The notes beneath the pieces are model-generated. The model worked only from the letters and a program-made list of their open reading frames with translations. It searched no databases and had not been told where the DNA came from. The translations under genes and the position numbers were made by a program. Shown in pieces: positions 1 to 64,000 of a stretch of DNA of 64,000 nt (the first letter of the stretch is position 1; each line of letters begins with the position of its first letter). The stretch comes from a virus. The stretch is taken from positions 1 to 64,000 of the IMG/VR virus record IMGVR_UViG_3300023174_000141, one strand, 5' to 3'.

Positions 1-1161
1 GGCACCAAGGACCTCAAGCGGGTGAAGGCCCTCGTCGAGGAGTGCCTCGGAGACAACGCACCACGCACCGAGAAGGGCGCCATCAGCACGGACCGCGAGT
101 GCCTCCTGCGCACCGGGCATCCGGCGCTCAAGGCGGTGGCGGAGCTCGGCGCGATCGACAAGCTGCGGAAGACCTACGTGCCGATGCTGTTGCAGGGGAC
201 CGAGGTCCCCATCAACCCGGCGTGGAACACGCTCGTGGAGTCGGGGCGCACCTCCTGCCGCGAGCCGAACCTTCAGAACCTGCCTCGCAAGGGCGGCGTG
301 CGGGAGTGCTTCATCCCGCGGAAGGGGCGCATCTTCGCCTCCGCCGACTACTCGACCCTCGAGCTCTGCACGCTCGCGCAGGTCTGCCTCGACCTCTTCG
401 GCCACAGCGCGATGGCCGAGGCGCTCCACGCTGGCCGCGACCTGCATCTCCAGATGGCCGCGAGCATCCTCGGCGTGGACTACGACGAGGTCCTCCAGCG
501 CCACAAGGCGAAGGACCCGCAGGTCAAGGAGATGCGGCAGCTCGCGAAGGCCGCCAACTTCGGGTACCCGGGCGGGCTTGGGGCGGCTTCGTTCCAGACC
601 TACGCGGCGGCCACCTACAACGTCACGGTGTCCGAGGAGGAGAGCCGTCAGCTCAAGGCGCAGTGGCTCGAGGCGTGGCCGGAGATGCGGTCGTTCTTCG
701 ACCACGTCGGCGGGCAACTCCAGATGCGCGACGCCTTCGACCTGGTTCAGCCGCGCTCCGGGCGCATCCGCGGCCAGGTGGGCTACTGCGACGGGTGCAA
801 CAGTCACTTCCAAGGGCTCGCCGCGGACGGCGCGAAGGCAGCGCTCTTCTTCATCCAGCAAGAGTGCTACACCGGGAAGAGCGAGATCTGGAAGGGCGCC
901 GGTCCCTCGCCGCTCCACGGGTGCCGCATGGTGGCGTTCATCCACGACGAGTTCGTCCTCGAGGTTCCCGAGGCCCTCCCCCTCGCGCAGGCCGCCGTCG
1001 CCCGACTCGTTGAGGTGATGGTCGAGGGCATGGCGCTCTACGTGCCGGACGTCCCCATCAAGGCCGAGCCGACGCTCATGCGCCGCTGGTACAAGGAGGC
1101 CGAGCCGGTGTGGGACGAAGCGGGGCGTCTGCTCGTGTGGGAACCGAAGGAGAAGGCTTGA
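1..1161 (+). CDS. polA: DNA polymerase family A, polymerase domain (5'-truncated by window edge)
   Basis: SGRTSCREPNLQNLP; motif A ADYSTLE; motif B RQLAKAANFG; QGLAAD; motif C FIHDE. The frame is open from position 1. Confidence 0.96.
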   Translation, partial: GTKDLKRVKALVEECLGDNAPRTEKGAISTDRECLLRTGHPALKAVAELGAIDKLRKTYVPMLLQGTEVPINPAWNTLVESGRTSCREPNLQNLPRKGGVRECFIPRKGRIFASADYSTLELCTLAQVCLDLFGHSAMAEALHAGRDLHLQMAASILGVDYDEVLQRHKAKDPQVKEMRQLAKAANFGYPGGLGAASFQTYAAATYNVTVSEEESRQLKAQWLEAWPEMRSFFDHVGGQLQMRDAFDLVQPRSGRIRGQVGYCDGCNSHFQGLAADGAKAALFFIQQECYTGKSEIWKGAGPSPLHGCRMVAFIHDEFVLEVPEALPLAQAAVARLVEVMVEGMALYVPDVPIKAEPTLMRRWYKEAEPVWDEAGRLLVWEPKEKA

Positions 1162-1186
1162 CGCATCGGACACGCTAAAGTATATA
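1158..1186 (+). promoter_or_regulatory. sigma70-like promoter
   Basis: TTGACG-17 nt-TATATA, followed by SD AAGGAGGT and GTG at 1211. Confidence 0.6.
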
Positions 1187-1210
1187 GTGGGGGACACCAA
1201 GGAGGTCCTC

Positions 1211-1438
1211 GTGTCCCGAACGTCCAGCAAGCAGAACGAAAGCAGCGCGCCCACGTGCGCGCACCGACTCCACATGGCCATCACGCAGAGCATCTGCAAC
1301 TGCGCCGACTGCGGCGAGCTGCTCCCGATCTTCGCGCTTCGCCTGAAGACGTCCGAAGATCTGATCGTCGAGGCGCTGCGGTCCGGCATCATCGTGTCCT
1401 GGCCGAGCATCGTCGGAACGGCGGTGGCCGATGCGTAG
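1211..1438 (+). CDS. Small Cys/His-containing hypothetical protein
   Basis: Strong SD before GTG at 1211; CAH...CNCADC possible zinc ligands. Confidence 0.6.
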   Translation: MSRTSSKQNESSAPTCAHRLHMAITQSICNCADCGELLPIFALRLKTSEDLIVEALRSGIIVSWPSIVGTAVADA

Positions 1439-1703
1439 GACGCCCCCGAAGGAAGCGGCGAACAAGAAGCTCGACGAGGCCCTCGCGTGGATCACCGAGG
1501 CCGTGACCGCGATCGACGCGACGCTCGACCGTGTCGCGCACCCGGGCGACTTCCCGGTCGACCTGCACCGCGATCTCGACCAGAGCGCTGTCGACGCCCT
1601 GCGCGCATCCCTGCGTGACAGCGACCGCGTGATCGAGATGCTCGGCGACGTGCGCAACGACATCACGGACATCGAGGAGGAGGCCCATGACAACGACATC
1701 TGA
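1431..1703 (+). CDS. Hypothetical protein (acidic, helical)
   Basis: High-GC3 codon pattern; overlaps both neighbours. Confidence 0.7.
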   Translation: MRRTPPKEAANKKLDEALAWITEAVTAIDATLDRVAHPGDFPVDLHRDLDQSAVDALRASLRDSDRVIEMLGDVRNDITDIEEEAHDNDI

Positions 1704-2436
1704 AGCGTTCCTCGCTGCGTACGCGCAGTGGGCGGAGATCCCGACCATGCACCAGCAGCTCCGGGACCGTGCGTACAACACGCTGGCCGACGAGGCCATC
1801 CTCGCCGTCAAGGCGATGCACCCCCGCAAGCGCTCCCCCGCGGTGACGAGCGAGGATCCCGCAGAGCGCTGGCTCAAGGTCTCGAAGTGGGCCGCAGCGG
1901 GCCTCATGCCGAACTTCCGGCTGTGGATCGACCAGCGCATGAAGCCCTTTCAGGAAGAGTACGAGGCGCTCGACAACGAGCGCGCGCGTCTCGAAGGGTC
2001 TCTGCACGATCTCGCGCTCAAGGCGGTGTTCGAGCGCGAGCCTGGCGCAGCGAACGTCGTGTACGTCGACACGGATCACCGCAGCCAGAGCGGACCGGGC
2101 TTCTACCAGGAGACCGCGTGCGAGCTTCGCGCGGAGATCCTGCGCGCTCGCGGCTTTGCGGCCATGGTGCGCCGGCGCGAAACGGGCGGATACGAGGTGG
2201 TGACGGATGCGCCGGCGAGCATCGCGCACGCGCTGCGCTACTGGATCCTCGACGACGTCCGCATGCTGCGCGTCGTGGGCGTCGCCAACCTCAAGGTCCT
2301 CCTTCACCCGTTCTTCCCATACACGGGCGCGTGGGACTGGCCGGAAGCGAAGCGCACCGGACGCGACCACAAGAGCTACGCAAAGCACAAGAAGAACGAA
2401 GACGCGCACCTCGCGCTCAACGGAGGCGCACCATGA
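1687..2436 (+). CDS. Hypothetical protein
   Basis: SD GAGGAGG; 249 aa; ATGA overlap with the next gene. Confidence 0.8.
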   Translation: MTTTSEAFLAAYAQWAEIPTMHQQLRDRAYNTLADEAILAVKAMHPRKRSPAVTSEDPAERWLKVSKWAAAGLMPNFRLWIDQRMKPFQEEYEALDNERARLEGSLHDLALKAVFEREPGAANVVYVDTDHRSQSGPGFYQETACELRAEILRARGFAAMVRRRETGGYEVVTDAPASIAHALRYWILDDVRMLRVVGVANLKVLLHPFFPYTGAWDWPEAKRTGRDHKSYAKHKKNEDAHLALNGGAP

Positions 2437-3014
2437 ACATCGAAGACATCGCTCACCCGTCGTGGGAAGAACGCGGCTGGACGCGGACGAAGGTGACCAT
2501 CCGCCTGTTCAACCAAGGCCCGAAGCCCGACATCGACGCGCTGACGCACCCCGACGCACCGGGGCTTGCGCTTGTCGGCTACGAGTTCTCCCTCATCGAT
2601 GGCTCCAACACCGTCAACTTCACGCACATCGGCACCGGGATGGACGCGGGGCTGCTCTACGTCGCCCGCGACTGCCCGCCGTGCCCCGACACGCTGCGGA
2701 ACGCGGCCAGCGCGGCGTGCGCGGTCGTCGACTACAAGCGCATCACGCTGAACGAGGCGCGTCAGCTCCCGCCGTCGGTGCGCGAGAAGGCACGCGCTCC
2801 GTTCCGCGACCTCAACGAGCATGAGTGCGAAGCGTGCGCGTGGTGGCACGTCGCCCGCCTCCCGAAGCGCATCGCGAAAGTGGAGCGAGAGGTCGCGGAG
2901 TTTCGGGATGCCGTGGCGAGCGCGGAGGATGCGCTGGCCGAGGCTGAAGACAACCTGCGCGATGCCCTCGCTGAACTGAACGAACTGAAGGCGCGGCTGA
3001 AGGAGAACCCGTGA
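2433..3014 (+). CDS. Hypothetical protein with Cys pairs and C-terminal coiled coil
   Basis: ATG at 2433 (MNIEDIAH...) after GGAGG; CPPC and CEAC; heptad-like tail. Confidence 0.75.
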   Translation: MNIEDIAHPSWEERGWTRTKVTIRLFNQGPKPDIDALTHPDAPGLALVGYEFSLIDGSNTVNFTHIGTGMDAGLLYVARDCPPCPDTLRNAASAACAVVDYKRITLNEARQLPPSVREKARAPFRDLNEHECEACAWWHVARLPKRIAKVEREVAEFRDAVASAEDALAEAEDNLRDALAELNELKARLKENP

Positions 3015-3091
3015 CTGAAGTGCTGGACATCACGATGTGGCTACTCGACCGGCTCGCGGACCTCGCCCGCTGGCTCGGGAGGTGGCCGTGA
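3011..3091 (+). CDS. 26-aa peptide (MTEVLDITMWLLDRLADLARWLGRWP)
   Basis: GTGA overlaps at both ends; SD AAGGAG. Confidence 0.45.
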   Translation: MTEVLDITMWLLDRLADLARWLGRWP

Positions 3092-3330
3092 TCGACCTCG
3101 ACGCCCTCGAGGCAGCCGTCGCCGAGGGCGAGAAGAAGAACTTCTTCGTCGCGCCCATCGTGAAGGAGCTGATCGCGGAGCTGCGCGAGGCCCGCGGGGA
3201 GCGCGCCGCCGTGGTGGCGGCGTTGAGGCGAACGTCGAACCACGGCCCGATGGGCCTATCGCTGGTCAACCTCGACAGCATCGCCGACGCCATCGAACGC
3301 GGCGAACACCGCCGCAAGGAGCAGCCATGA
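3088..3330 (+). CDS. Small hypothetical protein, Ead/Ea22-like start (IDLDALEA)
   Basis: GTG at 3088 after GGAGG; ends in the GEHRR junction repeat. Confidence 0.7.
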   Translation: MIDLDALEAAVAEGEKKNFFVAPIVKELIAELREARGERAAVVAALRRTSNHGPMGLSLVNLDSIADAIERGEHRRKEQP

Positions 3331-3542
3331 AGGAAGCCGGAGAACGACCAGAAGGCGTGCTGCGGACGGTACGCGATGTGTCGCTATGCACGACGAGCGT
3401 GTACTTGAACGACGAACTCGTCGGCATCGTCTCGGATCTTCAGTTGATGCGCATGACGCGCGACGGCGTGTCTATCGACTGGAACGCATGGCGTGCTGCG
3501 AAACTGACTGACGGCGAGCACCGCCGCGAGGAGACACCGTGA
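3327..3542 (+). CDS. Small hypothetical protein
   Basis: ATGA/GTGA overlaps; bounded by junction repeats. Confidence 0.7.
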   Translation: MKEAGERPEGVLRTVRDVSLCTTSVYLNDELVGIVSDLQLMRMTRDGVSIDWNAWRAAKLTDGEHRREETP

Positions 3543-3829
3543 CTGACGAGCCATGCGCGACCTGTGGACACCCGCGCCGTGTCCACGATCCGGAAGACCT
3601 GAACTGTGAGACGCACGCGGACGTGGGCCTGGGCCGGTGCCCGTGCAACCGCTTCATGGGCCTGGACGCCGAGGTGGAGCGGCTGCGCGCGGAGGTGGAG
3701 CGGCTGCGCGCCGAGAACCGGAAACTCCGCGATGTGCTGGAGTGGGTCAACGTCCAATGCCCCGGCAAGTGCGCGGGTGTCTGCGATGCCGCGCTGCGCG
3801 GCGAGCACCGCCGCGAGGAGGAATCATGA
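3539..3829 (+). CDS. Small Cys/His-rich protein with AEVERLR coiled-coil repeat
   Basis: CATCGH..H, C..CPC, CPGKC..C; 21-bp tandem duplication at 3671-3711. Confidence 0.75.
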   Translation: MTDEPCATCGHPRRVHDPEDLNCETHADVGLGRCPCNRFMGLDAEVERLRAEVERLRAENRKLRDVLEWVNVQCPGKCAGVCDAALRGEHRREEES

Positions 3830-4155
3830 CCGAGGAACAGATCGCGCTCGCCCGTCGCGCCGTCTCCTGCAAGGGCTGGCGATGGATGCCGGGAATGCGT
3901 GTGCTTGGCGGTGACCGCATCACCGAGCGCACGCTCGCCATTGACCACGGCGCGTTTCCCGACCTCACCGACCCCGCCACGCTGGGCTGCCTCCTCGCGC
4001 TGGTGCGAGAGGCTCGGGGCGAGCCGACCTACCTCCCGACGTGCCTCGACGCTCACGACGAGGCATGGGTCATCAACCCACCGATCCCGTGGCGGCAGAC
4101 GCGGTACGAGAGCTACGCATCCGTTCTTCTCGCCGCGCTGGAGGCTGCGCCATGA
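3826..4155 (+). CDS. Phage hypothetical protein (PDLTDPATLGCLLALVREA motif)
   Basis: ATG at 3826 overlaps the previous stop; motif recalled from phage hypothetical proteins. Confidence 0.75.
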   Translation: MTEEQIALARRAVSCKGWRWMPGMRVLGGDRITERTLAIDHGAFPDLTDPATLGCLLALVREARGEPTYLPTCLDAHDEAWVINPPIPWRQTRYESYASVLLAALEAAP

Positions 4156-4352
4156 AGCGACTGTTCAAGAAGGGCGACCGCGTGTCGCTCGGCCCCAACG
4201 GCTACCGCCCCGGCGTCGTCCTCGACGCGGTGACGGACGACTGGCTCGGCGAGCCCTTCCAGATCCTCGACATCCGCATCGACGGTGCCGAGGGCACGTC
4301 CATCCGCATCCCCGACACCAACGTCCAGCTCCTCGAGGAGGCACCGGAATGA
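4152..4352 (+). CDS. Small SH3/KOW-like hypothetical protein
   Basis: FKKGDRV beta-rich pattern; ATGA overlap. Confidence 0.7.
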   Translation: MKRLFKKGDRVSLGPNGYRPGVVLDAVTDDWLGEPFQILDIRIDGAEGTSIRIPDTNVQLLEEAPE

Positions 4353-4759
4353 GCAGCATCTTCCTGGCCCACAGCAAGCAGACCCCCGACGAGACCATCA
4401 ACGAGTGGGTCGAGGCCGCAGCCGTGCTGTGGCGCTACGACGTCACCGCGGGCCGCGACGACTACATGGCCCGCAGCCGCGCCATCGGCGGCTGGAACGC
4501 GTGGGTCAAGGACGTGCCCATCGCCGAGGACTGGGGCGGTGAGCCGCTCTTCACCGGCATCGCCGTGCCGCTGGAGGACCTCGAGCGGCCCATCGTCGGG
4601 AGGGCCACCCAGGTCCTCGTCGAGGGGTTCATCGCCGCAGGCAAGCAAGCGTGGGCGTTCTGCCCCGAAACCGGCGAGGCGCGTACCGTGCTCGCCATCG
4701 TCAACACCGAGCTCGATAGCTGGACCGACGCCGGCTGGCTCGTCTACACGTTCGCGTAG
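4349..4759 (+). CDS. Hypothetical protein
   Basis: SD GAGGAGG; ATGA overlap; MSSIFLAHSK start. Confidence 0.75.
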   Translation: MSSIFLAHSKQTPDETINEWVEAAAVLWRYDVTAGRDDYMARSRAIGGWNAWVKDVPIAEDWGGEPLFTGIAVPLEDLERPIVGRATQVLVEGFIAAGKQAWAFCPETGEARTVLAIVNTELDSWTDAGWLVYTFA

Positions 4760-4768
4760 GAGAACATC

Positions 4769-5176
4769 GTGACCACCACGACCCGAAAGAAGCAGGCCCC
4801 CGTCTGCTCCCGCTGCCCCGGGGCCGGCGCCACATGGCGCGAGCTCAACGGCAAGCGCACATGGTTCTGCCCGTTCCACCTCAAGGAGGCGGAGCGCGAG
4901 CTGCGCGAGGTTGCCTACGCCAAGTTCGCGAAGACCGAGACCCAGGAAGTCGCAGCCCCGGCCTGCCCTGTCAGTAACACGGCGGTCGACCACCCGCCCC
5001 ACTACAACGTCGGAAAGTTCGAGGTCATCGACGTGATCGACGACTGGTCGTTGTCCTTCAACCTGGGCAACGTGGTGAAGTACGTCGCTCGCGCGCAGCA
5101 CAAGGGCAACGAGCTCGAGGACCTCGAGAAGGCGGCGTGGTACCTCGCCCGTGAGATCGCGCGGCGGAAGGCATGA
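4769..5176 (+). CDS. DUF3310 (T7 gp1.7-like nucleotide kinase family) with N-terminal Zn finger
   Basis: VDHPPHY...EVID...FNLGNVVKYVARAQHKG..EDLEKAAWYL. Confidence 0.9.
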   Translation: MTTTTRKKQAPVCSRCPGAGATWRELNGKRTWFCPFHLKEAERELREVAYAKFAKTETQEVAAPACPVSNTAVDHPPHYNVGKFEVIDVIDDWSLSFNLGNVVKYVARAQHKGNELEDLEKAAWYLAREIARRKA

Positions 5177-5394
5177 GAGACAGAAACGGCAAGAACGTGG
5201 ATGTCGGCACGCGCGTGTGGTTCAACGGACGCGGCGGTGCCCGAGTCCTCGGGACCATTCGTACGGTCGGCATGGTCGGCGAGACCTACGAAGCGTGGGT
5301 GGATGATGGTGACCCCGCCATCTCCGACCCGCGGAAGAACCGTATGCGTGTGCGCCAGCGTGTCCGCTCAGCGGACATCGAGAAAGATACTTGA
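5173..5394 (+). CDS. Small hypothetical protein (DRNGK..VG motif)
   Basis: ATGA overlap; YopX/SH3-like start. Confidence 0.65.
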   Translation: MRDRNGKNVDVGTRVWFNGRGGARVLGTIRTVGMVGETYEAWVDDGDPAISDPRKNRMRVRQRVRSADIEKDT

Positions 5395-5419
5395 CGGTGC
5401 GGTCATAGTACACTACATT
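5391..5419 (+). promoter_or_regulatory. sigma70-like promoter
   Basis: TTGACG-17 nt-TACATT upstream of the Rad50-like gene. Confidence 0.7.
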
Positions 5420-5420
5420 G

Positions 5421-5484
5421 GGGGCATGGTCAGGTTGAGCTGGGACTTCTTCTTGTTCACCCGCCTCGACCTGCACCATGCCCC
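5421..5484 (+). other. Long imperfect hairpin in 5' leader
   Basis: GGGGCATGGT-CAGGTTGAG pairs with CTCGACCTG-C-ACCATGCCCC. Confidence 0.75.
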
Positions 5485-5503
5485 TCTGTAGGAGACCACC
5501 ACC

Positions 5504-7327
5504 ATGGCAAAGAAGACCGCCACCACGCAGCGCCCGTTCGTCGAGCGCCTCACCTCCAACCTCAAGGCGGCCGACGGTCGTCCCCGCAACGTGACGCTGG
5601 GGCCGAAGACCCTCATCGTCGGGCCGAACGGCAGCGGCAAGTCGAGCATCCAGCAGAGCCTCCAGCTCGCCCTGCTCGGCAGCGCAGACGACCTCGTGGG
5701 CCGTGACGAGGTGCGCGACAACGGCCTGCTCATGAGCATGGTCAGCGCCGACCGGCTCGCCATCCACGCCAAGCTCAACAGCGGCGAGGACTACACCTTC
5801 ATCGCGAAGGACAGCGGCAAGCCCACGCACGACGCGGGCCCGACCCCGGCGCTGCCCCTCCACGAGATCCGCGACGCGCTCGCGGCCTCCCCCGCCACGG
5901 CGCGCAAGGCGTTCCTCGGCTGGGCGGCGAAGAGCGTCACGGCCGGCGACGTGGCGGACTCCGTCCCGTCCATCTACCGGGCGAAGTACCTCGACATCAG
6001 CGCCAGCGTGGGGCGCGGCAAGCTCCCCGTCGACGCTCTCCTCGCCACGCTGGAGTACGTCGGCAAGCGCCAGCGGGACGCGGCGAAGGAGGCCAGCGGG
6101 GCCGAGGCGCTGCTGACCGGCATGGCGCACGACCTCGAGACCGCGCCCACCGAGGATGACCTCCAGGCGGCGCACGAGACGCAGACCGTGGCGTGGCGCA
6201 AGCTCACCGCGGTACAGCAGGCGCACGCGCAGCAGTCCCGGCTGCTGAGCCAGATCCAAAGCATCCGCAGCCAGCTCGCGAAGGTCGAGCCGCCCGAGGC
6301 GCCGAAGGTCGACGAGACCGACCGCAAGTTCTACGAGAGCATGGCGGTCGCCTCGGCCATCGCCGTGGGCAAGGCGCTGACCTCCTGTCCCCTCTGCTCA
6401 AGCGCCGTGGGCCACGCGCACCTCAAGGTCTGCGCCGAGTTCTACGAGGCCGAGGCGCGGTCGATGAAGCCCATCCCCGACTACACCCCGAAGGTCAACC
6501 GACCCTTCCTTCAGAGCCAGCTCGACCTCCTCGCCACCGAGCTGGGCAACATCGATCCTGACCTGCTGGCGCAGGACGTCGCAACCGTCGAGGCGGAGAG
6601 CAACGCGGCGCGCGAGGCGTACCTCAACCTCCGCAACATGTCCGACCGCTGGGCGAACCTCACCAAGGCGCGCGACACCATCGCCGAGATGACGGTGGAG
6701 AGCGAGACCTACAAGGGCATGAAGAAGGAGCTCGAGGGTGTGGTCGCTGATCTGCTCAAGCGGGTGGCCGACACGTTCGTCGCCAAGGTGCAGGCGCACC
6801 TCCCGACGGGCTGGACCTTCGGCATGCAGCTCGACGACGGGGGCAAGGAGGTCTTCCGCCTGGGCCTCATGCAGGGCAAGAAGCTCCGCTCCGCGCTCTC
6901 GGGTGCTGAGTGGGCGACGGTGACCTGCGCTCTGGCGATGGCGATCTCGGCCGACGCGGCGACGGATGCTCCGGTGCTGGTCATGCCGGAGGACCGCGGC
7001 TGGGACGCGGTCACGCTGGGCAAGGTGCTGGCGGCGTGGTCGGGCTTCGACGGGCAGGTCGTCATCGGCACGCCGACGAAGCCGAAGAAGGTGCCGGCGG
7101 GCTGGACGGTCATCGACCTGGGGCAGGGCGAGGCGGAGGAGCCGGTGGTCGCTGAGGCCCCCGCACCGAGCATCGTCGAGGCGGCGACCTTCAAGGTCTA
7201 CGTCCCGTCCCCCACGATGGGCGCCATGCTCAAGGCCCTCGGCTACACCGAGCAGCAAGTCGCCGGCATGGACGCCGCGAAGGCCGCCCACATCGTCGCC
7301 AACGGCATCGCCGCAGGGAGCAAGTGA
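5504..7327 (+). CDS. Rad50/SbcC/SMC-like ABC ATPase
   Basis: Walker A GPNGSGKS, coiled coils, central CPLC zinc hook, LSGAE signature. Confidence 0.85.
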   Translation: MAKKTATTQRPFVERLTSNLKAADGRPRNVTLGPKTLIVGPNGSGKSSIQQSLQLALLGSADDLVGRDEVRDNGLLMSMVSADRLAIHAKLNSGEDYTFIAKDSGKPTHDAGPTPALPLHEIRDALAASPATARKAFLGWAAKSVTAGDVADSVPSIYRAKYLDISASVGRGKLPVDALLATLEYVGKRQRDAAKEASGAEALLTGMAHDLETAPTEDDLQAAHETQTVAWRKLTAVQQAHAQQSRLLSQIQSIRSQLAKVEPPEAPKVDETDRKFYESMAVASAIAVGKALTSCPLCSSAVGHAHLKVCAEFYEAEARSMKPIPDYTPKVNRPFLQSQLDLLATELGNIDPDLLAQDVATVEAESNAAREAYLNLRNMSDRWANLTKARDTIAEMTVESETYKGMKKELEGVVADLLKRVADTFVAKVQAHLPTGWTFGMQLDDGGKEVFRLGLMQGKKLRSALSGAEWATVTCALAMAISADAATDAPVLVMPEDRGWDAVTLGKVLAAWSGFDGQVVIGTPTKPKKVPAGWTVIDLGQGEAEEPVVAEAPAPSIVEAATFKVYVPSPTMGAMLKALGYTEQQVAGMDAAKAAHIVANGIAAGSK

Positions 7328-7875
7328 TGGACAACAACAAGCTGGCCCGCCCGCACTACGAGTGGGTGCTCGAAGACTACGAGCGCAACGAGACCGAGAC
7401 CTTCAACGCAGCGCGCGACGTCGAGGCGTTCCTCGAGGCGACGGAGTACACCGACTGGTTCGAGCTCCGGCAGGCCGGGCTCTACACCGAGGCGCTCGCC
7501 ACGGGCATCGAGGCGTCGCTCCTGTCGGTCCACGAGGAGCGCCGGGAGCGCGCCAAGGTGGCGCTCCGTCAGGTGATGGCGCTCGCCCAAGAGGCGCGCG
7601 ACGTGGCCAACGACGCGCTCGACCTCGAGGCGACGACCGAGCCTCCGGGGCACACCTGCCCCGCCATCGACAAGTCCAAGCGGGCGATGCGCCGCCTCTA
7701 CTACCGGCTCACCAACCCCGAGCAGGTCTGCAAGGACAACGCGCACGTCGTCTTCAAGGAGGGCCTCGCCGCGCTGGAACAGGTGCGAGAAGAGAACAAG
7801 CAGCTTCGGCGGGCGCACGCTGACATCACCCGCAAGCTCACGTCGGCGCTGCGGCATGGTGGAGGTGCGGCATGA
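7324..7875 (+). CDS. Hypothetical protein (GHTCPAID...LEQVREENKQLR)
   Basis: GTGATG overlap; coding-like codon usage. Confidence 0.75.
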   Translation: MMDNNKLARPHYEWVLEDYERNETETFNAARDVEAFLEATEYTDWFELRQAGLYTEALATGIEASLLSVHEERRERAKVALRQVMALAQEARDVANDALDLEATTEPPGHTCPAIDKSKRAMRRLYYRLTNPEQVCKDNAHVVFKEGLAALEQVREENKQLRRAHADITRKLTSALRHGGGAA

Positions 7876-8645
7876 TCGGGCGCTCGTGGACGACGAAGAA
7901 GGCAGAGCGGGTCTGGAAGCGACTGCGCGCGGGTGTGCACGTCGAGACCCTCGCCGCCGACGAGGGGTGCACCGTGACGAACATCCACCGACGCCTGCGC
8001 ACAGCGGGCTACAGCCCGAGCCAGGCGCGACGCGTCGAGAGCACGGAGGAGCTGCAAGCCGCGAAGATCTACGCCATGCGGAAGGCCGGCCAGTCCTTCG
8101 AGGAGATCGCGGTGGAGCTCGGCCAGGAGCCGGGCACGCTCACCATGCGCCGGCTCTACATGCGCCTCGTGCGCTACTGCGAGAGGGCCGAGGTGCCCTA
8201 CCCTAAGATGCCGAAGAAGAGCCGGCCCGGCCGACGGGGTGGCCCGCACACCAAGCCCGACTACAGCCTCGTCGACGGCTGCGTCGCCATGATGAAGAAG
8301 CACCCTCAGCCCATGAGCATCGAGGACTTCGCCGAGAAGGTGGGCGTCGACGCCCGCATCGCCAAGCGCCTCGTGGCGGAGATGCGGCGGCGCCGGCTGC
8401 TCGCCGATGGTATCGTCCCCATCAAGGGGGCAACAACGGAAGAGCACCTGACCGGCTCGGAAGTCTTCGTCCTCGAAGCTGTGCGCGAGGCGTGGAACGA
8501 CAAGGACCAGCAGTGCCATTCTCTGGGTAGCCTCGTTGACTACGGGCGCTACGCGCGTCACACCCTCAGCATCGCCATCATCAAGCTCCGCAAGCTGGGC
8601 CTCGTCGAGGCCCGCGGCGGGCTCTACCTCCGGGAACACGCATGA
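7872..8645 (+). CDS. Multi-HTH DNA-binding protein
   Basis: Several HTH-like segments: GQSFEEIAVELG, MSIEDFAEKVGVD, LRKLGLVEARGG. Confidence 0.7.
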   Translation: MIGRSWTTKKAERVWKRLRAGVHVETLAADEGCTVTNIHRRLRTAGYSPSQARRVESTEELQAAKIYAMRKAGQSFEEIAVELGQEPGTLTMRRLYMRLVRYCERAEVPYPKMPKKSRPGRRGGPHTKPDYSLVDGCVAMMKKHPQPMSIEDFAEKVGVDARIAKRLVAEMRRRRLLADGIVPIKGATTEEHLTGSEVFVLEAVREAWNDKDQQCHSLGSLVDYGRYARHTLSIAIIKLRKLGLVEARGGLYLREHA

Positions 8646-10810
8646 CCACAGAGCACGAGAACGAGAACGAGACTACCTTCGACAAGCCGGACACGGTGAA
8701 CGACGGGCTGGACCTGCTGCGCGTGTTGCAGAACCAGCTCTCGTCCACCGAGAAGACCAACCACCTCGCCGCCTGGTCGGCCATCCAGCGGCCCGAAGCG
8801 CTGGGCGCCATCGCCGACGCGTGGGTGGCGGACGAGGCGCAGGTCTCGGGGATGCTGGCCGTCATCGAGATGCTGCCCGGGCAGGTCACCCGCTGCCGGG
8901 CGCTGCGCTCCGCGCTCAAGCGACTCGTCACCGAGCGCCGGCGCGCCAGCCTCGACCGTGTTATCGGGGTCGTGCAGGACAACACGCTCATCTCCCTCGG
9001 CATCGCCTTGGGTGCGGGCGCTCCTCCTCCGGCGCTGGTCGAACCCCAGATGCTGGACTCCCTCAAGGTTCCCCGAGGCTACTCGGTGGACCCGACCGGC
9101 ATCTTCAAGCTGTCCGTCATGGCTGACGGAACGGCGGCGTCGACGCGCGTGGCGACTGCTCCCATCTTCATCGTGGGGCGGACGCACGACGTGCTGACCG
9201 GCACGGCGAAGCGCGTCCTGATGTGGCGCACCCCGGCGGGCTGGACGCAGCGGCCCATCGACCGCGGCGTTCTGATGAACGGGCAGAAGCTCATCGGGCT
9301 GGCCGACCTCGAGGTGCCGGTCACCTCGAACACCAGCGGCGCGGTGGTCGAGTGGCTGGCGGAGTTCGAGGCGGAGAACATGCACCGCTTCGGCGCCTCG
9401 CAGGCGGCGAGCCGCATGGGCTGGATCAACCAGGGCGGGGTGCACGGCTTCCTGCTGCCCGAATCGTTCTACTCCACGGCGCAGAGCGACGAGGCGAGCG
9501 ACATCGAGCTGGTGCCGCAGGTCGGCCTCGAGTCCGTGCTCGAGGGGTGGAAGCCGTCCGGTACCTGGGAGGGCTGGCTCGAGGCGATGGAGCTCATGCG
9601 CCCCTTCACCCCGATGTGGCTCGCGCTCTACGCCTCGTGTGCCGCGCCTATGCTGGAGATCCTCAACAGCCCGAGCTTCGTCGTGGACTTCAACGGCGAG
9701 ACCTCCAGCGGGAAGACGACGGCGATGCGCGTGGCGGCCAGCGTGTGGGGTCGCCCGGCCGACAACATGCCGACGGCGATGTACTCGTGGGACGCGACGA
9801 AGGTCTTCGTCGAGCGGCTGTGCGGGTTCCTCTGCAACCTGCCGGTCATCCTCGACGAGACGAAGCGGGCCAAGGACAGCAAGGTCGTGCGCGACGTGGT
9901 CTACGACTTCGCCAACGGGCAGGGTCGCGGGCGCGGGGCGCCGGACGGGACGCGCCAGACGGCGTCGTGGCGCAGCGTCATGCTCACCTCTGGCGAGGCG
10001 GCGGCCACCTCGTTCAGTCAGGACGGCGGCACCCGGGCGCGCGTGCTCTCCATCACGGGTCGCCCGATGGGCACGAACATGAAGGCCGGCGGCCCGGCGG
10101 CGGAAGAGCTGACCATGCTGTTGCAGGAGCACTACGGCCACCTCGGGCGCCGGCTCATGCACTACCTCGTCAGCGTGGCGGACCAGCACGAGGCGCTGCG
10201 CGAGATGTGGCGCGGGACGCGGGACCAGTACGCGGCGGTGGCGAAGACCGCGGTGAGCCGGCGGCACGCGGGCAACCTCGCGACGCTGCACCTCGCCTCG
10301 AACATCGTGCACGCGCTCGGCGTGCCGGTGCCCGAAGAGGACCCGATGGCCTTCGCGCTCGAGGCCGTCATGCAGATCGAGACCGAGAAGGACCGGCCGC
10401 ACGCCGCGTTCATCGAGGTCATCGGCTGGTGCGCCGCGAACCAGAACCGCTTCTGGGGGCGCCACGAGGTGGACCGGGACGACAAGGTCCGCGTGCCGGG
10501 CCGCGGCTGGGCCGGCGCCTGGGACGGGCGCGAGGACTGGGGCGTCATCAGCCTCATGCCCAACGTGCTGCGTGAGGTGCTGGAGCCGATGGGCTTCCAG
10601 GTGGAGGAGATCATCGACCGCTGGGCGGAGCGCGGCTGGATCGTGCACTCCGAGCGGGCGAGCGGCGGGAAGATGGTGCGGAGCCGCACGACGGTGGTGC
10701 GCATCCACGGTGCGCCCATGCGGGTCTACCAGTTCAGCCGCATGTCCGTCGACAACCACGTCGCCGACGACGAGGTGGCCCGGGGCAACGCCGAGGAGAC
10801 GCCGACGTGA
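8642..10810 (+). CDS. DUF927-domain replicative helicase (Cch-like AAA+)
   Basis: RMGW, Walker A GETSSGKTT..AASVWG, LPVILDE, NGQGRGRG, W..VMLTSGE, HYGHLG. Confidence 0.88.
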   Translation: MTTEHENENETTFDKPDTVNDGLDLLRVLQNQLSSTEKTNHLAAWSAIQRPEALGAIADAWVADEAQVSGMLAVIEMLPGQVTRCRALRSALKRLVTERRRASLDRVIGVVQDNTLISLGIALGAGAPPPALVEPQMLDSLKVPRGYSVDPTGIFKLSVMADGTAASTRVATAPIFIVGRTHDVLTGTAKRVLMWRTPAGWTQRPIDRGVLMNGQKLIGLADLEVPVTSNTSGAVVEWLAEFEAENMHRFGASQAASRMGWINQGGVHGFLLPESFYSTAQSDEASDIELVPQVGLESVLEGWKPSGTWEGWLEAMELMRPFTPMWLALYASCAAPMLEILNSPSFVVDFNGETSSGKTTAMRVAASVWGRPADNMPTAMYSWDATKVFVERLCGFLCNLPVILDETKRAKDSKVVRDVVYDFANGQGRGRGAPDGTRQTASWRSVMLTSGEAAATSFSQDGGTRARVLSITGRPMGTNMKAGGPAAEELTMLLQEHYGHLGRRLMHYLVSVADQHEALREMWRGTRDQYAAVAKTAVSRRHAGNLATLHLASNIVHALGVPVPEEDPMAFALEAVMQIETEKDRPHAAFIEVIGWCAANQNRFWGRHEVDRDDKVRVPGRGWAGAWDGREDWGVISLMPNVLREVLEPMGFQVEEIIDRWAERGWIVHSERASGGKMVRSRTTVVRIHGAPMRVYQFSRMSVDNHVADDEVARGNAEETPT

Positions 10811-11346
10811 GCCAGTGGGGACCCCGCAAGCCGAAGGTGACGACGGTGATGCGGGTGCCCGCGCACCACGAGGTGTTCGTGTCCAAGGCGTCGGGAGAGC
10901 TCGCGCTCTTCTGGCGTCGGGCGGACGACGACGCGCTGGGTGTGCTGGGCTCCCTGCGTTCTCTCGGGCGGCCAGTCACAGCGGAGCACGCCGAGCGGGC
11001 GGTGGCGCTGCTGCGTGAGATCGGGGAGCCGGGCGCGCTGCGCCTCGCGGCCACGCTCGACCGCGCCTGCACCGAGCAGGAGATGGTGGTGACGTGGCAC
11101 CACGAACCGCTGCCCCCGGGCATGGTGCGGAAGGACAAGCCGAAGCGCTGCGTCTACTACACCGAGCCGCTCACGAAGCGGCGCTGTCAGGCGGTCGGGC
11201 TCTACTCGGTGGCCGGCGCGTGCGGCACCTTCTGCGAGCTGCATGGGCGGCGCACCGCTGTCCGGCTGGAGCGGCGGCCGAACCTTCGAGCGAAGAAAGA
11301 GTACGCCCGAAAGAAGAACAAGGGAACCCCAACGACTACGTCGTAA
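10807..11346 (+). CDS. Hypothetical protein with C-terminal C-C-C-H zinc finger
   Basis: RCVY..RC...FCELHG; GTGA overlap. Confidence 0.7.
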   Translation: MSQWGPRKPKVTTVMRVPAHHEVFVSKASGELALFWRRADDDALGVLGSLRSLGRPVTAEHAERAVALLREIGEPGALRLAATLDRACTEQEMVVTWHHEPLPPGMVRKDKPKRCVYYTEPLTKRRCQAVGLYSVAGACGTFCELHGRRTAVRLERRPNLRAKKEYARKKNKGTPTTTS

Positions 11347-11405
11347 CACGGGGCGCAAGTTACGCAAGGGCTTGACGCTGCGGTTATGCTGCTCGCGGAG
11401 GCAGC

Positions 11406-12002
11406 ATGCCGAAGACCGAGAAGCCGGTGCAGCCCGGCCCCAGCATCAACGCCGTGAAGCTCCCAGGCATGGCGCACACCGACAACGCGGTGGCGCCGTC
11501 CTTCGGGCCTCCGGCGTCTTCGCGCGCCCGCACCATCTCCGTCACGCCTGCGGTGGAGAGCGAGGTCGTGGAGATGCTGGCGGAGCAGACGAAGTTCGCG
11601 ACCGAGCCCGAGACCCGGGCCATCGCCATCCAGCTCCTCGGCGCGGGGTACACGGTGCGCGACGTGGCGCGGCGCCTGTCCGTCCGGGCGCACATCGTGT
11701 GGGGCTGGGCGGAGGAGCCGGCCGTGAAGACGGCCATCGAGAAGGGCCGGATGCTGCGGAAGCAGAGCCTCGGCCAGGAGCTCGAAGACGCAGCGGAGGC
11801 GGCGCTGGGCACGCTCATCGACCTGATGCAGGACGAGGGCACGACCCCGAAGGACCGGCTCAAGGCGGCCGAGATCATCCTCGACCGCTGCGGGCTGGTC
11901 GAGCTGCCGACGAAGCAGGCCCAGGTGGAGACGGCCGTGCGCGTCGACGTGGACTTCGACGAGCGCCTCGCGCGCATCGTGGCGGCGAGCCGGCCGGCCT
12001 AA
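11406..12002 (+). CDS. HTH protein, terminase small subunit-like
   Basis: HTH (GYTVRDVARRLSV..HIVWGW) followed by ALGTLIDLM..DRLKAAEIILDRCG. Confidence 0.6.
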   Translation: MPKTEKPVQPGPSINAVKLPGMAHTDNAVAPSFGPPASSRARTISVTPAVESEVVEMLAEQTKFATEPETRAIAIQLLGAGYTVRDVARRLSVRAHIVWGWAEEPAVKTAIEKGRMLRKQSLGQELEDAAEAALGTLIDLMQDEGTTPKDRLKAAEIILDRCGLVELPTKQAQVETAVRVDVDFDERLARIVAASRPA

Positions 12003-12008
12003 ACGAAA

Positions 12009-12033
12009 AGACCCCGGCGCGTGGCCGGGGTCT
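12009..12033. terminator. Hairpin terminator between convergent blocks
   Basis: AGACCCCGGC-gcgtg-GCCGGGGTCT preceded by an A-tract. Confidence 0.8.
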
Positions 12034-12044
12034 GGTTCGTTGGG

Positions 12045-12440
12045 TCAGCAGATGTAGGTCTGGCGGTGCGCGGTCCAGAATCTCTTCTCGCGCCAGTAGC
12101 TAGACATCGTCACGCTGATCATGCAGTTCTTCGGGTCGAGCAGGTTCAGAACCCAGTTCGACAGGTCAGGTCCTGCGAGACCGTTCGACTTCCCGTAGGC
12201 GAGGAGGCAGCGCTGCACGCCAGCCCACGCGCTGGCCTCGACTTGCTCTCGCGTGTTTCCCGGCCCAGTAGCGTACCCTCGGCAGGCGTAGTTCTCGAGA
12301 GGGGCCACGGTGTAGACCAGCATCTCGTTGGCGGGCACGTTGATGCTCCAGCGCGGAGGCGCCTCGCCCGCCGCGCCGACCAGCCTCGGTCTCGCCAGCT
12401 CCTCTCCGAAGGCCAGCGCCACGAGCAGCAGAGCGGTCAC
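12045..12440 (-). CDS. Hypothetical protein with N-terminal hydrophobic/signal segment
   Basis: MTALLLVALAFG; overlaps the upstream stop. Confidence 0.65.
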   Translation of the reverse strand: MTALLLVALAFGEELARPRLVGAAGEAPPRWSINVPANEMLVYTVAPLENYACRGYATGPGNTREQVEASAWAGVQRCLLAYGKSNGLAGPDLSNWVLNLLDPKNCMISVTMSSYWREKRFWTAHRQTYIC

Positions 12441-12949
12441 GTCTCGACGCCGAGGATGGAGAGCAGGCCGCGCCGCTGTTCCGTCACGCTCTGCGCCATC
12501 GCCTCGTGCTGACGTCGCACGTCAGCCAACCGGAGCGCGAGGTCGTCGCGCTGCTTGAGTGCGCGGTCGCGCTCCTGCCGCGCTCGCTCTACGTTGTCCT
12601 CCCCAGCCTTAAGTTGCCCGAGGTAGGTCCTCACGAGGGCGTCGGCGGCTTGCTTGTCCTGCTCTGCCTGCCACGCCAACTTGGTGAGTCGCTGGTTCTC
12701 CTTCGTGAGCTGCACCACCTCGGCGGCGAGGTCGCGCTCGGTGAGCTTCGCGTCCGCGAGCTGGCCGCGCAGGTCGACGTTGGACTCGTGCAGCGACCGG
12801 ATGGTGGCGTCGAGGTCAGGCTCCGGCTCGGGCGGCTCGGTGTGAACCGCCAACATCAGCTTCTCGACATTCATCATGGTCGCCTGGACCTCGAGGTTGA
12901 GGCGCAGCACGGCGCGCTCCAGCTCGTCGATGCGTGTGCTCCCGATCAT
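12437..12949 (-). CDS. Coiled-coil hypothetical protein
   Basis: ATG at 12949 after GGAGG; heptad repeats. Confidence 0.7.
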   Translation of the reverse strand: MIGSTRIDELERAVLRLNLEVQATMMNVEKLMLAVHTEPPEPEPDLDATIRSLHESNVDLRGQLADAKLTERDLAAEVVQLTKENQRLTKLAWQAEQDKQAADALVRTYLGQLKAGEDNVERARQERDRALKQRDDLALRLADVRRQHEAMAQSVTEQRRGLLSILGVET

Positions 12950-13146
12950 ACTGACCTCCAGCCGTGGATGCCCGACAGGGCGAACGTGCGGACCCGGTCG
13001 TCCTCGGTGCGTTCGAGGTCGACGGCATCGACCAGCCATTGAGGGCCGGGGTGCCACGACACCTCGCCGAAGTAGAACCGGATGGGCTTGATGCGGCGCT
13101 GGCGGCGCTCGCCTCGCCAGTTGGTGTAGTCGATGACGGCTCTCAT
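12946..13146 (-). CDS. Stand-alone WYL-like domain protein
   Basis: IDYTNWRGERRQRRIKP...WLVDAVDLE...RTFALSGI. Confidence 0.75.
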   Translation of the reverse strand: MRAVIDYTNWRGERRQRRIKPIRFYFGEVSWHPGPQWLVDAVDLERTEDDRVRTFALSGIHGWRSV

Positions 13147-13454
13147 GGCTTCCTCTTCTTCGGCTTCGGCTTGGGTTCGTGGACGATGTCGGTGTCCGGC
13201 TCGACGATGTCCTGCACGAGGACGGCCGGCGCCACGGGCCCCATCGGGGCGCGGGTTGGGACGTAGGTGCAGGAGAGCGCGCTGCCCCTGTGGTAGCAGG
13301 ACACGCCGTCCTCGTAGTCTACCCGGGTCGTCTCGCTCGCGAGCATGGCCCGAATGTCCGGCTTCTCGGAGCAGGACCGGAGACCTCCGATGACGAGGAG
13401 CCCGACGAGGATCAGGGCGGCGGCCGTGGCCGTGGTGCGACTGTACTCACGCAT
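13143..13454 (-). CDS. Membrane-anchored hypothetical protein
   Basis: AAALILVGLLVIGG transmembrane segment; GVSCY...ALSC. Confidence 0.65.
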   Translation of the reverse strand: MREYSRTTATAAALILVGLLVIGGLRSCSEKPDIRAMLASETTRVDYEDGVSCYHRGSALSCTYVPTRAPMGPVAPAVLVQDIVEPDTDIVHEPKPKPKKRKP

Positions 13455-13884
13455 CGTTGAAGTCCTCGCAGTCATCGCGGAAGGCCCACGAGAAGCTCTT
13501 CCAGTCGCGGCTGTCCTCGTCGTGCATGGCCGTGGCGAGCCACGACAGGGAGAGCTGGAGCAGCTCGTCGGCGGCGGCCACGTTGCCGGAGGTGAGCATG
13601 AGGGGCTCAAGCTCGGCGGCCCGGTCGGCCTCCGCCTGGGCGACCTTCACGTCCACGTCCACGGAGACGCGGACCCACGTCGTATCGCCCTCGCGCCGGG
13701 CCGTGCGCTGGCGGCTGTCGATGAGGTCAGCGAGGCCGCGCAGCGTGGCGCTCAGGGCCTCGCGCTCGTCGCGCCCGGAGCGCGTCACGGTGGCGCCGGC
13801 CCCAATGCCGGGGAGCGTCATCGTGGCGACGGCTCGGTTGTCGTCAGCGGCGAGCGAGATGGTCACGGGTTCACGGGTTCTCAT
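13447..13884 (-). CDS. Hypothetical protein
   Basis: Coding-like codon usage; the start may instead be GTG at 13866. Confidence 0.65.
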   Translation of the reverse strand: MRTREPVTISLAADDNRAVATMTLPGIGAGATVTRSGRDEREALSATLRGLADLIDSRQRTARREGDTTWVRVSVDVDVKVAQAEADRAAELEPLMLTSGNVAAADELLQLSLSWLATAMHDEDSRDWKSFSWAFRDDCEDFNDA

Positions 13885-14023
13885 TGTCGTCGTCCTCGTC
13901 GTCCCAGGGGTTGTGGAAGTGAGCGTCGGGGGTGATCTGGTAGCCCACGATCAGCATGATGTAGGCGATCAGCATGCTGGCGGGGCAGAGCAGGCCCCCC
14001 AGCGTAGTGTAGATGGGGTTCAT
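13871..14023 (-). CDS. 50-aa membrane peptide with acidic tail
   Basis: MNPIYTTLGGLLCPASMLIAYIMLIVGY...WDDEDDDNENP; ATGA overlap. Confidence 0.55.
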   Translation of the reverse strand: MNPIYTTLGGLLCPASMLIAYIMLIVGYQITPDAHFHNPWDDEDDDNENP

Positions 14024-14256
14024 GCGACACGCGTGCGGGCGAGGCGGTGCTCGACCTCAGCGTAGGCGCGAGACTCCATCCAAGGCTGCGCGGCGATGAC
14101 CTCCCACCCGTCGTCCTCGGTAGCGGCGCGGACCTCGTCCACCTCCACCACCAGCGTGCGGTAGGCCCGGTCGCCCACCGGGAGGAGGTCGTAGGTGTAG
14201 GTCACGTCGGCCTCGAAGATGCAGCCGTCGTTGTCGTAGAACGTGATCGTCATCAT
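14020..14256 (-). CDS. Small acidic hypothetical protein
   Basis: SD GGAG; 78 aa. Confidence 0.7.
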   Translation of the reverse strand: MMTITFYDNDGCIFEADVTYTYDLLPVGDRAYRTLVVEVDEVRAATEDDGWEVIAAQPWMESRAYAEVEHRLARTRVA

Positions 14257-14314
14257 GGTGGTCTCCGTTTGCGTGCGGTGTTACAGCGTAGCTGTCGGGG
14301 GCCCTGCGTATTCT

Positions 14315-14554
14315 CTACGGCGCTTCGGCCATGAGACGCTCACCTGGGCGCGCCTCCACGGCGCTGAGCATGTCGAGGTAGATGAGGGCGCGCTTGAGGC
14401 CGTCCACCTTGCCCTTGGCGTAGTCGCCCTGCATCCCGGCGTAGGTGGCGGCGAACTCTTCGAGGTTGCGGCGGATGATCGCGACGCGCTGGCCGATGTA
14501 CTTGAGGCGCATCTCGGGAGTGAGCAGGGCGAAGTATTCGGACTCGGTCATCAT
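14315..14554 (-). CDS. Small hypothetical protein
   Basis: ATG at 14554 after GGAG, downstream of a promoter. Confidence 0.7.
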   Translation of the reverse strand: MMTESEYFALLTPEMRLKYIGQRVAIIRRNLEEFAATYAGMQGDYAKGKVDGLKRALIYLDMLSAVEARPGERLMAEAP

Positions 14555-14578
14555 GGCGTGCTCCGGGGTGGCGTGTAC

Positions 14579-14607
14579 TATGTAGCGGTGCGGTAAGGTG
14601 TCGTCAA
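14579..14607 (-). promoter_or_regulatory. sigma70-like promoter with overlapping operator-like palindrome
   Basis: Minus strand TTGACG-17 nt-TACATA; TAGCGGTGCGGTA at 14583-14595. Confidence 0.6.
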
Positions 14608-14707
14608 GCGGGAGCCGGAAGGGACGCACGTTGGAGGCGCTGTCGCGGGTCAACGTGCTCGGGCGCTCGAACGTGCGCCCCTTGCGGCCCCCGCTGGGGC
14701 CTGGGTT

Positions 14708-16129
14708 CTACGCCTCGGCGCGCTGCGCGAGGACCGGGAGGAGGGCACCGGCGGCCCGCTCGACGCGCCACCGCTGGGCCTCGTCGAGGAGGCCGTCGTG
14801 CGCGGCCCGGGTCACGGCGTTGAAGATGTCGGCGAGGGTCTCGCCCGGCTCGGCGTCGAAGCCGCGGAGGAGGGCCTCGACCATGACGTCGCGGCCGACG
14901 TCCGGGTCCAGCTCGCCGCTGGTGACGAGCCCCTTGAGGAACGCCTTGGGGTCGTTGGCCTTGCTCACCTTGGCGAGCGGGGTCTCCCGGAGGATGCCCC
15001 ACGCGTCGAGGAAGAACCGGGCTGCCTCGCCGGTGCGGTTGACGAGGTCGCCCACGTCCTGCTGGATCTTGGCCAGTCCCTGGCTCGTGAGGTCCGCCAC
15101 CCGGCTGCCCTTGTGCACGCGGCGGAGGGACTCGTTGCCGAAGTCGCCGGTCGTGCAGTTGATGCAGATGATCCGGGTGAACGTGTTGCCGCCACGGTGG
15201 GAGCCGCTGCCGGCGTCGTTGGTGCGGGCGGAGATGCCGGACTCGAACACGTCGCCGACGCTGGGCCGGAAGCTCTGCGGCGCGTGCCACGTCGCCCGGA
15301 TGGTCACGTCCGTGGTCTCGCCGTTGTAGGCGATGGCCCCTCGGGGGTCCGGCAGACCCAGCGCGTCGAGGGTCTCGACGTATGCGTTGAGCACGCGGTC
15401 GGCGTCCATCGGCATGTACGTCGGGCTCACCGCGGCGAAGGCGCGCCAGCCGCCGACGTTGCGGAGCCTGAGCCGGAGGTTGCGCTCGTCGTCGGTGTAC
15501 CACTCATGCAGTCGGCCAAGCTGGGCGTTGACCGCCTCGGCGCGGGCGGCCGGGTCGAGCATGGACAGGAAGGTCCACGCGTTGGGGAAGGCGCGGGGGA
15601 ACCGGCCGATGATCCCCTTCAGCGCGTTGGGTTCGAGGGCGATGGGCTGGCGGCCCCGGGTAAGCTGGCCGTCGGCCGTGAGGCGCAGGGCCTTGGCGTC
15701 GCCCAGCACCATGTCGCGCCGGTCCTCGGAGCGGATGACGTCGATCACCTCGCGGGCCGCGTCCCGGAAGACGGGCAGGTTCTCGTGCCGCTTGGCGAGG
15801 GAGCCGAACTTGGCGCGCCCCTCGGGGAGCATCTCGGTGCCGGCGGCGAACCACGTCGGAGGCGGCGCGAAGCCGCGCGCCTTGAGGAACTTCTCGGCGG
15901 CGACAATGCGGGCCTGGGCCTCGGGGTCCACGTCCACGCCGGGGCGGAGCGTGACCGGCCTGGGTGCCGGCACCTCGACGACGTCGACGGGGACGAGCTT
16001 CCCTTCGAAGCCCGCCTCGGCGTAGGCCCGCATGATGACGTCACGGGGGCCCTCGCCGACGTTACCGTCGGGGTGGAGCCAGCGGAGGCGGGCGGGGAGG
16101 TTGGTGCTGTTGTCGGTGTTGGGGGTCAT
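14708..16129 (-). CDS. DUF932-like protein
   Basis: AVSPTY.PMD, GDVFESGI..TND.GSGS, RIICINC, RRVHKG, IFNAVT; ATG at 16129 after AGGAG. Confidence 0.7.
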   Translation of the reverse strand: MTPNTDNSTNLPARLRWLHPDGNVGEGPRDVIMRAYAEAGFEGKLVPVDVVEVPAPRPVTLRPGVDVDPEAQARIVAAEKFLKARGFAPPPTWFAAGTEMLPEGRAKFGSLAKRHENLPVFRDAAREVIDVIRSEDRRDMVLGDAKALRLTADGQLTRGRQPIALEPNALKGIIGRFPRAFPNAWTFLSMLDPAARAEAVNAQLGRLHEWYTDDERNLRLRLRNVGGWRAFAAVSPTYMPMDADRVLNAYVETLDALGLPDPRGAIAYNGETTDVTIRATWHAPQSFRPSVGDVFESGISARTNDAGSGSHRGGNTFTRIICINCTTGDFGNESLRRVHKGSRVADLTSQGLAKIQQDVGDLVNRTGEAARFFLDAWGILRETPLAKVSKANDPKAFLKGLVTSGELDPDVGRDVMVEALLRGFDAEPGETLADIFNAVTRAAHDGLLDEAQRWRVERAAGALLPVLAQRAEA

Positions 16130-16212
16130 GGTGCGTTCTCCTGGGTGGTGCAGTCTACTATGTCGGGGTGGTATGAGTGTCGAGGGTGGCCGGGCATATT
16201 CTCGGCGGCCGG

Positions 16213-16509
16213 TTAGAAGCTGTCCGCCTGTGCTCCCCACAGGCAAGCCGCCGCGGCATTCGCACACAGCGCGCCCTGCCGGGCGGCCTCGCGCATGTCG
16301 GCGTCACGACCGGCGGCGGCCCACCGCTCGGCGGCCACAGTCCACAGCCGGGCGGCCTCGACGTAGGCGCGGGCGGCGGTCTGGAGGAACCCCTCCCGGG
16401 CGTCGGCGTCGCCGACCTGGGCCCAGCGCTCGGCGGTGTCCTCCGCGGCGGTGGCCTCCGCCTCGCGGAAGTCGATCACGTCGGCGGGTGTTGCGTTGTA
16501 GTCGGTCAC
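16213..16509 (-). CDS. Ala-rich helical hypothetical protein
   Basis: SD AGGAGG; AARAYVEAARLW. Confidence 0.7.
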   Translation of the reverse strand: MTDYNATPADVIDFREAEATAAEDTAERWAQVGDADAREGFLQTAARAYVEAARLWTVAAERWAAAGRDADMREAARQGALCANAAAACLWGAQADSF

Positions 16510-16605
16510 TTGATACCTCCTGCATGTTGGGGACGTGTGCGTTTACGGTGTCGGGCACCGGCTCCCGGCACGCCGGGCTAGGGCGTGTCGGGCGTCGAGG
16601 TCCGG

Positions 16606-16893
16606 CTAGCCGTTAAGGTCGGCGGCCCAGCCTTCCGTATAGGCGGCAGCGCGGGTGAGAAGGTCTGCCCGGTCGAGGTCCGCCTGGGTGCCTCCGTCGA
16701 CGGCGGCAGCCTCGCGGAGGATGGACGCGGCCTCGCGGAGGTGGATCGCGGATCGCCGGTACTCGTCCTGGGCCTTATCGAACCGGCCCGCCCTTTCGTA
16801 GTCCTCCGCGTGGCCGTCGCACCGGTCGCTCCAGCTTTCGCGGGCGTTGGCGTCGGCGCGCAGGCGGGAGGCGGGGGTGAGGTAGGGATCCAT
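16606..16893 (-). CDS. Ala-rich helical hypothetical protein
   Basis: SD GGAG; YERAGRFDKA..SAIHLREAA. Confidence 0.7.
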   Translation of the reverse strand: MDPYLTPASRLRADANARESWSDRCDGHAEDYERAGRFDKAQDEYRRSAIHLREAASILREAAAVDGGTQADLDRADLLTRAAAYTEGWAADLNG

Positions 16894-16896
16894 GTG

Positions 16897-17043
16897 CTAG
16901 CTCCGGGAGGTGTCGACGATCACGCCGACGATTAGGAACAGGGGGGCGCCGGCGGCTACCAGCCCGGCGAGGTCAACCATACCGACGGCGAGGCACGCGC
17001 CGGCCGTGGCCACAAGGGCCGCGAAGCTGTAGACGCCGATCAT
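16897..17043 (-). CDS. 48-aa hydrophobic peptide (about two TM segments)
   Basis: MIGVYSFAALVATAGACLAVGMVDLAGLVAAGAPLFLIVGVIVDTSRS; ATGA overlap. Confidence 0.55.
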   Translation of the reverse strand: MIGVYSFAALVATAGACLAVGMVDLAGLVAAGAPLFLIVGVIVDTSRS

Positions 17044-17357
17044 GCGCGCACCGCGTCGACCTGGGTGCACCGGGCGCGGACCTTATCGGCGTCCGCGAGG
17101 GCCTCCGCGCCTGCGAGGAGGCAGCCGTCCGCGCAGTCCGCGTCACTCTCCCGGCCGCCCGGGGAATGACGGGCCGCCAGCCATAGCCCGGCCGCCTTGT
17201 GCCAAAGCGTCGCGGCGCGTTCCCATTCCGTCGACGTGTCGACGTTGATCGCGGCGGACTCCGCGCACGTCGCGAGGTATTCGACCTCGCGCGCGGCGCG
17301 GCGCGCCTGTCCCGCGAGCGTAAGAGGGCCGTGGCCCCAAAGGTGGCGCCGGTTCAC
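17040..17357 (-). CDS. Ala-rich helical hypothetical protein
   Basis: WERAATLWHKAAGLW; GTGA overlap. Confidence 0.6.
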   Translation of the reverse strand: MNRRHLWGHGPLTLAGQARRAAREVEYLATCAESAAINVDTSTEWERAATLWHKAAGLWLAARHSPGGRESDADCADGCLLAGAEALADADKVRARCTQVDAVRA

Positions 17358-17599
17358 GCGGACACCGCGGCCGCGAAGCGCCAGCCCGTGCGGGTGCCCT
17401 CGGAGGCGGCGTACACCTTGACTGCGCCGAGCTTTGCGCCCAGCGCCCGGGCCGCTTGCTCGTGGGTACCGTAAATGCCGGCCGCGTGATCGAATGGCAC
17501 GCGGGCGGTGACGCGGCGGCCGTCGACAGTTGCGGAAGCGGTGACGCGCGAGCCGCGGGTATTCGTGGGGCCGCTGTAGCGAGTGGTGATCGTGATCAT
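17354..17599 (-). CDS. Small phage protein (TRYSGPTNTRGSRV motif)
   Basis: SD GAGG; motif recalled from small phage early proteins. Confidence 0.8.
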   Translation of the reverse strand: MITITTRYSGPTNTRGSRVTASATVDGRRVTARVPFDHAAGIYGTHEQAARALGAKLGAVKVYAASEGTRTGWRFAAAVSA

Positions 17600-17653
17600 G
17601 TTGACCTCTAGTTGGGTTCGTGTGCGCCGGGGTTCGTCCCCCCGGCTGTTAGG

Positions 17654-17682
17654 AATGTACCGTGGCGGTATGGTGTAGTCAA
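17654..17682 (-). promoter_or_regulatory. sigma70-like promoter with palindromic operator
   Basis: Minus strand TTGACT-17 nt-TACATT; TACCGTGGCGGTA at 17658-17670. Confidence 0.75.
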
Positions 17683-17759
17683 GCCGCCCCGGTAGATTTA
17701 TTTCGGGGTCGCGCCGGTCGGGGTTGACCTTGGCTCACCTTGCCCCGGCCGGCGGGCGT

Positions 17760-18110
17760 CTAGACGTTGCGGTCTAAACCCCCGTCGGCGTTAGCTTATT
17801 CGTAAACCCTTGATCTTTAACGTGTAACGCCGCGCCATGCTACGATCCGCACGGGGCGCGCATCTCTACAGCGTTACCCGTTACGCGACCTGGGTGTAGG
17901 GTTACCCGGAAGCTCTTAAAGATCTAGATCGGGGAGATCGATCTAGGCTCATTAGTAGACCTGATCAGGACATGTAACGGGTAACGATTTGATCTATGGA
18001 TCTGTAAGCCCATAGGATCGTTCGGGGATCCCGTTATAAGGGGGGGCCTAACTGCAACCGAGTTGCATTTAGGGCTAGGCCCCCCGGCCGGAGTTGCAAC
18101 TCGGGCCCCC
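17760..18110. other. Lower-GC, GATC- and palindrome-rich non-coding locus (candidate replication origin)
   Basis: 11 GATC in 17812-18030; 13-bp inverted repeat at 17872-17884/17974-17986; further palindromes at 18041-18102. Confidence 0.55.
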
Positions 18111-18120
18111 GTCCCCCGGG

Positions 18121-19188
18121 CTAGGCGCGAGCCGCGGACCGGGACCGGCGGGCCTCATTCATGCGGGCCAGCGCTTCGACCGCGCGGCAGCGGGCCGCGG
18201 CGCTACGGTTCGCGTGGCCGTGGGACATAATCACGACGGGCCCGCGGGGGTCCGGGTGGACGGTCCACGTTTCGGCACGCTCGCGGGACGCGCCGTCGCA
18301 CAAGCCGCAGGTCGCGCACGTTGCATCGCTCGCGCGCTCGGTCGACGCGGGACAATGGGCGGAGGGCCCGGCGCCGGCAAGGGCTACCGCGTCGGCGACC
18401 GCGTCGGGGTTGCGCCCGTCGACGACCGTAAAGGGACGCCACCCCTGCGCGAGCGCGAGCCGCGCCTCCGCGGGGCTATGCGCGCTTGCCATCGCGAACG
18501 TGCGCCACGGGGCCGCGACCTGGGGCGCGTAGGCCCACGTCCGCGTGTAGCAGGTCCACACCGCGGGCCGCTCGCGCCCGTCGGGGTGGGCGACCCGAAC
18601 GCGGGGACCGCGATGGCCGCCGGTCGTATCGTGGCATGCGGCGTATAGGGCCGCGTGGATTTCCGCGGGGGCGGCGGCCGGGTCGCCCCACGAGCCGCCG
18701 CGCACGCCCGCAATGCGGCCCGCGGCAAGCTGGCGACGGACGTAGGCTTGCGCCTCCGCCAGCGTGGCGACGGGGTAGGCCCCCCTCCCGACGGCCGCGG
18801 CTACGTCGCCCGGCCCATTCAACACGTAGCACGGGTCCGGGGCCTCGAAGCCCGCAGCCTTCAACGCGGCGACGGTGCTAGGGCGGAGGGGGCAACCCCC
18901 GCACACCGCGGCGTCGCATCCCCCCGCGAGGGCGTCAAACCATGCGCGGGACGCGTCTCCCTGGCTCGTGCCCGCAGCCGGGATCATCGCGCGCGGGAGG
19001 ATGTACGTTTGAGCGAGCGGGAGGGGGCCGCCCGACGTCTTATCGTTACTCGACGTGCCCCGCAGGGACGTGAGCACGACGACAATAGGGGCGCCGTTGA
19101 TCAAGCTCGGGCCGTCATAGATGATCACGCCCTTCGGGACGGGCGGGAGGGAGGGGCGACGGGCGCGGGGGGAGGGCATGGGGTACAC
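18121..19188 (-). CDS. Cys-rich Gp88-like / divergent radical-SAM-like phage protein
   Basis: SNDKT..QTYIL, CDAAVCGGC, CYV, RGGSWGD, CYT, MASA, CPA..CATCGLC..HG. Confidence 0.7.
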   Translation of the reverse strand: MYPMPSPRARRPSLPPVPKGVIIYDGPSLINGAPIVVVLTSLRGTSSNDKTSGGPLPLAQTYILPRAMIPAAGTSQGDASRAWFDALAGGCDAAVCGGCPLRPSTVAALKAAGFEAPDPCYVLNGPGDVAAAVGRGAYPVATLAEAQAYVRRQLAAGRIAGVRGGSWGDPAAAPAEIHAALYAACHDTTGGHRGPRVRVAHPDGRERPAVWTCYTRTWAYAPQVAAPWRTFAMASAHSPAEARLALAQGWRPFTVVDGRNPDAVADAVALAGAGPSAHCPASTERASDATCATCGLCDGASRERAETWTVHPDPRGPVVIMSHGHANRSAAARCRAVEALARMNEARRSRSAARA

Positions 19189-19293
19189 CTTCGAGAAGGG
19201 CCCTAGGAACGCGCCTAGGGCAAATGGGGATGCGGGGTAGGGTAGGGTAGCGGGGCGCCTATCCGCGTGGCGCGGCGCCCCGTTTCCGCGCGA

Positions 19294-19614
19294 CTAACGG
19301 GCCATGCGGTACGCGGCGCGAGCCACGCGGAACGCGTGACGGCCGACGGCGCGCAGGGCGCGGGGCGCGTGCGCGTCCCACGCACGAACGGCGATCACAG
19401 CGAGCCCGAGCGCCGCGAAACCGCCAGCCATGGCGAGGAGGAACACGTCGACCGTCGCCATAACGGGCGCGCTAAACGCGACGCGCACGATATCGAAAGC
19501 GAGCGCGCTAAGCGTATCCGCGACGGGGGCCGCAGGTGCCGCGAGCTTCGCGCCAACGTATACGCCGACGAAGGGGAAGGAAACGAGCGCGGGGAAGAGG
19601 CGGGAGGTGTTCAC
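19294..19614 (-). CDS. Membrane protein
   Basis: Hydrophobic segments and a basic C-terminus; GTG at 19614. Confidence 0.5.
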   Translation of the reverse strand: MNTSRLFPALVSFPFVGVYVGAKLAAPAAPVADTLSALAFDIVRVAFSAPVMATVDVFLLAMAGGFAALGLAVIAVRAWDAHAPRALRAVGRHAFRVARAAYRMAR

Positions 19615-20268
19615 GTTGACCCTGTGTGCGCCGGGGGAGTGAGTGAGTGTTTCCCGGCGACACACTATACATACCATGGCGGTTGATACACGCAAGGGAA
19701 AAACGCACCGCCCCCAAAATAGATCTGGCCGCCTCCCAGGCCGACGCGCCCGCGCGCCTCCGAGCTTCACGTCCTCCGAGCTGTGAGCCCGGGGGACGGG
19801 CGCGCCCGCGGCGCGCACGGGACACGGGCCGCCCCCGGCAGGGTGCCGACGCGCCAACCCGCCCGCGGCGCCCGCCCGTCCGCGCCGGTCCCCCGCTCAC
19901 CCGTCGCCGCCGGTACGCCCGTCCGCCCGCAAGCTGGACCGCCCGACCGTCCGCCCTCCCGCCAGCCCGGCGCCGATCAACCCCCCGACGCGCCCGACCC
20001 CGACGCCGGTCGGCGCGCCCCCGCGGGGGAGGGTCGCGCAGGGGATCCCGACGACGCCAGCCGACGACGCCGAGCCGAAGCCCCGGAGTACCGGCGCCGC
20101 AACGCCGCCGAAAAGTTTTAGACACCCCCATTCCCGCTTTTGGTCATCAGGGGACCCATAGCCGAAAGCCCTTTCCGGGACCGCGCACAAAATCCGAAAC
20201 GCCATACCACTGCGGTTTAAGCTAGTCGTCTTGCCGCCACGGTGTTATACCAAACCGACGAGGACCCC

Positions 20269-21363
20269 ATGAACATCCAGGACCTGCCGCTCCCCCTACG
20301 CCTCCGCAACGCCCTCACCAAGGCGGGCTTCAAGACGGACGACGACCTTCGCGACTGGGTCGTCGAGGCCGACCAGACGAAGAACTTCACCGTCATGGGC
20401 GTCGGCGCCACCGGCGTCCGGCAGATCCTCGACTGGGCCGCCGGCGAGAAGACCGCGACGGCGGCCATCGAGCCGGCGGTCATCGAGCCGCGCACCTTCG
20501 GCGAGCTCGCCGACGGCTACGGCACGCTGGAAGAGGCGGTCGCCAAGTCCACCAAGCGCCACGAGGGCGCAACGACGGGGTCGCAGCGCCACGAAGTCGC
20601 CAAGATGGTCGACACGGCCATGCGCGGCGGCCTCGAGCAGCTCGACAGCCGTCGCTCGGACGAGGAAGCGACGCGGATCCACCGTCGTCAGTTTGACGCG
20701 GCCCTCGAGAAGGAGGTTTCGCGCGGCTTGGCGCTGGCGGGAACGGGCAGTTTCGGCGACATGGCCGCGATGTTCCATGCGACGGGCGGTTCGGTCGACG
20801 TCAGGTCGGGCAAGAACGCGCGGAAACTGCTGGCGCTTGACCTCGAGGCCGATATCCAAGCACGGATCGCCTCACTTATACCCACTATCAAGGCGCTCCC
20901 GCATGTCAAGGAGCTGGGCGTCGAAGTTTCGGCGGAAACGGTGGGTCGAATGGCGCTGATCCGGGGTCTCGACGCGCTGGATCGCGCTCACGGCGGCGGA
21001 AACGGCGCGAAAAAGGGCGAAAACCGCGCAGATCCGGCCGAAAATCGCGAAGATCCGCCCGTGATCGCGCCGCCGGAGGACGCGGACGTGCTCGACACGC
21101 CCGAGGGCTGGACGAAAGTGGGCCCGAACGAGTCGATTCCCATCCCCGAGGCGGTTCTCCACGACTACTACACGCAGAACGGGTGGAATCGGTACTGGGG
21201 ACGCGTCGACGACCAGGTGATCTACTTCTACTGGAGCCCCGAGAAGCGCCTCCAGGACCTCAAGCCCTTCCCCGGGACCGACAAGACGGGCCGGCGCATG
21301 GCGGAGCAGCAGACGCCGTGGGGTCCGGGGCACGTCGTCCCCACGAAGTGGACCAACAGCTAG
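20269..21363 (+). CDS. Protein with N-terminal RNA polymerase alpha-CTD-like (HhH) domain
   Basis: IQDLPLPLRLRNALTKAGFKT..DL...GVGATGVRQI; SD GAGGA. Confidence 0.7.
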   Translation: MNIQDLPLPLRLRNALTKAGFKTDDDLRDWVVEADQTKNFTVMGVGATGVRQILDWAAGEKTATAAIEPAVIEPRTFGELADGYGTLEEAVAKSTKRHEGATTGSQRHEVAKMVDTAMRGGLEQLDSRRSDEEATRIHRRQFDAALEKEVSRGLALAGTGSFGDMAAMFHATGGSVDVRSGKNARKLLALDLEADIQARIASLIPTIKALPHVKELGVEVSAETVGRMALIRGLDALDRAHGGGNGAKKGENRADPAENREDPPVIAPPEDADVLDTPEGWTKVGPNESIPIPEAVLHDYYTQNGWNRYWGRVDDQVIYFYWSPEKRLQDLKPFPGTDKTGRRMAEQQTPWGPGHVVPTKWTNS

Positions 21364-21372
21364 ACGAAGAAA

Positions 21373-21402
21373 GCCCCGGAGAACCTTTCGGCGCTCCGGG
21401 GC
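21373..21402. terminator. Hairpin terminator between convergent genes
   Basis: GCCCCGGAG...CTCCGGGGC with upstream AAGAAA. Confidence 0.75.
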
Positions 21403-21419
21403 CCCGGCCTGTCAGATGA

Positions 21420-21923
21420 TCAGTCGGCCTTGGCGAGCTGAAGGTAGATGCGGAACGGGGCCACGTTCGCCGCCGTCGCCTTGAGCACCGTGATGGTGAG
21501 GCTCTCGGGGTCGGTCGCGAACGGGTTGATGGTCTCCGCCGCAGGGTCGTGCGTCGCGATGGCGCGGGGGGTCTTGTCGGTGTTCACCGCAGCCGCGGTC
21601 GGCTGGATGGCCGTCGCGCCGGCGCTGGGGGCCGACTTGCCGACCGTGATGGTGACGTTGCCCGCCGTCGTCGCCGTGGGGACGATGATCGTGTCGGGGA
21701 GCACGCGCACCTTGTAGGGAAGCGTGATCGTGTGGACGGTGCTCGCCACGCTCGCGTTGTCGGGGATGCTCAGCACGAAGCTGACGTCCGCCGACGCGTT
21801 GCTGGCGTCGAGCGCCGAGTTGGTGCCGACGACGAGCGACTGCACCGACTGACCGGTGAAGTGCTGAGGGATGACCTCGCCGTAGCGAATGAACTTCCGA
21901 GTGATCCAGCCGTATGCCGCCAT
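21420..21923 (-). CDS. Beta-rich hypothetical protein, possibly a virion/decoration protein
   Basis: SD AGGAGG; Thr/Ala/Val-rich. Confidence 0.7.
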   Translation of the reverse strand: MAAYGWITRKFIRYGEVIPQHFTGQSVQSLVVGTNSALDASNASADVSFVLSIPDNASVASTVHTITLPYKVRVLPDTIIVPTATTAGNVTITVGKSAPSAGATAIQPTAAAVNTDKTPRAIATHDPAAETINPFATDPESLTITVLKATAANVAPFRIYLQLAKAD

Positions 21924-22002
21924 GACCTACCTCCTAGTGTCCGACCCGAGCGGTATTGCTCGTGGCTCATGGCAGTGGTACTCTACCGCAAACGGAGTCC
22001 CC

Positions 22003-22395
22003 ATGCACGGCAGCATCCTCGTTCTCGCCAAGAAGAAGGCCGCCGGGCCGGGTGGCTACTTCGACCCGATGGAGGGCGCCGCGCCGATGGCGATGGGTCC
22101 CATGGTCTTCCAGGTCTCCGAGGAGTCCGAGACCGAGGAGCCCGAGGAGAAGGGCGAGTACGACGTGAAGACCGCCGACAAGGCGAAGGGCTCCCCGTCG
22201 ATGGACCTGAAGTCCATCATCGCCGACCTCAAGGCCACCGCGATGAAGCTCGACCAGATCGCCATGGGCGGTGAGCTCGGCGCCGAGGACGAGCCCTCCG
22301 AGGAGGAGCCGATGGCCGAGGAGGCCCAGGCCCCGGCCCCCAAGGCGAAGAAGTCCGTCCCCGCCTTCCTCAAGAAGACGGAGATGAAGTACTGA
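22003..22395 (+). CDS. Acidic low-complexity hypothetical protein
   Basis: SD GGAG; TGATG overlap with the next gene. Confidence 0.7.
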   Translation: MHGSILVLAKKKAAGPGGYFDPMEGAAPMAMGPMVFQVSEESETEEPEEKGEYDVKTADKAKGSPSMDLKSIIADLKATAMKLDQIAMGGELGAEDEPSEEEPMAEEAQAPAPKAKKSVPAFLKKTEMKY

Positions 22396-23147
22396 TGGGT
22401 GCGACCGACCCCGAGGTGGCGAAGCGCAACGCGCAGGCGGAGGAGAGGATCAAGAACCTCACCCTGCCGGCGTTGCGGCCGGAGAGCACCAAGGCGCTCG
22501 ACGACAACCTCAAGCGCACCGAGGGTCGGTACGACCTCATCAAGACGGTGGCGACCCGCCACGGCGTCGACCCCGACGAGCTCTACGCGAAGTACGTCAT
22601 CGAGACGCGTGGCGAGGCGGACCCGGAGAACCCCAAGGTGTCGGGCGCTGGAGCCGCCGGCCCGTTCCAGCTCATGCCGAACACGCGCAAGGCGTTCGAG
22701 CAGGCGGACATCACCGACCCGTTCGAGCGCGATGCGGACGCCGCGGCGCGGCTCATGGCCGACATCCAGCAGCGCAACGACCTCTCGCCCGACGCGCTGT
22801 CTGTCGCCTACAACCTGGGAGAGGGGAGCCTGCGCAAGTACGGCGGCGACGCGACGTCCAGCCTGCCCGGCGAGACGACGAACTACCTCGCGTACTCGCG
22901 CTACCTTCGACCGCAGCTCCGCAAGCAGACCATGGACACGGAGCTCGCGCAGGCGGCCTCGACGGTCCAGGCACCGAAGTACCGGGAAACCGGCTTCCTC
23001 GAGGACGCAGGTCGCATTCTCGCGCGCACGGTGGGTTACAAGTCCAGCGAGACCGACGACGCCATCGCAGACTACGACCGCAAGGTCGCCGCGGCCAAGG
23101 CCGCCAAGCAGGCCGAGCTCGACCAGCGCTACAAGGAGACCCGATGA
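22395..23147 (+). CDS. Lytic transglycosylase (SLT domain) protein
   Basis: HGVDP..IET, SGAGAAGPFQLMPNT, AYNLGEG, ETTNY. Confidence 0.9.
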   Translation: MGATDPEVAKRNAQAEERIKNLTLPALRPESTKALDDNLKRTEGRYDLIKTVATRHGVDPDELYAKYVIETRGEADPENPKVSGAGAAGPFQLMPNTRKAFEQADITDPFERDADAAARLMADIQQRNDLSPDALSVAYNLGEGSLRKYGGDATSSLPGETTNYLAYSRYLRPQLRKQTMDTELAQAASTVQAPKYRETGFLEDAGRILARTVGYKSSETDDAIADYDRKVAAAKAAKQAELDQRYKETR

Positions 23148-23317
23148 TGTACCGCAGCGGCTACTACAGCCACCTCGACGCCATGAAGAAGAAGGCGATG
23201 CAGGACGACGCTGAGGCCAAGGGGGAGAAGCTCCCTCCGGGCTTCAAGGTCTTCGATCCTTCGAAGCTCACGCCGAAGCCGGTGGTCAAGGTCGCCGTGA
23301 AGATCGGCAAGCAGTAG
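23147..23317 (+). CDS. 56-aa Lys-rich protein
   Basis: SD AAGGAG; MYRSGYYSHLDAMKKK...KIGKQ. Confidence 0.6.
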   Translation: MYRSGYYSHLDAMKKKAMQDDAEAKGEKLPPGFKVFDPSKLTPKPVVKVAVKIGKQ

Positions 23318-23340
23318 GGCAGGACTTGAGCACCTGACCA

Positions 23341-23432
23341 GACCGCGGAGACGCGGTCGGCGCCCCGGAAGTCACGACTCCGGGGCGTTTCACGTCAAAG
23401 GAAACTGCCGGGAGAGTCACCCCTCCCGGCAG
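23341..23432. terminator. Three tandem GC hairpins, probable convergent terminators
   Basis: Stems at 23341-23358, 23361-23387 (followed by TTT) and 23405-23432 (preceded by AAA). Confidence 0.7.
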
Positions 23433-23562
23433 CCACCACACCAGCACTGAGAACAGAGGACACGCCGCGGTTGAACGCTTGCCGACCCGTTGACTCTACA
23501 AGCGCACGACCCCGACATGGGTGGTGTATCGCCAGACCGCTACTTGGTCAAGGCGAATCCGT

Positions 23563-24423
23563 CTACTTGTAGAACTTCGACTCGTCGGCCTGGGCGGCCC
23601 GGCGCATCGAGTCCATGATGTCCTTGTAGGAGCGGTTGTCGGTCTGCGCGGTCGACGCCGCACGGCTCGGCCCCATGTTCATGAGGTTCATCGCCTCGGG
23701 GACGGGCTCGGGCTCCGGGGGAGGAGGCGCGCCGTAGGCCGCGCGCACCATCTTCACCGCCGTCTCGGGGTCGGTGCCGAAGGTGACCAGGGCGCAGAAG
23801 TTGCCGAACGCTTCGTCGTGCTCGTAGACGTCCGACGCCTCGCTCTTCAGCCAGTCCTCCACCTCGGTGACCGCGGCCTCGATCTGCTGCTCTTCGGCCT
23901 GCTTCGCCTGGTACTCGAACGCCTCGAGCCGCTGACGCAGCTCGTCGCGCTCGCGCTCCGCGGTGCCGTACTTGCCGGTCCACTCATCCGCCGCCTTGCG
24001 GACGGACTGGTCGTACTCGTCACGAAGCGTCTGAAGCGCCGCGTCGTGCGCGGCCTTCAGTCGCTCGATCTCCGCCTGCTTCTCCGCCATCGGGTCGGCG
24101 TCGCCGGTGAGCCAGCGCTGGATGCGCTGCTCCTCTTCGCGAAGCTTCGACTCGCGACGGTCGAGCTCGCGCCGACGCTGCGCCGTCTCCTGGTACGACT
24201 TCGTGTAGCCGCGCTCGAAGTTGCGGTACTTCTGCTCGAACCCACGCGTGATGGTGTTGCGCATGGGCTCGTCGACGCGGTTGAACCAGTCGGCCTTCGT
24301 GAGTGAGTCGAGCTCACCGTTCCAGTCGAACAGACTCGGGGGAGCCTCCTCGGCTGGCTCGGACGAAGGCTGGACCTCGGTCTCCTGCGTCTCTGCCTGG
24401 ACGTTCTCGCTCTCTTCTGCCAC
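23563..24423 (-). CDS. Capsid scaffolding protein (putative)
   Basis: Acidic N-terminus, RGYTKSYQE motif and long coiled coil, downstream of the portal gene. Confidence 0.7.
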   Translation of the reverse strand: MAEESENVQAETQETEVQPSSEPAEEAPPSLFDWNGELDSLTKADWFNRVDEPMRNTITRGFEQKYRNFERGYTKSYQETAQRRRELDRRESKLREEEQRIQRWLTGDADPMAEKQAEIERLKAAHDAALQTLRDEYDQSVRKAADEWTGKYGTAERERDELRQRLEAFEYQAKQAEEQQIEAAVTEVEDWLKSEASDVYEHDEAFGNFCALVTFGTDPETAVKMVRAAYGAPPPPEPEPVPEAMNLMNMGPSRAASTAQTDNRSYKDIMDSMRRAAQADESKFYK

Positions 24424-24441
24424 GTTGGCCTCCTTGGTGGT

Positions 24442-24957
24442 CTACTTCGTGCCGCCCGCGGGGGTCGGCTCCATCGGCGGAGGCCCGGCCGGAGGAGCGG
24501 ACATGCTCCCCTCGGACATGGACTTCCGCATCTTCATGTCCTCGCCGGCGCCGATGTTCTTCTCGACCTGCATGCGGAGGTTCATGTCGGTAGCGAGCAT
24601 CTGCCCGATCTGCTCGGGGCTCATGTCGGCGAACTTCGGCATCGCCATCGCGGCGTCAAGGAGCTGCTGCGCCTTGTCCATCGAGACGTCGAGCATGTCG
24701 GCGATGACCGCCGCACCGCCGCCGGCAGCCGGCTCGGTCCCGCCGGTGGAGGGCGTCGCGCCGCTCTCGCCCATCATCGGGCCGCCAGCCTTCTGCTCGC
24801 CAGGTGCGCCCGCGCCAGCAGGCCCCATCTCGCTCATGCCGGCCTCGTCCATGATCGCCTGGATCTCGTCGAAGACGGGCTTGGCGTCGCGGCGGGGGAT
24901 GAACTTGCCGTCGGGCGTGGGAGCGGCCATACCGCCCTGCTTCATGTTCTCGGCCAT
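24442..24957 (-). CDS. Met/Gly/Pro-rich hypothetical protein (head module)
   Basis: SD AGGAGG. Confidence 0.7.
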   Translation of the reverse strand: MAENMKQGGMAAPTPDGKFIPRRDAKPVFDEIQAIMDEAGMSEMGPAGAGAPGEQKAGGPMMGESGATPSTGGTEPAAGGGAAVIADMLDVSMDKAQQLLDAAMAMPKFADMSPEQIGQMLATDMNLRMQVEKNIGAGEDMKMRKSMSEGSMSAPPAGPPPMEPTPAGGTK

Positions 24958-25018
24958 GCGGACCTCCTAACGTGGTTGAGTGAAACCGGAAGGGTAGAGA
25001 GAGGACTGCGCCGGTTCG

Positions 25019-25258
25019 CTAGTCTTCCTGAGTCGGCTGCGCATCCTCGAAGCCCGGCGACGCCGGCACCATCTCGAACGCGATGCGGTAGTCCCCGCCC
25101 GCCATGAGCATGTACTTGTTCGGCACTCGGCGCCGCTCACCGGTTGCCCGGTTCTCGAGGACGATCATGTCGTAGCCGGGCATCTCGCCGACGTGGCGGA
25201 TGGAGCGGCTGTGCTTGCGCGCCGCGTACTGAGCGGCCTTTATGTCGATGGGCTTCAT
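25019..25258 (-). CDS. Hypothetical protein
   Basis: SD GGAG; ATGA overlap. Confidence 0.7.
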   Translation of the reverse strand: MKPIDIKAAQYAARKHSRSIRHVGEMPGYDMIVLENRATGERRRVPNKYMLMAGGDYRIAFEMVPASPGFEDAQPTQED

Positions 25259-25734
25259 GCGGTGGCTCCAGCCTTCTGCGGCTTCGGGGGAGGCAGGTTC
25301 TTGCTTTCGGCCACGCGGTGGGCCTCGGCCTTCTTCGCGCTCGCCTCGGCGCGCAGCTCGTCGGTCGCCTTGCCGGCGATGCCCATCTTGCTGTGGCGCT
25401 CGTGGCGGGCGTGGCGCATGGCGTCCAGCCGCGTCTGCTTCTGAGTCTTGCTCTCACTCTCGAGCTCGATGCGGTGGCCCGGGAAGCGCTTCTCGATGAC
25501 GCCCTTCATCCGGTCGAAGTCCTCCTTCGTCTCGGCCTTCCCGAGCACGCCCATGTCGATGGGCGTGAAGCTTCCATGGCCCTGACCGTGGACCGCGGGC
25601 GCGAGGCCGTGGCTCCAGTCGACGCGCCGAAGCGCGCCGCAGTCGGGGCAGGCGGGGAACCCCTCCGACATGCGGTAGTAGACGTTCTCGGTGGTGACCT
25701 CGCAGACTGGGCACCTCAGATCTTGCAGCGGCAT
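25255..25734 (-). CDS. FmdB-like zinc-ribbon protein
   Basis: MPLQDLRCPVC...CPDCG, directly after the portal gene. Confidence 0.8.
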   Translation of the reverse strand: MPLQDLRCPVCEVTTENVYYRMSEGFPACPDCGALRRVDWSHGLAPAVHGQGHGSFTPIDMGVLGKAETKEDFDRMKGVIEKRFPGHRIELESESKTQKQTRLDAMRHARHERHSKMGIAGKATDELRAEASAKKAEAHRVAESKNLPPPKPQKAGATA

Positions 25735-25749
25735 GGTGGTCTCTCCTGG

Positions 25750-27507
25750 CTAGGCGACAGGCACGGGAGTCGGGCCCTGCGAGGCCATCGTGGCCGAAGC
25801 GGGGGCCTGCGTCGCGGCCTCGGTGGTCTGGTTGGCTGGAAGCTCCGGCGGCACCGGGGCGCCCTGGAGCATCGCAGCAAGCTCGGGAGGAATGGCGCCC
25901 GGAGGAGGACCACCGGGGGCCCCGCCCTGCGCGGCCTCCATCTGGGCCTGCATCATCATGGCGGCCTGCTGCTCCTGCGCCTCGAGCTCCTCCTTGGGGA
26001 CGAGGAGGTTCGTAGAGAGCCCGACGCTCTCGACGAGCTCCTCGATGAGGCGGCGCTTGTTGATGTTCGGGTCCTGCATGAGCATCGGGAAGAGCTTGAG
26101 CAGGGTCTCGGACATGACGGACGGGTTCTGCCGGATGGGGTTGTAGGACACCATCTGGAAGTTGCAGTCGACCTCGCGGATGTCGGCGAGCCCGACCTCC
26201 TGCCAGCCGTCGTACCCGCTCACCTTCACGAGCTTCTCTTCCTTCATGTACTTCTTGCTGAGGAAGAAGCACTTCTCGGCGACGTCCTCGAGGGCCGTGT
26301 TGATGTGGCCTTCGCGCGTCGCCAGACGGGTGCGCATCTGCGCGTCGATGATCGCCATCTCCGTCGCGGTGCGGGCGCCAGCCACCTGACCGCGGGCCGC
26401 CTCGGCGAGGGCCGAGATGAAGGCCGCGTCGCCTTCCTGGCGAGCGATGAAGTTCTCGACGCCGACCGGGACCTGCGGCATCGGCATCTCGTAGAACAGC
26501 GTCCCGAGCGAGCGGATGCCCTCGGCGTTCGTCGGGCTGACCGGGACGAAGCTGCCGGTGCTGGCCTCAACCGCCTTGTTGAGATCCTCCTCGGTGATGA
26601 GCTCGCTGTTGAACAGGATGCGCGGGATCATCAGGTAGACGATCTGCTTCATGTGCGTGAGCAGGTCGTTGATGGTCTCCTGCTGGTTCAGAACGAGCTG
26701 GACCTCGGAGAGACCGAGGCAGTCCACAGCGCTCTGGTTGAGGCTGAACATCGAGTAGGGGATGTACTCGAGGTCCTGCTGGAACACGACGGCGTCGGCC
26801 TGGCGGATGTAGTGGACGACCTTGTTCGTCTCGCGGTCGTAGTACTCCCACACCGTCACCCACTCGAAGGCGTCGCGCAGGCTGGCCGCGTCGTTGCTCT
26901 TGTAGGTGTCGCTGATCCACTTCGGGTAGCGGTCAGGGGTGACGTCGCCGAGCTTCGGGCTCTTGTAGGCCCCGCTCTTCACCCGGCGCTGAAACTCGGT
27001 CCACGGGATGACCGCGGCCTCGAGCCAGTAGCGGATGTCGTCGACGTCGCGCACCGTCTGGTCGAAGAACACCGCACCCGGCTCCAGCACCCGCACGATG
27101 GGGCGGTCGGCCGCGACGTCCCAGCCCACCTTGAACACGCCGCGCTTGCAGAGCACCGCGTCGATGAGCGCGGTCGCCGCGCGCCGGCGCATGTTGTTAG
27201 CGTCGAAGACGTACTCCATCAGGCCGTTCACCAGGGGCAGCGCGTCCTGGCTCTCGCGGTTGCGGGGGTTCGCCGCGACCTTCGGGTTCGGCCCGAGGAG
27301 CGCGCTCACCGCCGTGTCGGCGATGGCGTAGATCATGTTCTTCGAGCAGAGGAACGACGGGATGGCGCCGTCCGCCATGTTCACGTCGTTGCGCGAGGTG
27401 TAGAACTCGCCGCGGTAGTACCGACGCGCCTTGTCGAAGTTCTTCTTCTCGGAGCGCTCGTAGTGGCGCTTGTGGCGGTCGATCAGGTTGGCGAGGTTCA
27501 TGTCCAC
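25750..27507 (-). CDS. Portal protein (P22/podovirus-like)
   Basis: 585 aa; DAVLCKRGVFKVGW, VWEYYD, RTATE motif, Q/P-rich tail; follows terL. Confidence 0.88.
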   Translation of the reverse strand: MDMNLANLIDRHKRHYERSEKKNFDKARRYYRGEFYTSRNDVNMADGAIPSFLCSKNMIYAIADTAVSALLGPNPKVAANPRNRESQDALPLVNGLMEYVFDANNMRRRAATALIDAVLCKRGVFKVGWDVAADRPIVRVLEPGAVFFDQTVRDVDDIRYWLEAAVIPWTEFQRRVKSGAYKSPKLGDVTPDRYPKWISDTYKSNDAASLRDAFEWVTVWEYYDRETNKVVHYIRQADAVVFQQDLEYIPYSMFSLNQSAVDCLGLSEVQLVLNQQETINDLLTHMKQIVYLMIPRILFNSELITEEDLNKAVEASTGSFVPVSPTNAEGIRSLGTLFYEMPMPQVPVGVENFIARQEGDAAFISALAEAARGQVAGARTATEMAIIDAQMRTRLATREGHINTALEDVAEKCFFLSKKYMKEEKLVKVSGYDGWQEVGLADIREVDCNFQMVSYNPIRQNPSVMSETLLKLFPMLMQDPNINKRRLIEELVESVGLSTNLLVPKEELEAQEQQAAMMMQAQMEAAQGGAPGGPPPGAIPPELAAMLQGAPVPPELPANQTTEAATQAPASATMASQGPTPVPVA

Positions 27508-29150
27508 TCCCGTGCGATGGGCTTGAAGGGGTTCCGCGAGGATGCGCGTTCTTTGTGCTTGAAGCGGTCGAGGTCTGCGATGGTAACGCGCGGCCCGTCC
27601 TCGTGCGGCTCGTAGTCTCGCACGGGAACAGGCTCTTCGTCGCTCGTGAAGCGGCGCCGGCTCAGGATGTCCGCCGCCATGACCGCGGTGCGCGCCAGGT
27701 CGAAGTGGTGCGTCGTGCCGTCGCTGTTGCCGCTGCGCTTGGTCCGGTCGCCGTCGTAGTTGATGAGCTGGTGCAGCAGCGTCTTCGACTTCAGCTCGAG
27801 CTCACGGTCACGCAGCATGCGGACGAGGCGAGCCTCGCCCTCCTGCACGCGCTTCTCGGTGGCGTACCAGCCGGGGTGGTTCCGGTCGGTCCAGAGCAGG
27901 TTCTTCGCGCCCTTGTCCTTGAGCATCGCGATGCACGCCGCGGCGTTGCTCTCGACGGCGAGGAGGGCGTTGTTGAAGAAGCGTTGGAGGTTCAGCAGCC
28001 GCTCGCTGAAGCGGCCCGGGTCCTCGCGGCCTTCCCACACCGCGACCTCACGACGCTCGATGGCGTCCCACACCGTCACGGCGCTGTTGTCGCCGACGGC
28101 GCCGAAGCCCGCGGGGTCCGCGCACACGAGGTAGGACCGACCCTTGACCGGGCGCTCGAGCAGGCTCGCGCCCTTGGGCACCGGCTCCGGCGGAACGACC
28201 GCGGTGAGCAGGCACTCCTTCAGCACGTCGATGGGCATCACGGGCTGCCCGCTGCCCAGCCAGCCGTCGTAGGGGTCGCTGGGGTACTTCGACGTGAAGA
28301 GGCGCTCGTCGTTGCCCATCTCCGTCTGGAGGGAGAGGCGACGGAACGCCAGGTTGTGGAGGTCCATGCCCGGGTGGCGGGCCATGTACTCGAGCTCGGT
28401 CTCGGTGGGCCGCAGCCCGTGCGGGTCAGCACGGCAGCTCGGGTCGAGCCACCACTCCAGGAACACGGGGTGGAAGCGGCCCTTGCCCTCGAGCGCGTTG
28501 TGCCACATCGTTTCGTGGTGGCTGCCCGCGGTCCCTGGGGTGGACTCGAGGATGACGCGTGCGTTGATACGCTTGTTGACGGCGGGGAAGATGTTCGCCG
28601 CGGCCTTCCGCTGCCACTGCGCCTCACCGAACTCGGTGAGCAGCAGACGGTCGATGGAGCGACCGACCGCGGGGGAGCGTCCGCCAGCCGTCAGCACCTT
28701 GATGCCGCCGCCGTGGACGAAGTGGATCTGGGTCGTGCCCGGCTTGCGCCCCGCCTCGACGGGGACCTTCACGTCGTCGGGCAGGTTCTTGTAGGCGAAC
28801 AGGATGCGCTCGAAGATGTCCTCAGCGGTGTCCTGCCGCTCGGCGATGAGCACGCCCTTCACGCCCTCGAGGTACATGCAGTCCCGGAGCAGCAGCATGA
28901 CGGCCGGCGTCGTGATCTTCGCCTGACGAAACTTGTCGGTCAGCACCCAGCGGTGGTCCGCGCAGGCTTGGAGGAACTTCATCTGGATGTTCGTCGGCTC
29001 GAGGTAGCCGATGGACTCGTCCTCTCGAACGATCTGGCACATCGAGACGAAGGCCCAAGGAGTCGAGAACATCGCGTGGACCTTCCCCAGGTGAAGGCCC
29101 GGCACCTGCGCGATCTTCGCGCCGCCCGGTAGACTTGAGGGTGCGCTCAC
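27498..29150 (-). CDS. terL: Terminase large subunit
   Basis: KFRQAKITT (Walker A variant), LLLTE (Walker B variant), ILESTPG, FLEWW, CADPAG..DNS, AVESN, HFD; GTG at 29150 after GGAG. Confidence 0.92.
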   Translation of the reverse strand: MSAPSSLPGGAKIAQVPGLHLGKVHAMFSTPWAFVSMCQIVREDESIGYLEPTNIQMKFLQACADHRWVLTDKFRQAKITTPAVMLLLRDCMYLEGVKGVLIAERQDTAEDIFERILFAYKNLPDDVKVPVEAGRKPGTTQIHFVHGGGIKVLTAGGRSPAVGRSIDRLLLTEFGEAQWQRKAAANIFPAVNKRINARVILESTPGTAGSHHETMWHNALEGKGRFHPVFLEWWLDPSCRADPHGLRPTETELEYMARHPGMDLHNLAFRRLSLQTEMGNDERLFTSKYPSDPYDGWLGSGQPVMPIDVLKECLLTAVVPPEPVPKGASLLERPVKGRSYLVCADPAGFGAVGDNSAVTVWDAIERREVAVWEGREDPGRFSERLLNLQRFFNNALLAVESNAAACIAMLKDKGAKNLLWTDRNHPGWYATEKRVQEGEARLVRMLRDRELELKSKTLLHQLINYDGDRTKRSGNSDGTTHHFDLARTAVMAADILSRRRFTSDEEPVPVRDYEPHEDGPRVTIADLDRFKHKERASSRNPFKPIAREWT

Positions 29151-29199
29151 GATAGACTCCTCACAACCCATGCTATCACGGTATGGCTCGGAGGTCGAC

Positions 29200-29418
29200 A
29201 TGGCAGAGAAGTGGATCCAGGGGGCGATCAAGAACCCAGGCGCCCTCCGAGAGAAGCTCGGTGTGGCGAAGGGCGAGAACATTCCCAAGGGTGAGATCGC
29301 CTCGAAGATCTCCGACCTCAAGCAGCAGGCTGAGGGCGACAAGAAGCTCTCCGCGGCCAAGCGCACCATGCTCAAGCAGCTCGTGCTGGCCCGCACGCTT
29401 GGCGAGATGAAGAAGTGA
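29200..29418 (+). CDS. Small basic phage protein (KWIQGAIKNPGALR...LARTL)
   Basis: SD GGAGG; motif recalled from phage head regions. Confidence 0.8.
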   Translation: MAEKWIQGAIKNPGALREKLGVAKGENIPKGEIASKISDLKQQAEGDKKLSAAKRTMLKQLVLARTLGEMKK

Positions 29419-29546
29419 TCGGCACCGACATCCAGAACACCACGCTTCCGAACAAGGCGCCAGCGAAGGCGGCGCCTGCCGAGGCGAAGCGCGAGATGCT
29501 GAAGCGGGTCATCGCCGACAAGGTGAAGCGCCAGTACGGAGGCTGA
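29415..29546 (+). CDS. 43-aa basic peptide
   Basis: GTGA overlap; fills the intergenic gap. Confidence 0.5.
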   Translation: MIGTDIQNTTLPNKAPAKAAPAEAKREMLKRVIADKVKRQYGG

Positions 29547-29547
29547 G

Positions 29548-29934
29548 ATGGCGGACGGGAAGTACAGCCACATCAACTTCAAGCCGCCCGCGTCGGTCTC
29601 GGCCGCTGCGGTGCGCGGCCTCATGCTGCGCCGCCAGCAGTCGAAGTCCCAGAAGGCTGGCCTCGACGTGAAGCAGGCCGCGGCGCAGGGCATCGGCTCC
29701 GGCGTTCAGCGCGCCTCCGACCTCAAGGCCGGAGCGACGATGAGCCCCGGCACCGTCCGCCGGATGAAGGCGTACTTCGACCGTCACGCCAGCGACTACC
29801 AGCTCGACGCCGGGAAGTCGCCGAAGGAGGACAAGGGCTACGTCGCCGGCCTCCTCTGGGGCGGTGACGCAGGCAGGTCCTGGGCCAACAAGGTGGTGCG
29901 CCAGATGGAGGCGGCCGACAAGCGGGGGTCGTGA
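29548..29934 (+). CDS. Basic phage protein (LLWGGDAG motif)
   Basis: RASDL..TVRRMKAYFDRH..LWGGDAGRSWA. Confidence 0.8.
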   Translation: MADGKYSHINFKPPASVSAAAVRGLMLRRQQSKSQKAGLDVKQAAAQGIGSGVQRASDLKAGATMSPGTVRRMKAYFDRHASDYQLDAGKSPKEDKGYVAGLLWGGDAGRSWANKVVRQMEAADKRGS

Positions 29935-30356
29935 TGGATCGACGCGAGAAGCTTCGGCAGGTCTACTCCAACCCGGGCCTGCGCAACCGCATCAAGGCCC
30001 GCATCTTGGCGGGCGGCAAGGGCGGCAAGCCCGGCCAGTGGTCTGCGCGCAAGGCGCAGATGGTGGAGCAGGAGTACAAGAAGGCCGGCGGGAAGTACAA
30101 GAGCGGCCCCACCTCGAAGCAGAAGAGCCTCAAGCGCTGGACGAAGCAGAAGTGGACGACGCCCTCGGGCAAGCCCAGCGTCCAGGGACCGAAGGCGACC
30201 GGCGAGGTCTACGCGCCGAAGAAGGCCATCGAAAAGCTGCGCTCCACCCCGGGCGGGATGGAGAAGCTCGCCTCGGCCACCCAGAAGAAGCGCGAGGCCA
30301 GCCGCAAGGGTGAGCAGTTCGCCAGCCACGGGCTCCACAAGGGAGCGAAGCGCTAG
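29931..30356 (+). CDS. DUF5872-like basic protein
   Basis: GGKPGQWSARKAQ..YKKAGG..SLKRWTKQKW. Confidence 0.8.
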   Translation: MMDRREKLRQVYSNPGLRNRIKARILAGGKGGKPGQWSARKAQMVEQEYKKAGGKYKSGPTSKQKSLKRWTKQKWTTPSGKPSVQGPKATGEVYAPKKAIEKLRSTPGGMEKLASATQKKREASRKGEQFASHGLHKGAKR

Positions 30357-30565
30357 TCCGGCGCCTGCGCGTCCCGCCACACCTCGAGCAGCAGCTTTCC
30401 GAGCCGCCGACGCGCAAGCCGGCGGCTCTTCTGCTTCTCCGCCTCGCGACAGCACGGGCAGGTCGTCCCGTCCTTACGAAAGCCCTTGATGTGTCTCTTG
30501 AACTCATCCATACGCGGACCCTCGCACCCTCACCCTATAACGTAGAAAAAATCTTCGGCAACGGC

Positions 30566-30594
30566 TTGCGCGATAATACCCACAGCGGTATTCT
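30566..30594 (+). promoter_or_regulatory. Promoter for the capsid operon
   Basis: TTGCGC-17 nt-TATTCT with an upstream A-tract. Confidence 0.65.
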
Positions 30595-30599
30595 CCTCG

Positions 30600-30730
30600 T
30601 GCACCCCTCGAAGGGTTTCGGGTAGCCCGTAAGGGTCCGAGGCAGAACGAGCGGGCAGGCGCAGCCCCCGAACTTCAACGTTCCTTCGACCTGGCCGGTC
30701 GGAGTCGCTAGCGCGTCTGCCCCCGGCCTC
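30600..30730 (+). ncRNA. Structured 5' leader of the capsid mRNA (candidate cis-regulatory RNA)
   Basis: GCCC-GTAA-GGGT GNRA hairpin; the stem GGGCAGGCGC/GCGTCTGCCC encloses two hairpins. Confidence 0.4.
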
Positions 30731-30741
30731 TGGAGTCCAAG

Positions 30742-31791
30742 ATGGCGATCTCTACCGAAATCCTCAACACCACCTTCGCGGACCTGCGCGGCCCGCTCAT
30801 CAACTCCTTCATCCGCTCCAACGAGCTGCTCGACGCGCTCATGAGCAAGGCCCGCATGCCCTCCGAGGGCGGCAGCCTCATCGAGCGGTCCTTCGCCGGT
30901 GGCGCCCCCGCCCGCGGCGTTGGCGTGTTCGTCGGTGACGAGCTCCTCAACATGACGCGCCGTCAGCAGACCAAGCGCTTCCAGGTTGAGCCCCACCGCA
31001 TCGTGGCGGCCATCAACATCCCGAAGAAGGAGCTCCTCTTCAACAGCGGCAAGCTCGCTGTGATCCGCCTCATCGAGGAGTACCCCCAGACCACCCTCGA
31101 GGGTGCGAAGGCTGACCTCAACAAGTACCTCCTCACCGGCGCCTCCCGCGGCCTCGTCTTCCAGACGGCGGACCTCTCGGGCTTCCTGAGCCTCAACGGC
31201 CAGTTCGCCGCGGGCTCCGGCACCGGCGTGACCAACGGCCTCCTCGACTTCGCGGCGCCCGCCTCGCAGACCGAGGTGGTGCAGAACGTGGCGAAGAGCT
31301 CCAGCTACTACCACTTCAACCAGTTCAACCAGATCACGACCTGGGCCACGGACGGTCTCCCCACCCTCCGCAAGACCTACCGTCAGTGCGCCCACTACGC
31401 GGGCGGCATGGGCAAGGGTCCCGACCTCGTCATCATGGACGACAGCACCTACACGAACTTCGAGGACAGCCGCCTGTCCCTCGTGCGCGTGACGCTCGTC
31501 GAGGACAAGACCGAGAAGAGCAACACCCTCGGCCTCGACCTCGGCGTGGCGAAGGTGTACAGCTCCATCGACCTCGACCTCGCGGACTTCACCTCCGCTC
31601 CGGCCCAGGGCGTGACCTACATCCTCAACACCGACTTCCTCGAGATGCCCCTCATGGAGGCCCCGAGCATCACCCCGTTCACTGAGCGCGTGGGTGACCA
31701 GGACGTCGTCACGGCCATCTTCTCGATGCAGGGCAACCTCATCTGCACGAAGACCCCGGCCCAGGGCTGCGTCGCCGGCGGCTCGGTCTGA
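30742..31791 (+). CDS. Major capsid protein
   Basis: 349 aa; GGSLIE, PDLVIMD, TYILNTDFL, GNLIC...QG; first gene of the virion operon. Confidence 0.88.
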   Translation: MAISTEILNTTFADLRGPLINSFIRSNELLDALMSKARMPSEGGSLIERSFAGGAPARGVGVFVGDELLNMTRRQQTKRFQVEPHRIVAAINIPKKELLFNSGKLAVIRLIEEYPQTTLEGAKADLNKYLLTGASRGLVFQTADLSGFLSLNGQFAAGSGTGVTNGLLDFAAPASQTEVVQNVAKSSSYYHFNQFNQITTWATDGLPTLRKTYRQCAHYAGGMGKGPDLVIMDDSTYTNFEDSRLSLVRVTLVEDKTEKSNTLGLDLGVAKVYSSIDLDLADFTSAPAQGVTYILNTDFLEMPLMEAPSITPFTERVGDQDVVTAIFSMQGNLICTKTPAQGCVAGGSV

Positions 31792-31833
31792 GCGACGTAG
31801 GCTTCATCCTCATCATCAACTAGGAGGTTTCTC

Positions 31834-32370
31834 ATGTCCTACAGCAACAACCAGGTCTTCGGGAACGACGTCAACGTCCTCGACAGCACCCAGCTCTACC
31901 CCCTCGGCACCACCCGCACCGTGCTCGGCTCTCAGTCGAACAAGGGCGACCAGGTGTGGCGCTACGTTCGGAACGCCGGCGCTGCGGCGTGGACCGAGGG
32001 TCAGGTCGTGCTCGCCGTCGCGGCGACCGCCCAGAACCTCGGCACGGGCCAGACCGCGACGGCGACCGCCAGCCTCGCGCGCAACCGCATCCTCGGTGTG
32101 GCGCAGACCTACGTCACGTCCGCCGGCGTGACCTCGACGTTCTCCGTCGGGTCCTACGGCTGGATCCTGATGCTTGGTGAGGGTTCGATCCTCAACGACA
32201 GCGCGGGCACTCTCGCCGCTGACACGTCGTTCGCGTCGTCCAGCGTCGTGGCGGGCTCCGTCGAGATCGCGGCCAACAGCGGTGTCGGCGCGAACGCGAC
32301 CATCGGCGTCACGCACGTCGCCATTTCGGCGAGCACCGTCGGCTCCGCGTACATCGTCTGCCGCCCCTGA
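31834..32370 (+). CDS. Capsid decoration/cement protein (putative)
   Basis: YPLGT..WRYVR..GSYGWI; follows the capsid gene. Confidence 0.7.
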   Translation: MSYSNNQVFGNDVNVLDSTQLYPLGTTRTVLGSQSNKGDQVWRYVRNAGAAAWTEGQVVLAVAATAQNLGTGQTATATASLARNRILGVAQTYVTSAGVTSTFSVGSYGWILMLGEGSILNDSAGTLAADTSFASSSVVAGSVEIAANSGVGANATIGVTHVAISASTVGSAYIVCRP

Positions 32371-32406
32371 TGTGGTAGACTAGGTCGGAACAGTTAGGAG
32401 GCGGGC

Positions 32407-33903
32407 ATGGACACTTCTCTCGGAGCGCTCCGCGCCCGCCTCTTCAACTACCGAGCTTGGGACAGCACGGGCACGACCCTCGATGGTCGCGTTCGAGAGG
32501 CGATGAACACCGCTCTCGACCGCATCTCGGGGGACGTGCCCGAAGCTGTTGTCCCCGACGACGAGCACGTCGTCCTTCTTCCCGACGCGGTGGGGGAAGC
32601 CGCCGACGTCAACGCGCGTATCGCTACGACCTCCGACACCCGCGTTCTTGAGTTTACCGACCCCAGCGGTGCTCCGCTCACCCCGTCGAGCCCCTGGGTC
32701 CCCGCCACCGACGGCTCTCTCGATGGCATCATGCACTTCGAGATTGTCGACACCAAGGGCCAGCGCCACCGTCGCCAGAGCCGCGAGTTCTGGATCCAGA
32801 AGCCGGGAGGCGGCGCCCCCGACCGCTACTACGTCAGCATCGACCGGCCGTGGGACCTCGGCACGATGTCGGGGCTGAAGTTCCGTATGCACCAGCCCGA
32901 GTTCTTCGTCACCGACGATGTGACCCGGGTGCTCGAGCCGGCGCGCATCTACGACGAGACCCGTCAGCAGATGTGGGCCATCGACACGGGCGGCGCCTAT
33001 CGGCAGGACCTCGTCGACTTCATCGGCGAGGACAAGGCCCGGCCCTTCCGGTTCTGGCGTGGTCGCCACTTCCAGATCCCCGCGCCCACGACTACGCCGA
33101 CGCTCGCCGCAAGCCAGCAGGGCGTTGCGCCGTGGGCTGGCCCTGAGTGGGAGGGCACGTTCCGTTTCTGCTACACCTACGTCTGGGGGCGGAAGGAGCA
33201 GGAGTGGCAGAGCGCCCCGGGAGGCATCCGTGATCCCCAGTGGGAGAGCGCTCCGTCTCCGCTCAGCACCACCTTCTCGCACGCGGGGTCGAACGCGGGC
33301 CGCAGCATCCGCATCACGGGCACGAACATCGACGCCATGATGGACTTCGGAGAGTCGTCGACGCTGCGCTACAGCCGCAGTGGCATGCGCCTCCGCATCT
33401 ACGTCGCCCGTGACAGCGTCATCTCCACCACCCCCTACGGCACGGGGTTCAACCGGGTCGAGACGAACGGGAAGTTCTACCTCCTCGCGGAGATCGAGCC
33501 GGTCGCGGGCACCTTCATCTGGGACGGCTCGACCGTGCCGGACTACCAGCGCGAGCTGAAGCACAGCACCGGCTACTACGCCTACAGCGTCTACCCGCAT
33601 CAGGACCAGCGCTACGAGCTGGACTTCCGGGTGCAGCGCCTGCCGAAGGCGCTGAAGAACGACCAGGACACGGTGCCCATCCAGCGAGACGCTGTGATGG
33701 CGTATATCGAGCTCTCGCTCTACTACATGTGCCTGATGGACGGCGTCGACCAGACCGGCGCGCAGGTCCACCTCTCCCGCTACGCCGAGCTCGCGCGCCA
33801 CTTCCGCAAGCGGTACGCGAACCCCGGCGGGGTCGTTGAGCCCACGCCGCTCACCGGCTACCAGGTTCGTTTCCGCTACGGTAGGTTTCGCGACATGACG
33901 TAG
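32407..33903 (+). CDS. Head-tail adaptor-like protein with insertions
   Basis: N-terminal LGALRARL..MNTAL and C-terminal VYPH.D..Y..LKNDQDTVPI are adaptor-like; gene position fits. Confidence 0.6.
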   Translation: MDTSLGALRARLFNYRAWDSTGTTLDGRVREAMNTALDRISGDVPEAVVPDDEHVVLLPDAVGEAADVNARIATTSDTRVLEFTDPSGAPLTPSSPWVPATDGSLDGIMHFEIVDTKGQRHRRQSREFWIQKPGGGAPDRYYVSIDRPWDLGTMSGLKFRMHQPEFFVTDDVTRVLEPARIYDETRQQMWAIDTGGAYRQDLVDFIGEDKARPFRFWRGRHFQIPAPTTTPTLAASQQGVAPWAGPEWEGTFRFCYTYVWGRKEQEWQSAPGGIRDPQWESAPSPLSTTFSHAGSNAGRSIRITGTNIDAMMDFGESSTLRYSRSGMRLRIYVARDSVISTTPYGTGFNRVETNGKFYLLAEIEPVAGTFIWDGSTVPDYQRELKHSTGYYAYSVYPHQDQRYELDFRVQRLPKALKNDQDTVPIQRDAVMAYIELSLYYMCLMDGVDQTGAQVHLSRYAELARHFRKRYANPGGVVEPTPLTGYQVRFRYGRFRDMT

Positions 33904-33944
33904 TCCTCGTGTTATACCGAAGAGGCAACCACGAGGAGTACCTC

Positions 33945-34367
33945 ATGCCGCAGACCACCAAGTTCCCCCGTCCCGACCTCGGCGACGTCTTCGTTCGTCG
34001 CAACCTCAACGGCAACGATGAGGAGGCCATGATCCTCGCCGTCCAGTCCAAGCCCAACGGCTTGCTCTGGCAGGCGGTCATGACGACGAAGAACGGCGTC
34101 GAGTTCGTCACGGGCGACGCCGAGTACCGCAACGTCCACGACTGGCGCCCGAAGGGCTGGCTCTTCGACGACGTGAACGGCAACTGGCGCACGCCCGCTG
34201 ACAAGGCGAAGCTCGACGCGGAGCGCGCCGCTGCCGCGGCGGCCAAGCCCGAGCCCGAGCTCAAGGACGAGTTCATCGTCGCCGACGCCTCCGAGATCCC
34301 CAACGCTCTCACCAAGAAGCGCGCGGGCATCCCGCTGCCGAAGGTGAGCGCACCGCCCCAGGTGTAG
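33945..34367 (+). CDS. Hypothetical protein
   Basis: SD GAGGAG. Confidence 0.75.
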   Translation: MPQTTKFPRPDLGDVFVRRNLNGNDEEAMILAVQSKPNGLLWQAVMTTKNGVEFVTGDAEYRNVHDWRPKGWLFDDVNGNWRTPADKAKLDAERAAAAAAKPEPELKDEFIVADASEIPNALTKKRAGIPLPKVSAPPQV

Positions 34368-34370
34368 CCG

Positions 34371-36464
34371 ATGGCAGGGCCCGACAACCAGCGCAGCGCG
34401 AACTTCATCATCCCCGCCGGGGAGAGCCAGCTCAACTACACGGCGAAGGCTCTGACCCAGAAGATCTTGAACTTTGAGTTCACGATCAAGCGGACGCTCG
34501 CGACGACTGTCGGGCCCACTGTCTACGAGCCGGATCGGCCGACCACGCCGGACCCGGCTCTAGTGTTCGGGCAGATGCACGGCATCTTCCACACGACGCT
34601 GCTGGGCGGCCAGATGGACCTCCTTCTGGTCCGCTCCGGCGACAAGCTCTTCCGCCACGCCGGCTGGCAGCGTGGCTGGGAGCAGCTCTACTCGGGCCTC
34701 ACCTCTGACACCAAGGGCGCCGCGTTCCCGGACCAGTTCGTCGTCGTGAACGACACGGTCATCTGGACGAACGGCATCGACCAGCCGCTGGTCATTGGCG
34801 CGCACGGCGTCGTGACGCCGCTAGGCTTCAACAACAAGCCCGCGGCTCCGTCGGTCTACGGGCCGGGACAGTTCGCCAGCACGGCCCAGTTCTACCCGAA
34901 CGCCAGCGGTTACTCGTGGCGCGGCGACATCGGCACGCCGGGCGACGTGCTGAGCGGTACGCAGGGCGCGATCCTCGACGGGGCTTGGTACTACTACGCC
35001 CAGTTCGAGGACATCTACGGCAACATGAGCCCGCCGTCGGCCATCTCGAACGCTGCATGGGTCCGCACCATCCAGGCGAATCCCTACGACCCGAAGTCGA
35101 CGGGTGAGACGACGGGCGCGACCATCGACGACCTGACGCGCCAGTTCTTCGTGCGTCTCGCCTCGAAGGGGCCTGAGCACACAGCGGCGACGCACATTTT
35201 CCGAACCCCCGACACGCGCCGCGCTTCGACAAAGCCTCGTCGGCTGGTCCGTCTACCCGGCCGCGAGCCTTCCATCTTCGGGGACCGACGTGCGGACAGC
35301 GACCTCGGCGACGAGATGGAGACTCCCGTCATCGTTCCGACGTTCCGCACCATGTGCGTGCACGAAGGACGCCTCGTCATCGCGAACACGCCGTCGGACC
35401 CGGGTATCGTCCGCATCTCGGACCCGGGGTTCCCCGGCACGTTCCTAGAGGACAACTACACCTACCCCGACGTGCACGGGGCAGACGTCATCGCCGTCGC
35501 TTCGCACATGGGGATGCTGCTGGCCTTCACCGAGGGTGCGGTCTACGACATCACCCCAGACCGGCAGACGGGCATGCTGACGACGGGCTCGACGCTCATC
35601 CAGGGTATCGGCTGCACGGCACCCCGCAGCATCGCCGCGCTCTACAACGGCTTCCTCATCTGGCTCGGCCGCGACGGCTTCTACTCCTGCGACGCCAAGG
35701 GGAACATCCAGCTCATCAGCGACGACATCCACAAGATCCTCAACTACGACATGAACACGTCGAAGTTCCGTCGTGCGGTGTCCGTGGTCGACCCCGTCAG
35801 CCGAGAGTACCACTGCGCCATCCCCATCGCGGGAACCCCCAACAACCGCGTCACGTTCTGCTATGACGGGCAGAACTGGCGCCGGCACGACTTCGAGAAG
35901 CTGTCCGTCGACGACATGACGGTGACCGAGGACTACCGCCAGCTCGTCCTGTTCGTGGGCCGTCGGCTCGACATCATCAACGCCCAGTGGAACGTCTACG
36001 TCAAGGACCGCGAGACGACGAACTACGAGGTGCCGGCGCGCTCCGCCTACTACCGCTCTGGCTGGTTCTTCGCCGACGACACCGGCAGCACCTTCATGCA
36101 CGTTCGGTCGCTCTACCTCGGCATGCTGGACTCCTGGAACGGGCCGTTCACCATCCGCTTCTTCCGCAACAACTCGTGGAAGCCCGTGCTCGAGATGACC
36201 GACGTCCTCGGCATCGGGGTGGACGACGACAGCGACGTGGTCCGCGACGTGGCTGGCAGCGCCATCGTCGGAGAGGCGCGCGTCCACGAGCCCCGTCTCT
36301 TCTGGCGCATGGTGCCGGTCGGCCTTGAGAACGCCTACTCGTGGGCGTTCGAGATTCAGGCGGACTACCCCACGCGCCTTAACCTGGCCTCTGTCGCCTA
36401 CGACGTCAGCGCGGCGTCGGGCGGCAACAACCGCGGCCGCGTGCCGCTGCGAGCCGACGTATGA
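34371..36464 (+). CDS. Tail nozzle / P22 gp10-like stabilization protein
   Basis: Beta-propeller-like segments: HEGRLVIA, GIGCTAPRSI, WLGRDGFY, ISDDI. Confidence 0.75.
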   Translation: MAGPDNQRSANFIIPAGESQLNYTAKALTQKILNFEFTIKRTLATTVGPTVYEPDRPTTPDPALVFGQMHGIFHTTLLGGQMDLLLVRSGDKLFRHAGWQRGWEQLYSGLTSDTKGAAFPDQFVVVNDTVIWTNGIDQPLVIGAHGVVTPLGFNNKPAAPSVYGPGQFASTAQFYPNASGYSWRGDIGTPGDVLSGTQGAILDGAWYYYAQFEDIYGNMSPPSAISNAAWVRTIQANPYDPKSTGETTGATIDDLTRQFFVRLASKGPEHTAATHIFRTPDTRRASTKPRRLVRLPGREPSIFGDRRADSDLGDEMETPVIVPTFRTMCVHEGRLVIANTPSDPGIVRISDPGFPGTFLEDNYTYPDVHGADVIAVASHMGMLLAFTEGAVYDITPDRQTGMLTTGSTLIQGIGCTAPRSIAALYNGFLIWLGRDGFYSCDAKGNIQLISDDIHKILNYDMNTSKFRRAVSVVDPVSREYHCAIPIAGTPNNRVTFCYDGQNWRRHDFEKLSVDDMTVTEDYRQLVLFVGRRLDIINAQWNVYVKDRETTNYEVPARSAYYRSGWFFADDTGSTFMHVRSLYLGMLDSWNGPFTIRFFRNNSWKPVLEMTDVLGIGVDDDSDVVRDVAGSAIVGEARVHEPRLFWRMVPVGLENAYSWAFEIQADYPTRLNLASVAYDVSAASGGNNRGRVPLRADV

Positions 36465-38092
36465 GCTACCAGTTCCCCCGCCGTGTCCTTCGCACGCAGG
36501 ACGTGCTGGACCCCATCGAGCTCACGCAGGACATCTCTCCCGCAGCAGAGCGGCTGTCGGGTCGGCTCAACGCCCACAACTTTAGTTCGACCATCTCGTC
36601 GACGGTGCCGGTGGAGCCCGACGCGTTCTACGCAGTCCAGCACTACGAGTATGACCAGTTCTTCTACTGGGACGGGGTGAACCCGAACTGGGGCAACCCC
36701 GACCTCAACTGGGCACCCGGCCTCGCCTACCAGGTCCAGAACAACTTCGAGTGGAACGTCATCACCGAACCCGCGAGCTTCAACAGCGACCCGGCGCAGG
36801 TGACGATCAGCACGGGCAACAGCGTGCTCTGGATCAACGCCTACGCCCAGTACCTCTGGTACGGCTTCGACGACCCGCCCACCACGACATGGTTCCCGAC
36901 GCCCCGGGACCAGCACGCGCACGGGGCCATGACGACGCCGGCGAACATCCAGTTCGCGATTCGTGTCGACGGGAACATCGTGCCGGAGAGCATCACGGGC
37001 ATCGACGACATGACGTACCGCGCGTCTGTGCCCATCCGGCAGAGCGTCCAGCGCACGGCGTCGTCGATCCTGCCTGGGCCGGCGGACATCCGCGGTAGCC
37101 AGATCGTAGCGCTCGGGCCTCCGGTACTTCCAGTGCGCGTCTCCGCGATGGTTCCCGTGCAGGCGGGAGAGCACACCGTGGAGCTCGTCGTTCGACGCGT
37201 GCCGGTCATCAACGGCAACAGCATCAAGGCGTACAAGAGCTCCGACAAGGTCTACGTCTTCGGCCGGCAGGTCAACGCCATCGACCTCAAGAGCTTCCCT
37301 GTCGACAGCGTCACGGGGTCAGAGGTCTCGGCCGCTGGCTGGGACGAAGAGGACGAGATCACGACGGCCTCCATCTACACGGCGCGCGTGCAGCCCATCA
37401 TCACGCGGAGCAACGCGATCCAGGAGGGCAACCTCTCTCGCGGCGCGCTGATGCACTACCACCTCCCGTCGGCGCTCCTCGGCGCGTATTCGGTCGAGGT
37501 GATGTTCTCGGGCGAGCTCTTCAACAACACGATGCCGGGGCAGGGGTCGACGACCACCACGACGACCCGCTACGCAGGCGCCCCAACCAACGGCTGGACG
37601 CTCGTGTCGGACGGCGGAGCCTCTCCGACGGGCGGCACGCTGCTCGTGACGAACATCCCGGCGGCGGTTGACCAGAAGCTCCTCGTGCTGGCGAACGTGC
37701 AGGTCCGCAACCTCCGCGGCGGTGTCGACGCCAGCCTCACCACGCGCGCCGCGTCCATCCGGTCCTTCGCGCTGTTCCGCCTCATGTGGCGCCGCTCGGC
37801 GTTCGCGCCATGGACGGCCGTGAACGAGAGCGACGGGATGGTGAACAGCTTCGTCTGGTGGCCGTCTGATCCGTCGACGAACCCAGACCCGGCGGACGCC
37901 GCCAACCGTCAGCCGATGCAGGCCTACGGTCTCGAGCAGGTGGAGGTGCCGCTCATGGCGCTGATCACGGTGCCGGCCGGAACGCCGGTGCAGGTCGGCA
38001 TGTTCTGCGGCACGGCGGGTCAGTCTGAGGGGACCGACACGGAGTTCGAGATCCGGCACGGCAACATCGTCGTGCTCGCGCTGCGCGCGTAG
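36461..38092 (+). CDS. Tail structural protein
   Basis: Position; beta-rich, apparently two modules. Confidence 0.65.
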   Translation: MSYQFPRRVLRTQDVLDPIELTQDISPAAERLSGRLNAHNFSSTISSTVPVEPDAFYAVQHYEYDQFFYWDGVNPNWGNPDLNWAPGLAYQVQNNFEWNVITEPASFNSDPAQVTISTGNSVLWINAYAQYLWYGFDDPPTTTWFPTPRDQHAHGAMTTPANIQFAIRVDGNIVPESITGIDDMTYRASVPIRQSVQRTASSILPGPADIRGSQIVALGPPVLPVRVSAMVPVQAGEHTVELVVRRVPVINGNSIKAYKSSDKVYVFGRQVNAIDLKSFPVDSVTGSEVSAAGWDEEDEITTASIYTARVQPIITRSNAIQEGNLSRGALMHYHLPSALLGAYSVEVMFSGELFNNTMPGQGSTTTTTTRYAGAPTNGWTLVSDGGASPTGGTLLVTNIPAAVDQKLLVLANVQVRNLRGGVDASLTTRAASIRSFALFRLMWRRSAFAPWTAVNESDGMVNSFVWWPSDPSTNPDPADAANRQPMQAYGLEQVEVPLMALITVPAGTPVQVGMFCGTAGQSEGTDTEFEIRHGNIVVLALRA

Positions 38093-38100
38093 GAGGACAC

Positions 38101-38901
38101 ATGGCGACCATCACCCCGGCGACGACCTACCCCGCCGGAGCGCTCGACATCGCGGGCCACAACGCGAACATCTTCTCGACGACGGCGGGCCAAGGCGTGC
38201 TGTCCGAGCCGAACGGTGGCCTAGAGCAGGCCAACCTCGACGCGACGTTCTCCGTTCGCGACGAACACGTCATGTCGGAGGAAGCGGTCATGGCGAGGGC
38301 CGAGAGCCTCACCATGCCGATGGACATCTACAACAACGCCTTTGCTCAGCGCGAGGAGGATGACCCTACGTTTGTCCCCATCGGCGGACTGTGCCAGCGC
38401 GTCCTCGTGCCCTACGACGTCAGCGCCGTGGTCTGGCAGTGGTCGTTCTTCGTGTCGGTGTGGCGCCCGTTCGTCGTGAAGTCGCAGGACGAGACGCTGT
38501 TCGGCGCCGACGTGCCACAGGTCGCGGTGCGTGTCTACGTCGATGGAGTGGAGTACCCCGCGTTCCGCCGTCCTCTCCCCGTGTCGGCCGACATCAACGC
38601 GTTAGCGATTCCGCTCGCCGGGTCAGCCGGGGCTGAGATCAGCTACGAGCGCGTGACGTCGCTCTGGTTCGAGCTCTCGAAGCTCCAGACCAGCGTGAGC
38701 AAGGGCTACCACGAGCTGACGGTGCGGCTCTTCATGCCGCGGGTCCACTTCAACAACGAAGAGGACGAGCTCACGGCGATGGTGGGCGTGGGCCGCTTCT
38801 GCGAGTCTCCGACGAACGATGGTGACGCCGAAGTCATCTCGACCATACACACGCGCGTCACCCTCGGAAGCCGCGGCGTCCGATTCGTGATGTTCAAGTA
38901 G
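38101..38901 (+). CDS. Tail structural protein
   Basis: SD AGGAGG; motifs shared with the preceding gene. Confidence 0.65.
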   Translation: MATITPATTYPAGALDIAGHNANIFSTTAGQGVLSEPNGGLEQANLDATFSVRDEHVMSEEAVMARAESLTMPMDIYNNAFAQREEDDPTFVPIGGLCQRVLVPYDVSAVVWQWSFFVSVWRPFVVKSQDETLFGADVPQVAVRVYVDGVEYPAFRRPLPVSADINALAIPLAGSAGAEISYERVTSLWFELSKLQTSVSKGYHELTVRLFMPRVHFNNEEDELTAMVGVGRFCESPTNDGDAEVISTIHTRVTLGSRGVRFVMFK

Positions 38902-38950
38902 CCCGTCGCGCGCCTCGGCGCAACACGATATACTCGGCGCGAGGTGAAGA

Positions 38951-39607
38951 ATGGCACCACTGGTCACTTCCGCGCTGATCGGTATCGGGGGCAAGGCGCT
39001 TGCTCCCGCGTTCGGTGCGGCGGGCGCGAAGCTCGCTGAGGTCTTTGACCCCGAGGCGCGGGCCTACCAGAAGCAGCTTCGCAAGGACACCGAGGCGCTG
39101 CGGCAGGGCAAGCTCGGTCTCTCCGAGGCGGAGAAGCGCGGCATGCTCGCCGGGACGCAGCGGGCGCTCCAGGCGCAGACGATGGGTGCCGAAGCCAACC
39201 TCCGGCGGCAGGCCGCGGCGATGGGCGGGTTCGGGCGCAGCGGCGCCCAGACCAACGCCCTCCGCGGCATCGCGGCGGCGCAGGGCGAGCAGCTTGCGAA
39301 GGCGGCGGGAGCTGCCGACGCACTGTCGCAGGACGTCGCGCAGCGGCGGTTCCAAGACGTCATGGGGCGGCTGTCTCGTCAGCGCGACGAGGCTCGTCAG
39401 ACGGCCGGCATGCTCGGCGGTGCGGCTGCCGCAGCGATCCAGGAAGGCGTCGGCGCCTACCCCGCGGTGAAGCTGACCCAGCTCACCGAGGCTGTGGCGG
39501 ACGCGAAGGCCAAGCTCGCGATGGCGGAGAAGGGCGGCGACCCGAAGGCCGTCGAGGCCGCGAAGGCAGCATACGACGCGGCGCTCGGCGCTGCCGGAGG
39601 TAAGTGA
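38951..39607 (+). CDS. Ejection/pilot protein (putative)
   Basis: Ala/Gly/Gln-rich; AAAMGGFGRSG motif. Confidence 0.65.
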   Translation: MAPLVTSALIGIGGKALAPAFGAAGAKLAEVFDPEARAYQKQLRKDTEALRQGKLGLSEAEKRGMLAGTQRALQAQTMGAEANLRRQAAAMGGFGRSGAQTNALRGIAAAQGEQLAKAAGAADALSQDVAQRRFQDVMGRLSRQRDEARQTAGMLGGAAAAAIQEGVGAYPAVKLTQLTEAVADAKAKLAMAEKGGDPKAVEAAKAAYDAALGAAGGK

Positions 39608-42600
39608 TGGCGGCCCCTAGCTACGAGAACCCCCTCTACGCGGCGTACCTCACTCGCCACAACATCTACGACGACACCCTTCCGACGCCGAACCCGGCGG
39701 TGCTGAAGGAGTGGCAGGACTACAGCGGCGACCTGGCCCGGTACTCCAAGGACAAGGACGCGCAGGGGCTCAAGGAGCGCATCGAGGACAAGAAGCTCCG
39801 CCTAGGGTACATCAAGGCCAGCCAGGACTTCCTCGCGAAGATCGAGGAGACCAAGGGGAAGAACGCGCGCGTCTCGCTGCAGGAGTTCGTCGACCGCAAC
39901 AACAACCTCACGGACAACTCCACCAAGATCGCGACGCAGGGCACTCAGTACACCAGCCGAGCGTTCGAGCCGTCCAAGGAAGCGTTCCGCACGGCTCCCG
40001 GCAACACCGGGGCCGCGGCGTCTCTTGCCGCGCTGACGCGCGCGATGACGGACAAGGGCATCAGCTACGACGCCTCGAAGCCGGAGATCGCAGGGCTCGC
40101 CACGCAGTGGGCCACGATGGTGCTGAAGGCGCCCGACATCATGAGCGTGACGGAGGACCAGGCCGCGAAGGCCGTCCAAGACGCCGGTGGCGGCGACACC
40201 CTCCAGCAGCAGGCGCGCGAGCTCATCCGCGCCGGCAAGCAGTCCGAGTCCGCGGTTCGCTCGGCGAACATGAAGATCAAGGACAGCGCGGACTACGCGA
40301 AGCAGCTCAGCGCGGCGGGCGGGCAGGTCACGCAAGAGCAGATGGACGAGCTGGGCAAGAAGATGGCCGAGGCCGAGCTCGGCTTCCGCTACCTCGTCGG
40401 CCGTTCTCCCGAGGAGCTCTCCTCTGACATCGAGTCGCTGAAGTCCTACGACAGCCAGTACCAGTTCATGCTCGAGCGCGAGAAGCAGCTTCGCGACGTC
40501 GCGTTCGGCGTCGGCAAGGAGGGCCTCCGCTCGAAGATGGGCCGCATCATGGCGGACCCCGACTTCCAGCTCTGGGCGCGCGACAACGGCTACGAGCTCG
40601 GTCAGGCCCAGATCGACGAGAACGGCAACGTCCTCTACGTCCCCGGCCCCCAGGACGAGCGGGCGCTCCTGCGCTTCGCCTACCAGGCGCGCACCGGCCG
40701 TCAGAGCCCGTGGCCCTTCGCGGGCAAGCCCCAGCCGACGGGTGAGCTGGTCAAGGTCACCATCACCAACGAGGGTGAGCGGCAGCGTCTCCTCTCCGGG
40801 TCGGATCTTGGCGGAGGAAAGTACGCGATCAGTGCGGACGGCTCGCTGGTCGACCCTGCGGCGTACCGAGAGGAGATGAAGAAGCTCGGCTTCACCGACC
40901 CGCAGGTAGAGGTCGCCTTCGACGACAATGGCAACCACTACTTCAAGGCCGACGGTCAGTACTACGTTGTGGGTGCGGACAGCAGCGTCGGGTCCCTCAG
41001 CGAGGCGCCCACCGGGGTGACGTTCAAGCCCGCGGTGTTCTACGGCAACGGCGACACGGCACAGCACTACCTCACGCTTGACGAGCTCAAGGGCGGAAAG
41101 GCCCAGCTCTTCGATGCCGACGGCAACCCTCGGTATGGCGTCTACGAGCAGGCCGACCAGGAGGCGTTCGACAAGGCGTCCCCGTACAAGGTCGTCGGCG
41201 CGGACCAGATCCAGGGTCTGGGCGTTCAGACCTTCGAGGGCTACCGCGACAAGCGCAACGCGAGCACGCTGGGCGCGATGGGCAACGGTGCGTTCAGCAT
41301 CAACGGTGGCCAGTACGTCTTCGGCGAGGGCGCGAAGTACGAGGTGCTTCTGTCCGATGCCGAGAAGACGCCCGGGGCGCGCCGCCAGGCTCGCCTCGCC
41401 GAGAAGGCGCAGCGTGAGCTTGGCGGGGCGACGGGGATGCCGACGGAACAGGTGCTTCGTACCGAGGCGCCTCGTCCTGCGGCGCGTCCCGCGGCGCAGC
41501 CCCCGCTCACCGCGCTCGGCGAACAGGCTGTGACGAGCCCCGCTGCGGCAGCCCGCACCGAGCAGCTCCAGCGCCAGGACCTGCTCGTCACGGGTGGGAC
41601 GGCCGCGACGGGCGGCGCGGCGGCTCCGACTCCCGCGGCGGCTCCGGCGGCGGAGGACGTGACCTACGTCAAGACCAAGGACGGCGCGACCTACAAGGCC
41701 AACGTCGACGGTGTCCAGATGGTCGCCCCGCCCACCGGCGGCACGCTCGACACCAAGGTCGTGCCCTACGCCAATCTTGGCGACCTCGAGGCGAAGCTGA
41801 AGGAAGGCGAAAAGGTCGCGGCTCCCGCTGGAATCGCGCCTCCCGCCGCAGCACCCACTCCGGCGGCCGGACCCACGATGGTGACGGCGCCTCCGGTCGG
41901 CCGCCCTCGCCCCGAGGTCACCCGCGAGGGTGAGGTCACGCGCATCGACTACGGTGCGCGCCGCCCCTCGTTCGGTGAGAAGGTCGCCACGGGGCTCGAG
42001 CGCGCGGCGGGTGCGGTCAGCTCCACCGTTGGCGGTCTCTTCCGGCGCAAGCCGGGCGAGGAGGGCCTCGAAGCTGGACCTTCGGCCGCGGAGCCGACGC
42101 TCGTCGAGAAGATTCGCACCAGCCGCGAGGCTGCTCGTGGCGACCGCGCACGGGCGGAGGCCGAGGCCGCACGTCCTGCGTTGCCGCCGCTTGCTCCGCT
42201 GCCCGACAGCGCGCGCAACGCTCCGCTCGAGACCGGTCTGCCGTCTATCGACGAGGCGCGCAAGCGCGGACTCGACGAGCAGATCATGGGGTTCTTGCTC
42301 GACAAGAACGTAGACCCCAAGGTCAGTGACCTCGCTGGTCGCGCCCAGGTGCTCACGGCGCGTCGGGCTGAGGCTGACAAGGCGCGAGACCTCGCCCGTC
42401 GCGGTCTCGGTCAGATGCCTGAGTTCGACGCTGACGCCTACACGGCGCAGGTCCGCGCGCTGGCCGACGAAGCGCGCGAGCGGATGCGCGGCCGTCGCGG
42501 GACCGACCTCAGTCTGTTTGACTCCACGCCGGGTAAGGTCGAGGGTCTGGGCTCTAACATCGAAGGAGAAACTCCGGTTCTTCAGCTCCCCGGGACGGAG

Positions 42601-43074
42601 ACGAACATCGCCGTGTCGCCGTTCCTCCGGCGCGCCGTCGAGTCGCTCGGACGCAGGCGGGCTCCCGCCCAGCCCGAAGCAGCGGCACCGCCCAGCTCGC
42701 AGATCCTGCCACCGGCGTCGACCAAGCTGGTGACGGAAGAGCAGAAGACTGGCCCGAGTTTCCTGCGAAAGACGCCGCCGGCCGCGCCGCCCGCTACCAA
42801 GAAGCCGCCGGTGGGAGCCACGAAGCCTGCGCCCGCAAAGCCCGCGGACGATGAGCTGAACTTCGACACGAGCATCGAGATGGCGTCCGAGCAGCCGAAC
42901 CAGCCGCAGACGGTGCCGATGGGTCGAGACCTTGGCGCGGGTTCGTTCACGACCTTCGGAGTGCAGCCCTTCTCCAAGCAGGAGGCGACGCCGCTCACCA
43001 CGTTCCAGCGGCTCCGCCAGCAGGCGCTGCGCGCCAAGCAGGGTAACGCTCCGACCAACGGAGGAGTACGATAA
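39604..43074 (+). CDS. Large internal virion/ejection protein (putative)
   Basis: 1156 aa with Pro/Ala linkers; position. Confidence 0.65.
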   Translation: MMAAPSYENPLYAAYLTRHNIYDDTLPTPNPAVLKEWQDYSGDLARYSKDKDAQGLKERIEDKKLRLGYIKASQDFLAKIEETKGKNARVSLQEFVDRNNNLTDNSTKIATQGTQYTSRAFEPSKEAFRTAPGNTGAAASLAALTRAMTDKGISYDASKPEIAGLATQWATMVLKAPDIMSVTEDQAAKAVQDAGGGDTLQQQARELIRAGKQSESAVRSANMKIKDSADYAKQLSAAGGQVTQEQMDELGKKMAEAELGFRYLVGRSPEELSSDIESLKSYDSQYQFMLEREKQLRDVAFGVGKEGLRSKMGRIMADPDFQLWARDNGYELGQAQIDENGNVLYVPGPQDERALLRFAYQARTGRQSPWPFAGKPQPTGELVKVTITNEGERQRLLSGSDLGGGKYAISADGSLVDPAAYREEMKKLGFTDPQVEVAFDDNGNHYFKADGQYYVVGADSSVGSLSEAPTGVTFKPAVFYGNGDTAQHYLTLDELKGGKAQLFDADGNPRYGVYEQADQEAFDKASPYKVVGADQIQGLGVQTFEGYRDKRNASTLGAMGNGAFSINGGQYVFGEGAKYEVLLSDAEKTPGARRQARLAEKAQRELGGATGMPTEQVLRTEAPRPAARPAAQPPLTALGEQAVTSPAAAARTEQLQRQDLLVTGGTAATGGAAAPTPAAAPAAEDVTYVKTKDGATYKANVDGVQMVAPPTGGTLDTKVVPYANLGDLEAKLKEGEKVAAPAGIAPPAAAPTPAAGPTMVTAPPVGRPRPEVTREGEVTRIDYGARRPSFGEKVATGLERAAGAVSSTVGGLFRRKPGEEGLEAGPSAAEPTLVEKIRTSREAARGDRARAEAEAARPALPPLAPLPDSARNAPLETGLPSIDEARKRGLDEQIMGFLLDKNVDPKVSDLAGRAQVLTARRAEADKARDLARRGLGQMPEFDADAYTAQVRALADEARERMRGRRGTDLSLFDSTPGKVEGLGSNIEGETPVLQLPGTETNIAVSPFLRRAVESLGRRRAPAQPEAAAPPSSQILPPASTKLVTEEQKTGPSFLRKTPPAAPPATKKPPVGATKPAPAKPADDELNFDTSIEMASEQPNQPQTVPMGRDLGAGSFTTFGVQPFSKQEATPLTTFQRLRQQALRAKQGNAPTNGGVR

Positions 43075-43994
43075 TGGGAAGGAAGCTCGAGAAGCCTGGC
43101 ACCATCAAGCCGGCGACCCCGTCGGCCCCCGCGCCCAAGGCCACCGCTCCGGCGGGCGGTGGCGGCGCGGCCAAGCCCAAGGCGGCTGCGGGCGGCACGC
43201 CGCGCAACCCGCCGCCTCCTCCGCCTCCTCCGGCACCCGAGCAGGAGCCGGCCGTCCCCGGCGCCGAAGCCATCGTGGAGCGGAGCATCTTCGACAGCGG
43301 CGCCGCGCGTGACACGGGTGTTGCCACCGAGCTGACGCCACAGCAACAAGCAGACCTGACGCGGGGTGTGGCTCCGGGAACGGCCGCCGAAGTACCTGAC
43401 ATGGGCAAGTACCGCGACCTGCGGGAGAAGGCGATCCGTCGCGCGGCGGAGCGGCGTTCCTGGTACGACCCCCTCAAGCGAGGGGCCACGCTAGCGTCGC
43501 TCGGCGCGTCGAACTTGGCCGTTCCGGTCCTGGCGGCCGACGTAGGCACCGCGGCCGGACGCTTCATCGGGGAGACGATCAACGAGGCGGTGACCCCGGA
43601 AGGCCGAGCGCGACTGCGGTACGGCGTAGAAAGCCGCCTGCCAGACTGGGAGATACTCGGCAAGTCCAAGGGGGCTGTCGTGCGCAACCCGTCGGGACGG
43701 ACGGGGCAGGAACTCGTGGTCTACCCCAACCCGTCTGTCGTGGAGATCGGAGGCTCGCCGGCCGAGTTTGCCGCCAACGCACGCGCCAAGGAAGCGGAGC
43801 TGCGCACCGCCCAGCGCGGGTACGACACGTTGGCCGAAGGCTACGTCTCCGCCGCCAGTCAGGCGACTACGCCAGACGCGTCGCTGGGCAGCTATGAAAA
43901 GTACATGCGTGACAGCCTCCAGCGGGTCGCCGACCTGCGAGAGACGTTGCGCCGGTCGGGGTACTCCGAAGAGGACATCGACGCCATCAAGTAG
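43074..43994 (+). CDS. Pro-rich putative internal virion protein
   Basis: TAATG overlap; position. Confidence 0.6.
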   Translation: MGRKLEKPGTIKPATPSAPAPKATAPAGGGGAAKPKAAAGGTPRNPPPPPPPPAPEQEPAVPGAEAIVERSIFDSGAARDTGVATELTPQQQADLTRGVAPGTAAEVPDMGKYRDLREKAIRRAAERRSWYDPLKRGATLASLGASNLAVPVLAADVGTAAGRFIGETINEAVTPEGRARLRYGVESRLPDWEILGKSKGAVVRNPSGRTGQELVVYPNPSVVEIGGSPAEFAANARAKEAELRTAQRGYDTLAEGYVSAASQATTPDASLGSYEKYMRDSLQRVADLRETLRRSGYSEEDIDAIK

Positions 43995-44092
43995 CGCATG
44001 CGCCAGCACCAGCGCCGTATCCGCCGTGGTTTATGCTACGATGCGGGCGGCGTTCGTGCGTCTGTGTTACGAGCGCCGAGACGGAGTGAAGC

Positions 44093-47000
44093 ATGGCGCG
44101 CAACTACGAAGAGCTGAAGGCGGCCCTGGCGAGCGAGAAGGCGGCGACGCAGGCGCCCACCGCACAGCAGGCCGTGGCGCCCACCCCCGCTGCTCCGGTT
44201 CCCGCACCCGCGAAGAGTGCCGGCGGCATCCCGTCGTTTCTGCTCCCGCCTGCCGAGCCCACGAAGGCCAAGGTTCAGAAGAGCGCACTCCCCTCTTCCC
44301 CGAAGATAACGGCTCCGGCCGCACTGCGCAAGGCCAAACTCCCAACTCCTGCCGAAGTTTCTGCCGAAGTCAAGGCTGGCGCGCCGCGCGCCCAGCCCGG
44401 CGCCGCGCCCCAGTCGCCGCCCGCCGCCGACATCGTTCTGCCTCCGGACCTCCAAAAGGAGGTCGACTGGCGAAAGGTATACGACGCTTCTGGTGTCGGT
44501 GTGCGCACCGCGAAGAAGAACGCGGCGCAGCTCCTCGGCATGGAGGAAAGCGAGCTGGAGAGAATCTCGCAGGCCCAAGGTGTCGACCTCGACAGCATCG
44601 ACAAGGCGAAGACCAAGGGGCGCACGTTCGATGAGATCATGCGGGCTGGCCGCGAGCGCGGTGTTCTCGGCTTCCTGCCCCAGGACGAGCGCCTCGCGGT
44701 GTTCCGGCGCACGGCCGAGACCGTGGAGAAGGCCCAGCGCGGCGAGGCGGACGACCGCCCCATTGAGCTGATCAAGTCTGGCGCCGACCGCGGCCTCAGC
44801 GGTGGCGGAGCCGCGGCGGGTGGAATGCTCGGCGCGGCGGGCGGCCCCATTGGTGCGGGTGTCGGTGCCGCGGCGGGGTCTGTGCTGGGTTCCGGCGGCT
44901 ACATGGCGGCGGGCACCTCCACCGAGCTGCCCGAGGTGTCGAAGCCCGGCGAGTACGGCTACCTCGCGAGCTCCCTGCTGGCGGAGGCTCTCCAGAAGGA
45001 CCCCAAGGCGTCTCGCATCTACGACCTCTACGGGCGTGGCGTTGCGACGGGCAACACCCAGCAGTACATCACCGAGCGCACGCTCGACCTGCTTCAGCGC
45101 GCGGGCGCTGCGCCGGGCAGCGCCGAGGCGGAGGAGCTCTTCCCGAAGTTCCGCCGTCGCGCCATCAACGAGGTGCTGGCCTACAAGACCATCGGCCAGT
45201 GGACGCCCGCCATCACGATGCAGGACGTTGAGGTGACCGAGGGTGCGAAGGCCCCTGGCTTCTTCGCGGCGCTCGGCCCGAACGTGGAGCTCGTCGGCAT
45301 CAACAACAAGCAGCAGGCGGTCTACCGGCAGGAGAGCCCGCTCGGTGTGCTGTTCCGCGTCATCGACATCCCGCAGGAGGCGCTCGTCGCGAAGCTCGAG
45401 GGGCAAGACGCGGCGACCGGTATCCAAGCCGGCTCGAACCTCTTCGAGTACGCCATCGAGCACACCAAGGACGAGTCCGCCTACGTCCGCTATCCCGCGA
45501 TGGCCGCGGGCTTCCTCGCCTCGGCGTTCTCGCCCGATCTGTTGCTCGCGGGCGGCGCCGCCCAGAAGGCGGGCAAGCTTGCGAAGCGCGCCTACGACGT
45601 GAAGAAGAATGGCGCGAAGGCCATCGGCCTCCTCGAGACCGTGGCGCAGGCGCGCCAGGCGAAGGACTACGTCAAGGCGACGGACGCCGAGAAGGCGCTG
45701 CGCGAGCTTTCCCCCGGCCTCGCCGACCAGCTCGACCGCTACGACGCGAACGCCGCGTCGCTCATTGAGCTCGTGGACCCGAACACCGACATCCTGCGCG
45801 AGGACATGGCGTCCCTCATCGGCTCGCAGATCCCGTCGTCCAAGGAGTTCGCGGCCGAGCGCGTCTTCCTCCATCCGTCGAAGCGGAAGGAGATCGTTTC
45901 GGGCAAGCTCCCGAAGAAGCACGTCCCGCTGCCCACCTACTCGGGCCTTTTCGACACGCACGACCTGATGGACCGCGCGGCTGCGGCCAAGCAGTCCTAC
46001 ATCGCCAACGCGCCGAAGAGCATCGACGAGTACGCCCAGAACTTCGCCCGCGGCACGACGCGCGACGTGCTCGGCAAGGCCGTCATCGGCGGCGCCGGTG
46101 TGCTGACCCCTGCGCAGATCGACGAGATCGCCGACATCGTCGCGACCCACGCGCCCGTCGCTCTTACGGACGAGCAGCGTTTCGCCGACCTCGTGCGCCA
46201 GGATCTCAAGGCGCACCCGGAGTACGGGCAGGCCAAGTACAACATCATCCGGCAGGTGGTCTACACGCCGGGTAAGAACAAGCTTCGCGGTCGACTCGAC
46301 CGCAAGCTGACCGGCATCAAGGGCAAGACGGTCGTCGACCTCCAGACCCCAGACATCGCGCTCTTCGACCGCGTGATCGCCGCCATCGAGAAGAACAACG
46401 AGGCCCGCGCCACGGGTGCTGCGCTGCTGCGTGAGGAGATCGCCAAGGAGGCGAAGCTCCGCGTTGAGCCGCTCAACGTCTTCGACGACGTGTCGCTGAA
46501 GACGCCGGGCGGCGACCCCATCCGCCTCTCTCCTGGCGGTGTGCTGTGGCTGCGCCAGGTGCGCAACGCGCGCCCCGAGATGGACTTCAAGGACGCCTAC
46601 GGTGCGGTCACCGTTGTCGACCAGTTGGTCGTCGCCGAGGCAAAGAAGCGCGGGGTCGACTCGTTCGACCTCTACCGTGAGCTGCTGCCCACCATCCGCG
46701 ACGCGACAGACGCTGAGATCCTCAAGTACACGGGCCGTCCCCGCGGCAGCGCTCCTCCCGCCGCGCCCGCGGCTCCTGCTGCCGGTGGCGCACCTCCTGC
46801 TCCCGCCGCTCCCGCCGCTCCCGCCGCGCCCACGGCCGCCGCTCCGGCGATGCCGCCGGCGCTCATGGGCGCGCCCGCGGTGATGACCGCGCCTACGGCG
46901 ATGACCCGGCAGGCCGCCGCTGCGGCGGCGACCAAGTTGACGGCGGCGGCCGGGCTTAGCCCCCACGGCGTCCTCGCGGCTCAGTTCGTCGCGAAGCTCC

Positions 47001-50000
47001 CCGTCCTGATGATCGAGGAGGACGTCACCGACCTCGCGCAGGCGAAGACCATCCTGAGCGATGTCTCGCGCAACGCGCGGGACTATTATGGCGCGCAGGG
47101 CCTCCAGACGGGCATCTTCAGCGCGGCTCGTGACGGCGCCGTCTCGCGCGCCGTCGCGGTGGGCGACGTCCGCGTCGTCGTAGACCAGCCGAAGGTCGAC
47201 GAGGCCTTCACCATCTACGTTCTCGTCGGCGACAAGCTCAGCCGCATCCAGGCCCCGCAGGGCCTCAACCCTGTGGCTGCGATGCGCCGTGGCGTCGACG
47301 AAGCCGAGAAGATGATGGAGGCGCGCGTCAAGGCGGGCCAGCCCGCCATCAAGGGCGCACCGGTCGCGGTCGTGTCGCAGCCCCAGATGTTGCCGACGCC
47401 TCGCGTGTTCCCGCCCGTTCCCGAGGAGATCGACCTCGACATCACGCAGGCGCTGCCCGCGACGATGAGCGACGAGGACATCGCTCGCGCCGTCGAAGCG
47501 CGCGTGGCCTCCGGTGCGCCCGAGGAGATGGCCGCCGAGATGACCCAAGCGCTGCCCCCGCAGCGCCTCACTCCGGCGCAGCGCTCGGCTGGCTTCGAGC
47601 GTCTGTTCCAGAGCGGCGAGACCCCCGAGCCGACGGCGCGTCTCTTCGAGGAAGCCGAACCCACGACTGAAGTGACCGCATCTCTCCTCGAGCCCACTCG
47701 GGAGATTCCGCGGCGTCGAATCCGCGCCGAACTGGTTCGTGGCGAGCAAGACATCCAGCGCCGTCTGGCCGAGGGTGAGGCCGCGTTCCAGCGCAACATC
47801 GAGGAGCCTCGTGCCCGCCTCGCCGAGCTCGAGCCCACGGCCAAGGTCGAGGCTCCCGCCGCGGAGCGCGTCGCCCCGGAGGTCGCCGAGGAGGCGCCTG
47901 TCGCGGCCGAGCCCGTGTTCCAGGTCGAGCCGAAGGCCGAGGCCCCTGCCGCGGCGGCTGCTGAGGCTGTTCCGCCCGCAGCCCGGGTCGAGGCCGCGGC
48001 GCCGCACCGCGGGTCTACGTTCTCCTCGGGCAAGGCCGCCCGCGACGCAGCGGAATCGGCCAAGGCGCAGACGACTGCCGCGCCGGAGTTCGCGTCGTGG
48101 TTCAGCGGGTCTCAGGTCGTCGACGACGCCGGCACCCCGCTGATCGTGTACCGCGGCGGAACCCCGGCAGATGTGATCCCCACCGCCGCCAAGGCGGGGT
48201 CGGTCCAACTCGGGCCGGGGGCGTACTTCGGCGGTGTCGGCCTCGCGGAGGAGTTCGCGGGGTTCCGTCCTGGCGGTGAAGTCGGGGCGTACTACCTGTC
48301 GCTGAAGCGCCCGTTCAACGAGATCGAGTCGGCGAAGACCGACCCCGAGCTGTTCAACCGGTTCATCGGAAAGATGCGCGACGCGGGAATCCCCGAGAAG
48401 ACCCTGCGCGAGATCGACAGGCCCTACGCAGGCGTCCTCACGGATCTGTCCAAGGACTTGGCGAAGGTCCGCGGACTAACGGGCAGCGACGCGGCGTGGC
48501 GCGCGGCTGACGAGGTCAACGCTGCGCTGCGCGAGGTCGGCTTCGACGGCATCGTGGCTGACTGGAATCGCGGCAACGTGCAGTACGTCGCGTTCGATCC
48601 TGACCAGATTCGCAGCGCGACCACCAAGGTCGAAGAAGCAGTAAGCGCGGGCCCCGCTCAGCCCTCCGGTATCACGCCGGCGGCTGTCGCGCCCGTCGTT
48701 GCCGAAGAAATGTCGGAAGGTCTCAAGAAGGCGCTTGCCGACGTGAAGAAGCTCCGCTCGCCGAAGGCGACGGACAAGCTGCTCGGCGAGATCGCGGCGT
48801 CGACCCTGGCGCCGGCTGAGAAGGTCCGGGTCTACGAGAACCTCAGCTCTAAGCTCGAGACGCTCGCCGCGGCCGAGGAGGACGCCATCAAGCAGAGCGA
48901 GCTTGAGGGTCTTCTCAGTAAGGCGGCGGATGCAGAGTTCCGCGCTCGAGGGGACGCGGAGCGGGCGCTTCGTGAGAGCTTCGCGCAGGCTCCCGAGGAA
49001 GGCCGCGGTCTCAAGCAGATCAGCCCGACCGGCGACGTAAAGGGCGTCACCGAGCTCATGGCGGACGGCCGCAGCGTCATCATCCTGTTCCAGGGGGCGG
49101 ACGCCTCGACGGTGCTCCACGAGGTCGCGCACGTCGTGCGCCGCAACGTCCTCGACCAGGACGACATGAACGCCATCGCGAAGTGGGTGATGAGCCGCGG
49201 CGTCGGCATCACCGGCCATCGGTACGGCGAGTTCGAGGGGTCGCCCGCGGACGTCGAACAGGCCGAGGAGCTCTTCGCCAAGGCGTTCGAGGAGTACGTC
49301 CGCGCGGGTGTGGCGCCGAACAACCCGGCGGTCCAGTCGGCCTTCGACACGCTCAAGACGACCATCGCGAACATCTACCGCGGCATCTCCGACCCGGTTA
49401 TTGGAGTGAACCTCCAGCCGGAGGTCCGTCAGGTCTTTGACAAGCTCCTCTCCGAGACCTCGGAGCAGTCGGGCGCATCCATCAAGCAGGTCCTCCGCAA
49501 GGAGATCCTGGGCACAAACGCGCGCGAGGAGACCGGGTTCCTCGATGTCCTGTCGAAGGAGGCCCAGCGCAAGGGCATTCCGATGTCCTCGGTGGAGGAC
49601 CTCGCCAAGCAGTTCACCACGGCCCAGCGCAACAAGGCCGCGGCGAACGCACCTCACGTCTCGTTCCCGGTGCCCGTGCTCGGGAAGAAGGACTGGAGCC
49701 TCGACGACCTGGCAGAGCTCCAGGCGGCGCGCGAGGTCGACACGGCCGTCGCTGCGGCGCGGAAGAAGGGCATCCTGCTCGACCTCACCGGCTCGAGGAC
49801 CTCCGCCGCGGCGGTTCCCGAGGACGACGCGGTCGAGTCGCTGCGGAGCGCCATCGCGCACAACGACGATGACAGCATGCTCACCGGTAAGGCGAAGCAG
49901 GCGTCGCGCGTTGTCGCCGCGACGTTCTTCGGCGGCGACGTGGTGGGCGAGAACGGCATGCGCGGGTTCCCGCCGGAGCTCCGCAACGCCATCAACACGA

Positions 50001-52945
50001 CGGTCGCCGTCGTCGAGCAGAGCGTCGGCGACACCGTGTCGCTCACCAACGACGCGCTCGAGGTTGGTCGTAGCTCTGTGCTCTACCGCTACCTTGGTGG
50101 CGAGGGCGACATCCGTCGTCTGGCGGGCCGCCCCATCGTGTCGGCGGGCCACGACTACATGGGCTCAGTGCGTCAGATGTTCAAGCGGGCCATCGACTCG
50201 CTGAACCCGGAAGAGAAGAAGGGCCTCGAGCTGCTGTGCGACGCGCTCAACCAGCCGGCCGGCGCGCAGCGCAACCGCGCGCTGGAGCTACTGGGCTTCG
50301 ACAACAACGGTGCGACGTTCCGCCTGGCTGACGCGGCGCGCCAGTCGACGCAGGACGCGGCAGTAAGCGCCGTGAACAAGCTCCTCTACCTCCAGACGAA
50401 GGAGAACGAGACGGACTTCGGCGCGGCGCTGGCGACGGCGATGCGCCAGGCGGTCGAGGCTTCTCCGACCCCGCGGCCCACGCACGAGATGCGCCTCGTT
50501 GAGGCGATGAGCTACATCGCCGGCAACACCAGCCGTGGCGGCGCACTCTTCTCGGGTAGCTCGGTCAACGCGGCGGAGGTCTTCCTCACCGACGTCGGGT
50601 CCATCTACAAGAGCGAAGAGGCGGCGCGTCGCGTCGCCGCGCTCGTGGGGGGCTACGGCTCGGCAGCACTCGGGAAGAACATCCTCGTCAAGCTCAACCT
50701 CGGCATCACCCCGGACGCCTACAAGGCGTTCACGAAGTGGATCGCGGGCGAGCAGTGGGACCCGCGCTTTACCGAGGAGATCCAGCGCGTCGTGGACCGC
50801 TACGGCTACAACCCCGAGTTCGTGGCCGACCAGGTGCTCGCGAGCGACATGTACATCCCGCGCATGGCGCGTGAGCGTATGGGACAGGCCCTCGCCCGCT
50901 CGGTCTACCGCCCGACCACGGCGGTGACGGGTGGCGACGCGCTCAACATCACGTACCGCTACATGAAGACCCGCATGACCCGTGGCTCGTTCGTGCTGCG
51001 CCCGAAGTACTTCATGGCGAACACGGTCGACCACTTCATCCAGATGGCGATCACCAACGGCTTCGGTGTGGCCGCGGTGTCGCTGACCCGCGTGCTGGCG
51101 CAGGACCTCATGGTGCTGCCGTTCTGGCAGCAGCTCGTGGACGCGGCGCAGAAGGTTCCGGTGGTCGGCGGCATGGTCCCGCGTGATGTGCTCGAGCGCA
51201 CGCGAGCGATGCTCCAGAAGCAGGGCGACCGAGCCGCCGGTCACATCGGCAAGCTCTTCAGCGTGTCGAAGTACCGCATCGAGGTGAACCCCATCCTCGA
51301 GGGCGTTGACGGCGGCTTCGTGGTGGGTGGCAAGGTCTACCGCTACCGCGACATCCGCGACATCGCGGTGCAGGAGCGCGTGTTCGCGTCTTACGACACG
51401 CGCCAGCTCGCCAACGCCATCGAGCGTGAGGGCGCGCTGTTCTTCTCTCCGACCCTCACGGGCTCGGGCGGGACGCTCACCACGGCTACGGGCAAGTCGC
51501 GCATCCGTGACTTCCTCGCCGACTGGCAGACCACGGTGTCGGACACCGCAGAAGCCTGGGGCGAGCGTGAGCGCCTCGGCGCGATGGTGTCGCTCATGGA
51601 GGTCGGCTACGACCCCCGCACGGCGGCGCGGCTCACGACGCAGGCCCTCTACGACTACAGTCAGTCCATGACGAAGGCCGACCGCTCGATTCTGGTGGGC
51701 ATCATGTTCCCCTTCTGGGCCTTCCAGAAGAACGCCAACCAGCAGGTCTTCAACAACATCTTCAGCCCGTGGGGCGCGTACCGCATGATGTGCATCAAGC
51801 GGGCGCGTGAGCGCGGCATGGATGCGCTGGCGGAGGTCCTCTACAACGAGGTCGGGGGCGAGTACGGTATCGACGTCGAGAGCATGCCGCCGGAGCTCCA
51901 GTCGTCCTACTACGCGGTCATCACGCGGTTCGAAGAGTCCTACCCGAACAGCGAGCCGCCTCCCGAGGCCAAGCGCGCGATGCGCATGCTGCTCGCGGGA
52001 CGTGGTCGCATGGTGGAGGAGGGCAAGCTCGTCGAGCTCGCCGAGAACCTCCAGGATCTCCGCATGAGCGGCGGGTTCGCGGACTTCCAGCGCTTCGCGG
52101 CCTTCGCCGTCGCGCGGCCCAGCAAGTCCGAGCGTCCGACCTACATGCGCGACCGCATCGGCGCCGCCATCCCGTTCCCCCGCACCGAGGCTGTGCGGAT
52201 GTACTACTCGATGGCCGGCGACGACCACTCCTACATGGAGCTGTTCATCCCCGAGTCCTCCATCGAGGCCGGCTTCCGCCACCTGACCCAGGTGAGCGCA
52301 GCGTACATGCTGATGGGGGCGGCTCCGGTCGACTTCCTGATGGGCGGCGACCTGACGCAGGGCGGCATGGACGAGGTCAAGCTCACTCGTGTGCTCGAGC
52401 CCATCGCTGACCCGGCGCGCTCCCCGCTCATCGCCCCGCTGCTCGCGGGCTCGGTCAGCGATGCGGTGCCGCCGCGCAAGGTCTCGAAGCGCCTCGCGGG
52501 CGCCGCCGAGGGTGTGACGAAGATCCACCCCTTCGTCGGGAAGATGATGGACGACGCCTTCGGGACGACGTTCATCCGCATCCCCGAGATCTCCGACCCC
52601 TTCGTCGTCGACCCCGACCGTGGTGAGCTGATGGGCCTGCCCCCCGAGGAGGCGCAGCGGATTCGCGAGCTCCAGAAGCAGTACCCCGATGTGGGTATCG
52701 TCAAGGACCAGCGCTACTACATCCCCGGCGGGACGTGGTCGGTGGCGTTCGACAACTCGCCGCTGGGCGAGCTCAACGCGCTCCTGCTGCGCTACGAAGC
52801 CAACCCGCTAGAGCGCTCCGACCTGCGCGGAGAAATCCTGAGCTGGTCGCGCGGGGCGCTCGGCCTTGATGTAGAACTGGTTTCGCCGCAGGCCGTCATT
52901 CGGCGTGAGGAGCCCACGAAGCTCGAGTCCACCAAGAAGATGTAG
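44093..52945 (+). CDS. Giant polyvalent internal virion protein (ART-like and zincin domains)
   Basis: 2950 aa; WFSGSQVVDDAGTPLIVYRG..GPGAYF..GFDGI..YVAFDPDQIRSA; STVLHEVAH..EELFA; C-terminal LYDY..FPFW. Confidence 0.85.
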   Translation: MARNYEELKAALASEKAATQAPTAQQAVAPTPAAPVPAPAKSAGGIPSFLLPPAEPTKAKVQKSALPSSPKITAPAALRKAKLPTPAEVSAEVKAGAPRAQPGAAPQSPPAADIVLPPDLQKEVDWRKVYDASGVGVRTAKKNAAQLLGMEESELERISQAQGVDLDSIDKAKTKGRTFDEIMRAGRERGVLGFLPQDERLAVFRRTAETVEKAQRGEADDRPIELIKSGADRGLSGGGAAAGGMLGAAGGPIGAGVGAAAGSVLGSGGYMAAGTSTELPEVSKPGEYGYLASSLLAEALQKDPKASRIYDLYGRGVATGNTQQYITERTLDLLQRAGAAPGSAEAEELFPKFRRRAINEVLAYKTIGQWTPAITMQDVEVTEGAKAPGFFAALGPNVELVGINNKQQAVYRQESPLGVLFRVIDIPQEALVAKLEGQDAATGIQAGSNLFEYAIEHTKDESAYVRYPAMAAGFLASAFSPDLLLAGGAAQKAGKLAKRAYDVKKNGAKAIGLLETVAQARQAKDYVKATDAEKALRELSPGLADQLDRYDANAASLIELVDPNTDILREDMASLIGSQIPSSKEFAAERVFLHPSKRKEIVSGKLPKKHVPLPTYSGLFDTHDLMDRAAAAKQSYIANAPKSIDEYAQNFARGTTRDVLGKAVIGGAGVLTPAQIDEIADIVATHAPVALTDEQRFADLVRQDLKAHPEYGQAKYNIIRQVVYTPGKNKLRGRLDRKLTGIKGKTVVDLQTPDIALFDRVIAAIEKNNEARATGAALLREEIAKEAKLRVEPLNVFDDVSLKTPGGDPIRLSPGGVLWLRQVRNARPEMDFKDAYGAVTVVDQLVVAEAKKRGVDSFDLYRELLPTIRDATDAEILKYTGRPRGSAPPAAPAAPAAGGAPPAPAAPAAPAAPTAAAPAMPPALMGAPAVMTAPTAMTRQAAAAAATKLTAAAGLSPHGVLAAQFVAKLPVLMIEEDVTDLAQAKTILSDVSRNARDYYGAQGLQTGIFSAARDGAVSRAVAVGDVRVVVDQPKVDEAFTIYVLVGDKLSRIQAPQGLNPVAAMRRGVDEAEKMMEARVKAGQPAIKGAPVAVVSQPQMLPTPRVFPPVPEEIDLDITQALPATMSDEDIARAVEARVASGAPEEMAAEMTQALPPQRLTPAQRSAGFERLFQSGETPEPTARLFEEAEPTTEVTASLLEPTREIPRRRIRAELVRGEQDIQRRLAEGEAAFQRNIEEPRARLAELEPTAKVEAPAAERVAPEVAEEAPVAAEPVFQVEPKAEAPAAAAAEAVPPAARVEAAAPHRGSTFSSGKAARDAAESAKAQTTAAPEFASWFSGSQVVDDAGTPLIVYRGGTPADVIPTAAKAGSVQLGPGAYFGGVGLAEEFAGFRPGGEVGAYYLSLKRPFNEIESAKTDPELFNRFIGKMRDAGIPEKTLREIDRPYAGVLTDLSKDLAKVRGLTGSDAAWRAADEVNAALREVGFDGIVADWNRGNVQYVAFDPDQIRSATTKVEEAVSAGPAQPSGITPAAVAPVVAEEMSEGLKKALADVKKLRSPKATDKLLGEIAASTLAPAEKVRVYENLSSKLETLAAAEEDAIKQSELEGLLSKAADAEFRARGDAERALRESFAQAPEEGRGLKQISPTGDVKGVTELMADGRSVIILFQGADASTVLHEVAHVVRRNVLDQDDMNAIAKWVMSRGVGITGHRYGEFEGSPADVEQAEELFAKAFEEYVRAGVAPNNPAVQSAFDTLKTTIANIYRGISDPVIGVNLQPEVRQVFDKLLSETSEQSGASIKQVLRKEILGTNAREETGFLDVLSKEAQRKGIPMSSVEDLAKQFTTAQRNKAAANAPHVSFPVPVLGKKDWSLDDLAELQAAREVDTAVAAARKKGILLDLTGSRTSAAAVPEDDAVESLRSAIAHNDDDSMLTGKAKQASRVVAATFFGGDVVGENGMRGFPPELRNAINTTVAVVEQSVGDTVSLTNDALEVGRSSVLYRYLGGEGDIRRLAGRPIVSAGHDYMGSVRQMFKRAIDSLNPEEKKGLELLCDALNQPAGAQRNRALELLGFDNNGATFRLADAARQSTQDAAVSAVNKLLYLQTKENETDFGAALATAMRQAVEASPTPRPTHEMRLVEAMSYIAGNTSRGGALFSGSSVNAAEVFLTDVGSIYKSEEAARRVAALVGGYGSAALGKNILVKLNLGITPDAYKAFTKWIAGEQWDPRFTEEIQRVVDRYGYNPEFVADQVLASDMYIPRMARERMGQALARSVYRPTTAVTGGDALNITYRYMKTRMTRGSFVLRPKYFMANTVDHFIQMAITNGFGVAAVSLTRVLAQDLMVLPFWQQLVDAAQKVPVVGGMVPRDVLERTRAMLQKQGDRAAGHIGKLFSVSKYRIEVNPILEGVDGGFVVGGKVYRYRDIRDIAVQERVFASYDTRQLANAIEREGALFFSPTLTGSGGTLTTATGKSRIRDFLADWQTTVSDTAEAWGERERLGAMVSLMEVGYDPRTAARLTTQALYDYSQSMTKADRSILVGIMFPFWAFQKNANQQVFNNIFSPWGAYRMMCIKRARERGMDALAEVLYNEVGGEYGIDVESMPPELQSSYYAVITRFEESYPNSEPPPEAKRAMRMLLAGRGRMVEEGKLVELAENLQDLRMSGGFADFQRFAAFAVARPSKSERPTYMRDRIGAAIPFPRTEAVRMYYSMAGDDHSYMELFIPESSIEAGFRHLTQVSAAYMLMGAAPVDFLMGGDLTQGGMDEVKLTRVLEPIADPARSPLIAPLLAGSVSDAVPPRKVSKRLAGAAEGVTKIHPFVGKMMDDAFGTTFIRIPEISDPFVVDPDRGELMGLPPEEAQRIRELQKQYPDVGIVKDQRYYIPGGTWSVAFDNSPLGELNALLLRYEANPLERSDLRGEILSWSRGALGLDVELVSPQAVIRREEPTKLESTKKM

Positions 52946-52954
52946 GAGGTACAC

Positions 52955-53389
52955 ATGGCATCCGATCCCCGCTACGGCGGCTTCAACCACGCAGGCATCA
53001 GCTACAAGCACCAGGCCGCGCTCACGGCGGCGTACCAGGTGTTCACTCTCACGGCCGACCAGACGAACTGCGCGCGCACCGCGGCGGTCCCTCCGTTCGC
53101 GCTGCTGAAGAACATCAACTTCGAGCTCGACACCATCGCCGCTGGCGCGTCGAAGGTGACGTTCTACTTGGCGCGCGACGCCGCGGGCGACATCCCCGTC
53201 ACGACGGTCTACACCGCCGACGTGGTCTTCGGCCTCACGACCGCCACGAAGGGGGTTGCTATCGCGTGCATCGACCTCGACTACCACTACCAGGCTCTGG
53301 CGGCGGAAGTCCTCGGGACGCTGTATCTGGTGGTGAAGCTTAACGCCGGCACCGCGAACGGCAACGTGCGCCAGCACTGGCGCGCTTAA
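52955..53389 (+). CDS. Small beta-rich virion-type protein
   Basis: SD AGGAGG. Confidence 0.65.
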   Translation: MASDPRYGGFNHAGISYKHQAALTAAYQVFTLTADQTNCARTAAVPPFALLKNINFELDTIAAGASKVTFYLARDAAGDIPVTTVYTADVVFGLTTATKGVAIACIDLDYHYQALAAEVLGTLYLVVKLNAGTANGNVRQHWRA

Positions 53390-53461
53390 AAGTTCATCTA
53401 GAACGCTGACCTAGCGCCCTCTTTCGACCTGTGATACCGTTTGCCGAAAGAGGGCACAGGC

Positions 53462-54046
53462 ATGGCTGACTCCGTCACTCAGTTCAGTGGAGGCTGGTAC
53501 GCCGCCCCGCCGTCTACGGCGACGGCGACTGTGGCCTACACCGACGGTGTTCTGATCCCCGGCAAGGCGCTCAACAAGAGCGTCTCGCAGGCCACGACGA
53601 CCATCAGCAGCATCGACACGAACGCGGCTGGGGTGAAGTTCTCCCTCTTCTACAGCCTTCGCTGCGCCTACAACGTCAACTTCGCCGGCCAGGTTCGGGC
53701 TCGCGTGTCGTGGGGCACGACGGCGGGCGCTGGCGCCGGCGCCACGGGCCGCTGGAATCTCGACATCCGCCGCAAGGACACCGCCGGCAACGTCTCGACG
53801 ATCAACGGTCTGGTGAAGGGTTCCGGCGCCACGCGTTCCATCGCCGGCATCGCGAACTACGTCGACAACCAGATCGTGACGAACGTGCCCGCCCAGACGT
53901 TCGTGCCCGGCGAGAGCCTCGTGGCGGTGCTTGAGTTCGAGGTCATCGGGACTGCTGCGGCGGCGACGCTGGGTGTTGTGGTCAAGACGAACCCGGCGAC
54001 CTCGGGCGACGAGCTCATCGTTGAAATCGACTCTGGCACGCCGTAA
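53462..54046 (+). CDS. Beta-rich virion-type protein
   Basis: Thr/Gly/Val-rich ORF. Confidence 0.65.
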   Translation: MADSVTQFSGGWYAAPPSTATATVAYTDGVLIPGKALNKSVSQATTTISSIDTNAAGVKFSLFYSLRCAYNVNFAGQVRARVSWGTTAGAGAGATGRWNLDIRRKDTAGNVSTINGLVKGSGATRSIAGIANYVDNQIVTNVPAQTFVPGESLVAVLEFEVIGTAAAATLGVVVKTNPATSGDELIVEIDSGTP

Positions 54047-54061
54047 GAGGGGGGCTGAACG

Positions 54062-54355
54062 ATGACGACGCAGATCGTAGAGACGGGCGTGAACTTCAAC
54101 AAGCCGATCCAGCTCCCCGCGTGGGTTCTGGTTGTGCTGCTCGGTGGTGGGGGCTCCTACCTCACATGGCACGAGTTCGGCCCCAAAGAGCCACCTGCCG
54201 CCGTCGCTGCGCCCCTGCACCACGACTGCGGTGAAGCTGTGAAGGCCGATGTCGCCGCGCTCAAGACCGACGTCGCGGCGCTCAAGGTCCAGATGGACCA
54301 GATGGACGCCCGCCTGGCGCGCATCGAGGAAGCCCTCATCAACGGAAAGAGGTAG
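54062..54355 (+). CDS. Single-TM coiled-coil protein
   Basis: WVLVVLLGGGG TM segment; DVAALK twice. Confidence 0.7.
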   Translation: MTTQIVETGVNFNKPIQLPAWVLVVLLGGGGSYLTWHEFGPKEPPAAVAAPLHHDCGEAVKADVAALKTDVAALKVQMDQMDARLARIEEALINGKR

Positions 54356-54358
54356 ACC

Positions 54359-54757
54359 ATGTCCTGCTCCGGCTCCGGCGGTTCCGCCTCCTGCACCTCC
54401 ATCGGCAACGTCTTCACCGTGACGGGGTCGTTGACGAACTACGCGGCCACGACGGACCTCACCATCGACACGGGTGGCGGTATCGCCACCGTCAACGTGC
54501 TGCGGGTCAAGGTCAAGCGGACCTCCGGTACCGCGGCGACGTTCACGCCCCGCCTCTACAACCTCTCCGGCGCGGCTGCTGGAAGCATCAACATGCAGTT
54601 CGAGGGGAGCTCCACTGCGGTGGCGACGCTCTTCGATGTGGCGTGTGCCGGCGTCGTGTTCCAGACGGATACCTCGGGGCAGTTCTTCCTCGAGCCCGGC
54701 CCGAACGCTGGCGCCGACAACGCTTTCGACTATGAGATCAGCTACGAGGTGATCTGA
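54359..54757 (+). CDS. Small beta-rich virion-type protein
   Basis: SD GAGG; TGATG overlap. Confidence 0.65.
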   Translation: MSCSGSGGSASCTSIGNVFTVTGSLTNYAATTDLTIDTGGGIATVNVLRVKVKRTSGTAATFTPRLYNLSGAAAGSINMQFEGSSTAVATLFDVACAGVVFQTDTSGQFFLEPGPNAGADNAFDYEISYEVI

Positions 54758-55563
54758 TGGCTGGGACGCAGGTTTTTCCGACTCCGCAAGCTACTGGCGG
54801 TGGTGCCGGGACCCCTGCGTCCTCGGTTGTCAGCGAGCAGAGCTTTGGTCAGAGCCCCGTCGTCGGGGTCTCGACCGACTACGCCCGTGGCGACCATTCT
54901 CACGGCACTCCTCCGAATCCGGGCTGGACCGATGGCGGCGCCGTTGCGTACCTGACGACCGGGACCGACACGGTCACTGTCGGAGCATCGGCGGCGTCTG
55001 TCGCGAACCGAAAGCTGACCGTCGCGAACACGGGGACCAACCTGGGCGTGCGCGTCACGCCGCTGGCGGCTACCGACAACGTACTCGACGTCGCGCTCGC
55101 CGCAGACGCGAACGCGCGTTTCGCGGTCGACGCGAACGGCGCGCACACTTGGGGCCCGGCCTCAACCGCAGTCGATGTCCGGCTGCGCCGGGCTAGCGCC
55201 GGAACGCTCATCATCGACAACAACGCTGGCGGAAGCGCGGTGCTGTCGGTCCTGGGGTCGACGGTTGTTCAGCGGCTGTCCGTACAGCAGGTCACGACTG
55301 CGGCTTCGCCCTACGCCGTGTCTCTCATCGACTGTGTGGTGTTCGCGAATCCGGGAGGGGCCCAGACCATAAACCTTCCTATCGCTTCTGGCTCTTTGGC
55401 GGGACGGCTGATCACGGTCAAGCGCATCAACAACAGCGCGAACGTCGTCACCGTGGGCAGCCTGGGCGGCACTATCGACGGCGCCGCGACCTACGTCCTC
55501 GCCGCCGGCAGCTATGCCAGCGCGACGTTCACGACGGACGGCACTAACTGGTGGGTGATCTGA
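54757..55563 (+). CDS. Tail fibre/spike protein
   Basis: ARGDHSH motif; C-terminal TINLP..GR.ITVK..TIDG..TDGTNW module. Confidence 0.75.
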   Translation: MAGTQVFPTPQATGGGAGTPASSVVSEQSFGQSPVVGVSTDYARGDHSHGTPPNPGWTDGGAVAYLTTGTDTVTVGASAASVANRKLTVANTGTNLGVRVTPLAATDNVLDVALAADANARFAVDANGAHTWGPASTAVDVRLRRASAGTLIIDNNAGGSAVLSVLGSTVVQRLSVQQVTTAASPYAVSLIDCVVFANPGGAQTINLPIASGSLAGRLITVKRINNSANVVTVGSLGGTIDGAATYVLAAGSYASATFTTDGTNWWVI

Positions 55564-56720
55564 TGAGCTATACCCAGTACCCGGCCGTCATCCGTGAAGG
55601 AGCGCCCTCGGCGACGGACGACCGATCCGAAGGCTTCGTGGTCGGCGGCATGTGGATCAACAGCCTCACGTCCCCCCGTGATGTCTACGTCTGCGCCGAC
55701 AGCTCTGTCGGAGCCGCCGAGTGGGTGCTGACCAACGGGGGCGGCGGTGGCGGCGGCACGCCTGCGTCAACCGTCGTGAGCTCGACCAGCTACGGGCAGT
55801 CGCCCGTCGTAGGTGTGAGCACGGCCTACGCTCGCGCAGACCATACGCACGGGTCGGTTCCCGTGCTCGCAGGACTGTTCGGCAACGGCTTCGACGGAAA
55901 CCTCTCGGTGACGCCCGGCTCGACCTACACGCAGACGCAGGAGCGCATGTGGGGCGACGTCTACATCCCGTCGACGAGCGTCTACAAGCCGGCGGGGTAC
56001 CGTGTGCTGGTCAGCGGCACCCTCACCATCGACGCTGGCGGGTCGATGAATGACGACGGAAACAGCGCCGTCGCGAACGTGCAGGGAGCGGCGCTCACGG
56101 TTCGAGGCTACCTCGATGCCTCGAGCGGGGCCGGCGGCGCTGGCTACAACCTGTCCACTGTCCAGGCCGGCAACGGCCTCGTGGGCGGGTCCGTCGTCAA
56201 CAACATCTACAACCAGTCCCAGCTCCTGCCTACCGGCGGAGCGGGCGGTAACAGCACGACACGCGCGGCGGGGGCGGCGGGCACCACGACGCAGCTCGCC
56301 ACCGGCGCACGTATCACGCAGATGTGGCCGTCTGGGCGCCAGCCGGGCCTCCCCGCAAGAGGCGGGAGCGGCGGAGGGGGCGGAGCGATCACGCTTACTG
56401 TCCCAGGTACCTCCATCTCTGGCGGCGGTGGCTCGGGTGCGGGCATCGTGGTCCTCTTCGCGAAGAACCTCGTGAACAACGGGCGCATCTCCGCCAACGG
56501 CGGGAACGGCGGGGACGCCAACTGCCCCGCGGGCAACAACGGTGCGGGCGGAGGCGGAGGTGGCGGCGGGCTCGTCATGGTCACGACCGGTACGCCCTAC
56601 GCCAGCGTCGGAACGATCACCGCGAACGGTGGTACCGGCGGTACGGCGTCTGGCGCAGGCGCGACCAACGGCGCCAACGGGACCGCCGGTAGCGTCTACA
56701 TCGTGAGCTTCGGGGGCTAG
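55563..56720 (+). CDS. Gly-rich tail fibre/adhesin
   Basis: FGNGFDG, GGGGG runs, ANGGNGG repeats. Confidence 0.75.
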   Translation: MSYTQYPAVIREGAPSATDDRSEGFVVGGMWINSLTSPRDVYVCADSSVGAAEWVLTNGGGGGGGTPASTVVSSTSYGQSPVVGVSTAYARADHTHGSVPVLAGLFGNGFDGNLSVTPGSTYTQTQERMWGDVYIPSTSVYKPAGYRVLVSGTLTIDAGGSMNDDGNSAVANVQGAALTVRGYLDASSGAGGAGYNLSTVQAGNGLVGGSVVNNIYNQSQLLPTGGAGGNSTTRAAGAAGTTTQLATGARITQMWPSGRQPGLPARGGSGGGGGAITLTVPGTSISGGGGSGAGIVVLFAKNLVNNGRISANGGNGGDANCPAGNNGAGGGGGGGGLVMVTTGTPYASVGTITANGGTGGTASGAGATNGANGTAGSVYIVSFGG

Positions 56721-56721
56721 C

Positions 56722-56943
56722 ATGGTCATCGAGCGCAGCCAGCGCCTTCTTATCATCGCTATCGACGCGTCCATCGAGGACAACCTCGCTCTCGCGCAGG
56801 CGGAGTCGTGCGTCGCCGTCGTCCGCGGTGTGCCGTCCGAGCTCCAGGCTCGAGCCGTCGAGGAGGCCTGGGAGTTTCCCCGGGTCTACGTCGAAACGTG
56901 GGAAGAGGTCATTCCAGACCCCGACCCGGAACAGCCCGCATAG
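56722..56943 (+). CDS. Small acidic protein (possible fibre chaperone)
   Basis: Follows the fibre gene. Confidence 0.55.
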   Translation: MVIERSQRLLIIAIDASIEDNLALAQAESCVAVVRGVPSELQARAVEEAWEFPRVYVETWEEVIPDPDPEQPA

Positions 56944-56953
56944 GAGCCGCATC

Positions 56954-57142
56954 ATGCCCATCACTCCCGTCGAGATGGTCGACATCGGCAACGACGCCTT
57001 CCACATGGCGCAGTTCATTCTGCGTGCTCTCAAGGAAGACGAGCGCGGCCAGAAGAAGCTCGACAAGGAAGAGATGAAGGAGCTGCTGAAGCAGCATCTC
57101 CTACCGCTCGCGGCCAAGGTCGCGCGCGACCTCGTCGACTAA
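56954..57142 (+). CDS. Small hypothetical protein
   Basis: SD AGGAG; MPITPVEMVD start. Confidence 0.65.
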   Translation: MPITPVEMVDIGNDAFHMAQFILRALKEDERGQKKLDKEEMKELLKQHLLPLAAKVARDLVD

Positions 57143-57308
57143 CATGGACACGGGCTTCGACAGCGGACTCGAAACGTCCATCTGCGACAGCCTTGTCGCT
57201 CGTATGCGCCTGTGGGTGAACCCTCAGAGCGCGGAAGAACTGCACGGTTGCGACATCCCGCAGGGCTTCGTCTTCTCCATCCCGTACCACGACCAGGAGC
57301 CTTCCATC

Positions 57309-57863
57309 ATGGACACCACCGTGCCTCCCATTCAGCCTGCCGCCCAGCCGGCTCCCGTTGCCGCGCCCGTGGCCGCCGCTCCTGCCGACCCGGCTCATAG
57401 TCAGGACAGCACCACTGCACCCGCCCCTCAGCCCTCCGGTATCACTGAGGCTGTTGTCGAGCAACCCATCCCGCAAAATATCAGCGACGACCTCACCAAG
57501 GTGGTGGGTGCGGCTGGCGGGAACAGCGGCCTCGCGGTCATCCTCGCGCTTCTGGCCGTTGCTGGCGGGGCCGCCGGTTGGAAGTTCTGGACCAAGCTTT
57601 CGGAGCAGAAGCACGAGCAGAAGCTCAAGGAGATGGAGCTCGAGGCCCAGAAGGCCGGGCTCAACGGTGCCCAGCCTCCTCCGTGCGTGGTGAAGCAGGC
57701 CGAGGTGGACGCGAAGATCGCGGCCCTCGAGGCACGCGTCGGAAAGAGCGAGCGCGCGTCTCTCGCCCTTCCGGATGACTTCGACCCGGAGGAGATGGAC
57801 AAGCGCATCCGCAAGCTGGAGCTCGCCTCCGTGAAGGCCAAGGCGAAGAAGGCTAGCCCGTGA
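57309..57863 (+). CDS. Single-TM coiled-coil membrane protein (possibly lysis-related)
   Basis: LAVILALLAVAGGAAGWKFW; SD AGGAG before 57309 (alternative start 57144). Confidence 0.7.
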   Translation: MDTTVPPIQPAAQPAPVAAPVAAAPADPAHSQDSTTAPAPQPSGITEAVVEQPIPQNISDDLTKVVGAAGGNSGLAVILALLAVAGGAAGWKFWTKLSEQKHEQKLKEMELEAQKAGLNGAQPPPCVVKQAEVDAKIAALEARVGKSERASLALPDDFDPEEMDKRIRKLELASVKAKAKKASP

Positions 57864-59362
57864 GCCAGCAGATCTTCCCTGGCAGGCCGGCCGTCGGAGG
57901 AGTGACCATTGATGGGCCGCTCTCCGGGTTCGGCGAGCTTGAGACCGTCACGCCCACTCCGACCTCGCAGGTTGCGTTCGTCTACGGGCTGAACCCCCTG
58001 CTCGTGACGACGGACGTGTACGGCGCTGGGGCTTCTGTCACTACCGCCAATGGCGAGGCCGTGATGACCAGCGGCACGGCGGTAGACGGGTACGCCCGTC
58101 TGACGTCGAAGAAAGTCGCGAAGTACCGCGCAGGCCAGGCCACGATGGCGAAGTGGACCGCTCGCTTCACCGCCGGGTCGGCCGGCAACCGCCAGATGGC
58201 GGGCCTCTACAACATCGAGGCGGGCTACCAGTTCGGCTACAACGGCACTGCGTTCGGCATCCTCTACACTGAGGCGGCAACGGTCGAGGTCCAGACGCTC
58301 ACCGTGACGGTGGCCCCCGCGGCGGGTGGCAACGTGACGGTGACCCTCGACAGCGGTACGCCCGTCGTCGTGGCCGTCACGGTGAGCGGCAACACGAGCG
58401 TGACCGCAAGCCAGATCGCGGCTGCTGACTACTCGCAGACGGCGGGCGGCTGGCGTGCCCAGGCGGTCGCCAACGTCGTGTACTTCGCCCGCAAGACGGC
58501 TGGCACTGCGGGCGCCTCGACGTTTGCCGCGGGCGCCACGGGGATGGCGGCGACGTTCGCCATCCTGACGACGGGCACCGCACCCACCGAGCAGTTCATC
58601 GCGCAGTCGTCGTGGAACGTCGACCGCTTTGACGGTACGGGGCCCAGCGGACAGACCATTGACCCGACGAAGGGCAACGTCTACGGGGTGCAGTTCCAGT
58701 ACCTCGGCTACGGCGACGCCTTCTTCTACGTCGTCAACGGGCTCACGGGACGTCCTCAGCTCGTGCACGTCATCCGCAACGCGAACACGCGCACCAGCAC
58801 GGTGCTTCGCAACCCGAACCTCTACCTGACCTGGGAGAGCCGGAACACAGGTACGGGAACCTCGGTGGCCATGCGTGGGGCGTCGGGTGGAGCGTTTGTT
58901 GAGGGGCCGGTTCGGTTTCTCGGCGCGCAGTTCGCCGTGCCTCCTGTTGCCGTCACAACGGGCGCCGGGACAGAGACCCCCATTCTCTCCCTCCGCGCCA
59001 ACAACGTGTACCTCAACCGTCAGTCGACGGCGCAGCTTCAGATCGACCGCATCTCGGTGTCGTGCGACGGGACGAAGGACGTCCTGTTCAAGGTCTACAA
59101 GAACAGCACGTTGACCGCGCCTCGCTGGCAGAACGTCAACGCGACCACCTCGGCTGCGTCCTACGACCAGAACGCCACTGCGTTCAGCGTCGGTGCGGGC
59201 AAGCTCGTCTACGCGTTCGCCGTGAACAAGAACGGAAACTCGACCGAGACCCTCACCGACATCGACCTGTTTCTCCAGGCAGGCGACTACCTCACCATCA
59301 CCGCAACGAGCGCCAGCGCGAACGACGTGGGCGCATCCATCGTCTGGGTCGAAGACATCTAG
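57860..59362 (+). CDS. Virion structural protein, lectin/concanavalin-like beta-sandwich
   Basis: KYRAGQ, QSSWNVDRFDGTGPSG.TIDPTKGNVY.VQFQYLGYG. Confidence 0.7.
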   Translation: MSQQIFPGRPAVGGVTIDGPLSGFGELETVTPTPTSQVAFVYGLNPLLVTTDVYGAGASVTTANGEAVMTSGTAVDGYARLTSKKVAKYRAGQATMAKWTARFTAGSAGNRQMAGLYNIEAGYQFGYNGTAFGILYTEAATVEVQTLTVTVAPAAGGNVTVTLDSGTPVVVAVTVSGNTSVTASQIAAADYSQTAGGWRAQAVANVVYFARKTAGTAGASTFAAGATGMAATFAILTTGTAPTEQFIAQSSWNVDRFDGTGPSGQTIDPTKGNVYGVQFQYLGYGDAFFYVVNGLTGRPQLVHVIRNANTRTSTVLRNPNLYLTWESRNTGTGTSVAMRGASGGAFVEGPVRFLGAQFAVPPVAVTTGAGTETPILSLRANNVYLNRQSTAQLQIDRISVSCDGTKDVLFKVYKNSTLTAPRWQNVNATTSAASYDQNATAFSVGAGKLVYAFAVNKNGNSTETLTDIDLFLQAGDYLTITATSASANDVGASIVWVEDI

Positions 59363-59369
59363 GAGCATC

Positions 59370-59927
59370 ATGGACCGCCAAGAGAAGATCCTCACCGAGG
59401 GCACCGAGGCCCCCGACTTCGTTGTCGATGTGCCGGGCGGAGAGCCTCCGGGGCCGAGTCGCCTCGACGACGCTCCGAGCGCCCCTGTCGAAGCGGCGCC
59501 CGTTCTCGTCGAGCAGGTGGCGGAGACGCGCAAGCAGGCGGAGGAGCTCGCTACGGCGGTGGCCGCTGTCGAGCCCGCGAAGCGGATGTACCCGTCGCTC
59601 TACGACACCAAGGCCTCCACCGTAGCGGCCATCCTGCTCGGCATCGCCATCGTGGCGAGCATTCAGTACGCCGTGGCCCGGATGTACCAGAGCGCGAAGA
59701 GCGAGCAGGAGTACCTCACCCGCTTCGTCACCGGGCTCGTCGGCCTCGTGATGGGCGCCTACATCGCGGACCTGCTCATCGCTGGTCCGGACACGTCGCT
59801 GCTCTCCCCGGAGGAGCACCTCACCATCCTCGGCTTCGTCAAGGACGTCTGCCTCATGGTGTTCGCCTACTTTTTCGGGACGAAGAGCGCCACGTCCTCC
59901 CCCTCCCCTCAGCCTCCCTCGGAGTAA
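59370..59927 (+). CDS. Three-TM membrane protein, holin candidate
   Basis: Three hydrophobic segments and AYFFGT, immediately upstream of the lysin. Confidence 0.6.
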   Translation: MDRQEKILTEGTEAPDFVVDVPGGEPPGPSRLDDAPSAPVEAAPVLVEQVAETRKQAEELATAVAAVEPAKRMYPSLYDTKASTVAAILLGIAIVASIQYAVARMYQSAKSEQEYLTRFVTGLVGLVMGAYIADLLIAGPDTSLLSPEEHLTILGFVKDVCLMVFAYFFGTKSATSSPSPQPPSE

Positions 59928-59930
59928 CTC

Positions 59931-60638
59931 ATGAGCGTCACCCCTCAGCAGAAGCACACCATCGACTGCATCCTGTCCATCTTCGAGACGGGCCGCATCC
60001 CCAGCCCCGCCGCCTACGCGATGTGCACCATCCTCAAGGACGGCGCCGGCATCAGCTACGGCAAGCACCAGTGCACCGACAAGTCGGGCAGCCTCGACCT
60101 CGTCGTGAAGAAGTACATCGAGCTGGGCGGCCAGCACGCCGCTGCGCTCCAGGCGTACCTGCCCTACCTCGCCGCGAACAAGAGCGCGGCCGAGCCCCCG
60201 GCCGGTCCTTGGTCGGCGGAAACGCAGGCCCTCGTGGCGCTGCTGAAGACGGCCGGTGCTGACCCCACGATGCACCGCGCGCAGGACGAGATCTTCGACG
60301 CGCACTACTGGCAGCCCGCGGCCAAGCAGTGCGAGGCGATGGGCCTCCAGCACGCGCTGTCTTGGGGCGTCATCTACGACACCTGCATCCACAGCGGGGC
60401 CGGCGGCGTCGCGATGATCCGCGGTAAGTTCCCGGCGGTGCCCCCTGCTCGTGGCGGCGACGAGAAGCAGTTCATCAACCAGTACCTCCAGGCTCGCGAG
60501 GACTGGCTCAAGTCCAGCGCCAACGAGCTGGTGCGGCGCACCACCTACCGCATGGACGCCTTCCAGACGCTTGTCGCCAACGGAAACTGGGAGCTCGCCC
60601 TGCCGCTCGTCATTCGCGGGGTTACGATTCCGGCGTAG
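59931..60638 (+). CDS. Chitosanase-like (GH46, lysozyme fold) endolysin
   Basis: SIFETG, DGAGISYG, AQDEIFD..Y, IYDTCIHSG. Confidence 0.8.
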   Translation: MSVTPQQKHTIDCILSIFETGRIPSPAAYAMCTILKDGAGISYGKHQCTDKSGSLDLVVKKYIELGGQHAAALQAYLPYLAANKSAAEPPAGPWSAETQALVALLKTAGADPTMHRAQDEIFDAHYWQPAAKQCEAMGLQHALSWGVIYDTCIHSGAGGVAMIRGKFPAVPPARGGDEKQFINQYLQAREDWLKSSANELVRRTTYRMDAFQTLVANGNWELALPLVIRGVTIPA

Positions 60639-60654
60639 CGTCGGAGGTGCTTTA

Positions 60655-60846
60655 GTGGGCCACCGCAAGGTTCAGCCGCGCTATCTACGGTGCGCCGAGA
60701 TCGAGCATCTTCGGCGCACCGGATGGACGGTTTCTCGTATCGCCTACGTTGTCGGCGTAACGTCTCGCGCGGTTTACCGCTGGAGCGTCGGCGACACGAG
60801 ACCCAGAAGCGGGCACATGAAGATTCTCCGGGCCCTGGTGGAGTAG
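60655..60846 (+). CDS. Small XRE/Cro-like HTH protein
   Basis: GWTVSRIAYVVGVTSRAVYRWSVGDTRP; SD GGAGGT. Confidence 0.75.
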   Translation: MGHRKVQPRYLRCAEIEHLRRTGWTVSRIAYVVGVTSRAVYRWSVGDTRPRSGHMKILRALVE

Positions 60847-61245
60847 CTACTTCTTCGGCGCAGCCGGCTTCTTCGCGGCGGGCTTCTTCGCGGCAGGCGG
60901 CTTCTTCCCCGAGAGCAGCGCGTCACTCGCGGCGTACCGCCTGCGGCGCGCCTCCTTCTGCTCGTCGGTCAACTCCTGCACCACCTCGATGGCGGGGGCT
61001 ACTTCCACCGTCGCCGCCGCGGCGGGCTCGGTTTCGCGCGTCTTCCCCACGGCGTACGAGATCACAAGGCTCTCAGGAACGCTCCAGATCTTCGTGTCCA
61101 AGGGCAGTCCGTCGCGCCCTTCGGTGTCGAGCTCCTTGCAGCCGGTGAGGACTACGTTCTTGGGAAGGAGGCTATCTCGGGCGAGGCCTTCGCACTCGAC
61201 GCGAAGGAGGGAACCATTGATGCTCAGTACGACAGTGGCGGTCAT
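60847..61245 (-). CDS. Hypothetical protein with AAKKP-repeat tail
   Basis: SD AAGGAG; KKPPAAKKPAAKKPAAPKK. Confidence 0.75.
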   Translation of the reverse strand: MTATVVLSINGSLLRVECEGLARDSLLPKNVVLTGCKELDTEGRDGLPLDTKIWSVPESLVISYAVGKTRETEPAAAATVEVAPAIEVVQELTDEQKEARRRRYAASDALLSGKKPPAAKKPAAKKPAAPKK

Positions 61246-61281
61246 GCGGGTCTCCTTGAGGTGATCCCGGCGCGTAAGAAA

Positions 61282-61305
61282 GCCGCCCCAGTTTCCCGGG
61301 GCGGC
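61282..61305 (-). terminator. Intrinsic terminator
   Basis: GCCGCCCC/GGGGCGGC stem followed by TTTCTT on the minus strand. Confidence 0.7.
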
Positions 61306-61357
61306 GTCTTAGTGTGCACCGGACGAGTTGGTTAACCCACCCGGCGCAGCGCGACTA

Positions 61358-62872
61358 TCAGGACGCCTGGCCGTAGTACACGGCCCAGTCGTCACCCTGC
61401 TGACCCACCGCGGAGTCGAAGGTGATCGTGCTGCCGGAGAGGCTGTAGTCCAGCGTCTTCATGCGCATCACGCCGTTGATGAACACCATGAGGGCGGAGT
61501 TCGTGGTCTGGGGAGCCGCCGTCAGCGTGATGCTGAACGGAGCCGTGCCCGACAGCGCCCCGCTCTCGTACCCGTCGAAACGGCCGATGCGGCTGGTGAC
61601 GTCGGCGTTGAGCTTCGCGTAGGTGACCTGCGCGTCGCCGATCTTCGCGGTCACAACCGCCCCGTCCGCGAGCTTCGCCGTCTCCACCGCGCCGGCGGCG
61701 AGCTGAGCCGCCGTGACACCGAGGGGCGCCACGCGGAGCTTGCCGCTGCTGTCAGCGTCAACCGTGCTGTTGTCCACCTTGATGGCGAGACCAGCGCTGC
61801 CGACGTCGATGGCGGGACGGATGTCGCCCGACGCCGCGGCGTTGAGGAGCACCTTCACGCCGCTGCTGTCCGCGGCGAGACCGGAGTTCGTCGCGGTGAG
61901 CTTCACGGCCACGGCGTCGGAGACGATCTGGATGCCGTCGCCCACGTTCACGTCGAGGGTGTTCCCGGTCTTCGCGAGACCGGCGCCCGCGACGATGCTG
62001 CCCGCGCCGGAGAACTGGCTGAACGCGAGGGCGTCCGTGCCGACCACGGCAGAGCCCTTGTTGTTCGTGCAGACCCAACCGGAGTCAGCGTTCACGGTGC
62101 CCTGCTCGACGAACGCGAACGCGCCCGCGGCGTCGGCGCCGACCGGCATGTCGGCGGAACGCGCCCACGCGCCCGCCGCCACGACGTAGATGCCGTTCTG
62201 GGTAGCCGTGGTCTGACCAGCCACGAGGACGCGGTCGCCAGCGACGAGCGCCACGCCGTCGATGGTCTGGGGAGCCGAGAGCGTGATGTTGGTGCGGGCG
62301 ATGGCCTGCACGCTCTGCTTCACGTCGAGACCCTGGGCCACGCCGTCAACGTACTGCTTCGTCGCCGCATCGCCGTTGCCGACGGGGCTGGCGAGGTTGG
62401 TGAGCTTGAACCCACCGGCGCTCACGTCGGCGCCGAAGGTGCCGCGGAGGTCGGAGAAGGTCCAGGCGGCGGCGAGGTCGGCCTTCGACGGGGTCACCGA
62501 GCCCGTGGAGAGCTTGGCGTTCGTGACCTGGCCGTCCTTGATCTTCGCGGTCTCGACCGCGTCGGCGGCGAGCTTCACCGCGGTGACGGCCGAGTCGGCG
62601 AGCTCGGAGGTCCCGACCGCGCCCGACGCGATCTTGCTGGCGTCGACGCTGTCCGCGGCGAGCTTGGCGAGGGTGATGGCCCCGTCGGCGATCTTCGCCG
62701 TGAGGACCGCACCGTCGGCGATCTTCGCGGTCTCGACGCTGGCGGCGGCGAGCTTGGCGGCGGTGACGTTGGCGTCAGCCAGCTTCGCGGTCGTGACGGC
62801 GCTGTCCATGAGGTTGCTGGTCGCGATGGTCGCGGAGGCGATATCGGAACCCTTGACGAACGTACGTGCCAT
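61358..62872 (-). CDS. Fibre protein with 10-aa (VTxAKLADxA) repeats
   Basis: Decapeptide repeats; DAATKQYVD; TIDGV..GDRVLV..QNGIY..WARS.D. Confidence 0.85.
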   Translation of the reverse strand: MARTFVKGSDIASATIATSNLMDSAVTTAKLADANVTAAKLAAASVETAKIADGAVLTAKIADGAITLAKLAADSVDASKIASGAVGTSELADSAVTAVKLAADAVETAKIKDGQVTNAKLSTGSVTPSKADLAAAWTFSDLRGTFGADVSAGGFKLTNLASPVGNGDAATKQYVDGVAQGLDVKQSVQAIARTNITLSAPQTIDGVALVAGDRVLVAGQTTATQNGIYVVAAGAWARSADMPVGADAAGAFAFVEQGTVNADSGWVCTNNKGSAVVGTDALAFSQFSGAGSIVAGAGLAKTGNTLDVNVGDGIQIVSDAVAVKLTATNSGLAADSSGVKVLLNAAASGDIRPAIDVGSAGLAIKVDNSTVDADSSGKLRVAPLGVTAAQLAAGAVETAKLADGAVVTAKIGDAQVTYAKLNADVTSRIGRFDGYESGALSGTAPFSITLTAAPQTTNSALMVFINGVMRMKTLDYSLSGSTITFDSAVGQQGDDWAVYYGQAS

Positions 62873-62953
62873 GTTGAAGGCCCTCCTTTGGCCTGAGTTG
62901 CACGTACGTTCTACCGCGTGGGGGGCTCACGCAGAAGATGACAAAGCGCCGAG

Positions 62954-63454
62954 CTAGAAGAAAATCTGAACGACCGTATCGGCCTCCAGCGGGTAGGCGA
63001 ACGTCACCCCCTGCGCCGAGGTGACGTAGTCGTTTCCGACACCCTCGCTCAAGATCAAGCCGTTGCGCGTCACCATGTTTCGCCCAGGCTCCGCGCTCAG
63101 CCCGACAGCCGGGAAGAACGTCTGGCTCGCCGAAGCGACGAAGGCCAGCCGGTTCGACCATCCGCTAGGCGGGGTGAACGTGATGGTCGTGGCGTCCGAG
63201 GACACCGACACGTTTCCGGTGGCGAAGTTGATCGCGTACGCGTGGCCGACAGTCGTGCCGCCCGTCTGCACCGCCACACCGGAAGCCACCACCCACACCG
63301 CCGCTCCGAGGGCGTTGTTGGCGCACACGTAGAGCGTGGGAGGGGTGGTGGTCGGGTCGACGGCGGTAGACCCGATGACGAACCCGACGCTCGCGTCGTC
63401 TAGCGGAGTAGGCGCCCGGCCGAGCGAGCTTGCTGGAAGTACGGCATACGCCAT
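62954..63454 (-). CDS. Small fibre-associated virion protein
   Basis: APTPLDD..GF..YVC..GAAVW; RNGLIL..DY. Confidence 0.7.
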   Translation of the reverse strand: MAYAVLPASSLGRAPTPLDDASVGFVIGSTAVDPTTTPPTLYVCANNALGAAVWVVASGVAVQTGGTTVGHAYAINFATGNVSVSSDATTITFTPPSGWSNRLAFVASASQTFFPAVGLSAEPGRNMVTRNGLILSEGVGNDYVTSAQGVTFAYPLEADTVVQIFF

Positions 63455-63516
63455 GGCGTGTCCTCACCGAAGTGATTAACCCTATAACACGCGGCTCTAT
63501 GCTGCGGCTCTAGGCG

Positions 63517-63795
63517 TTACACGAAGACAGGCGTTCCTGGCCCGAGGTAGGCACAGAACGTGTTGAACTCGTGCCACTCGAGCGCCGTGTCGTAGTCCAT
63601 GTCCTCGTGCTCGACAGCCTGCTCAACGACGAGGCTCGCGGTCGTACACGAGGAACATCTGACCGTGCCGACTGCCCGTACCGATGGCGAAGGCGATGAC
63701 GGCAGGGTCGTAGACGTCGGCAGGCTCCATCCGCAGCACGGGACCGCCATGCTGGTCGGAGAGCACGTCGATCTGGGGTTGCGGCGCGCTTCCAT
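63517..63795 (-). CDS. Phage protein (EFNTFCAYLGPGTPVFV ending) whose middle section appears out of frame
   Basis: Start and C-terminus share one frame. The family-like middle (YDPAVIA..LVYDR) lies in another frame. Confidence 0.6.
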   Translation of the reverse strand: MEARRNPRSTCSPTSMAVPCCGWSLPTSTTLPSSPSPSVRAVGTVRCSSCTTASLVVEQAVEHEDMDYDTALEWHEFNTFCAYLGPGTPVFV

Positions 63796-64000
63796 CACGC
63801 CTCCTTGGTGCGCACAGCGAGGCGCGCACCCTCGGCCAGGTCGACGAGGTGGGCCACCCACTCGGCCTGCGACGTGGGCTCGTCTGCGAAGACGGCGGGC
63901 GTGCTCGCGAAAGCTACGCCGAAGCCTCTGACGTGACGCAGCGTCGGCATGCGGATGCCGTGGACGACGCGGGAGACCTCGGGCTGCGTGAGGCCACCAC
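63795..64000 (-). CDS. XRE-type HTH protein, C-terminal part (truncated by window edge)
   Basis: GLTQPEVSRVVHGIRMPTLRHV...TKEA*; TGATG overlap with the next gene. Confidence 0.65.
   Translation of the reverse strand, partial: GGLTQPEVSRVVHGIRMPTLRHVRGFGVAFASTPAVFADEPTSQAEWVAHLVDLAEGARLAVRTKEA

Follow-up and report, generated by a model that had tools for sequence, protein, structure and literature searches.

A coding junction repeat of freshwater phages forms the C-terminal block of a mosaic protein family with a hypervariable module

Why do three consecutive genes encoding dissimilar proteins end in copies of one 30-nt repeat? The question is raised by a stretch of viral DNA, here called the window, that covers the initial 64 kb of an IMG/VR virus record of 76 kb. 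Three 30-nt copies of the repeat, at 3301-3330, 3513-3542 and 3800-3829 on the + strand, can be read directly from the sequence. Their 21-nt core, GGCGARCACCGCCGCRAGGAG, has three exact matches in the window, all on the + strand, against a chance expectation of 0.05; no dinucleotide shuffle gave three, and no fourth copy exists across the whole 76-kb record. Each copy reads G-E-H-R-R-(K/E)-E-x-x-stop and ends in ATGA or GTGA, with AGGAG located 5 nt 5' of the next start. A first-pass annotation of this DNA had quoted copies at 3301, 3513 and 3800 and had described the tail, AGGAG as SD and an RTGA overlap at fixed spacing; our count and our reading of the sequence agree with it on all of these points. 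ATGA/GTGA overlaps join every gene of the local chain, from a 26-codon ORF through genes A-F. The features of the region are as follows.

3011..3091, + strand: 26-codon mini-gene, GTGA-coupled at both ends, the conserved left neighbour of gene A
3088..3330, + strand: gene A, 80 aa, a full family member with N-module, block 1, variable module and block 2
3199..3228, + strand: block 1, reading E-R-A-A-V-V-A-A-L-R in the window; its 21-nt core (3199-3219) does not vary at the DNA level within the family and is one of the breakpoints of the mosaic
3229..3288, + strand: hypervariable module of gene A, ~20 codons, 92% identical to that of L017, whose N-module differs
3289..3330, + strand: block 2 copy 1, A-I-E-R-G-E-H-R-R-K-E-Q-P-stop, with a possible hairpin at 3298-3316, AGGAG at 3317-3321 and ATGA at 3327-3330
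3327..3542, + strand: gene B, 71 aa, a small unrelated protein; a single-gene unit with the repeat on both sides
3513..3542, + strand: block 2 copy 2, tail only, T-D-G-E-H-R-R-E-E-T-P-stop, with a GTGA overlap
3539..3829, + strand: gene C, 96 aa, with a Cys-rich N-part and a coiled coil; its last 46 residues are one of the family's variable modules
3800..3829, + strand: block 2 copy 3, L-R-G-E-H-R-R-E-E-E-S-stop, with an ATGA overlap and full 7-bp hairpin potential
3826..4155, + strand: gene D, 109 aa, the commonest gene downstream of the repeat and itself without the tail
4152..4352, + strand: gene E, the right-hand anchor
4349-4759, + strand: gene F, next in the chain

Exact matches to the core occur in 61 IMG/VR contig stretches. 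A pattern degenerate at the level of the peptide (GGN GAR CAY CGN CGN GAR GAR) matched 113 stretches and, after removal of chance hits, yielded 90 unique genuine copies. The core of these 90 copies is always G-E-H-R-R-E/K-E, and the stop follows 1-4 codons later, usually 2. An ATG or GTG overlaps that stop in nearly all of them, with AGGAG 5 nt before the start. All 90 lie in gene orientation, and the families encoded downstream are diverse. Upstream of the core the sequence is mostly A-D-x-I-E-R, with synonymous variation (ATC/ATT, GAA/GAG, CGC/CGT), and it is into this stretch that conservation reaches in the A-type copies. Between 2900 and 4400 of the window we found no promoter-like and no terminator-like site; the repeat is wholly coding, and no T-run follows its 7-bp hairpin.

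Gene calling relied on codon log-odds. Searches of A-F against Pfam and PHROGs returned nothing informative, and BLASTP among A, B and C detected the tail as the sole shared element, over 7-16 residues. At this level the segments between the copies are dissimilar, as the first-pass annotation had stated, but A and C nevertheless have a common C-terminal family architecture. First and foremost, the repeat is block 2, the C-terminal block native to a single mosaic protein family whose members run from a variable N-module through block 1 (ERAAVVAWLR) and a hypervariable module of 12-37 aa to block 2. Block 1 was found 23-47 aa upstream in 61 of the 90 repeat copies; its core has one exact match in the record. 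Gene A has block 1, variable module and block 2, gene C has variable module and block 2, and gene B has the tail only. The assignment of gene C comes from the chimera P0040, which matches residues 3-44 of the window's A exactly, through the block-1 core, and the final 46 residues of C with 85% identity. Since it joins the N-module and block 1 of A to the end of C, the 3' half of gene C is itself a variable module of this family.

All 219 homologues of gene A lack Pfam domains and informative names. When 54 of them are aligned (A3), a near-invariant N-part of 47 residues that closes with block 1 is followed by 12-25 hypervariable residues and then by the invariant end A-D-A-I-E-R-G-E-H-R-R-E-E. 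In an AlphaFold2 model of gene A (mean pLDDT 83), helices are predicted at residues 4-16, 23-52 and 59-70, the variable stretch forms a loop, and the G-E-H-R-R-K-E-Q-P tail is unstructured; Foldseek returned no match to this model in the PDB at E <= 0.001. Additional optional inserts occur between the N-module and block 1 among 28 A-type genes from IMG/VR and JGI metagenomes, a set for which a metagenome scan was added to the N-module scan of IMG/VR, where only 6 loci were found. Tails are altered or broken in about 15% of family representatives (GAH, GKH, GEHLRSS, GEHRP). Single-linkage clustering of proteins lumped 121 of them through the shared blocks and was not used. With its hypervariable loop, the family is a candidate arms-race protein that merits functional study; no Pfam model covers its hundreds of members.

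The 26-codon mini-gene to the left of gene A is 92-96% identical to sequence in L008, L014, L031, L033 and L058 and 85% identical to the end of the record. Gene B occurs between two repeat copies in four different sets of neighbours, and it keeps its tail whatever gene comes next, or none. All 10 clusters of B homologues retain the 7-9 residue tail, whereas the rest of the protein has diverged down to 63% identity. Among clustered D-type proteins, 19 of 20 lie downstream of a repeat copy, and their N-termini are preceded by at least seven different upstream sequences; gene D also has conserved and variable DNA blocks of its own. Gene E has the repeat directly 5' in L014, L058, L031 and L033, and D directly 5' in the window.

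The tail has also reached proteins outside the family. On the D homologue of L057, the only D homologue with a tail, it is attached beyond the normal last residue (…A-L-E-V-A-P), and the graft comprises the whole unit of hairpin, SD and start. It is further present on a 56-residue DNA_pol_A fragment in L047, on an alanine-rich repeat protein of 284 residues, and in L024 as a mini-ORF of 14 codons, M-T-I-E-R-G-E-H-R-R-E-E-K-P; such relics with the tail span 14-19 codons. In L059 there are arrays with up to six tail-bearing genes in succession.

Codon choice separates conservation of the peptide from conservation of the DNA. In the 90 copies, a sample partly ascertained by the exact pattern, glycine is encoded by GGC in 97% (41% in local codon usage), histidine by CAC in 91% (62%), the first Arg by CGC in 93% and the second in 98% (38% for each), and the final pair is GAG GAG in 100% (GAG 72%), so that GAGGAG is invariant in 90/90. 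Codon optimisation does not explain this pattern, since at the I-E-R glutamate the rarer GAA is the preferred codon (40 vs 29). The 28 A-type genes provide a second sample, which was collected through peptide patterns in the N-module and is unbiased at the block sites. At four-fold sites of these genes the major codon is kept in 70% of cases in the N-module (275/391), 98% in the block-1 core (E-R-A-A-V-V-A; 153/156) and 94% in the block-2 core (R, G, R, R; 93/99). In a conserved block of gene D, the major codon accounts for about 50-80%.

Given that the N-module is equally conserved in amino acids, the values for the block cores indicate that their nucleotides, and not the peptide alone, are constrained or homogenised. 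Judged by these synonymous sites, two cores of ~21-24 nt are invariant in nucleotides to a degree that amino-acid conservation does not explain. The first-pass annotation had proposed that conservation exceeds what an SD needs and had suggested a comparison of synonymous conservation; codon shares and four-fold sites alike place the excess at the DNA level, beyond the needs of either SD or peptide. The constraint may well reflect a nucleic-acid role of the junction, as recombination substrate and/or as hairpin plus SD, rather than the peptide only.

Comparison of related contigs revealed where the mosaic pieces meet. The N-module of gene A is common to L014, L006 and L033, with up to 97% identity, while its variable module is shared with L017, in which the switch to a different N-module occurs inside block 1. 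At least 15 different upstream contexts precede this variable module. The clearest replacement is seen between L033 and L058, whose collinear flanks are 96.8% (3.3 kb) and 96.6% (5 kb) identical. Between these flanks lie 768 nt in L033 (a variable module and two genes) and 633 nt in L058 (a variable module, B and a 111-aa member) that have no similarity to each other. The left breakpoint lies just past the block-1 core, and the right one falls exactly at CATCGAACGCGG of block 2 before gene E. Both arrangements recur in independent samples (L014, L058 and L008+L049 vs L031 and L033), which argues against assembly chimeras.

A similar picture emerges from the larger set of contigs. Tracts with identities of 93% or more have 209 internal endpoints, of which 62 are no farther than 20 nt from a block, compared to 12.9 +/- 3.4 under random placement. 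Environmental contigs from four freshwater runs branch at 3219, 3291, 3512 and 3796-3798, and one run contains at least nine contigs in which the two blocks are connected through differing inserts. Similarity to the window begins at 3796-3800 in many contigs; most of these starts do not discriminate, since breakpoints at the edges are expected anyway where unrelated genes share a block. Contig joints considered as deletions proved to be other family members with other inserts, and a back-joint from 3820 to 3091, considered as a circle, corresponds to the gene order of another phage.

Breakpoints occur at both blocks, and the intragenic block 1 is as good a breakpoint as the repeat itself. We infer that they were made by homologous recombination and not by illegitimate joining followed by selection. 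The first-pass annotation had envisaged repeat-bounded cassettes that recombine by short homology. The replacement between ~97%-identical phages, with its right breakpoint exactly at the repeat, bears this out in part, although sub-genic modules are exchanged along with genes. Different ORFs do lie between copies in different phages, a point that it had suggested checking, with gene B in its four neighbour sets as the example; the three ORFs are not full-length paralogues, and relatives show gain, loss and replacement at the repeat.

To account for the demonstrated anatomy, spread and block-specific synonymous invariance, we propose that the 30-nt repeat is a portable gene-junction module, namely block 2 of a mosaic family in which both blocks serve for crossovers between related phages. 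We give this explanation about an even chance of being correct (a probability of roughly 0.5). One stretch of DNA performs three jobs, by encoding the unstructured tail G-E-H-R-R-E-E-x-x, placing AGGAG 5 nt before a start, and holding a stop inside the next start. Block 1, intragenic and upstream, and block 2 bracket the hypervariable module and, being near-identical in nucleotides, could act as short homologies between related phages that occur together. Crossovers at the blocks would then exchange sub-genic modules, single genes such as B, or multi-gene segments, and would preserve both reading frame and translational coupling. A stronger proposal, that the two anchors have been selected as recombination handles of a population-wide cassette exchange that diversifies the hypervariable loop of an abundant early-protein family along with whole neighbouring genes, is tentative, and we would not bet on it. 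If true, it would be the phage counterpart of antigenic variation through segmental gene conversion, in frame and translationally coupled, and tails on unrelated proteins would be traces left by the cassette exchange.

Several observations limit how far recombination can be taken as the cause. The data do not support the repeat as a privileged hot spot: mosaicism is high throughout the region, and the repeat is one junction class among several. Endpoint-holding sites amount to 14/69 block-2 junctions (20%), 6/41 for block 1 and 31/230 other gene junctions (13.5%), an excess of ~1.5x per site for block-2 junctions over the others that is not significant. Linkage between neighbours is 33-38% across motif junctions vs 54-57% across others, in a small sample confounded by region. 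Taken with the linkage figures, the modest, non-significant endpoint excess indicates that mosaicism is general in the region. Crossovers alone do not account for the invariance of the blocks, which may be due to purifying selection for a role of the RNA or the peptide, with recombination as a by-product. All data are metagenome assemblies, and the window's own record contains a further A-type gene whose block 1 is precisely where the record stops, which shows that the blocks disturb assembly. Assemblers could in principle mis-join or homogenise sequences at short repeats. A search of the record for recombination proteins found no RecT, YqaJ, tyrosine integrase or reverse transcriptase. A PD-(D/E)XK nuclease adjoins an AAA_24 (Sak4-like) ATPase that scores 26.5 bits against a cut-off of 27, and this pair is the only candidate recombination module in the record.

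The invariance of the nucleotides could also be explained at the level of RNA. In that case a 7-bp G+C hairpin (CGCGGCG-AGCAC-CGCCGCG) 5' of AGGAG would form a translation element, a leader for the downstream gene that might act in coupling, mRNA stabilisation or regulator binding, and the tail and the recombination would be by-products. The hairpin is part of the minimum-free-energy fold of 3/3 window copies, and the two most variable positions of the core, the third bases of GAR and CAY, fall in its loop. Third-base changes in the stem are C-to-T in 13/19, which keeps a G-U pair, but plain transition bias fits this excess as well; covariation is absent (0 double changes), column shuffles pair just as well, and fold z-scores reach only -1.1 to -1.6. 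The invariance of GAGGAG in 90/90 copies, its fixed spacing to the start and the grafting of the complete hairpin, SD and start unit behind the D homologue would be expected of a leader, and an analogous element, the ESAS (a SAS with an upstream inverted repeat), is found in Cluster K mycobacteriophages (PMC3203893). On the other hand, such an element leaves unexplained why block 1, which is far from any start, is equally invariant. Moreover, because B keeps its tail whatever follows, the block belongs to the upstream gene and travels with it, not with the downstream one. Overall, we consider a translation element possible but improbable as the whole explanation; as the cause of nucleotide invariance, it is compatible with a junction module. 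Long-range pairing of block 1 with block 2 was considered and rejected (146-nt fold z = -0.68, with no complementarity on inspection).

Selection might instead act on the protein end, with G-E-H-R-R-E-E serving as a short linear motif, for docking or degradation for example, and the DNA repeat being nothing but this peptide plus an SD. A functional C-terminal tag would fit the unstructured tail predicted after the last helix, its persistence in 10/10 B-family clusters despite their divergence, its presence on up to six genes in a row in L059, and the synonymous variation of the A-D-x-I-E-R codons, which is what peptide selection produces. What it does not predict is that synonymous sites of the core should be 94-98% invariant when those of an equally conserved part are 70% so. 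The altered or broken tails likewise speak against it, and a tail that all D homologues but one lack, and that a polymerase fragment and relics of 14-19 codons nevertheless carry, resembles the passenger of a DNA joint. Like a translational control site, a peptide tag had been named as an alternative in the first-pass annotation; we regard it as unlikely. Even less can be said for a dedicated diversification machinery, DGR-like or integron-like, that operates on the module between the blocks. The arrangement does recall one: a hypervariable segment lies between two G+C-rich anchors that are DNA-invariant, of which the second has a hairpin, much as the variable region of a DGR comes with an IMH and a hairpin, and a cassette with a site for recombination. 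However, reverse transcriptase (RVT_1) and tyrosine integrase (Phage_integrase) are absent from the complete record, block 1 is present in a single copy with no template repeat in the genome, and the variable modules are unalignable and of unequal lengths, not adenine-substituted versions of one template. Machinery of this kind is very improbable.

The junction module that we favour can be compared with two types of repeat described in other phages. PeSLs, or promoter-early stem-loops, occur in the hyperplastic regions of T4-type phages (Arbiol et al., 2010, PMC2839356; Comeau et al., 2014, PMC4122927), where they are intergenic cassettes of a sigma-70 promoter and a terminator and where mini-circles have been shown physically (PMC2839356, PMC4122927). 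Like PeSLs, the repeat is short and conserved, lies between small early genes (non-essential ones in the case of PeSLs), combines a regulatory signal with a stem-loop, and offers homology for indels, replacements and modular shuffling among related phages. The breakpoints between close relatives that characterise PeSLs are seen here between L033 and L058, with flanks of ~97% identity and both blocks as boundaries. In contrast to PeSLs, the repeat is coding, supplying a protein tail, an SD and a stop/start overlap, and no promoter or terminator was found; it has a second, intragenic anchor, and exchange is seen here in comparisons of contigs.

The SAS and ESAS of cluster K mycobacteriophages have the 13-bp consensus GGGATAGGAGCCC (Pope et al., 2011, PMC3203893). 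SAS and the present repeat are both asymmetric and place AGGAG a few nucleotides before starts; the genes concerned are non-structural and come from different families, and in both cases conservation exceeds the need for pairing with rRNA. In both, the upstream stop codon can fall inside. SAS lie 3-7 bp upstream of start codons in one orientation, and the repeat has the same placement and orientation. ESAS share with it an upstream inverted repeat, which in ESAS measures 17 bp with a spacer and here is a 7-bp hairpin. The consensus GGGATAGGAGCCC and the core found here, CGCGGCGAGCACCGCCGCGAGGAG, have AGGAG alone in common, and SAS have not been described as a constant in-frame tail, the conserved end of a protein family or recombination breakpoints. 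Given the absence of promoter and terminator, the different sequence, the coding character and the membership of a protein family, the repeat belongs to neither PeSLs nor SAS/ESAS and is a PeSL- or SAS-like junction repeat of a new form. What is new is that an in-frame, coding junction module is paired with an anchor inside the gene, the two enclosing a hypervariable module.

Ordinary ATGA/GTGA coupling, for which an SD and an overlap suffice, leaves unexplained the 15 additional nucleotides that stay invariant among unrelated genes of dozens of phages. Integron cassettes depend on a tyrosine integrase and attC sites of ~60-140 bp, whereas here there is no Phage_integrase match, the shared block is 24-40 nt and the inverted repeat is 7 bp. 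Another precedent is the modular theory of Susskind and Botstein, which reportedly invoked conserved boundary 'linker' sequences for the exchange of modules between lambdoid phages. In those phages there is little evidence for linkers, and illegitimate recombination with selection is the usual explanation for most junctions. The repeat follows the same idea, in which short boundary sequences target homologous exchange of unrelated modules, but differs from lambdoid linkers in that the shared block is 24-40 nt, invariant and present in several copies. An old question, still open, is whether phage mosaicism arises through conserved linkers or through selection among random joints, and the family offers an unusually clean natural test-bed for it, with two invariant blocks, dozens of interchangeable modules, many variants together in single lake samples and a bounded replacement between close relatives. 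There are also practical consequences. For annotation, a common C-terminal tail spread over unrelated proteins does not imply a shared function; for metagenome assembly, contigs, the window's record included, break at the blocks.

The carriers of the repeat are roughly 70-kb, high-GC freshwater phages, in which the family proteins are small, early and widespread. Among 50,697 GenBank phage records there was no DNA match to 2900-4400, and the phage DNA polymerase has relatives in GenBank phages at no more than 32% identity. Six matches in genome collections lie on MAG contigs assigned inconsistently to Pseudomonadota, Opitutaceae, Actinomyces and Myxococcaceae; we did not take this taxonomy as that of the host, since three of the six contigs are 67-93 kb, about the size of a phage genome, and are probably mis-binned phage. 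Runs that hold DNA of the window come from lake, freshwater and drinking-water metagenomes of 13 studies, and contigs of the freshwater runs X1-X4 include pieces at least 99% identical to the window.

The tail encoded by the 3' junction repeat (block 2; G-E-H-R-R-E-E-x-x-stop) also ends genes in other IMG/VR stretches:

L059:9152-10856, array of six consecutive small genes, immediately 3' of a DNA polymerase
L016:2646-3494 and L063:1722-2504, both minus strand, 261-284-residue proteins with the tail
L024:378-422, 14-codon mini-ORF, M-T-I-E-R-G-E-H-R-R-E-E-K-P
L047:4140-4307, minus strand, 56-residue ORF, DNA_pol_A fragment with the tail G-E-H-R-R-E-E-E-P

All six genes of the L059 array, the longest tail-gene array observed, terminate in the tail or a variant of it (GEHRREE, GQHRREE, GDHHREE). 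The L016 and L063 proteins carry the same tail and, in addition, a long array of alanine-rich repeats with a short period (units AAARAAAG / AAWDAAW); a Pfam search with these proteins returned no match. The mini-ORF is made up of a start and block 2 only, and looks like a family gene with a deletion extending from its start (ATGACCATCGA…) to CCATCGA of block 2. The 56-residue ORF, whose DNA_pol_A match has E = 2e-8, seems to be what remains of a joint that linked a polymerase gene to the junction module.

Gene D (window 3826-4155), which lacks the tail, is a mosaic in which blocks conserved at the DNA level alternate with variable segments. The conserved blocks in the window are:

about 3826-3898
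about 3958-4022
about 4124-4158, 3' end of gene D and junction

Environmental contigs link 3897 to 3956, and 4001-4022 to 4130, via other inserts; one run has a summed depth of up to about 650 over 3958-4031. The last block is 94-100% identical among several contigs that differ elsewhere, which makes 4124-4158 a second junction block, with a sequence other than that of the repeat.

Features towards the two ends of the record (L159 is the part beyond the window):

window 1-1161, incomplete family-A DNA polymerase gene, inside which the record begins
window 3011-3091, 26-codon ORF, V-T-E-V-L-D-I-T-M-W-L-L-D-R-L-A-D-L-A-R-W-L-G-R-W-P, with GTGA coupling at both ends
L159:7167-12063 (record 71167-76063), second polymerase, copy of the 26-codon ORF and second A-type gene

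The 26-codon ORF is 92-96% identical across five loci in relatives; in L014, L033 and L058, an insertion of ~220 nt separates it from gene A. The second polymerase is complete (1315 aa), with a UDG-like domain and a LAGLIDADG insert, and shows no DNA similarity to the first. The ORF copy 3' of it is 85% identical, and the A-type gene that follows is broken off exactly at block 1, the intragenic invariant block. One possibility is that the contig wraps around two variants that occur together; its assembly ended at the repeat.

L159 also encodes a helicase, a possible recombination module and a methylase:

L159:172-2964 (record 64172-66964), SNF2-type helicase interrupted by an intein
L159:3014-5168 (record 67014-69168), PD-(D/E)XK nuclease adjoining an AAA_24 (Sak4-like) ATPase
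L159:6733-7167, Dam methylase, after the nuclease/ATPase pair

The nuclease and ATPase are possibly a phage recombination module; the ATPase scores 26.5 bits, below the cut-off of 27. The helicase intein contains an HNH endonuclease domain.
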